Below, in pieces: positions 1 to 64,000 of a stretch of DNA of 64,000 bases. The notes beneath the pieces were generated by a model, which had not been told where the DNA came from, did no database searches, and saw only the letters and a program-made list of their open reading frames with translations. Position numbers and translations under genes: made by a program. Source of the stretch: Macrostomum lignano (Eukaryota). Within the stretch, counting starts at the first letter, position 1. Each line of letters opens with the position of its first letter. The stretch lies in the NCBI GenBank assembly GCA_002269645.1, contig NIVC01002235.1, positions 1 through 64,000 on the forward strand, in the 5' to 3' direction.

Positions 1-319
1 TAATACTTAGGAGCTTGGCTGCGCATTGCCACCATGTCTTCAAGCTTTTACCTTGGGAAGAGGAGTACCTCTGTTCCTTCAAAAGATTTCTCATTGAAGT
101 GGTACTGAAGCGTAGACGGGTTTCACGCAATTTGGAGACATCGCCACTAATAGTGACTAGCAGTAGCTTTGCTTCTACCACTCAGGCCACGGGATAACCT
201 TGAAGTTCATTGATGGCAGTGTAGCTCACGCCGTATACCTCCCAGTAGTAAATATTGGGTGGTGAAGCTTGTTAATCCTTTTTGAACATCTAACAATCCT
301 CCTTCAAATACTAATTGGT

Positions 320-348
320 CGAGACCTTCGTCGCATGCGTCGCATGAT
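320..348 (-). repeat. Double-hairpin mini-element
   Basis: Minus strand AT-CATGCgacGCATG-CGACgaagGTCtCG; second arm imperfect. Confidence 0.7.
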
Positions 349-403
349 TGCTCATTTTTATAGCCTTAAAAAACATGATAGCACCAATTGTTTTGCAAAT
401 TCT

Positions 404-891
404 TCAATTGTTGTTAACAAATTTAGTTTTATTATCAATAGCAGCTAAGTATCTTTTATTTGTCCAATGTTCAGACTTTTTCATATGATCTTCGTCTTTG
501 TAATTAAATGAAGAAGCAGGAATAAAATGATCAATATGTAAAGCACCACCATAGTCTTTTGGAACATAATAATGTTTTGTGAAATTTAACCAATCAATAA
601 AGAATTCAATTGAGCAACCAAGGTAATCAATAGTATGATTATTTTTTGAGCATTATTTGATTTTAATAGTTGATTTATTCTATTTCGTGAGGTGATAATA
701 AGTTTGTAATTTTCATCAGTGTGATATTTATTTTTTATATATTCTTTATTGTTTTTATTCCAAAGTTTTGATATAACTTTCTCACAAGATCGACAATCAT
801 TTCTAAATTTTTTTGAATCATTTCTCCATCTAAAAAAATCTTTAGTCATTGTTTCTCTCTTTACATCGACTACAAATCTTTTAGTTTCCAT
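404..891 (-). CDS. HNH (beta-beta-alpha-Me) endonuclease of the giant-virus type, one frameshift near 640
   Basis: ORF 586..915 (FRNDCRSCEK) continues in another frame as TIDYLGCSIEFFIDWLNF...LHIDHFIPASSF...EHWTNKRYLAAIDNKTK, with stop at 404-406. The LGCS..HIDH..P..HWTN pattern matches NCLDV HNH proteins. ATG at 891 is preceded by TATAAA. Confidence 0.7.
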
Positions 892-920
892 TTTATAAAA
901 AAATAAATTTAACAATTAAT

Positions 921-1578
921 TAAACACCAGTATGTCCAGCAGCTTTCGCAGCAGCTAAAACAAGTTTTCGGGTTTTAAATCCTTCTCCAACAGCTGGTTT
1001 GTTATTTATAGAAATTAAATATCCTTTTATACAAGCTGGTATTTTTAGCAGCTCCTCCTAACTCATCATAAAAAATTTTTGCACTTACTAATTCATCCCT
1101 AGTATATAAATCAGGGTTAAATTTTACCCTAGGGTTCATAAAATATTATATGCTCCACCCAATTCTGTATATAGTTCATTTCGATTTTTATCAACTCCAC
1201 AATTCGATAATTATTATTACCTAAATCTGTAACAGCAATACTAGGTGGTACTCTTGATATTGTTCATCAACTCCATCCTTCTCTGCAGCCCTAATCTCTA
1301 ATCTCAATTGCTTGATCAACACATAAGCAGGCGGCTCATCCCAAAATTTCATCCTCTTTTGGCTCAGTATTTTTAGCAATTTTTTCCAGAAGATCTTTAT
1401 CTGTTTTTTCTAGTTCACTAATTTTCCCAGTAATAGGATTAACAAAAGGAGCAGCAAATCTTTCACCAGCTAATTGTATTCCTAACTTTCTTTTTTGTAA
1501 ATTTCTAACAAAATCAGAATATCTTTGCTTCTCTTTATAAATCGCTAACTCTCCATCAACGTCCATAAATTGACTCAT
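921..1578 (-). CDS. Polinton conserved protein (PZ-like), frameshifted at least twice
   Basis: ORF 1336..1578 continues in shifted frames to ...PAVGEGFKTRKLVLAAAKAAGHTGV*. This resembles the LL.ASK.AGNTG C-terminal motif of a conserved Polinton protein. Confidence 0.4.
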
Positions 1579-1611
1579 TTTTTAACATAAAAAACTTTTT
1601 TAACTTAAAAA

Positions 1612-3078
1612 ATGGCTGAAACAAAAACTATGTGGAGTGATAAATTTCATTTCAAAAAGCACCGACAGTATATTAATGAGGTCAGAGCAAGAGATTTAAA
1701 TTATACCCTACCAACAAGTGATAATTCAAATAACTTTACTACTGGAACGGTAACTTTTGACATCGGCGCAACCAACACTATATTGGATATGAAAAATGCA
1801 TTTTTCCGTGTTAGATGGTTGTATACTAGAAATGATGGAACTGCTCTTGCAGCCGGAGATATCGCAGATCGATCCGGAATAATAATAGAAAATGATTGGT
1901 TTTATAAATGTTTTTCCCAAGCTCAACTAACTGTTAATGGTGCTGAGGTTGAGACATCATCAAACCCCGCAGAGATTAATGGAGTTTTGAAACATTTAAA
2001 TTATACTTATTTATCAAAACAAGTTGGTGATAATGTTGGGTGGATGCCGGATAAAGGTAACGGTCAAGCAGTAGTTTTCCCTAATGTACAAAACGCAGCT
2101 GGTGCAGATACTGCAGCTCTAATTGTTTACCTTAATACAAATAGTTCCAGTTGTAACCACTATGACTAATACAAAAGATATTAACACGGTTTTATAGATC
2201 GTCAGAATAAATTCCCAGTCGCGGTTTTAACCACAGCAACAGCATATGAGCAGGACTTTTCAATCTTTCCACTATTTGGGTTTTTCTCACCAAATCGGGT
2301 ATGGAAAGGATTAAAATTTGGGATACAGTTGCAAATATCTGGTGGATATCAGCCTAGGATACTTTATGGAACCTCAATTTCAACCGATATAGCAGTTCGT
2401 ATAGATTCAATTCAATTAGTCGTACCAACTATTGAGGTAACAGCCCCACTTTTAAAACACATCGATAATCAGTTAACGCATGATCAGGAAATATTTTATT
2501 TGAATCGTCGACATTTTATGCGAACCATTAATAATAACAGGATTCATTCCAGTGGCAAATACTGACATCAAAACGTCGGGTGAGATATATTTTTGTTTGG
2601 TTTAAGATAACAAATAGAAGGAGTAAAAGAGCAAATGGGGATTTATATTGGCTTCAATCCGGTGCCATAGCAGAACAAGCAGCCACCGCAACAGACAATG
2701 CGGCTGCAGCTATTAACGAGTTTAATGTTCAGAATATCCGCCTGCAGGTTGATGATCAATATTATCCGGTTAAAGACCCCTAAATTAAATATAGCAAATA
2801 ATGATGTTAATGATTTTATAAAATATTATCAAGATTATGCCAAAAATGAAGCATATGCCGTCCCTCAGTACACACCCACAGAGTTTCTAAACATTCATCC
2901 AGTGGTTGTTTATGATCTAACGGCACAGAAAGAAAACGTAGCCAATATTGGACTTAATTATATGTTAGAGATTAATAAAACCGGTAATCAGGCACTTGAC
3001 GCCCACGTATTGTTTCTAGAGGAATATATGTCAATTGCTAAAGCTGATGGCACGATTGTTCGGGACGCGCCACTTTAG
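1612..3078 (+). CDS. Major capsid protein (double jelly-roll), split by ~4-5 indels
   Basis: Fragments 1612..2169, ~2185..2565, 2580..2783 and 2698..3078 join. Motifs FSQAQLTVNGAEVETSSNP, N.GFIDRQ, FPLFGFF, RYIFVWF, NVQNIRLQVDDQYYP and PVVVYDLTAQKE match Polinton MCPs. Confidence 0.88.
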
Positions 3079-3127
3079 TGTCGCAGTGCAAAGCACGTCG
3101 CAGCGTGCAGGTCTCCGACGTCGCGCC
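3061..3127 (+). repeat. Composite GC-rich hairpin cluster at the MCP stop
   Basis: CGCCAC-ttta-GTGTCG, GTGC-aaa-GCAC (the 12-mer GTGCAAAGCACG is identical to 9310-9321) and CGTCG...CGACG. Confidence 0.6.
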
Positions 3128-3149
3128 TATTTAAATTATTTCTTTAAAA

Positions 3150-3911
3150 ATGGTAAAGGCAAAACACGATAAGATATTTCCAAATGATCCTTTTCTTTGT
3201 TTAGTAATCGGGGATCAGGTAAAGGAAAAACACACTTTGTTTACGATTTATTAACAACAGATGGAATGTTAGACTATAATAATTTAATAATTTATACTAA
3301 AAACCTAGAATAAAATATTATGAATTTCTTAAACATGGATTAAAAAACAAATTAAAAAAAGATGTCTTGTTTAGAATGTTAAGAGCATATGAGCAATATG
3401 AGGATGATGACGAACCGCGATTTACACTCGATGACATTGAGGATTTATGTAAAACAATGGCACAACAGCCAGAAAACATCACCGAACGAGCCCCAACTGT
3501 TAGAGTATCAACCCGATTAGCCTATGATCAAATTCCAAAACATGATAAAACACTAATTATTTTTGATGATTGTATTAATGACGGTGATCAAGAATTGCAA
3601 AAGGAAATTTTTGTTAGTGGTAGAGGAGATGGAATTGGAGCTTTTTATCTAACACAGTCCTTTAGAGAATTAGAATCGATTATAAAAAAGAATGCAAGTT
3701 GTTGTGTAATGTTTGATTTAGATAATTATGATTTACAAAATATACACGCTAGATTTAATCCTGGTTGGATGCAAAACCATTTAAAAGTATGTGTAAAAAA
3801 ATTTGGGATGATAGCCAATACAAACATATTTATATCAATCCGAGGTTAGAAAGGAAAAATCGAATCTTAAAAGATCTTATAAAAGAAGACGATGAGGAAG
3901 AAGAGACATAA
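3150..3911 (+). CDS. A32/FtsK-like packaging ATPase, frameshifted
   Basis: MVKAKHDKIFPNDPFLCLVIG(G)SGKGKT gives Walker A after restoring one G in the run at ~3210. Walker B is LIIFDDC. The GRGDGIGAFYLTQSF...IIKKNAS segment is A32-type. Probable acidic C-terminus EDDEEEET* near 3911. Confidence 0.88.
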
Positions 3912-3925
3912 TTCCCACTATAAAA

Positions 3926-4711
3926 ATGACTACAAATTTAGATACTATAAAACAATTGGTAGATCGAACTAATTCAAAATTTAGTACAACATTACAGTTT
4001 ATAATGACAACCAGCGAGCAACGGATTCAATTGCGCGATCCATTACAACTTGATCAAAGCCTAAGTTATCAAATAGGTTTAATACTATTTTCGGTTTTCA
4101 ACATGCCTCAATTAATTAATGCAACAAATAATCAATTTAGATATTCTAAAGATTCCGGAGCCAATTGGACAACATTTAGCGTTAACCCAGGAGCGTATAG
4201 CTATACTGATTTGAATGCTTATATAGAAGGAGAATTAACATCTAACGGCGATTGGGTAGCAGGCGCAATTGTTATAGGTGTTGATTTACCATCTGGCAGA
4301 TTCACACTATCACTAGGATCCGGATATCAGGTTGATTTCACAATTGCAAATTCACTCAGAACCATACTTGGATTTAATTCCCGAATAGTTACCACATCAA
4401 GCACCGGTGATACAGTTGGAAATATAGAGGGTGGAGTAAATACAATTAATATAACAACCGACATTTCAAACGGTGGTTATATAACAGATAATAACGGAGT
4501 TTTGGTTCAACGTGGAATTATTTATTCAATCCCATTTCTTGCTGTTCCAATTGGAGAGAAAATGATTGTATCACCTCAAACCCCAATATATTACCCATTA
4601 AATCAATATAATGTTCAATCAATTTATATTAGGATTGTAGATGAAAGCGATAGATTAATAAGTTTTGGTGGGCAGTCAATAACAATAATTTTACGTATAA
4701 AACAGGTTTAA
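3926..4711 (+). CDS. Minor capsid protein (penton, single jelly-roll), intact
   Basis: 261 aa with NNQFRY, PGAYSYTDLNAYI, SLRTILGF and PIYYPL...IYIRIVDESDRLISFGG. This is the typical Polinton penton pattern. Confidence 0.88.
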   Translation: MTTNLDTIKQLVDRTNSKFSTTLQFIMTTSEQRIQLRDPLQLDQSLSYQIGLILFSVFNMPQLINATNNQFRYSKDSGANWTTFSVNPGAYSYTDLNAYIEGELTSNGDWVAGAIVIGVDLPSGRFTLSLGSGYQVDFTIANSLRTILGFNSRIVTTSSTGDTVGNIEGGVNTINITTDISNGGYITDNNGVLVQRGIIYSIPFLAVPIGEKMIVSPQTPIYYPLNQYNVQSIYIRIVDESDRLISFGGQSITIILRIKQV

Positions 4712-4736
4712 TCGTTCGAAACGCGGACTTTGTCCG
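4711..4736 (+). repeat. Double-hairpin mini-element
   Basis: AT-CGTTcgaAACG-CGGACtttGTCCG directly after the penton stop. Confidence 0.85.
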
Positions 4737-4751
4737 TTTCCTATAGTAAAA

Positions 4752-4931
4752 ATGGGTAATAATAATAATAATTTACTAAAAAAACAATCAGAAAAAGTTA
4801 AAAAAGCTGAAGATAATTACGAACTAGAACTAGCAAAATTAAGGCAGTTACAAGCTGATAAAATAAGAAAGGAATTGTTAAAACCCACACCTACTAAACT
4901 AACTAAAACCAAGAGTTTTTCAGGAACATAA
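4752..4931 (+). CDS. Small hypothetical coiled-coil protein (59 aa, MGNNNNNLLKKQ...)
   Basis: Fills the penton-protease gap and is preceded by TAAAAATG like neighbouring genes. No family recognised. Confidence 0.4.
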   Translation: MGNNNNNLLKKQSEKVKKAEDNYELELAKLRQLQADKIRKELLKPTPTKLTKTKSFSGT

Positions 4932-4932
4932 A

Positions 4933-5341
4933 ATGACCATGACGTGGGATGATTTTAAACAAAGATATGGAACGGACACAACAAGCAATATCGAATTAAC
5001 AAATTGGGCGGCAGTTAAAAATAAAACCATTTAGATGTGTTATGCGGGATGAGATAAAAGACTTACCACAATATGGATCTTTCATTGTTAATATTGAAAC
5101 AACAAAAGAAAATGGTGTTCATTGGTCAGCAGTTTATTCAAAACCAAAACTTGTTTATTTTTTTGATTCATACGCGCTTCCTCCGTTACAGGAAATAAAA
5201 GATAAATTTAATCATACTAAAAATCGTTTATGTGGAGATTATCACGAACAATTTCAAACATTTGATAAAAGTTATTGCGGGCAAGCGGCGTTGTATTTTT
5301 ATATATTAATAACTCGAAGAAACCCGAAGTATTTAAGATGA
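4933..5341 (+). CDS. Adenain-like cysteine maturation protease, frameshifted near 5010
   Basis: TSNIELTNWA / LKIKPFRCVMRDE...NGVHWSAVY...YFFDSYALPP...QFQTFDKSYCG. The His, Asp, Gln and Cys catalytic set is present. Confidence 0.88.
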
Positions 5342-5370
5342 TCATGCAAAGCATGCGTGCCGATCACGAT
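5341..5370 (+). repeat. Double-hairpin mini-element
   Basis: AT-CATGCaaaGCATG-CGTGccgatCACG-AT at the protease stop. Confidence 0.85.
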
Positions 5371-5409
5371 CGACGATGATTTTAGACTCTATAAAATAGA
5401 CAGTAAAAA

Positions 5410-7453
5410 ATGTTATTTTCTGGAACACCCTCATGGAACGGAACATCAAGTACTGGTGGTGGTACTTCTGGTGGAATAAGTGTTACATTCGGAGATAACC
5501 GATATATTAATGAAGATGAAGGTTATAAAAAAAGTGAAGTTGATACTAAACTAAATTTAAAAAGAAATGTTGCAGATTCCTATACCAAAACTCAAATAGA
5601 TAATTCCCTAAATTTAAAACGGAACGTAGCCGATTCATATACAAAAACAGAGGTTGACAATGGGTTAAATTTAAAAAGAGATATAACTGATTCTTATTCT
5701 CGAACTCAAATAGATGATTCATTAAATTTAAAACGCAATACGGCCGATTCTTATACCAAAACTGAAGTTGATAATTCCCTAAATTTAAAACGGAATGTTG
5801 CTGATTCCTATACCAAAACTGAAGTTGATAATTCCCTAAATTTAAAAAGAGATATAACTGATTCCTATACCAAAACCGAAGTTGATAATTCCCTAAATTT
5901 AAAAAGAGATATAACTGATTCTTATAGCAAAACTGAAGTTGATAATTCCTTAAATTTAAAAAGAGATATAACTGATTCCTATACCAAAACGGAGGTTGAT
6001 AATTTAGTTGGGGTGGAGCCCAAAACAAGATCGATTCCAAACGGTTGAAACTGGTCACATACCTACCATGGCAGATTGGAGTGGAAATGGTTTTGCAATA
6101 ACCGCAAGCACTGCATTTAATACAACTGATTTTGCAAGTTGGAAAGCGTTTGATGGAAATGATTCAACAGATTGGGCAACAAATAATACTCAAACCGATT
6201 ATTGGATTCAAGTCCAATGCCCTTCCGCAATAATGTGTTATAAAATTGATTTACGTGGTAGGCCATCACCTTCAACCGAGCACCCAGCATCATGGCGATT
6301 TGAGGGAAGTAATGACAATACAAGTTGGGACGTATTAATACCTGCGGATAGTTCTGTAGCAATAAATAACTCAACTCAAACAATTAATGTCACACAAAAT
6401 TTTGATAAAACATATTCATATTTCAGATTGTTCTGTCTTACATCAACCTCGGGTTCAACCAACCCGGGTCTGTCAACCTTCCAGATTTATAGACAGACGT
6501 TTACAATTCTTGATTTAAATTTGGGAGTGGTTAATCAATCAATTGATATGGGAGGTAATACAATTACTAATATCTCTACTATAAACAATAACAGTTCTGT
6601 TGTTACTAAAGGTTATGTTGATACGCGAGTAACACAAACGGCGGATGGCCGAATGTCTTTTAACGATAAAATAAAATTGGATGGAATACCTGCAATCGAT
6701 GCCGCTTTGTACGAGCCTGTAATTTGCAATTGGACTGGATATCAAAACCCAACCACAGCCGGTGATATTTTTCCAACTGGAAGTTTTGTTGGTAGCGCTA
6801 CTTATATTGATTATCAAAATGGAGCTAGAATTACTGATGAAGCAAGTGGTCAGTCTGGAGCGTTGCAATTTAATTTCACCCATTTTCGTAATATCTCCGC
6901 CTCCTTCTATTTCCGAGTTGCTAATGCTACAGGAAGTGGTGCTGATGCGGTTTGGTTTTATGCATATTGTCACGAACGTCCAACAAGTGAATTTGGATCC
7001 GGGTTAACAACCCGCGCCGGCTTGATTGTGTTTGCGAGTGAATGGCATGATAGAGTTGGGGTTGTTTGGAGCAATATAAAATCAGACGGTGCAACAGCTC
7101 GTAATGATGTTCTTAATGACGCAGATCAAACTATAACCTATGCTAATATTGATAACGGCGATTGGCATCTTTTTGAAATTAATATTTTAAATCAAAGAGT
7201 TTGGTATCAAATAAGCACATACAATGTATCAGCTAATACATATACGCTAATTGGGCAAAACTTTTTTACATATGATAGTGGAACTTGGGGAGATTTAGAT
7301 AAAACGGGAACTCTTATGGGTTTTGGTGCTCGAACTGGAGGAGCAGATGCCGCACATTTTATTCGTGGTGCAGCCGTTTGTGGTAGCACATCAGCAGGAT
7401 ATGATTTTGCTGCGACCGCATATTTGGAACGGCCACAAACCGAAATCGCCTAA
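5410..7453 (+). CDS. Fiber/receptor-binding protein: 19-aa repeats, F5/8-C discoidin domain, L-type lectin-like domain; one frameshift at ~6010
   Basis: Eight-plus YTKTEVDNSLNLKRDITDS repeats. WKAFDG..TDW..YWIQ..SWRFEGSND..W indicates discoidin. IDMGGNTITNI..VTKGYVD is a shaft motif. SGALQF..GADAVWF..DNGDWH..GFGARTGG..HFI indicates a ConA/legume-lectin fold. Confidence 0.75.
5524..6003 (+). repeat. 57-bp coding tandem repeat (~8.4 copies)
   Basis: Unit tataccaaaactgaagttgataattccctaaatttaaaaagagatataactgattcc, spaced exactly 57 nt (5524 to 5980 = 8 units). Confidence 0.95.
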
Positions 7454-7487
7454 GGCTAAAGCCTAAGTCGCGAACCAAAGGTTCGAT
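7445..7487 (+). repeat. Double-hairpin mini-element
   Basis: AT-CGCCTAAGGCTaaAGCCTAAGTCG (9/11 paired)-CGAACCaaaGGTTCG-AT spanning the fiber stop. Confidence 0.8.
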
Positions 7488-7509
7488 ACCTTAAATATTT
7501 CTATATAAA

Positions 7510-7833
7510 ATGGCTTTTAGTAGAACTCCATCGATGCGGCAAAATAATGTTATTATTCCTATTCCTAAACAAGAATCAAATATAAAAACATTCAAATCTC
7601 ATACCAAATTTTTATTTAGTACTGTAAATGTTCAGGATAATAAGAAACTTCAAGAATTAATTAAATTATTAAAAAATCATATTATACTTCAAGAGTTTTG
7701 GAAAATAGGATTTAAATGGGAGAAAAAAGAAAGAATCTCCAATACAATACCTATTAAGCTCGGGCAAATACCCAAAGAGCGTGGGGAATTCATTTTGGTG
7801 CTATTAAAAATAGACGAGAATGTCGGTATCTGA
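7510..7833 (+). CDS. Hypothetical viral protein
   Basis: 107-aa ORF with CTATATAAAATG start context, inside the viral gene cluster. Confidence 0.55.
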   Translation: MAFSRTPSMRQNNVIIPIPKQESNIKTFKSHTKFLFSTVNVQDNKKLQELIKLLKNHIILQEFWKIGFKWEKKERISNTIPIKLGQIPKERGEFILVLLKIDENVGI

Positions 7834-8430
7834 AGCAGATAAATGGGAACGCGACCGGTTCAACCAACGTAAAGGTCAGATGTTAAGTAATGTTGATCGA
7901 ATAAATTATGATTATGATTTATATGCTAAAAAAGTAAGAAGAGTTTCAAACCATATAAGAAATATGGATTTTTCAATATTGGATTTGGAAGCTTATCAAT
8001 GTTATGTGTAATCGTTTTAGGTATTTTACAATCTATTCCAACTCTTAATTTATCTCAATTATTTTTAGGTATTTCAATTGGCTCAATATCAGGTTTTGAA
8101 TTGATCAGGAACTTATCAATACTTTTAGCAATTAAATTATATCTTAAAAAAAGAAAGGAAAAATATAAATCTTTAAGAGATGTTGCAAAACAATATAAAA
8201 ATCAATTATATTTATATGTGCAAAAAATATTGGATGATGGAGAGATAACGATTCATGAATTATCAACCGCGGTTGAATTATATGAAAAATATTTAAAAGA
8301 TAGAAATAGAATTTTGGATGTTGAAACTTTTACCGATATGGAATTGAAGGAATTGCGTTTGGACAAACCCAAAGCTCCACCTATAGATACATTAGGTATT
8401 TACGAACCTGAAACTATTGGTAGAACTTAA
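7820..8430 (+). CDS. Conserved Polinton two-TM membrane protein (DGEI motif), one frameshift at ~8005
   Basis: 7820..8011 and 7999..8430 join. A basic helix is followed by two hydrophobic segments and KILDDGEITIHELSTAVELYEKY, resembling the KAL.DGEIS.EEF..I..E.EKY motif of Polinton/adintovirus membrane proteins. Confidence 0.65.
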
Positions 8431-8920
8431 TGTTGTTTAGTTTTTCTAATGCATATGTTATATATTCTTCCCAAAGTGGTAACTCTCTTCTGATCCTAGG
8501 TTTAAATTTTTTATCAATACATAAAAATTCCAATGACTTTTTCAATAACATTTCGTTAGGTATGTTGCCTATCCTTATAAACTTTGTATTCTCTCGTATA
8601 AGAAAATTGAAATAATATCCAACTAAAATTAAAATCCTTTCGGCGTCTTTCGAACTTAATCCCTTTCCTTTATTTAAATGGAAAAAGTTATTATATAAAT
8701 AAACATTATTTCCCGGAATTAAAATTGGATTGGAAATGTCTCTTGTAAGATTTCTTAAAATTGTGTTTTTAAAATAGTAATATGAGTTTTCAATCTTTTT
8801 TGTTTTTTCAAATTGATATATTTTAGAACATGAATAACACATATGATATATATCTCCGCTTGCTGTTTGAGCTCTGTGCATAGTCACGTTACATTTATTA
8901 CATTCGTAAATGTCTTTCAT
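8414..8920 (-). CDS. Hypothetical protein with N-terminal CxxC-CxxC zinc ribbon
   Basis: YECNKCN...HMCYSCSK; 168-aa open ORF. Confidence 0.55.
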   Translation of the reverse strand: MKDIYECNKCNVTMHRAQTASGDIYHMCYSCSKIYQFEKTKKIENSYYYFKNTILRNLTRDISNPILIPGNNVYLYNNFFHLNKGKGLSSKDAERILILVGYYFNFLIRENTKFIRIGNIPNEMLLKKSLEFLCIDKKFKPRIRRELPLWEEYITYALEKLNNIKFYQ

Positions 8921-8946
8921 TTTTTTGTTATTTTTTTAGATTAAAA

Positions 8947-9276
8947 ATGGAGAGCTGGTTCAAAACCGATTCTAATGTGATTAATTATCTCACACCCAAT
9001 ATGTTGGAGAATAAAGAATATAATATTATATGTTTGAGGCAGGTTAAATTTATTGGACTTCAATCGATATTTATACAATTGGATGGGAATAAAATTTTAT
9101 GTCTAAGTGGGAATGATGTTAAAAATTTTCCAGTTTTAGTTATTAATAAACCAAAAGCGTTTGTTATGAAATACAGTATGGAGGGTGGGTTGCAATTTAA
9201 ACTAAAACAAGCAAAAAATAAAAAGAGTGATAGGACTGTAAAATTGGCTTCGGTTTGGGAGGATGACTCCGAATAA
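8947..9276 (+). CDS. Hypothetical protein, possible OB-fold/SSB-like
   Basis: Beta-rich 109 aa with an acidic tail WEDDSE and TAAAAATG start context. The fold assignment is inference. Confidence 0.5.
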   Translation: MESWFKTDSNVINYLTPNMLENKEYNIICLRQVKFIGLQSIFIQLDGNKILCLSGNDVKNFPVLVINKPKAFVMKYSMEGGLQFKLKQAKNKKSDRTVKLASVWEDDSE

Positions 9277-9297
9277 GTTTAAATTTTTTATAAGAAA

Positions 9298-9705
9298 ATG
9301 GAGACAATCGTGCAAAGCACGCGTATCGATGATACGATAAAAATCCTTATCACTAAAGAGCGCGAACTTAATGATATTAATAAAAAAATAAATAATATGT
9401 TTTATAGTGATTATGGTGATCGAACGAAGTTCGCGTATTTATACGATGATATGTTTCCTATCCGATACGACTTGGATAAAAGAAAACGTTTTATACAAAA
9501 AGCAATTAATTATGCTGAAATAGTAATTGAAATTGAAATTGATCGTCTTGTTAGAAAAATAAAAAAACTTAGGAAAAAAATAAAGGAATGTTTAAGTTAC
9601 CCTGCCGACTGTGAGGATAATTGGTGCTCAATAATATATGAAATTGAAGTTAATGATTTGCTCAAACAATTACATGCTTTAGTTTTTTACAGACCCGATA
9701 AGTAA
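9298..9705 (+). CDS. Hypothetical protein carrying two in-frame double-hairpin inserts
   Basis: 135-aa ORF convergent with and overlapping the PolB stop. Confidence 0.5.
   Translation: METIVQSTRIDDTIKILITKERELNDINKKINNMFYSDYGDRTKFAYLYDDMFPIRYDLDKRKRFIQKAINYAEIVIEIEIDRLVRKIKKLRKKIKECLSYPADCEDNWCSIIYEIEVNDLLKQLHALVFYRPDK
9307..9338 (+). repeat. Double-hairpin mini-element (in frame)
   Basis: AT-CGTGCaaaGCACG-CGTATCgatGATACG-AT. Confidence 0.9.
9419..9447 (+). repeat. Double-hairpin mini-element (in frame)
   Basis: AT-CGAACgaaGTTCG-CGTATttATACG-AT. Confidence 0.88.
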
Positions 9706-12700
9706 TTTTTCTGTTAATCTCTTCCAGTTATCCAAGACTTTTTCCTTGTTTAATTTTTTAAGTTCTTTTGGAAATGTTGCATAATAATTATCTATATCTT
9801 TTTCATATTCTAGAAATGTATTATATTCACAATCACATTCGGATTCGCAATCACAATCGTAATAATAATTATTTATTGCCTCTTTGTATTCATTATATTT
9901 GCTTATTATATCTTCTTTTTGTTTTTTATCTTTTATCATATTTTTTATCTCTTCTTTTAAACCATATGGATATGTTTTAATTTTATCATCTAAATATCTT
10001 TTATCATCAAATGGACTTAATGTTTTTTTATCTGTCTCGATGACAAACATCTGATGCTTATCTGAATTTAATCGATATTGTGGAGCATGATAATTTTCAA
10101 TTGTATTAAGGTAATCTAAAAGTACGTTTTTATAATCATCAAATGTTATCTTTTTAACTGCTGCCCTTGATACCCCTTTTATTTTTTTTACCTCTCCCTC
10201 CTGTCCTAAAACTTTAAATGCATAGCATTTTGATCTTATTGCTATAAACTCGGTTATGATTTTGCTATTTAATTCATCTTTCATTTTAAGTACAACTTTT
10301 TTATTTTGATCTGATTTTAAAGGATGGTTATCCGGATAGTCGGAGGTATCCAGTGTATCCTTAATTTTTTCCATATCTTTATAGACATCGAACCTTTGGT
10401 TCGCGGGCTTTGCACGATCATCTGTTTCAATCTTAAATACCAAACTGTCGGTGTCTGCATATATTGGATAGTTATCTGGCCATGTTTTATTTATAACATC
10501 ATAATAATATTCATACATTACTAGCTTTGCATAATCTAAAACAACCATTCCAATAAATATTGGTTTAAGAAATTTTGTTGTTTTATTTCTCATATGAATA
10601 CCCATAAAGTTATCATCAAATTTTATAAAGTCTTTAAAGTTAGGTTTTGAGAAATATTTCTTTGCTTTATCAATATCCTTTTCTAAATGGAATTGGGTTC
10701 TATCTCTAATATTTTCAACCGTTTTTCCATAAAAAGCATTATTCATTAATTTCCAATAATCTTTCTCAAAATTTGTTTTTGACATCTGTCTCTGATTTGA
10801 ATTAAAGTCAATATATTTAGCTAACCAATCTTCCTCAATAAACGATATTGTTCGATGTACTTTAGACACTTTTAATCCCTGCTTTTCATAAAATTGTAGA
10901 AGCTTATAATGCACTACATAGTTTTTCTTATCATGTAAATTTAATATTAATTTTTTTGTTGCTAGATGTTTTGCATTATCTGCTTTAAGATAATCTTTTT
11001 GTGTTTGTGATAAATCATCTTCATTAACTGAACAATGCTCTGGAGCTAAAGGATATTTATATGTTTTTGCTTTTGCTTCTCGAGTATATTGCAAATCCAC
11101 TTCTACGATACAACCCCTTCCTTCGGGAATATTTTTGTAATAATCGGGGTCATCTTCCCATTGGAAATCAGCTATTGGTAATTTTTGTTTCATACAACCA
11201 CCGTATAAATTGTTTGCATCTAGATATAATACATATGATGATTTTTCTTTTTTATTATAATTTGGTAGATATTTATTATTTACTTTAGTATATCTATCTC
11301 CTAGTACACCCGAGAATCCGCCGCGAATTCCTCTCTCAATCATTAACAACATATCATGATCAGTTAGTAAATCAATCTTAACATCTGTATGTTTCAAACC
11401 ACAAGCCCATGTTAATCCCGGTGCACTGAAACAATATGCGGGATCAATTTTAAAATTCTCATATGTATGATTCATAAAGTTTTCAAATGCATCAGCTAAT
11501 AGGAGAACATCTGCTTTAAGATATAGATTATGATAATCTTTAAATGTTTTACAATTAAAGTATTTCCATACTTTTTGAGCGTGTTCATAATCCGATTCAC
11601 TTATATTTGTTTGTGATAATGTTGAATAAAACTTTTCTATGGGTGGTAATTCGGTATGAAAAAATACGTCTTCAGATGTTACATATTCATATGGATAGAT
11701 GCCCTTACGAGTTAATAGCATTAGTTCTTCCTCGGATAGTTTTTCCTTTTTGAAACGATTCAATAGTATTGGAAAGTTTTTCTTTACTATTTCTAAATCC
11801 CACGGTTTTGGAACAAGTGATGAAACAACATTTGCTAAAGATGTTGATAAGAATCTCAAGGAATCTAGAAAAACTAGATGGGAGTATTTCTTACCATATG
11901 TTATTGATATGTAATTTTCTGATGTTTTAGGTAATATATTTATTTCATATTCATCCTTTCCTAAATGAAGCAATTCTCGAACTAGGAAATGAAAATCATA
12001 TCCGGATCCATTATGAAAAAATACTGGTATTTCCTTACATCCTTTTCCTTCTTTTGCATTACATGATCTACATGCTGCCCTCGATAAATTCCCGTTAGAT
12101 GACAATGTTCTCGTATCTTATTTTTCTTACTTAAATATCTTTTGCACATAAAACAATTTGTTGCATTTTTATAATTGTTTCTATCCTTATCTGTCATAAT
12201 AATATTTTTTGATAATTTATCATATTGATTTTGAATATATTCAAATACATTTACTAATGATTCTGCCATGTGCTTAGCTGCATCATTACCGTGGTAAGTA
12301 ATCATCCTTGATTTAAATATATGATCAGCTACAGAGTGTACATATATACAATAACTATTCGGAAACTGTTGTGCCAATTTTTTTGTGCATTCACCATCAG
12401 ATACTGTTTGTGGTTCTTTTAAGGGAACATTTGTTGCTTCAAAATCAGCATATATTACTATTGGTTTTTTAACTGCCATATAATGTTGTTGGAACATTAG
12501 GGTTGCATCTTCATAAGCTGGCATTATAGCATTAGTAAATTTGTGATCTAAACAAAATCGTTGGTGGTTTTTAAGAGCTGTTTCATCCTTTTTAAATGTG
12601 AAACAATTTCTACATAGTGGATATCTATTTTTATTTTCTTCTAAAAATGAACTAATGTCCTTTATGTATATATAATGTGTTTCATTTTCACGCTGTATGT

Positions 12701-13640
12701 ACAAAAGGTCGATTTGATCTGGTGCTGTTATATCAGTTGCTGGCTTAACAAGATAACACCTTTTCTTATACCATTCTGGATCGGTTAAAATTTCTTCTAG
12801 ATCTTCTGGTTCTTCAATTGTAAACACATTAATATTTAAACCATTCATTTTTTCAATCTTATATATATCATCTATTGCTACTGGGTATGATATGTTTTTC
12901 ATTATTATTTCATCCTCATATTGTCTATAATTATATATTTTATTAATGTGTGATTCTACTTGATTGTGATATTTATGAATTAATAAACACCATAATAAAC
13001 ATTTATTATCTTTATTGTCTGGATTTATAATCATATGTGATTTAAATTTGAGCTTCATATGTGATCGTCCTTTAAGAATTTCTATAGGTGCAATCTTTAC
13101 TATTGCTGAATTACAGGATACAAATATAAACCCAGATCCGTTTTCTGTCATCTTATCTATCCATTCATCAAACTCAGCTTCTATTTGATCGAATTGATTG
13201 TTGTAATTTCCCATTGATAATAATGTTTTATATGATTCTTGTGAAAAGTTATTTATTACTTCAATTTCTGAATTTGCATTAAGAATATTTGGTTTTTTAA
13301 ATTCTGTTTCAACTTCTATTTTATACTTAATTGGCTGTCGTTTGTTATTTGACCTTATAGTGTAATTGTTTAATATGGTCTTTAATTTATCTTTCATTTG
13401 TTTAAAATATTCTTTATAATTTGTATTTATATCTATATCTATATATATTACTTCAGCTCCATTTTGTCCTTGTGGTTGGGAGTTATCAATATCATTTAAT
13501 TGTCTTTCTAAACGTATCTCATTTTCTGCCCTAACTCTAGCTTCTATTTCAGCCCTATCGGCAATTCGTTGTGCTTCGATTTGAGCTATTAATTGTGCTC
13601 TAAGTTCCGGGTTGTCGATTTGAGCTAAAATTGCTTCCAT
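9679..13640 (-). CDS. polB: Protein-primed family B DNA polymerase (~1320 aa), one frameshift at ~12078
   Basis: Adding one G joins EHCHLTGIYRG to AACRSCN (endonuclease-VII-like Zn module). Exo motifs: IYADFEA, HNGSGYDFHF, YLKADV. Pol motifs: YLDANNLYG, KLMNNAFYGK, YADTDS, KGV. Confidence 0.95.
10387..10418 (-). repeat. Double-hairpin mini-element (in frame in polB)
   Basis: Minus strand AT-CGTGCaaaGCCCG-CGAACCaaaGGTTCG-AT. The second hairpin is identical to 7471-7485. Confidence 0.9.
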
Positions 13641-13724
13641 TTTATAGAATAAAATTTATATAATGTTTGAATTATTGATTTTTTAATTTTGTGTTTTTGG
13701 TGTCCAGACCCTCCCCCCAGGAGC

Positions 13725-14747
13725 CTATTCGAGATCTGCTTTTGGTAATAGCAATCCATTGCCCATAACGTTTGAATTTAAGAAAATTCCTGAACCTGCT
13801 TTTGGTCGCATTTCGAGATATAATCCGCTTCCGTCGTGTTTTTCAATGATATTAAAATCTTTTCCTAATTTATTAAAAATTTTCTGAACAGCTGGTCTAA
13901 AATTGGATCCAATATTGTCAAAAAATCCTTTAGCTTTCTCACCCGTTTTTTCTAAAGTTTGGCCAAATTCATGTAGTTTATCTGCGACAACTCCGCTTCC
14001 TTGGGTTGTTCCTTGTAAAAGTAAACCATTGCCATGATTTGATCCTTTTAGTATTAACCCTTTTCCAGCTGATAACCTAGCTTCTGCATTTCTTTTTTGC
14101 TCAGCTGTTGCTGAACTACTATTAATTGTATCGATAAGTTTTTGTTTAAATTGTGCGTCCTGCGTTATTTGCTGTCTTTGAAATTCGGCCTCTCTTTTAG
14201 CTTTTTCGTCCGCAGCTTTTTTGTCATTTACTGCTTTTGCAATTCCAGCTGCTCCGCCAGCAACTCCTCCAGCTGCTCCAATTCCTGCAAAAATTATTGG
14301 GAGCAAAGCTGCAAGGGGCAAGATTCCCCCCTGTTTCGCTCTTAACTCTCCTAGCTGTTTTACATTATCATGAATTCTTTTTCCGGCTAAACCGACTGCT
14401 CCAGCTGCGCCAAGTCCTAAAAGAAGCGGTAGAATGGGTAGTAATCCGCCGTCCTTTTTAGTGTGAGTCTCCATTAAAAATTTCACATCGGAGTCTGTCA
14501 ACCTATAATTTCTGCCGCGATTCTTAAAGGATATTGGCCTTCCTTCTTGTGCATATTTTGCTGCGAGTTTAAATGTATCGATGTCGTAGTCAAACTTTTT
14601 ACCTAATCGATCCAATCTTTTTAACATTGTGTGGGTTTGCTTATTATCATCAAGATTTAAGGTATCTACAATTTCTCCTATAAAATATAGCCGTTTTTCG
14701 TCCCGAAGGGACGCGGGCATAGCCCGATCATCATTAACTGAGTCCAT
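13725..14747 (-). CDS. pX/core-like polyprotein with duplicated GG|(I/L)LP hydrophobic segment and repeated GxG|LxL motifs
   Basis: KDGGLLPILPLLLGLGAAGAVG and KQGGILPLAALLPIIFAGIGAAGGVAG resemble the adenovirus pre-mu (pX) C-terminus GGILPLLIPLIAAAIGAVPG. Repeated motifs: GKGLIL, GNGLLL, GSGLYL, GSGIFL, GNGLLL. Confidence 0.65.
   Translation of the reverse strand: MDSVNDDRAMPASLRDEKRLYFIGEIVDTLNLDDNKQTHTMLKRLDRLGKKFDYDIDTFKLAAKYAQEGRPISFKNRGRNYRLTDSDVKFLMETHTKKDGGLLPILPLLLGLGAAGAVGLAGKRIHDNVKQLGELRAKQGGILPLAALLPIIFAGIGAAGGVAGGAAGIAKAVNDKKAADEKAKREAEFQRQQITQDAQFKQKLIDTINSSSATAEQKRNAEARLSAGKGLILKGSNHGNGLLLQGTTQGSGVVADKLHEFGQTLEKTGEKAKGFFDNIGSNFRPAVQKIFNKLGKDFNIIEKHDGSGLYLEMRPKAGSGIFLNSNVMGNGLLLPKADLE
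14697..14728 (-). repeat. Double-hairpin mini-element (in frame)
   Basis: Minus strand AT-CGGGCtatGCCCG-CGTCCCttcGGGACG-AA. Confidence 0.9.
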
Positions 14748-14757
14748 TTTTATATTG

Positions 14758-15156
14758 TTAAAATTTCTTTAATCCTTTTCCACCTTTAATTGTGGTTAAC
14801 ATTTTATTAAAATCCTGAATATCTTTATTACTTATTGGTGTGCTTTTCGTGGGGGTTTCTGTTGGTTGTGCGGCTTGTGCCAGCTTTAAATCTTTTATTG
14901 CATTGATTTGTGAGAGGGTGTCGTTAAAATCCCTCAATTTCTTTAGTTCTTCTGCTGCTCTAGCTGCTTCAATTCCTCCTTTTACAGCATTTGTTATAGA
15001 ACCTGCTGCGGAGCCTGCTTGCCCTATAAGACCCATATTGTCTTTAACAAAATTCGCTGCTGTTCCAACCACATCAAAAAGACCCTCACCTCGATATTCA
15101 ACTGGGTCTCCTACCTGCAATTCGTTCAGATTTTGCATATGAGTAACGTGTGTCAT
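14758..15156 (-). CDS. Putative pVI-like membrane-active virion protein
   Basis: Likely start at 15156 (AAAAAATG). RGEG|LFDVVGTAANFVKDNMGLIGQAG is a putative cleavage site followed by an amphipathic helix. C-terminal GGKGLKKF. Confidence 0.5.
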   Translation of the reverse strand: MTHVTHMQNLNELQVGDPVEYRGEGLFDVVGTAANFVKDNMGLIGQAGSAAGSITNAVKGGIEAARAAEELKKLRDFNDTLSQINAIKDLKLAQAAQPTETPTKSTPISNKDIQDFNKMLTTIKGGKGLKKF

Positions 15157-15267
15157 TTTTTGTTCTATTTTTAGTAACAGAAAAAAGAGACGAAGTGGAA
15201 GCACAATAGGTTGGGGTAGAATAATAGAACAGTGGGTAGTATAAGAAAAAGAGACGATTTATAACTT

Positions 15268-15405
15268 ATGAATGAAACTCTCGCTACCATATATGGTATT
15301 ATGCCTCCTCTTCATGAATGGGCTAGTATGAAGTTTCATACTACAGAAAAAGACCCTTCGCGCCTGTGGCGCGTGCGACGGGTTATAGAGAATTGGAAGT
15401 GTTAG
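15268..15405 (+). CDS. Possible 45-aa subterminal ORF
   Basis: MNETLATIYGIMPPLHEWASMKFHTTEKDPSRLWRVRRVIENWKC*. Short, with no family recognised. Confidence 0.2.
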   Translation: MNETLATIYGIMPPLHEWASMKFHTTEKDPSRLWRVRRVIENWKC

Positions 15406-15431
15406 AAGTGTTGGGGAGTGTTGGGATGTGT

Positions 15432-15696
15432 AGTAGTGGAGAAAAAGACGAGTACAGATCAGACCTTTTTTAATGGCCGTTTATAAGGTTCTAGAGGGGG
15501 GACACGAGGGGAGTGTTGGGGAGTGTTTGGAAGTGTTGGGAATGATTTTTATTGTTAGGGGGTTTTTAGATGTCTTTTTGTGTTAATGGTGATTAGATGT
15601 GTTTTTTTTATTTACCCCCCGTGTCCCCCCTCTAGACCCTTAAAACGGTCATTAAAAAAGTGCTCTGGGTCTGTACTCGTCTTTTTCTCCACTACT
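15432..15696. repeat. Terminal self-inverted repeat: ~80-bp arms 15432-15511 and 15615-15696
   Basis: Both arms start AGTAGTGGAGAAAAAGACGAGTACAGA (27 nt identical) and continue with imperfect match through TCTAGAGGGGGGACAC. Confidence 0.92.
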
Positions 15697-16150
15697 TGGC
15701 GCCTTGATGCTAAATCTGGCGCCTTGATGCTAGATCTGGCGCCTCGATACTAAATCTGGCGACTCGATACTAGATCTGGCGCCTCGATACTAGATCTGGC
15801 GCCTCGATACTAGATCTGGCGCCTCGATACTAGATCTAGCGTCTAGATTCTAGATTTAGCGCCTCGATACTAGATCTGGCGCCTCGATACTAGATCTGGC
15901 GCCTTGATGCTAGATCTGGCGCCTCGATACTAAATCTGGCGCCTCGATACTAGATCTGGCGCCTCGATACTAGATCTGGCGCCTCGATACTAGATCTGGC
16001 GCCTCAAAACTAGATCTAGCGTCTTGATGCTAGATCTGGTGCCTCGATACTAGATCCAGTGCCTCGATTTTGGGTCTGGCGCTCTGATGCTAAATTACGT
16101 GTAAACTAGTACCGGTACTAGGTCTGGCGGTCTGAAGCTAGAGCTTGCGC
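15697..16150. repeat. 20-bp satellite (TGGCGCCTCGATACTAGATC)n
   Basis: About 20 tandem copies, degenerating rightwards. Confidence 0.95.
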
Positions 16151-16262
16151 ACTGATACTAAAATTATCTTTTATAAGTGCTTAAATACTTCTCTATCCGA
16201 CTCACGCCCGCAGACAACAAAACCTCGGTATCATTAAGCGCCATCGGACAAGATCGAAAAGC

Positions 16263-17597
16263 ATGAGCCCATCGTTGGACACGGCAACCACGGCAGCAAC
16301 AACAGCCGATTGGGCATGGAAACGCAACTTCTACGAGCTGGTGTTCAACTATCTTCCTCCGGCACTGTTGGCAATCGGTCTGGCATCGAATATCTGCGCT
16401 TTCCTGGTGCTTATGCGACCTAAGATGCGTTTTCTAGTTGTCCACCTGCCACTACTGGTTCTGTCTGTAGTTGACTCGATCGCTCTGCTCACCGGACTAT
16501 TGCGTCATTGGTTACGGAAAGCGACGTATTTAGTAGCTGTGGGAGATTTAGATCCTCAAGCTACGTCGCAGACTAGTTGCAAGCTGTTGGAGCTGCTGCT
16601 GTACCTCAGTCTGATGTACTCCTCCTGGCTAGTGACCCTGATCTCTGTTGAACGCTACGTAACCGTCTGTGTACAGCAGCAGAGTCGTGTTCGAGCTTTC
16701 CTCATCTCCCGCCGGGGACTCTGTTGGACAATGTGTTCAGGATTTATCGCCTTGCTCGGCGTTAATCTGCACTTCTTGGCCACTAGAGGCCTAGTATTGC
16801 CCGGGCCGGATTATAACCAGACGTCCACAACAGAATCAGTCACCGTTGAAGATAAGGTCGTCATTGAAGACGACAAGGATGCCGTCTGTAGAAATCTGGA
16901 CCAGCACGAATTCTTTGTTGAAACAGTGTTCCCGATGTTAGACCTCACCTTGACCGCTTTCGTGCCGTTTCTAGTGATTGCGACTTGCAATATTAAAATA
17001 GTTTGCAAGCTGCGCGACGTTAGAAAGAATTCCGGTCTGAGCGCGAGTCAGAGCGCCTTTGGAGGCTATCGAACTACGGTGATGCTGCTGCTGACTACTT
17101 TTGTATTCATTGCATTAACAGCGCCTGTGAAGATCTACCTAACAGTGATTGGAGGCTCTCAACCCAGCGGATTAGATGCCAAGTCAGATCCCAACCGGTT
17201 CTATTCCCATCGGGTAGTTTGGTCCATCATGATTGCGCTGCAGTTCGCCAATCATTGCTGCAATTTCCTACTTTACTGCGCCAGCAATCCGAAGTTTCGC
17301 AGCGAAGCTGTTGGACTTTTCTCAACTTGCTGCTTCTGCTGCAGCGGCAGGCGTTGCAGTTGCTGCTTTTGCAGACTCAACGACGGTAGCAATTATCGGA
17401 ATCAGCGAGCTCTAAGCTACTTGAGCCCGGATGGCTCCGCTGACGAACAACTGGAGGAGCAGCGTCAGAGACGGCGTCAAGACAGTCTGCAATTCCATGG
17501 ACAAGAATTGTCGGCAACTTACTCTGGGCCAGCTTGTACCAACGACAACGACATGCCAATGCGATCAAGGGCGCCCACTGTTCAGTCTGACCACTAA
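16263..17597 (+). CDS. Intronless rhodopsin-class peptide-type GPCR (FMRFamide-receptor-like)
   Basis: Seven hydrophobic segments, GLASNI in TM1, DSIAL in TM2, SVERY, and NHCCNFLLYC in TM7. Confidence 0.9.
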   Translation: MSPSLDTATTAATTADWAWKRNFYELVFNYLPPALLAIGLASNICAFLVLMRPKMRFLVVHLPLLVLSVVDSIALLTGLLRHWLRKATYLVAVGDLDPQATSQTSCKLLELLLYLSLMYSSWLVTLISVERYVTVCVQQQSRVRAFLISRRGLCWTMCSGFIALLGVNLHFLATRGLVLPGPDYNQTSTTESVTVEDKVVIEDDKDAVCRNLDQHEFFVETVFPMLDLTLTAFVPFLVIATCNIKIVCKLRDVRKNSGLSASQSAFGGYRTTVMLLLTTFVFIALTAPVKIYLTVIGGSQPSGLDAKSDPNRFYSHRVVWSIMIALQFANHCCNFLLYCASNPKFRSEAVGLFSTCCFCCSGRRCSCCFCRLNDGSNYRNQRALSYLSPDGSADEQLEEQRQRRRQDSLQFHGQELSATYSGPACTNDNDMPMRSRAPTVQSDH

Positions 17598-17859
17598 AAA
17601 CAATGTGGACATTGGCACCGATTATTTACACAATCGACGCTTTAATAGGCATCCTTTTTATGTTTACTTTGGTATCTACGAGCACTGCTTTTTTCGACAG
17701 TGTTGATATTATTTATCATTCTAATTCTTTTCTGTTTTAGACACAGTTTGTTTGCTTATGAGTAACGTCTGCATAAACTCAGATCGAGTCTTTTTCTCTT
17801 TACCAAAATAATCAGTTCATTTGTTTTCTAGACATTTTTAGTTTGGCTGTGATACTCCG

Positions 17860-18610
17860 CTGACAATTTTCATATCGCAGGCCCGTCTTTTCTGACAATT
17901 TCAGATCTTCAGGTCTGTCTTTTATGACAATTTTTAGATCGCTAGGCCTGTCTTTTATGACAATTCCAGGTCGTCAGGTCTGTCTTTTATGACAATTCCA
18001 GATCGTCAGGTCTGTCTTTTCTGACAATTTTCAGATCGTAGGCCCGTATTTTCTGAGAATTTCAGATCGTCAGGTCTATCTTTTCTGACAATTATAGATC
18101 GTCAGGTCTGTCTTTTCTGACAATTCCAGGTCGTCAGGTCTGTCTTTTCTGACAATTCCAGATTGTCAGGTCTGTCTTTTCTGACAATTCCAAACCGTCA
18201 GGTCTATCTTTTCTGACAATTCCAGATCGTCAGGTCTGTCTTTTCTGACAATTCCAAATCGTCAGGTCTATCTTTTCTGACAATTCTAAATCGTCAGGCC
18301 TGTCTTTTCTGACAATTTCAGATCGTCAGGCCTGTCTTTTCTGACAATTTCAGATCGTCAGGCCCGTCTTTTCTGACAATTCCAGATCGTCAGGCCTGTC
18401 TTTTCTGAGAATTTCAGATCGTCAGGCCCGTCTTTACTGACAATTCCAGATCGTCAGGTCTGTCTTTTCTGACAATTCCAAATCGTCAGGTCTGTCTTTT
18501 CTGACAATTCCAAATCGTCAGGTCTGTCTTTTTTGACAATTCCAGATCGTCAGGTCTGTCTTTTCTGACAATTCCAAATCGTCAGGCCTGTCTTTTCTGA
18601 CAATTTTCAG
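17860..18610. repeat. 32-bp minisatellite
   Basis: Unit aattccagatcgtcaggtctgtcttttctgac. Confidence 0.95.
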
Positions 18611-19107
18611 TTTGTTGACGCTTTTCAGATAGTCAGGTCCCCGTTTGCTGATAACAGTTCAAAGCATTTCACTTCGAATAAACTATACGAGTAGAGGAAA
18701 AGCTGATCCCCCCCCCCAAGTTCCGAAAAGCAAAACTTTTCCCAAAATTAACATGCAAAAAGATTTCCTTACTGGAAACCTTAGGCTTGTAAAGTACAGA
18801 AAAAATATTTATGGCACATATGGTCTCCTTTCTAGACAAATGATTCATAATCCAGTTAAATTCCTTACTATAGCTCTATTTCGTTGGGTGACTCAAATAT
18901 CCAAAGAATTTCATTGAAAATACCCCACTCATTCTCCTCAATGGTAAAACTTTCCTGTTGTTAACGTTCTATGAATTGGACTCAAGCGATTACATATATT
19001 GCACAAGTCCAACGCAATCTACATTGTAAATAAGCACCTTGCTCAGTGCATGAACACGACTTTCGTGATTCTTTGATTCAATTGAGAAGGCATTGAGAAG
19101 ATGCCCC

Positions 19108-20172
19108 AACCTCAGAACCATGACAACCTAACCTCGAACCATGACACCCTAACCTCGAACCATGACACCCTAACCTCGAACCATGACACCCTAACCTCAG
19201 AACCATGACAACCTAACCTCGAACCATGACACCCTAACCTCGAACCATGACACCCTAACCTCGAACCATGACACCCTAACCTCAGAACCATGACAACCTA
19301 ACCTCGAACCATGACACCCTAACCTCGAACCATGACACCCTAACCTTAGAACCATGACAACCTAACCTCGAACCATGACACCCTAAACTCTAACCATGAC
19401 ACCCTAACCTCGAACCATGACACCCTAACCTCAGAACCATGACACCATAACCTCGAACCATGACACCCTCACCTCGAACCATGATACCCTCACCTCGAAC
19501 CATGATACCCTCACCTCGAACCATGATACCCTCACCTCGAACCATGATACCCTAACCTCGAACCATGACACCCTCACCTCGAACCATGACACCCTCACCT
19601 CGAACCATGACACCCTCACCTCGAACCATGATACTCCAACATCAGAACAAACATACATCACATCGAACCAAGACACCTGAACGCCCCAACCTCAGAACCA
19701 AGATACCCCAACCTCAGAACCAAGACAACCCAACCTCAGAACCAAGAAACCCCAACCTCAGAACCAAGACACCCCAACCTCAGAATCAAGACACCCCAAC
19801 CTCAGAACTAAGACCCCCCCCCAACCTCAGAACCAAGATGCCCCAACCTCAGAACCAAGACACCCCAACCTCAGAACCAAGATGCCCCAACCTCAGAACC
19901 AAGACACCCCAACCTCAGAACCAAGACACCCCAACCTCAGAACTAAGACCCCCCCCCAACCTCAGAACCAAGACACCCCAACCTCAGAACCAAGACAACC
20001 CAACCTCAGAACCAAGATGCCCCAACCTCAGAACCAAGACACCCCAACCTCAGAACCAAGATGCCCCAACCTCAGAACCAAGACACCCCAACCTCAGAAC
20101 CAAGACAACCCAACCTCAGAACCAAGATGCCCCAACCTCAGAACCAAGACACCCCAACCTCAGAACCAAGAC
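19108..20172. repeat. 21/22-bp minisatellite pair
   Basis: aacctcgaaccatgacaccct, then aacctcagaaccaagacacccc. Confidence 0.95.
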
Positions 20173-21084
20173 ATCCACTGAACAAAGCTTTATAGTAAAA
20201 CGCAGTAAAGCAATTAGATTCTAACGGAATTGATTTTTGATTTGATTTGATTGATTTGATCAACAAGAAAAGCAGCGGAAAATATAAATATCAGATACTT
20301 TATTTAATAACCATTAGTAAAGTTATAAATATATGCAACTAAAAACTGTAGCAAAAATAATTTGTTACGAGTACTAACATTTCTACTGTACTACTATATA
20401 CAGTAGTAAATCCTAAGCGCATTTTATAACAATAATATAATCGAAATTATCACACAGTTTCACATACAGATACTGTATACGCAGTAAATATTAGACATCT
20501 TTAGTATAATTATGATTAAGTAACACCTGGAATAAATTTGTCTACGCAAAAACATTACTCCATGCAGCTGAACTCTAATGGCAACACTTTTTTTGAAAAA
20601 CATTTCATGTACACAGCACACTTTGTTACTGGTAGTAGCATATAGTAGTAAACGATCACTCTTTTTAGGTAAAACAGTAAAAAATTTATTTCGATAAACT
20701 TCTCTATGCACAAATAAGCATTTTGAGGGGCGGAAATATGATTTCAAAAAGACGGCTATTAATTTTGTTTTGGTTGATAAAGAAAGCTATTGGATAGAAA
20801 GAAAGTACACTCTAAAATTAAAGTACAAAATCAAATCAAATACACACTATAGACTACTAAGTAATATAGGTGCAGTACTAAGTTAACATTAAATAACAGC
20901 TGTAACTTCAGAAGCGGGAACTATTTTAAACTATATAATATGAAAATATGACGCACGTAGCTGTTCATGTTTTTTAAGCACTAAGAATGCCCCCAAAACC
21001 TTCTATATTAAAATTAAATTATGAGTACCATGCATTGTGTACAGTGGAAGAAAGGACGAGTTAAAAAAACTTGTACACAGAATA

Positions 21085-21405
21085 GAGAGAGACAGTATCA
21101 GAAACCCTTGTACACAGCATAGAGAGTGACAGTACCAGAAAAACCTGTACAGAGCATAGAGAGTGACAGTACCAGAAACCCTTGTACACATTACAGAGTG
21201 ACAGTACCAGAAACCCTTGTACACCATCACAGAGTGACAGTACCAGAAACCCTTGTACACCATCACAGAGTGACAGTACCAGAAACCCTTGTACACATTA
21301 CAGAGTGACAGTACCAGAAACCCTTGTACACATTACAGAGTGACAGTACCAGAAACCCTTGTACACCATCACAGAGTGACAGTACCAGAAACCCTTGTAC
21401 ACAGT
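21085..21405. repeat. 35-36-bp minisatellite
   Basis: acagagtgacagtaccagaaacccttgtacac(att/catc). Confidence 0.9.
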
Positions 21406-21663
21406 ATGAATAAATATGGCACAATACGAATATCATGCTTATACTAGATAGAACCAACAGCCCCACAGTAAAGACTGATTATCATTACAAACAATGCCAA
21501 TGTAGACATAAATTACTGTTGTTACAAAGCTGGGTAGATAAACAATAGAATGCATTATGCATACATGCACAGACAGAAGAAAAGTAATTAAACTTTTTTA
21601 CCTGGAACATCTGCTCTATGATCATTAAATGACATGTGTTAAACAGTTTTTTATGTTTACAAA

Positions 21664-24490
21664 CTAAGGCTGCACAGGTGCCACATCAGTGTCAGCTTCA
21701 GATGGCTGCTGCTGTGGCTGCTCTCCAAACTCAACTTCGTAAGCCGGCGGATCGTAATCCGCTATGCCCAGCAACAGCTGCGCCTCGTCGAACTCGTCAT
21801 CCGGCGGAGGTCCTAAGCCGTCGTCGGGATAGGCGCTCGGCGGCTGTGCCGACGGCTGGTTCGAATTGACAACAACATCGCCGCTATTTAAGCTCAGCCT
21901 GTTGCGCAACCGGAATGGCCATAGAGAACGTCGGGATCTACTAGACTGCGACTGCGACTGCGACTGAGAGCGACGGCGATGCCGTCTGGAACGCGACGAT
22001 CTAGCCGAAGATGCCGGAGTCTGTGCCAGCGACATCCTCAATCGTCTGATATGCCTAGGCTGATAAAGACAGTTGAATGCGGCGGCTAATATTGATAGGA
22101 GACCTGCTGCTCCAACTAGATAGTAGCCAGAGCACAGGGACACTGTCACGTGACTGTCCGGTCGCAGCTGAGTGGCTTCTTGTACACCTCGGATTAATTC
22201 TGCCGCCCAATAGGCCAGGCCGCAAGCCGTGACGCAGACCAGAGCTGATCAGATGATAAGAATAAGCATTATCGGGCTTGAGATTGACGCAATGTGTGAA
22301 ATGAGACTGTTGGAGAACAAAGGAGAATATTTGAGAACAGGGCAGAATATTTGGAAAGAACAGGGCAGAATATTTGGGAAGAACAGGGGGGATATTTGGG
22401 AGGAACAGGGGAGAATGTCTGAGAACATGGGAGAATATTTGGAAAGAACAGGGGAGAATACTTGAGAAGAACAGGGGAGAATACTTGAGAAGAACAGGGG
22501 AGAATACTTGAGAAGAACAGGGGAGAATACTTGAGAAGAACAGGGGAGAATACTTGAAAACAGGGGAGAATACTTGAGAAGAACAGGGGAGAATACTTGA
22601 GAAGAACAGGGGAGAATACTTGAGAAGAACAGGGGAGAATACTTGAGAGGAACAGGGGAGAATACTTGAGAAGAACAGGGGAGAATACTTGAGAAGAACA
22701 GGGGAGAATACTTGAGAAGAACAGGGGAGAATACTTGAGAGGAACAGGGGAGAATACTTGGGAAGAACAGGGGAGAATACTTGGGAGGAACAGGGGAGAA
22801 TACTTGAGAGAAACAGGGGAGAATACTTGGGAAGAACAGGGGAGAATACTTGGGAAGAACAGGGGAGAATACTTGGGAAGAACAGGGGAGAATACTTGGG
22901 AAGAACAGGGGAGAATACTTGGGAGGAACAGGGGAGAATACTTGAGAGAAACAGGGGAGAATACTTGGGAAGAACAGGGGAGAATACTTGGGAGGAACAG
23001 GGGAGAATACTTGAGAGAAACAGGGGAGAATACTTGAGAGAAACAGGGGAGAATACTTGAGAACAGGGACCGTTGTAAAGATGAACAGGAAAGGATATTT
23101 AACAAAAGAAGATGCAGTATTTAGTGGAACAGAAAATATTGACAGGTAAGAATAACAAAAGGCAAATATTTCCCCACCCAAAAAAAGCCAAATACTCACA
23201 AGTGGTAATACTGCCAGTAGCATTGAACTGCACCACTTTCAACAGGCGCGCATTAGGCGCAAATAAATCCAACAATAGTTGCATAATAGTAAACGCTACA
23301 GCTACTAATAGTAGTGTAAGCACAGTGCGAACCGTAATTACAACGTCGTTGTTAACGCAGTCGATGTACGCTAAAAATTGCAATTGAAAAATATATACAG
23401 TAAAGTTTTTATTTAAAGAATATTTTTTTCATTAAGAAAAACGTAATTTAATCTTTCTGCGCAAATTTCTATTATTAAATAATTAGCGCATTATACTGCC
23501 TACGAGCATTACTTCCCATACTTCCTAGAGAAGCACTTTTCAGCGCTAGAATTTAGGCAATAAAATTAAATCTATTGGTAGATAAGAGGGGCCTTCAGCA
23601 TGTCTTATAGCGCACAAAATTGCAATGTCATTTTGTTAGTCCAATCTTATTATCTTTTTGCGTAGATTTCGCTAATAAATAATTGATTACTAATTGATGT
23701 GCAACCGACAGCTCAGCCGCAGCTATTGCGCGGCGCATCTGAAGGCTGCGTACGGCTGTTCGGTCGAAGGACTGGGGGGGGGGGTCGCCACACACCCTCA
23801 ATTACCCCAGCTGGGTGAGCTGAAGCACGACAGAGTTAAGTGTCTTGCTCAAGGACAAAAATTGTTCCGAGTGGGTCGAGAATCGAACTCCCGACCTTCA
23901 ATTGGTGAGTCCGACGCTCTAACCACTAGACTAAAACCCCAGTATATAGTAGTATATTATTACTATCATACCAGTATTGTTTATGACAATAGCTCCCCAA
24001 TTTAAGTCAAGCCTAAGGAGGAGATGCAGATGATTTTCTAGGAAAAGCCACGTTCTAATGTTCTGGATAAACGGCGGGAGTAACTATGACTTTTTTAAAG
24101 CTACTAAAATGCATCGCCATCTAATTAGATAAACTAGATAAAAATTTAAAATAAAGCCTCTTAAGATCCAATCTCGCTTACAATCGTCGCCAACGCGCCA
24201 CACCAGACTGCTGGCATCGCCGCGGGTTCGTTGAAACAATTCGCCATTGGCTAGGAATGCGCCGGTGCCAATGTACACCCAATTACAGCCGCCGCCTCGC
24301 GTGTAGAACCAATCGGCCGCGCCGCTGGACATGGCCAGCAGTGCCAGCACGCAACCAGAGCAAACCGCTGCTGGCAGGTTGCGGCTGGCCTCCTGATAGG
24401 GGTCCAGCAGCTCGCTATCTCGACGCGCATTGGCTAAGCGGGTGCAGAACCAGGCTCGGGTGCGAGTTAAAACTGGAATACGAGGATTGG

Positions 24491-24521
<31 letters not shown>

Positions 24522-24653
24522 GCCATCTGAACTCGCATCAGGAATTGTTGAGGATACTTGCTGCTCCTGTTGCATTGATGCATCAGCTTCTGCAGCATCT
24601 GCTTCATTTAGAAGCGGCTGAAGCAGCTCAGTGTCGTCCTGTTGAGATGGCAT
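21664..24653 (-). CDS. TMEM127: Transmembrane protein 127 ortholog, 3 coding exons (24653-24182, 23370-23200, 22244-21664)
   Basis: Matching motifs: RNLPAAVCSGCVLALL..DWFYTRGGGC; DCVNNDVVITVRTV..LLDLFAP; AYWAAELI; YYLVGAAGLLSILAAAFN; PPAY. GT-AG junctions keep frame (both phase 1). Confidence 0.85.
22310..23070. repeat. 23-bp intronic minisatellite
   Basis: gggagaatacttgagaagaacag. Confidence 0.95.
23682..23940 (-). mobile_element. tRNA-derived CORE-like SINE, internally deleted copy
   Basis: Reverse complement has A box TAGTCTAGTGGTTAGAGCG, B box GGAGTTCGATTC, and CCTTGAGCAAGACACTTAACTCT; shared with 3 other copies. Confidence 0.85.
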
Positions 24654-26090
24654 AAGAAGTACATAATGCGTTTTCTTTTACTTCCAAAGCTACTAGGATT
24701 TGATCTTTTAATGTTTTAGGAGCCAATTCTTACTTATTCCACTATTTCCTGAGCACCAGAACATATATTTTCTATATCTAATTTCTATATCTAGGCCACT
24801 CAATACTTTAAAACATTGAAGCTATTGATTTAATAGGTAGGGAAAAGCTATCGAAAAACCAAAACAAAAAGCATAGATACCTATTCAATAACCTACTAAT
24901 ATATAAAAATTAAAAATAGGCCACAAAAACATATTTTGCAAATTAAAAAGCACTAAATGATATCCAATGGATATAAATTAGTCAAGTAGGCCTACTAATT
25001 ACAAAAATAATATAGAAACTCATATTTGCACAATTTTCAAACAATCTTTCTTAGAATTAGACCAAGACATTAAGTATTAAGTATATTATGAAATTAGGAA
25101 AAATCGATGAACAATTTAAATCAAATTCGAGAAATGTTTTTTTTCAAACTAAGTTGCATGGCAATGTGTTTTTAGAGGTATGACATGTAGAAAAGAAGTA
25201 GTAAAAACTAACAATCTAATGCTCCCCTTTGAGGCACCCAATAAGCAAAGAGCAAACATGATTCAATGCATATCTATTAAAAAGTACATTTTCTTCTGAA
25301 ACAATTTCTTCTTCAGTTTTTTTAATTTTTTTTGAGTAAAATTGTCATGGACAAATATGTTTTCTATGAATCTCTTTTTTAAGTAATAAAAGTATGCAAC
25401 AAAAATAAAGCCTTCACAAAGATAATAGTCATTCATCTCCTATACTCCCAAAGATGCTGTTTTTAGGGGAAAATTCTCACATGCAACAAGGTCCTAGGCA
25501 GTCTAGTACTGTGTGCATCAAGGAGTTGGCAAAGTTTTTTTAGCTTGCTTTGCACAATAATGCTACATATTAAAATGTAAAAATGCATGGCACCACAGTC
25601 AAAGCTATGCAGTATGCCTAGCTATAGAACAGAAAATTTTCAGTTGTCTAAAACATGAGTAATAGTTGTCATTTTTGAAGCAAGTATCATATGAGTATGA
25701 GGCAGCACTATTATTTCACTCATAGTCTCCAAGTTAAATTCCCACAAAAATGCTAACTTTTGTTTTAAAGCTCAAATAAATGCACAAATTATTTTTTGTT
25801 ATACATGTATATGAAATTTTGCCTATAAAAGGAAGTGAGTTTTGCCTTGAAATAAAGCAACCATCTTGCACCCTTGCATAGCTTGATTGCTTGAAACACT
25901 CAGTTCAATATTATTACTTAGACATCTAGAGAGACTTAAGGATGGCTTATTCATCTAGGATAAGGGATTGTAAGAAAGATACAAAGAGGTTGCAAAGAAG
26001 ATATTTAGTGATATATGCAAAAGGAATACTGAGAATTAGCACTGTGACACTCTGATTTCAGTAATGCCCAATTGGACAAGTACATATACT

Positions 26091-26876
26091 GGCTCATTCC
26101 ATATAAGATGGACATATTTGGAAAATAGAAAAAAGTCAATATTTTTGCTTGCCATTGCCTAATTAGCCTATTTTTTTACCAAATGTTTATATTGTGCAAT
26201 ATATACAATCTAAGAATAAAGGAATGGTAAAATGTTGGATTAGTATGTTATCAATTGGCAAAAAGTCATTTTTGTAAAAATTTGGACATTTTTCGAAGCA
26301 AAAGACATCATTAAGATTTTGTACCTTTTAAAAACAAATAGAAAGCTTTTGAAGGTTGAAACAAACTATAGATAAAAGTATAGTACTTGCATCATCAGAT
26401 AAAAGCGTTGGTGACCAAATAATCTATTATATTTTTAATGTATTAGTACCTCAAAGTTACTGAATTGACAGAAAAAAATATGTTACGACCATAATGTTAC
26501 GACCATAAGGCTGCCTTTTCTTTTGTATCTTTGTTGCCTTTTGAGTTTATATATTCTAATAAAAGAGTATGATTTCTAAAGATGTTCTTAGTCAAATTTT
26601 AAAAATGTATTGCAAAATATCAAAAATGAAAAATGTTATAAGACTTTTACCTTTTAGTTTCTATATGTCAAAAATCCTGTCGTTACGACCATAAGTGTCA
26701 TTTAAGGTTTAATAGCATCTATACTAATGATGATATCTATATGAAACTCTATAAATGTATTCTAGACAAAATAATCTTTCATTTAAAATATTGGTTTAGT
26801 ATATTCTATTATTAGATTTCATTTTATAAGTAAAAATAACCTGTCATGTTACGACCATGCTTATATGGAATGAGCC
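26091..26876. mobile_element. Non-autonomous DNA transposon (MITE): 17-bp TIR, 4-bp TSD TACT
   Basis: GGCTCATTCCATATAAG (26091-26107) and CTTATATGGAATGAGCC (26860-26876), with TACT on both flanks. Internal GTTACGACCAT occurs four times. Confidence 0.85.
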
Positions 26877-27461
26877 TACTAGTACTAGATTGCTCAGGCC
26901 TAAATACCAGAATGCTACCAGAATGCTAGCAGAACATTATCATACATAAAGACGATTTCTAGAAATGTACTAGATACTATTCTAAGAAATAGCTAGGTTA
27001 ATATTAAATATATTAATAACAAAGAAAATCCCTAACACTTATAACAACTTGGTGGCATCAGTGGAATTTACAATCAGAGAAGAAAGACCCCTAATACAAC
27101 TTGGTAATAGTAGTAAAGTCATTACAGAAGACAGAAGAGTACACACTATTACATATAGTGGCCTATGGAATAAAAAAGAGCTATAAATTATTTAATTACT
27201 GAAATGCAACCAAATGTATTTTGCTTGCAAAAAGAAAAGCATTACGATAAGTTTTATTTTTCTTTAGCAATGCAAAAAGGTCTATTGATGCACATTTGGT
27301 TGATTTGATCCAACCTTCCCATGTGAAGCATGCAGAGCAAAAAAATCTTGCATGCATCGCCATAGTGCATACTTGGGACTATGAATTCCCCTTAAGTTAA
27401 AAGCATTCCCAAAATGACAACCATCTTCCCCCTTAAATAGCAAGCACCCAAGATAGCAAGT

Positions 27462-29241
27462 GGGTGATAGTCATTTCATCAATTGGTATTTCATCAACTC
27501 AGTTAAGGCAACTTTACTGGTGATTGACAAAGTGACTAATGCCTAGGTCTTCCCTATTTGCTTGTTGACAAAGTGACCAAAATTGTTATTATATGAATGA
27601 TATTTAGTTTATACAGCAGCATAGCTTAATAATTTTTATATTGATGAGTTTGGTTTAATAATTACCTAATTTTATTTGAAACAATCAAACTTTGCAATTT
27701 TGTTACAATATAGTATATGTTAACTGCATGCCTATTTATACATATATTCGATAGGTTAAATGTTCCGATGCAAATACTCTAGATGCAAATGCATCACCTA
27801 TATATGCAAACTCATACCTATATGCATCCGGGCATCAATGAATCTTTGGCCAGAAAGTACCTACTATTTGTCAACTAGTGCGCATTGCAAACAGAGCTTG
27901 GGAAGCTGAGTATCCAGTGCCCCCTATTTGACCTCCAGTTCAATCTGGCTATGGACCGTATCCCTCCAGATTTTGTTCAGGCTAACATTCGAGTTGAAGG
28001 AACTAGCAAGCACCATTTGCTACTTTTTACTACCAATCAAATCAAGCTGCTGGCATCTTATTGGCTATGGTTTCTAGATGGCACTTTTGATGTCATCCAT
28101 GCACCATTCAAGCAACTCTACTCTGTGTACTGCTATATCCAGCAAGGAACAATGTCAGTCAAACCAATGCCCCTGGCATTTGCTATGTCAGGCAAGGCTA
28201 TCAACAACTATACTGCTGTATTTCAATTGCTGCAGGAGGCAATCGGTAACACAACACCCGAAGTCTGCATACTGAACTTTGAGCTACTGGATGGCAGACA
28301 TATTGTCAGCTTCAAGGCTGCCTTTTTCACTACACATAGGAAATATTTTGTCGCGTTCAATATCTAGGATTGCAACAGGCCTACCTAATAAGAGCCTTTT
28401 TTCTGGAATTTCACCAGGATGCTGATGGGCCTGCCCTACCTACTGTACCAGCACATGAATGACGCAGCCTAACATAAGTTGTCACCCAAGTGCAAGTGCT
28501 GCTTTTATTGGACCTAGCTAAGTATGTCAATAGTACATGGCTGACCAACTTAGTGCATAGCGCTGCTGAAATAAACATTTATGGCTAGTCCATTCGGACA
28601 AACAACAAGGTAAAAGGCTGGCATCAGCAACTGAAGCAGTGGGCTAGAAGAGTGCAACTTATCCTGTATCCTCTCATTCAACTGCTCCACTTGGAGGTGT
28701 TGCTGGTAGGCCTACCTATACACACCGCGCTAGTGCAACAAGGAATACAGGAGTGGTAGGCAGCATTGGGGGTAGTATGATTGGCTGCAAGTGCAAGTGG
28801 AGCAATATTAGGCACAGTATCACAGTGGCACATTTTTGATTTGTGCATTCCTGCTCAGCTACATAAGACTTGGCCACATTCCACATTTCAAACACCTGAA
28901 TGAATTATTGTTTGTAAATGTATAGTCAGAGACGCATCAATTGAAACTGGCAGATATTGCACAGAAGGGTATCTAGATATATTAATTAGCCTGTCAACTT
29001 AGTCATTTCATAGTTTAGTTTTAGTATTTTTGTGGCTACCAGTAGCAGGGGTAGTTTATTGGCAGTTGACAAAGTGACCAATGTTGGGGAACTCCCTGTT
29101 GGTCAGTTGACAAAATGACTAAGGTTGGAGACTGTTTCATTGGCTAGTTGACAAAATGACCAATGCAAAAACTAAGTTGACAAAATGGCCAGTTGACAAA
29201 ACATAAACACCAATTGAGTAAATCGTAAATGACTAGGACCC
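27462..29241 (+). mobile_element. Degenerate Mutator (MULE) element with TIRs and ~8-bp TSD
   Basis: WFLDGTFDVIHAPFKQLYSV..PLAFAMSGK..PEVCILNFE and later RTNN..KGWH. Ends are GGGTGATAGTCATTT / AAATGACTAGGACCC. Flanks are TAGCAAGT / TAGCAAGC. Confidence 0.8.
27885..28367 (+). pseudogene. MULE transposase fragment
   Basis: DGTF catalytic-D motif present; downstream frameshifts and stops. Confidence 0.8.
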
Positions 29242-31798
29242 TAGCAAGCATCTTTCAAAAGTAATAATAAGAATAATAGACTAGCTTTCTTTTTCCAAAA
29301 TAGATCATATAAGTAAAAAGCCTTCAAAATTTAAATACAAAATTCAATACAAAATTTAAATGCATATTCAAGTCAAAAAATGAAATAGAAATCATTGACA
29401 TTAACTAGTTTCTTATAATATATAAAAATTTTATATAGTTCTAATTTTAAATTATGCTTTTTAAAAGTTCAACTCTCAAATAGGCTTTTCACAAAGATTG
29501 GTTCCAGAACCAGAATCAATAGGAAAATGAAAAGCATCAAATTTTCAATTCTATTTCTGTCTAATTATATTACTTTTAAAAGATAAACATATTTTTATTT
29601 AATATTAAAAACCCAGGATTCTTTTTGAAATGTTATTTCAAATTTGTCTTTTTGTTTCTGTAAAAATGTGACAATGGATTAAAAAAATTTCTCAAACCAA
29701 ATTCTAGAATCAGATCACAGTTCTAGAACTGATTCTAAAAATGGAACAGCCAAATGAAAAGCTTTGAACCAATTCTAGTTCTGGAATTAGTAGGGCCTAA
29801 TATAAAAAGGATATAAGTGATGATATAAGTCATGGATCATGGAACTTATGCTAGGCACTTCAGTGAGAAAATTAAATTTCAGAAATTGTTATAGGCTGCT
29901 ATTTCACTAGATAGATCTTACTTTCCCATTTCCAAAATGGCCAAACTTTAGTGATTTGGTTGAGTAATAAGGAAACTACAGCTATTTTAGTAACCCCGAT
30001 TTGTGCCTTTAGCCAATGGAATTTTTACATTACGGTTTGTGATCATTTTTGGCCAAAAAGTTGGCTTTTTGTCTTTGAACACTTGTAATTAATTTTCTAG
30101 CCAACCAAAATGACTGTGCTTGGTGTCATTTTGTTCAGTTTTTTAGTGTTAATTGTATGAATTATATATTTTAATATTATTTTATATGCCCAAGTTGCTA
30201 AGCTAATTGAAACAGGATGGGTGTATGAAATTTTGACTATTTTAACCAGATACGCAATGATTGCAATTTTAAAAATACAATAGCATCTGTTCTGCTTGCT
30301 TAATTTATACAAGGCTAGTGTCATTTTGTTCAGGTTTTTACCTACTATAATACTATTCTACTTCTTGCCCTAAATTTTTAATGCATGACAGACACCCCAA
30401 CTGCAATGTAATGTGCTGTACAGGCTTTGCGCATGGGTTTATTAAAAAACGGTTTTGCCTATCATGTTCAGCATAGCAGAATTAGTTAAATGACACAGAG
30501 AACTAGTTTGCCGGAAGGCAGAGTCTCACAAAAAACACGAAATACACGTTTCAATGGGTATTTTACATGTAAACGTATCAAAAAAAGAAACCTCCACAAA
30601 ATTTTTGCGCCTATAGCTATTGGCAAGCGGTTTTTTTTACTGTGCTTGTATTGTCAATAGGTAATGAAAAATATAAAGAGAAACAATGCAGGAAAAGGAT
30701 TTCATGGAAAATTTTGGATTTGAAATTTTGCATAGAGCCATATGGGCATTAAAAGAAAAAAAAAATTTTTTTAACACCAGAAAAATGTTTCTAAATTATC
30801 CCTTTACACTATAAAACCTTTGTTTCCATTATAAGAAACACATTGCAGCTAAGAAAAAGCATTTTCTGAACCACTGTTTTTTTATTCATTTTGGCTTCAA
30901 TTTTATATTCCTCCTAAAAAATGGTCAACTTTAAAAATAGACAGTGCAAAAAGTATAACAAAGCTAGACTTGCAGTTGGTGTCATTTGAAAGAGCTCCTT
31001 TTTACCTTTTAAATGCATATTTTACTTTCATCCTGGCTTCTATAGTTTCTTTAAAATCGCCCTTGAAAAATTGGACTTTTTTCTTACTTTTTTGCCATTG
31101 GCACGCACTTCTTATAACTCACTGAAGTCCCTACTTATGCCACAAAGTCAAAGAAAAGCTTAAAAATAAAACTAGGCGCTAGGCCTATTTGTTATTTCCG
31201 AGCACGAGTTTAGCAATAGTATTGACATGGCATTGGCATTTTATAATAAATAAAAGTTTTGTGAAAATTGATAGCGTAAAAGTAAAAAAATGTAAGTTTT
31301 GCATTCCTATGGCTATGACCTATGGCTACAGGCCATAAGGCCAAGAGAATATCTTTTTAAAATATCTTAAGTGATTTTTAAAAAAGGGACTAAATATGTA
31401 ATTTGTCTTTGTTGTTGACAGCTTTAGCTTTTTAATTGTAAGATTAATTAACTATTTGTGCAAAGTTAATTTACTATATTAGATTTTGATACATGCCAAA
31501 CACAACACTGCACTTTTCGTGTAGCCGTTACCTAGGCCCTACTTTCACACACACAAACGATCGTTAATAAATTATCAAGAGAGAATAAGTTAAAAACCAA
31601 TTCCAGGTTCTACTGTTGTTAGAACTAAAAATACCATTGTAGATAAATAGAAATTTAAATTTTAGAATATTTTCTTATATAATGATTGCAGAATATTCAC
31701 CGACAATGTTAATAAGTGAATGCTTAGTACTTGTTATAAAAGGCAAAACTTTTAACTTTGTTTAATTGTTAGAAATGAAACTAAAATTTAGTCACAAA

Positions 31799-32257
31799 GG
31801 TTCCTAGTCATTTCGTATCTGCCATTTCGTCATCTGGGTGTCTGGGGTGCTCACCTTGACTACGGTCACTTTGTCATCTTAATTAACATGCACTACCTGA
31901 AGAGAGTCATTTCGTCATCCACCAATCATATTAGTTCCAACTTCAAGTAAATTATTGTGGCAATCAAACGTATTTACTTGGAAATTGGAATCCTTATGAT
32001 CCCAGTCATTTTGTCATCTCGATTGATAAAACCTGTCGATCGATCGGTTCTGCTTGCCGCAGCTTATAGTTATTAAACAAGAAATATTTTACACTAACTC
32101 GAATCACGCACAGATTCATTGGTTGATGACGAAGTAGGCCTATCCAGCATAACTAAATATTTGGTCACTTCGTCAAATTATTTTTCAAGCTACTTTGCTT
32201 CTGGTCACTTCGTCATCCGATAGGACGAAATGGAATATGACGATCTGACCAGTGACC
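31799..32257. mobile_element. MITE related to the MULE element
   Basis: Imperfect ~38-bp TIRs (GGTTCCTAGTCATTTCGT.. / ..GACGATCTGACCAGTGACC), subterminal GTCA(C/T)TTCGTCA repeats, flanks GTCACAAA / GTCACAAT. Confidence 0.65.
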
Positions 32258-33349
32258 GTCACAATCGATTCAGAATTCGATACAAAATTAAAGACAAGAT
32301 TCGTCTATAATTAGTGGGCCTAGTTACTAGTATGGTACCTTGTTTATAGGATAGAAAATAAAAATATGTATAAATTTTCTTGTAATAATTGGTTAGGTAT
32401 TTGAAAAGATGTTATTTGTATCATAACTAGTTTACTTATTAGTTAATTTTAATTTTTATGGTTTTTGCCTATGTCACTAAAGTCTAAGGACTTCACTAAG
32501 CTGAGCTGCTGAAGAACTATAGGCTATAGCCATAGGCATAGGCATTGCCATCATTGGCACCATGGCATTGGGCATATAATATATTGTATTTATACTTTAC
32601 ACAAATTTTTTATTATAGTCATCATTGTAGCCAAAAAAGTCCATATATATAGGCCTTTTTTTATCAAAACTGGTTTGTTGACCAAATGGTCTGCCATTGT
32701 CCAGATCATGTTGAGTGCATACAGTGCATAGGGCCTACCCAAATAAAAATTAAATAATTGCAAATGCATGACAAAAAATTGCAAGGACACCCATTCCCAA
32801 AGCTATGCTAGTATGGCAGTATTGCAGCAATAAATGAAGTTTTTTGAATTGTGTAAGAGAACCTTTTTGGCAGATAATTTGGTAGATTTTTAAGCCTATT
32901 CTTTAGCAATATTATTTATAGCAAAAAATGATACATGCAAAGAATTGTTTAAATGCCTTAAATTATGAGCTTATAAAACCTAGAAAGCTTGAAATTTACA
33001 TTAAAAAATAAACTTTTTTTTATATTTTTCTGCTTTAATACTAGGCCTAACTTTTAGTCTTCTGCATGATTCTATAAAATGCATGCTAGGTATATATGCA
33101 TACTATTTTCTTAAGATTGATTTGCACTAACTGTGGTGTGCAATGCCCGCATGCCCAAATTTTTGGATATATATTACATAATGTCATGATGAATATAATG
33201 TCATAGTGTAGCTTGTAGGCAGATATGCCACAATTGCTATCCTTGATACTTCTGCTACCACTGCTATAGCACCTATGGCAGGCAGATGATGTACCATTGT
33301 GCCATAACTGTCTGTTGACCTTTAGCGTCATTGGCAACTGGCAATATAG

Positions 33350-33995
33350 CCAGTTATTGAGAAAAAAAAGTTGCTACTATCTTCTTGCTGATGCTTCACA
33401 ACCTCTGTGACTTCAAAGGTGATGACTTGTTCTCAAACCATCAGATGGCTGACTGGTACTTTGTTTCTGGATCAAACTGATAAATCCTTGTCTTATCATA
33501 TGACAATGTTCAGAATATCACAACTAGTGCCTCCATCAAAGTCAGCAAGCATTTGATAGTTTGCTATTGTATGCAAGCTGCCTTCTATGGCTCCATGAGG
33601 AAATCAGGCACCTATCAAGCACAGAGCATCCAGACATGCAGTTGTTGGTGTAAGATGCTCTGCACCTGGCTAGCCCTAATGCCCAGAGCCTCCTAAAGCT
33701 GTGCCATGGTTATTCAGCAAGCTGCTAGCAGCAGCTACTCTATCTGCTCTATATTCTCTGGCATCATAGCAGTGACAGTTCAGCCACTTTGCTCCTTGTT
33801 GGACAGGCTCATCTCGCCATTGGTAAACTTGCAATACCAGTTCTTGACTATGGCTAAAGATAGAGCCTGATCCCTAAAAGTGGTTATAAGCTGCTCATAG
33901 AATTGTTGCCTCATTTAAGCTATACAAAGTTGTAAAACATCATTGCCTGGAAGTCACCATTTTCATGTTGAATGCTCATTTCAGGTTGTTGCATG
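33350..33995 (-). pseudogene. Degenerate mariner transposase (N-terminal part)
   Basis: DFQAMMFYNF; FRDQALSLAIVKNWYCKFTNGEMSLS; MLADFDGG..ILNIV..YQFDPETKYQS. Many stops. Confidence 0.7.
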
Positions 33996-36520
33996 AAATT
34001 AATTTTTTTGCTGATAAAATTTGCCAACTTGAACATATAAATTATTACTTTGGCTACAGGCATATAAGAGGTTGCGTAAGTCAGGCTTTAGACCTATGCC
34101 TCAAGCAAGAAGGGTATTAGGCTAAAGACTTTCAGAGTAGCCCTCGTATTATATTTATTAATTAAGTAAAATATGCTAAGCTATATTAAAAAAAGAGAGA
34201 TCAAAGTTGATATATTATGCTTACAAAACAAGAAGTTAGATAAGTTGCTTTTAACAAAGATAGTTTCATTGATTTAAGGCTTTAGGATTTCTTATAGGTC
34301 ATATATGAAATAGGCCTTATTTAGCCTTGCTCGTTTTCTTAGAAAGTATTGTATTTGAAAATAGGCTATTTTTGTTTTAATGAGTGTAATATCAGTAATA
34401 TTGTAAATATTATGAATATTATGAAATTTTATTTGTTTAAAACCGAACTGAGAAAGGGGTATAAATGCACAAGCAGAATCAGAAAGAAACCAACTCGTTG
34501 GTCACTTGCTTCAAGCTTGAAATTGTTCTAGTATCTCGAAATTGAAGCCTTTTTCAATATTTACTGACTTAGTTATTTAGGTAGAAGCATTAAAAAGCCC
34601 CGAAATTGGGAGAATTCAAACCATTCTCAAAATGAGAAATTGACTTTAGAAGGCAGGAATCCTACCACAGGGTAGAGAAGTCGAGACTCAGAGTCTGAGA
34701 AATGTGCCTCAGGGCAGAATACCTAGCAAGTAAGCTGTGACCCTCTGATCCCGGGAATGCCCAGGACTGAGAGAATAATACCTTAAGAATGATATAGGAA
34801 TAGGATAGACAGTGCTTAAAGACCGCTCAGGCTATAAGAGTATAGTACATGTATAGATGCTACCAATAAAATCAGATAAGTAGACGCTACCAAAAGAAGT
34901 AGATAAGTAGATGCTACTATTGATAATAATACTTACATGCAAAGGTACATTAAGTAGAGAGACAAAAGTTTAGCCCTGTTACAACTTTGGGAAACGGCAT
35001 TGTAGAATTATTTATAAAGACAGAAGCAAGCCCTATGACATGTATGTGGAATACCTATCTGAGCCAGACAATCTAGCGATCTAGCAAAGCACCTAGCCAA
35101 GGTAATTCACAAAAATAGATACCCAGCAAAATATATATAGATTTAAGTGCAGTCATGGTCTTTTTAGCCTAAGCTACTTATTTATTTATTTAGATCTACT
35201 TTTATAAATGAACTGGTTTGATTTGGTACTTTGCTGCTATTAGATTTCTAAAATTCCTTAATCTTAGCAATAGAGATTAAATAATTAAGATAAATCCAAG
35301 AGATTTGTTTATTCAAAAGATCCAAATGAAATAGAAAACAATGTAAGCATGGAATAGGTTTATAAATATTTAGTACTTTACATGTAAGTGCAAATGTAAT
35401 GAGATATTGACTATCTTTTATGCACTATTGCTGGCAATGAATATTAGTAACAGTTTTAGCCCAACTACTTTTTAGCTCCTATTTGTAGATAGACCCCTAA
35501 ACTCCCATTTTATCCTAGCCACAGAGAGACAGATTACCAAAGTTAGGCAAGTCTATAGGCAATATGCAGCCTATGAAACTTTTCTATTTTGCCTTGGGCT
35601 CTTTTGATCTTTACAAAAAACAACTTGGGATACTCAAGGTTTGCATTGCTACTTAGCTCTTTTCTCTCCTCTCTTTTCCCTTCTCTCTTTTCTCCTCTCT
35701 CTTCTCTTCTCTCTTATTTCATCTCTTTATTCTCTCTACTTTATTCCCTCTCCTTTTCTCTTATCTGACCCACAGCCATGAGCTAGATTCTTTATCTGGC
35801 CCATAAGGCAAAAACACTGTTAACCCCTGGCTGAAGAAGAAATTCTGACATATACTATCAAGCCAATGCCTATCAGTGACTCATCTATACCTGTATATTT
35901 ATTGCACTTTAGTTGCTAAAACCTATAGTTGTTCTAATACTTATAAAATTCTATTCATTTGATTGTGGTAATAAAAAATCGAAAAACATTGCAGGGGAAA
36001 TCCCAATGCTAAAAATAGCTCTACTTTGGTAAGAAAGGGAGAATCCCTGTTTGATTGACTTTACGAACCCTCTTTACCCCACCCCATAACATTTAACTTC
36101 AACGCAATATGCGATGTGTGCTATGTACATTGCTGCTTACCTTATCTGCCTAATCAATATGAACTGTGTGGCCTGCGTGATAATTGCAGCATACCACCAA
36201 TTAAAGTAATTATTAAACAGGTAGGCAGACTAGCGATTGGTTTTTTGTTAGATTTCGTGTGTACACCAACCACCCAGCCTTAACTTGCTAAGCCTTTTTT
36301 TCTACCTACCCAATCGCGCGTTCTGAAGCCCCATGTGACCCATTGTTGATAGGCTGATTTTAAGTGCCGATGCCAGTCAAATTGGTTATATAATAAAAGG
36401 TCCAACATACATATTTTACACTTGCACAAGTGATTTGGTCGACTCTTGTGTGTGCGCTAGTGCCTCCATCAACAGCGGCTAGACTTGCAGTGTAGTCAGT
36501 CAGTCAATAAAATTGGAAAA

Positions 36521-37297
36521 ATGGGACTTCGTCGCCGAATTGAACGCTTGCTAAACCGCAGCGACCGACGTAGATCTTCCAGTCAACCGCGTTGCTGTCA
36601 ACTAGAGCGCCAACAGCAGCAGCAACATGATCTTGGAGCAAAGCCACAGTTAGGTAGGCGAGGCCCCTTAGCAACAAGCAATCAGAAATTATGCCATCTA
36701 TCAAAGCGATACGGTTGCGAGATTGATATTGTTTCTACTAGTGGAAATCATTATTCAAGCTTCTCAACCACGTCATCAAAGTCTTCCTCGTCAGCATCCG
36801 AGTCAACAAATTGTCATCGAGACAGCATCGTTGACGCCTGGCGTTCGTCCTCTAATAATCCCAGGCGAATGCACTTTCTACGCCTAGAAACTGGCGCAGA
36901 TACGTCTTGCTGCGTGGCCGAATTATCGACAACTTCCGGTTCGTCGTTGCCTTCAACGACATCGTCTGGCAATGGTGGTAGTGGCGCTGCCGTCTACGAA
37001 GAAATTGTCGAACCGCTGTACGATCGAGTCGATAGCGGCGACACTCGCTTGTCAGTAGACGATGAAGGCGGCTATCGCTACAGCGACGGTTACTGGCGAT
37101 ATGCTTCGCTGCCTCGTCGACAGCATCGAATTCGGCCGACAATTCCGCTTCCTGCACCGCCGCCAACGCTGCAGCCACTGCCGCCGTTGAATGCTCAGCA
37201 GTTGAATCATCAGCATCATCACCAGCTGCAGCAGCGCCTGTTGCCTCTGGGCTGCACCCAAATCGACTGGAGAGGCGTTAAATGCACCAGTTTTTAA
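36521..37297 (+). CDS. Orphan intronless Ser/Gln/Pro-rich protein (258 aa)
   Basis: GC-rich open frame in AT-rich surroundings; contains YEEI, LYDRV and PxxP motifs. No family recognised. Confidence 0.55.
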   Translation: MGLRRRIERLLNRSDRRRSSSQPRCCQLERQQQQQHDLGAKPQLGRRGPLATSNQKLCHLSKRYGCEIDIVSTSGNHYSSFSTTSSKSSSSASESTNCHRDSIVDAWRSSSNNPRRMHFLRLETGADTSCCVAELSTTSGSSLPSTTSSGNGGSGAAVYEEIVEPLYDRVDSGDTRLSVDDEGGYRYSDGYWRYASLPRRQHRIRPTIPLPAPPPTLQPLPPLNAQQLNHQHHHQLQQRLLPLGCTQIDWRGVKCTSF

Positions 37298-38401
37298 AGC
37301 AACTTTTTTAATTTCATTTTTAAACAGAAAAATGCTTTTATTTCTACTGCTTAATCAGTAGCGTGCTGCGACGCATGAATAATTGTAGCACAAAAACGCA
37401 AAACATTTTTTACTGTTTTTATATTTTTACTTGATGAATAGTTTCAATTTTAACATTCGCTTTTTTCTCTTTCAAGGTTCCAAGCCTGCCCTGGATTCTT
37501 TGCATGTACTTTGTTTCTTAATAAAATAATGCCTGTTTTGCCCCAGCGCTTGGTACTTTACTCGCTGCTGCTGACTGCTGTTTTTTTAATTGCTTCATTT
37601 TATAATAGTTTTATTGTAGTCTTCAGCTACTGACAAGCCTATGATATGCTGAACTTACGCTTTTTAAACTCCTATTTGATTTTAATTGCTTACTGTTGTA
37701 TCGTGAGCACGAGTGTTTTACAATAAATTTTTTATCATTCATAATCTGTCGTAAAATTGCTACTCAAACAGCGTGTTATATTTTATCGAATAAAAATATT
37801 AACAGTGCGTGTATGATTTTCGAGACTATTTAGAGACGTGACATTAGATTGCTTGTTTGTTTAAAATTATTTCTCTTAGTAACAAAAAATAACAAACTGT
37901 GAGTCCTAGTGCTAACTGCTAACACCTTAGAGTATAAATTACGAGTTAAATTTATCCACATATTTTATTGTCATCAGAAAGTGCACACACTGCGCAAATG
38001 TATATATGCATTTTTTCATGAGGACTGCGAGTACCCTTTCGCAACGCCTACGGCGATAGCGTCCCAGAGGCAATACTATACACTGGCACACACGCTCACA
38101 CAGGGGTGCACAGCGACCCTGACTTTCTAATCGCTAGGCATGTACACCCTCTGTGCCTTGGTGGTTCACCTTCATGGGTGCGAATCGTACGACAGCCTAC
38201 CCGGCCAATTTCTGTGCACACACAAGCCCCAAATAAACGGTGGCCGCGCACGGGAATCGAACCAGGGGTCGTAGTGGTAGCGCTAGCGAATTTTTTTTCA
38301 CAAATTGGCCCAGAATGTGTAACATACTTCACACACCAGAGAATGAGAAAGTTAGTACTGCTTGTACGAGTACACCTTGTATGAGTGTGTGGGGAGTATA
38401 A

Positions 38402-38710
38402 GGGGCTTGTAGCCTAGTGGTTAGAGCGTTGGACTCGTGACTGAAAGGTCGGAGGTTCGATTCTGGACCATTTGGAACAATTTGTGTCCTTGAGCAAGAC
38501 ACTTAACTCTGCATTTCTTCAATCCACCCAGCTGTAAAATGGGTGCCAGCATTATCTGGGGTAATTGAGGAAGTGTGTACGACCCCCCAGTCCTTGGACT
38601 GAACAGCCGTACGCAGCCTTCAGATGCGCCTCGCAATAGCTGCGGCTGAGCTGTCGGTTGCACATCTGGCCCAATTGGGACAGGTGTAATCAATTATTAT
38701 TATTATTATC
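38402..38710 (+). mobile_element. tRNA-derived CORE-like SINE
   Basis: GGGG..TAGCCTAGTGGTTAGAGCG, GGTTCGATTC, CCTTGAGCAAGACACTTAAC, CTGTAAAATGGG and an (ATT)n tail. Confidence 0.9.
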
Positions 38711-38919
38711 ACTATTTTTATTATTACGAGCGTGTGCTGCGTGTTCAAATATCATTGAAGTCGGGCATGGCTGCTCGCTTCTTTGGTGATTGCGAATTCA
38801 AATTTCAATGGAATCATATCCCAGTAATCGATCTAGGGCATTAATATCAATAAATTTGAAGAATCCTAATATCCCCTATGTGTATGCATTTCAGTTTAAT
38901 ATAATCAGCTAAGAAAGCA

Positions 38920-40774
38920 ATGCAATCAACAGCAAATGAATCTGACAGAAGCAAAGAACAATTAATCAATCGTCGCGAAGATGTCATTGTAAAATTGGCT
39001 CTATTAAACTGTGCCGTTCGAAGCTATCGGTTTGAAACCGCTGCTAAGCCGTTTCCGCCGCAATTCCGGACAGCACAATCGGACGATTCGAAAGATATCG
39101 AAGCGCTTCGACGGTTGCTTAGCAGAATCTGTCGTCAGTTAGTTGACTTTCTCAGCCTTGATGATGGATCAGCTGCTGGAAGCTTGAGAAATTGGTTGTC
39201 AACTGGTTTAACTTACACGTTGGAGCGTAGATTGCCATTGTCGGATGCTTTCTCTGATATTCAATGCCGAGTTTTAAATCTTGATAGTTTAAATCGTCCA
39301 GAGCAACCTCAACAGCACCAGCCCAGTCTGGTGTACAAGGTGTATTATAACGACAAAATTAAACGAAGATTTTCTGAACTAAAATCTGGTAGAAACACTT
39401 TCTTTGGGTGAGAAGTTTGTTTTATTGATTTTAAATTTTCCCTCAGAAACTTCACATAGCAACAAGCCTCAGCTATCCGTAAATTTCCCACAGCAACAAG
39501 GCTTAGCTAGCCATAAATTTCTCATAGCAACTAGCCTCAGTTATCTACAAATTACCATAGCAACAAGCCTTAACTATCGATAAATTTTCCACAGCAACAA
39601 GCCTCAGCTATCCGTAAATTTCCCACTGCAACAAGGCTTAGCTATCCATAAATTTCCCATAGCAACAAGCCTTAGCTGTTCCCAAATCTCCCATGGCAAC
39701 AAGCCTTAGCCATCTATAATTTCCCATAGCAACAAGCCTTAGCTATCCATAGATTTCCCTTAGCAACCAGGAGTATCTATCCATAAATTTCTCATAGCAA
39801 CAAGCCTGTTATCCACAAATCTACCATGGCAACAAGCCTTAACTATCGATAAATTTACCATAGCAACAAACCTTATCTGTCCACAAATCTCTCATAGCAA
39901 CGAGCCTTAGCTATCCATAGATTTCCCTTAGCAACCAAGAGTATCTATTCACAAATCTACCATAGCAACAAGCCTTAGCTGTCCATAGATTTCCCTTAGC
40001 AACCAGGAATTTCCCTTAAATCTACCTATAAATTTCCCATAGCAACAAACTATTATCTATTCCCCCTCTGATTGGCACAATCTCAGCTACCACGGCAGTC
40101 GAGCAGACAATCTGCACTCAATCCTATCCAACGGCCTGTGCGCCCATCTGAGCTACGGCCGCCAGCCCCTATACGGCGAAGGTGTCTACCTATCTACCGA
40201 TGTAGGCGTAGCCCTCGCCTTTGCCTCATCGGGTACTGCTCAACCGCTTAGCGATCGACTCCAATGCGTAGTAGTTGCCGAAGTGATCGATCAACCTGAT
40301 CTAGTGAAACGTCGGCGTCGTCGTTGCCATAGCAACAGAGCCGATGATAGCAACGAAGTTGACGATTTACCAAACGAATACTATGTAGTGAGTAGTAGCG
40401 AACTTGTCATTGTTCGTTACGTTCTATTGTTCTCGTCTATTGAACCTAGTAGACTGCTTACAATTAGTGCCAGCAATAATAGGCATACTACTCGTACTAC
40501 TAGTAGTAGAAGAGGCTATCTCAATCGTCTAATTAATGATAATCGAGCTTGGATTGGCGCCATCGTTTATTTATTGTTGCTGCTAATACTGCCGCGGTTG
40601 CATGCCTGGCTGTCCGCCTGTCTGGCCGGCGGTGTCAGTCAGGATGAAGCTGAGTTGGAAGCTGCACTACAGTCCGCTGCGGAGGCGTCAACGTCTTCTA
40701 CTAGTGGAGACTCAACATCCGCTTCTGGTGGTGATGAAGCATTCGGTTGGGGTGTCACCTGGGGTGCGGACTGA
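38920..40774 (+). CDS. PARP16: Mono-ADP-ribosyltransferase PARP16 ortholog, 2 exons (38920-39407, 40087-40774)
   Basis: AVRSYRFETAAKPFP..KDIEAL; the spliced FFG|YHGSRADNLHSILSNGL; LYGEGVYLSTD; VVAEVIDQPD; EYYVV..VRYVLL. H-Y-Y triad and C-terminal TM helix. Confidence 0.9.
39440..40050. repeat. ~30-bp degenerate intronic minisatellite
   Basis: atagcaacaagccttagctatccataaatttccc. Confidence 0.9.
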
Positions 40775-40952
40775 TGGGTCTTTGTGATTGTAATTATAAT
40801 CACTCTTTCATTGTAAATAAACTCGAAGTAGACGCTAATCTGGGGAGATGTACATGTAGATGGTTTGGTAGCCTGAATCGATTTTGCGAGTGTACACACA
40901 GAGAGAGAGAGAGAGAGTATTTTTTATTGTGTATATACTGTATACAGGGGGG

Positions 40953-41262
40953 GGGGGTTGTACCGTAGCCTGGTGGTTAGAGCGTCGACTCACGACTTGA
41001 AGGTCTGGGGTTCGATTCTCAACCCACTTGGAATTATTTTTGTGCCCTTGAGCAAGACACTTTTAACTCTGCATTGCTTCAGTTTACCCAGCTGTAAAAT
41101 GGGTGCCAGCATTAGCTGGGGTAATTGAGGCTGTGTGTGGCGACCCCCCAGTCCTTGGACTGAACAGCCGTACGCAGCCTTCAGATGCGCCGCGCAATAG
41201 CTGCGGCTGAGCTGTCGGTTGCACATCTGGCCTAATTGGACAGGTGCAATCAATTATTGATA
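40953..41262 (+). mobile_element. tRNA-derived CORE-like SINE
   Basis: Same body and tail as 38402-38710. Confidence 0.9.
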
Positions 41263-41869
41263 ATATATTATTGAGTGTATAAATCGCGCAAAGGCGTTGC
41301 GCGCGAACAGATTACTTATCAGGTGTTTTATTACTGTTAGTCCGGTAGTACCGGTAGTCGATCTCTGTGAAATTGAAGATTTCATGTCTATTTTCTATCT
41401 GGCATTAATGTAAAAAAATTGCTTCATTTTATGTACTCGGTTTTTTGTTTCAAAAAATCACAATATCCTTGCCTATAGTGTTCGTTGTGTTATTTCTATC
41501 AAATGCAAATTTGATGAGTTGTATAAAAATATATTTTATCTATTTTTGTTTATAACAATCTTGTGCAATATGAGCGCGTAGATTTTTATTACGTGTGTAA
41601 AGTTTTCTAAATTAAATTCTACACTATATTTTTTAGTAATGTCTATCGATTGGTGATTGAATAAATTAGTGTTTTATTCAGAAGCAAGACTGTTATTAAT
41701 ATCATTAGTTTGATTGGTTAATTAATTTATTGGCCAACTAAAACCTAGAAGTTTTTCAATGAATTCTATTGTATTTTGTCAAGTATACATGTATACTAAT
41801 GAACATGTGTTTTTGTCTTTGTCTTTTGGCCTTCGATGTTGCATGCGCTATCACTTAATCCTGTGATCT

Positions 41870-42570
41870 TTTTGTCCTGTGATCCTCTAGTCCTGTGGTC
41901 CCTTAGTCTTGTGATCCTTTAGTCCTGTGCTTTAGTCCTGTGATCCTTTAGTCATGTGATCCCATAGTCCTGTGATCCCATAGTCCTGTGATCCTCTAGT
42001 CTTGTGATCCCCTAGTCCTGTGATCCCATAGTCCTGTGATCCTCTAGTCTTGTGATCCCCTAGTCCTGTGATCCTTTTATCCTGTGATCCTTTAATCCTG
42101 TTATCCTTTTGTCCTGTGATCTTCTAGTCCTGTGATCCCCTAGTCCTGTGATCCCCTAGTCCTGTGATCCTTTAGTCCTGTGCTCCTCTAGTCCTGTGAT
42201 CCTCTAGTCCTGTAATCCTCTAGTCTTGTGATCCCCTAGTCCTGTGATCCTTTTATCCTGTGATCCTTTAATCCTGTTATCCTTTTGTCCTGTGATCTTC
42301 TAGTCCTGTGATCCCCTAGTCCTGTGATCCCCTAGTCCTGTGATCCTTTAGTCCTGTGCTCCTCTAGTCCTGTGATCCTCTAGTCCTGTGATCCTTTAGT
42401 CATGTGATTCCTTAGTCCTTTGATCCCTTAATCTTGTGATCCTTTAGCCATGTGATCCCCTAGTCCTGTGATCCTTTAGTCCTGTGATCCTTAAGTCCTG
42501 TGATCCCTAATTATGTGATCCCTTATTCTGTGATCCCTAACTCTGTGATCCTTTAGTCCTGTGATCCTTA
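41870..42570. repeat. 19-20-bp minisatellite
   Basis: tagtcctgtgatcc(c/t)(c/t). Confidence 0.95.
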
Positions 42571-42758
42571 ATCAAGATCAACTTTACTTTTTCTGACATA
42601 CAATGCACTACTATCTATCAATAGTAGTCACAATTGCTTTCGTATGCTTTTTCAAATTTCATGCAAAATTTTTAGCAGCTAAGTCAATTAAAAAATACAA
42701 CAAGTTTCTCGCCCAATCACGGGTCGAAAAAAATATCGACAGACGGACAGTGGCAGTG

Positions 42759-63643
<20,885 letters not shown>

Positions 63644-63749
63644 GTTTGTGGTGTAAACTGAGGGGCAGTACAAAAAAATACTTTGAGTTCCAAGATCGCA
63701 GTTCATATTACAGATCCCAACAATAAATTCTTATTCGGATCCCAGATCC

Positions 63750-64000
63750 CAGCTACCAACCTCATCTTTCATCTCAACCCCATTTTTTATCCCAACCTCA
63801 TTTTAGATCCCCATTCCATCTTACATCCCAACCCCATCTCTGATCCCCATTCCATCCCAGATCCCAATCCCATCCCAGATCCCAACCCCATCCCAGATCC
63901 CAATCCCATCCCAGATCCCAACCCCATCCCAGATCCCAATCCCATCCCAGATCCCAACCCCATCCCAGATCCCAACCCCATCCCAGATCCCAATCCCATC
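63750..64000. repeat. 18-bp minisatellite
   Basis: cccatcccagatcccaa(c/t). Confidence 0.95.

Follow-up and report, generated by a model that had tools for sequence, protein, structure and literature searches.

The Polinton at this locus of Macrostomum lignano is AT-rich and contains dispersed GC-rich islands, which raises the question of whether they are signals of the element itself or inserts that move within it. A preliminary description, made from the letters of the DNA, had considered both a mobile mini-insert and a processing signal. The window, i.e. the whole stretch of 64,000 nucleotides that was analysed (contig NIVC01002235.1), contains the Polinton flanked by nuclear genes. This Polinton belongs to a family of elements of 17-18 kb with few genes, of which a single assembly contains 70 or more sister copies. 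The islands and associated features are the following:

320..348: double-hairpin unit, first hairpin worn in the window copy, within the first few codons of a short ORF on the minus strand
3061..3127: about two worn units, stacked, at the 3' terminus of the probable major capsid gene
4711..4738: unit located at the stop codon of the probable minor capsid gene
5341..5376: unit and a remnant, within the final codons of the probable protease gene
7445..7487: irregular unit at the end of a fibre-like gene (fold z-score -3.2)
9307..9338: regular unit (13+15) bounded by AT dinucleotides, in frame (+30), located at codon 4 of ORF 9298-9705
9419..9447: short unit, in frame (+27), within ORF 9298-9705
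10387..10418: regular unit, in frame (+30), ten codons past the DTDS motif of the polymerase
14697..14728: regular unit, in frame (+27 or +30 depending on the allele), close to the beginning of ORF 13725-14747
15359..15373: lone subterminal hairpin, excluded from the family on sister comparison and fold
15432..15696: right terminus of the Polinton, which is a long inverted repeat in its own right

Architecture of the double-hairpin unit

A scan for abutting hairpin pairs (positions 1-15700, no AT flanks required) found five perfect and six near-perfect pairs (at most one mismatch), with matches at 4713, 5343, 9309, 9421, 10389 and 14699. In sixty dinucleotide shuffles, the means were 0.017 perfect and 0.32 near-perfect pairs (maxima 1 and 2), far below the observed frequency, which confirms the GC-rich double-hairpin islands of the preliminary description. 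In the remaining 48.3 kb of the window, the hairpin-pair scan returned two weak matches. The strict scan did not recover the islands 320-348 and 7445-7487, owing to one irregular hairpin at each in the window copy; regular units are present at both sites in sister copies. The predicted DNA fold consists of two hairpins at all eight core islands (320, 4711, 5341, 7445, 9307, 9419, 10387 and 14697), with z-scores from -0.3 to -3.8, those at 320, 5341 and 9419 being individually unremarkable by folding energy alone. An assembly artefact was rejected on the basis of sister alleles and of contigs from three independent short-read runs, which span 10387-10418 without a gap.

The unit is composed of two abutting hairpins that begin with C and end with G, mostly of 13 and 15 nt and mostly with AT on both sides, and usually adds a net 30 nt. 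In a collection of units that comprises 18 site clusters and both orientations, the 13+15 layout is found in 144 of 166 units, the same 144 having a fixed length of 28, and AT is present on both sides in 121 of 167 units, as collected by a scanner that awarded a bonus for AT flanks. The AT frame initially proposed is thus common among the units but incomplete at 320, 4711 and 14697. Nine short-stem and eight long-stem classes occur in 25 combinations, which bears out the reuse of whole hairpins in new combinations; the stem covariation pointed out earlier is real, but partly reflects this swapping of whole hairpins and not independent compensatory changes. Furthermore, GNA loops, a type that is stable in DNA, are present in 22 of 46 distinct hairpins (8 of 64 triplets being expected; these hairpins are related by descent and do not represent independent trials), the closing pair is C-G in 44 of 46, and a G-U wobble is impossible for 14 of 17 stem mismatches.

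Empty, single and stacked alleles

Empty alleles are present among sister Polinton copies at all eight core sites, and comparison of orthologous sites revealed copies with none, one or several stacked units; the GC-rich islands are insertions. In brief, (i) at 320..348, 7 of 18 sisters are empty, 8 carry a single unit (+30 to +33) and 3 a double one, (ii) at 4711..4738, 14 sisters include 2 empty, 1 partial and 11 filled with a varying first hairpin, (iii) at 5341..5376, 7 of 14 are empty, 5 single or partial and 2 double, (iv) at 7445..7487, 14 of 29 are empty and 15 filled with many hairpin pairs, (v) 9307..9338 is empty in 36 of 36 sisters, one additional filled copy (L029) being present in the unit collection, (vi) 9419..9447 is empty in 14 of 15, (vii) at 10387..10418, a sample of 35 copies deliberately enriched for empties comprises 12 empty, 22 single and 1 double, and (viii) 14697..14728 is empty in 32 of 32, with related units close by in L068-L070. 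Two further clusters had been described as related. The one at 3061-3127 is related, although as a stack of worn units more than as a partial cluster (among 23 sisters, 2 empty-like with 16-20 nt, 11 with 51-59 nt, 9 with 81-86 nt and 1 other), while 15359-15373, for which two comparable loci gave no empty allele, was removed from the set.

It is very unlikely that the hairpins arose in place by fold-back copying, as immobile structures whose likeness comes from a common mutational process. The last arm at 9307 matches the beginning of a different allele of the gene concerned, and the inserted piece at 3061 repeats the last codons of the gene and its stop. However, identical hairpins recur at sites that are unrelated, as are their flanks (the commonest hairpins in 33, 29, 25 and 20 units), and unit length is fixed at 28 in most units. 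Fold-back copying is thereby largely refuted as a general origin and may still shape single arms.

At least about a dozen further sites, beyond the eight core ones, are polymorphic for units among sisters, and those within genes differ by +27, +30, +33, +60 or +63 among the matches listed. The following are empty in the window copy:

45..57: upstream of the integrase, filled in sisters
3485..3490: within the ATPase gene, +30 unit in frame in sisters (18 units)
3895..3920: at the end of the ATPase gene, stacks of 1-4 units in sisters (23 units, 11 of them distinct)
12386..12394: within the polymerase gene, +33 or +63 in sisters

A site of the 45..57 type is also filled in an integrase family that is 65-70% divergent. 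Units are gained at new sites, and they stack head to tail with a common AT. Comparison of filled and empty alleles revealed a clean AT flank at 9307, 4760, 9635 and 12773; at several sites (about 55, 924 and 3485) the empty alleles have no AT, and the AT pair may therefore not be a simple duplication of the target in every case.

Selection for a function of the Polinton, such as transcript end, priming or packaging, could also account for such units, as cis-signals comparable to giant-virus intergenic hairpins. Many sites are located at gene starts or ends (320, 924, 3061, 3898, 4711, 5341, 7445, 9307 and 14697), and C-GNA-G mini-hairpins are known at phage and plasmid priming sites (PMC13037366). 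This explanation is unlikely, and the processing signal envisaged initially is not supported: no core site is fixed (9307 and 14697 are empty in all the sisters compared), units occur in either orientation and also inside the ATPase and polymerase genes, and gene ends are also the least harmful places for inserts.

Inside genes, only frame-keeping lengths are found, at termini or in loops, and therefore the extra 9-11 residues appear to be translated and tolerated. The in-frame units are read in several frames and on both strands, with no conserved peptide. In the polymerase, the inserts fall in loops according to structure prediction, the loop at 12386..12394 having a pLDDT below 50. The insert at 10387..10418 is absent from 89 of 89 homologous polymerases that matched the motif, and this comparison supports the empty state as ancestral. 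None of the private insertions of 57 homologous polymerases resembles a double-hairpin unit, which is a weak test. A processing enzyme might recognise a fixed structure whose sequence varies, and units could in principle be removed or skipped at the RNA level, as non-canonical introns or ribosome bypass elements. This is extremely unlikely, since the lengths within genes are multiples of three, the frames are open, and the polymerase unit is kept gap-free in contigs of three short-read runs presumed to be RNA.

On neither flank tree do the filled copies at 10387..10418 group as a single clade; L048 and L059 have the unit yet show empty-type letters from 66 nt away. At one site, units pass from one sister lineage to another together with short flanking tracts, and hairpin halves swap between units. 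The presence of a unit on an otherwise empty-type haplotype, together with swapped halves, indicates that units also spread by short gene conversion. This homoplasy at one site shows recombination among copies, not drive favouring the unit. It implies an exchange of DNA among these Polinton copies in very short tracts, probably during joint replication outside the chromosome.

Apparent confinement to Polintons and possible mode of movement

The empty, single and stacked alleles, the frame-keeping lengths, the reuse of hairpins and the ancestral empty polymerase all speak for the mobile mini-insert of the preliminary description, and the units are probably a non-coding selfish family that parasitises this Polinton family. 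Pattern searches of the genome gave 87 and 166 matches against 0 for reversed controls. All 38 matches inspected, out of at least 250, are located in Polinton-type DNA, the patterns having been taken from Polinton variants.

Pattern scans of viral contigs gave no match, with patterns that fit this family only and say little about analogues; two matches in metagenome contigs were discarded as unpaired chance matches, both in one GC-rich bacterial gene. Single-protein scans of viral contigs found no relatives, and alignment gave 30 distant viral relative loci (28-42% identity). No dispersed units were detected in these 30 loci by a sequence-free scan of low sensitivity (only 2-12 matches in five Polinton stretches of the host genome): 22 loci had no match, six had one, one had two overlapping matches, and L114 had six, all in one tandem repeat.

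Movement by way of an RNA copy and a host reverse transcriptase has been suggested for Allomyces elements and yeast GC42 (PMC2800124, PMC4478555), and the unit-bearing region is present in short-read runs presumed to be RNA. This route is very improbable here: none of the 38 sampled genome matches lies in host DNA, the three-base loops, the GNA loops and the lack of wobble pairs fit DNA, and no reverse transcriptase was found among the ORFs scanned. A miniature Polinton derivative moved by the integrase, for which Polinton-like ends and a 5-6 bp duplication are expected, was also rejected; the units end in C..G with 2-nt AT flanks, and the Polinton ends differ.

Two genes of the element are candidate helpers:

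352..891, minus strand: free-standing endonuclease VII/HNH-like gene, in two frames in the window copy
9679..13640, minus strand: gene of a protein-primed family B polymerase that includes an endonuclease VII domain, in two frames in the window copy

The sister ORF of the former in L014 matches the phrog_1035 endonuclease VII (E 5.5e-11), and this free nuclease has one weak relative among 37 candidates and also viral look-alikes. The endonuclease VII domain of the polymerase (PF02945, E 2e-6) was identified on the sister ORF in L058. Copies whose nuclease or polymerase differs also carry units; therefore no helper gene could be tied to the units. Neither a HUH/Rep nor a RAYT gene was found among the ORFs scanned with Pfam and PHROG, several small ORFs being without assignment.

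Polinton replication is believed to proceed by protein-primed strand displacement, which is established for this polymerase class. The mini-insert would act as folded single-stranded DNA: strand-displacement replication would expose single strands of the Polinton, and the double hairpin would stall or release the polymerase. For the enzyme step of copying, we infer, with slightly better than even confidence, that the polymerase would then copy the unit into another molecule or site through 2-4 nt of microhomology around AT. Less probably, an element-encoded endonuclease VII/HNH domain could cut the branched fold and repair could copy the unit; other routes are rather unlikely. The polymerase or nuclease route would confine units to Polinton DNA. 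A more far-reaching proposal, which is tentative and rather doubtful as a whole, is that of a structure-defined transposon of about 30 bases with no conserved inner sequence, a single-stranded double mini-hairpin read by the Polinton polymerase or endonuclease VII domain and copied preferentially, in a homing-like drive, into empty sites and from one Polinton family to others.

Relation to known hairpin elements and significance

REP/BIME elements and AAV ITRs are short DNA hairpins, paired or T-shaped, that are thought to be read as structure. The AAV ITRs, to which a likeness was proposed earlier, are not the closest kind: the units have no long basal stem and are internal and optional, and no HUH/Rep gene was found among the ORFs scanned. 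As for a REP/RPE-like mini-insert, the mobility stands, but REP is not the closest kind and no RAYT gene was found among these ORFs. By analogy, the closest known kinds appear to be yeast GC clusters and the double-hairpin elements (DHEs) of fungal mitochondria, reportedly described by Paquin et al. 2000.

DHEs occur in fungal mitochondria (Allomyces, fission yeasts) (PMC10085805, PMC4618339, PMC2800124). Compared by description, they share with the Polinton units a small size, GC-richness, two adjacent stem-loops, an AT-rich genome, a non-coding nature and the patchy presence at orthologous sites that was also found here. They differ in being mitochondrial, whereas the Polinton units reside in a nuclear virus-like element of an animal; in being intergenic or in rRNA, whereas the latter are often in frame in protein genes; and, for the Allomyces elements, in being said to have no flanking duplications, whereas AT mostly flanks the Polinton units. 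Yeast mitochondrial GC clusters, e.g. GC42, have 2-3 nt flanking direct repeats and, like the Polinton units, are present in some relatives and absent from others, form tandem arrays, merge and shuffle, and are exchanged by recombination in the flanks; their flanks are AG or ACT instead of AT and their sequence is different (PMC4478555), and the Polinton units have a 28-nt core, a strict two-hairpin layout and a Polinton host. Rickettsia palindromic elements are likewise palindromic and in frame in unrelated genes whose proteins tolerate them, but they are bacterial, of about 150 bp and with a conserved peptide, compared with 27-33 nt, several frames and both strands here (PMC10969869). No report of such a hairpin element in a Polinton, Maverick or adintovirus was found in the main text of freely accessible papers, and the preprint of Jeong et al. 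contains no use of "hairpin" or "palindrom".

The present family bears on the mode of movement of 30-40 nt hairpin inserts, a question that dates from the first descriptions of DHEs and GC clusters: the few genes, the 70 or more sister copies and the empty, single and stacked alleles side by side leave few candidate enzymes and make target rules directly readable. This nested parasite adds peptides to viral polymerase, ATPase and capsid-region genes. If the structure-defined transposon proposal is true, no hyperparasite of a eukaryotic DNA virus lineage would be smaller, and no earlier family of this kind would have had its helper narrowed to about 15 genes; the movement of DHEs, GC clusters and similar inserts could then be explained.

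Insertions of paired hairpins

The GC-rich islands of the window are insertions of a unit of about 30 nt that is made of two abutting hairpins. A scan for abutting hairpin pairs (no flanking AT required) finds 5 perfect and 6 near-perfect pairs in the 15.7 kb of the Polinton, where 60 dinucleotide shuffles average 0.017 and 0.32, respectively; in the remaining 48.3 kb of the window it gives 2 weak matches. DNA folding predicts two abutting hairpins at each of the eight core islands, with an unremarkable energy in three, and contigs from three short-read studies cover 10387-10418 without gaps. The feature at 15359-15373, which the preliminary description had grouped with these islands, is a single hairpin, with an empty allele in neither of the 2 loci compared.

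Allele states at the core islands (window positions) in sisters, i.e. other copies of the Polinton family in the genome, read by anchoring on flanks
320: empty in 7/18 sisters
4711: empty in 2/14 sisters
5341: empty in 7/14 sisters
7445: empty in 14/29 sisters
9307: empty in 36/36 sisters
9419: empty in 14/15 sisters
10387: empty in 13/34; not a frequency, some polymerase copies having been picked for looking empty
14697: empty in 32/32 sisters

The ten extra residues of the 10387 insert occur in none of the 89 homologous polymerases (of 120) that matched the surrounding motif, so that the empty state is ancestral there. Conversely, at least the following sites are empty in the window and filled in sisters: ~55, 924, 3485, 3898, 4760, 7860, 8411, 9600, 9636, 9690, 12390 and 12773, with two further such sites, among those listed, in the integrase region. 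Units also stack: two stand together at 320, 5341 and 10387, and alleles at 3898 hold as many as four; at 3061, allele lengths rise in steps (~16-20, 51-59 and 81-86 nt). At the end of the presumed capsid gene (3061-3127), every inserted piece repeats the last codons and the stop, and the protein end is thus kept.

The reading frame is kept as well: net insert lengths within genes are 27, 30, 33, 60 or 63, except in copies where the unit or its vicinity has small indels, and the four 15+15 units (net 32) all lie at gene ends. Filled polymerase genes often have an open frame of more than 1,250 codons. In a structure model of a filled sister polymerase (mean pLDDT 87, 58 sequences), one insert is predicted to fall in a linker (pLDDT <50) and the other in a strand-helix loop past the DTDS motif.

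Transfer between copies

Among 35 copies compared at 10387 (12 empty, 22 single, 1 double; a sample enriched for empties), the filled ones form no single clade on either flank tree. L061, a filled copy, forms a pair with the empty L063 in both trees, and the filled loci L048 and L059 cluster with the empty L042, L044 and L049. Empty-type letters are found in L048 and L059 at 10300-10321 and again from ~10540-10600, and filled-type letters run from 10311 to 10596 in L061. The unit at 10387 therefore moves between lineages on short tracts that measure between tens of bases and a few hundred. That the empty alleles are clean excisions of filled ones is ruled out by the empties' own right-flank letters.

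A second integrase-bearing family, apparently short and of 65-70% identity, is represented by L073, L090, L102, L104 and L106. An identical copy of the unit at ~55 occupies the corresponding position in this second family, inside a ~130-nt stretch of raised identity between the two families; this sharing could reflect conversion or local constraint.

The host Polinton

Most of one Polinton occupies positions 1-15696 of the window, its right end falling at 15696. In this copy, several genes are spread over more than one frame. The genome contains at least 70 polymerase matches and ~25 left-half matches, and 109 stretches were fetched for comparison.

Genes of the Polinton
within 1-15696: A32-type ATPase gene
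within 1-15696: protein-primed polymerase with endonuclease VII domain
just left of the window, as seen in sisters: rve integrase

A Pfam search of the Polinton ORFs gave no capsid and no protease match; the names capsid, protease and fibre are presumptive, assigned from position and characteristic motifs. The fibre-like gene (5410-7453) contains tandem repeats of 57 nt and encodes an F5/8 type C domain, and its middle part differs in some sisters. The nuclease slot beside the integrase (~352-891; L023, L024, L028) holds an endonuclease VII/HNH-like or an Eco47II-like gene. In L032, L034, L035, L036 and L040, another protein-primed polymerase (~990 residues; PF03175, E 3e-16) takes the place of 9691-13635, and L005 and L007 are internally deleted (junction ~721 to ~7969).

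The right end (15432-15696) is a long inverted repeat (~80-bp arms, ~100-nt loop, z -16), a layout that recurs in sisters and at one left end; its 27-nt outer arms are fully complementary, yet their sequence varies from copy to copy. A subterminal 30-bp perfect palindrome (L001 1683-1780, L005 9527-9624) stands in place of ~15190-15350, and its 38-nt loop lies in opposite orientations among copies, as in parvovirus flip and flop. A 20-nt tandem repeat (15697-16150) adjoins the Polinton end, followed by a host intronless rhodopsin-family receptor gene (16263-17597).

Anatomy, movement and relatives of the unit

The scan returned 169 units from 87 loci, 3 of them outside the mapped element or unmapped; the remaining 166 form 18 clusters, and 144 combine a 13-nt with a 15-nt hairpin. 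AT flanks both sides of 121 of 167 mapped units (the scanner score slightly favoured AT), hence the usual net gain of 30; some empty sites lack AT. Units occur in both orientations, and hairpins are swapped between them, nine short-stem and eight long-stem classes giving 25 combinations. In the distinct regular hairpins, the outer pair is C-G (46/46), the inner positions are A-T in some and C-G in others with pairing mostly kept, and position 3 is mismatched in 5/20 and 8/26. The loop is closed by C-G in 44/46; it is all A/T in 15/46 and GNA on one strand in 22/46, versus 8/64 triplets expected. C-GNA-G loops are described, in the part of the source consulted, as exceptionally stable DNA mini-hairpins known from single-strand priming sites (PMC13037366). 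The GNA excess, together with 14 of 17 stem mismatches being incompatible with G-U, hints at a fold at the DNA level; the loop counts are a hint and not a formal test, because hairpins share ancestry.

We infer that the unit moves as single-stranded DNA during Polinton replication. With somewhat better than even likelihood, the polymerase would switch templates at short microhomology centred on AT; less probably, though still plausibly, a nuclease of the element would act and repair would follow. Candidate helpers would be the endonuclease VII domain of the polymerase and the free endonuclease VII-like gene at ~352-891. In some copies an Eco47II-like gene fills this slot (match below the curated cut-off), and units are present in such copies and in those with the different polymerase, which leaves no gene that can be singled out as the helper. 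Polinton polymerases with nuclease domains have been described before (Jeong et al., 10.1101/2023.08.22.554363; PMC11161782), and the portions of these sources consulted contain no link to hairpin inserts.

Within the sample, the units are confined to Polintons: two genome patterns gave 87 and 166 matches (0 in reversed controls), and Polinton-type DNA surrounds all 38 fetched matches (20 + 18), which were picked for unusual sequence or lone position. Pattern scans of public viral and metagenome collections returned nothing real, and no dispersed unit family was found in 30 distant relatives. Near one end of a distant viral relative (L114, ~12560-12700), GC-rich double hairpins are arrayed in tandem.

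As far as the consulted parts of the sources go, the unit's way of working resembles that of mitochondrial DHEs (PMC10085805, PMC4618339, PMC2800124) and yeast GC clusters (PMC4478555), and the kept reading frame resembles that of RPEs; it differs from all three in location, flank or size, and is therefore not filed as a member of any. The intergenic hairpin repeat arrays of Sissivirus, in the consulted part of the preprint, have a different layout. Searches of the openly available literature gave no comparable element in a Polinton. The unit is real and mobile, a variant within a known kind of element, in a new host context.
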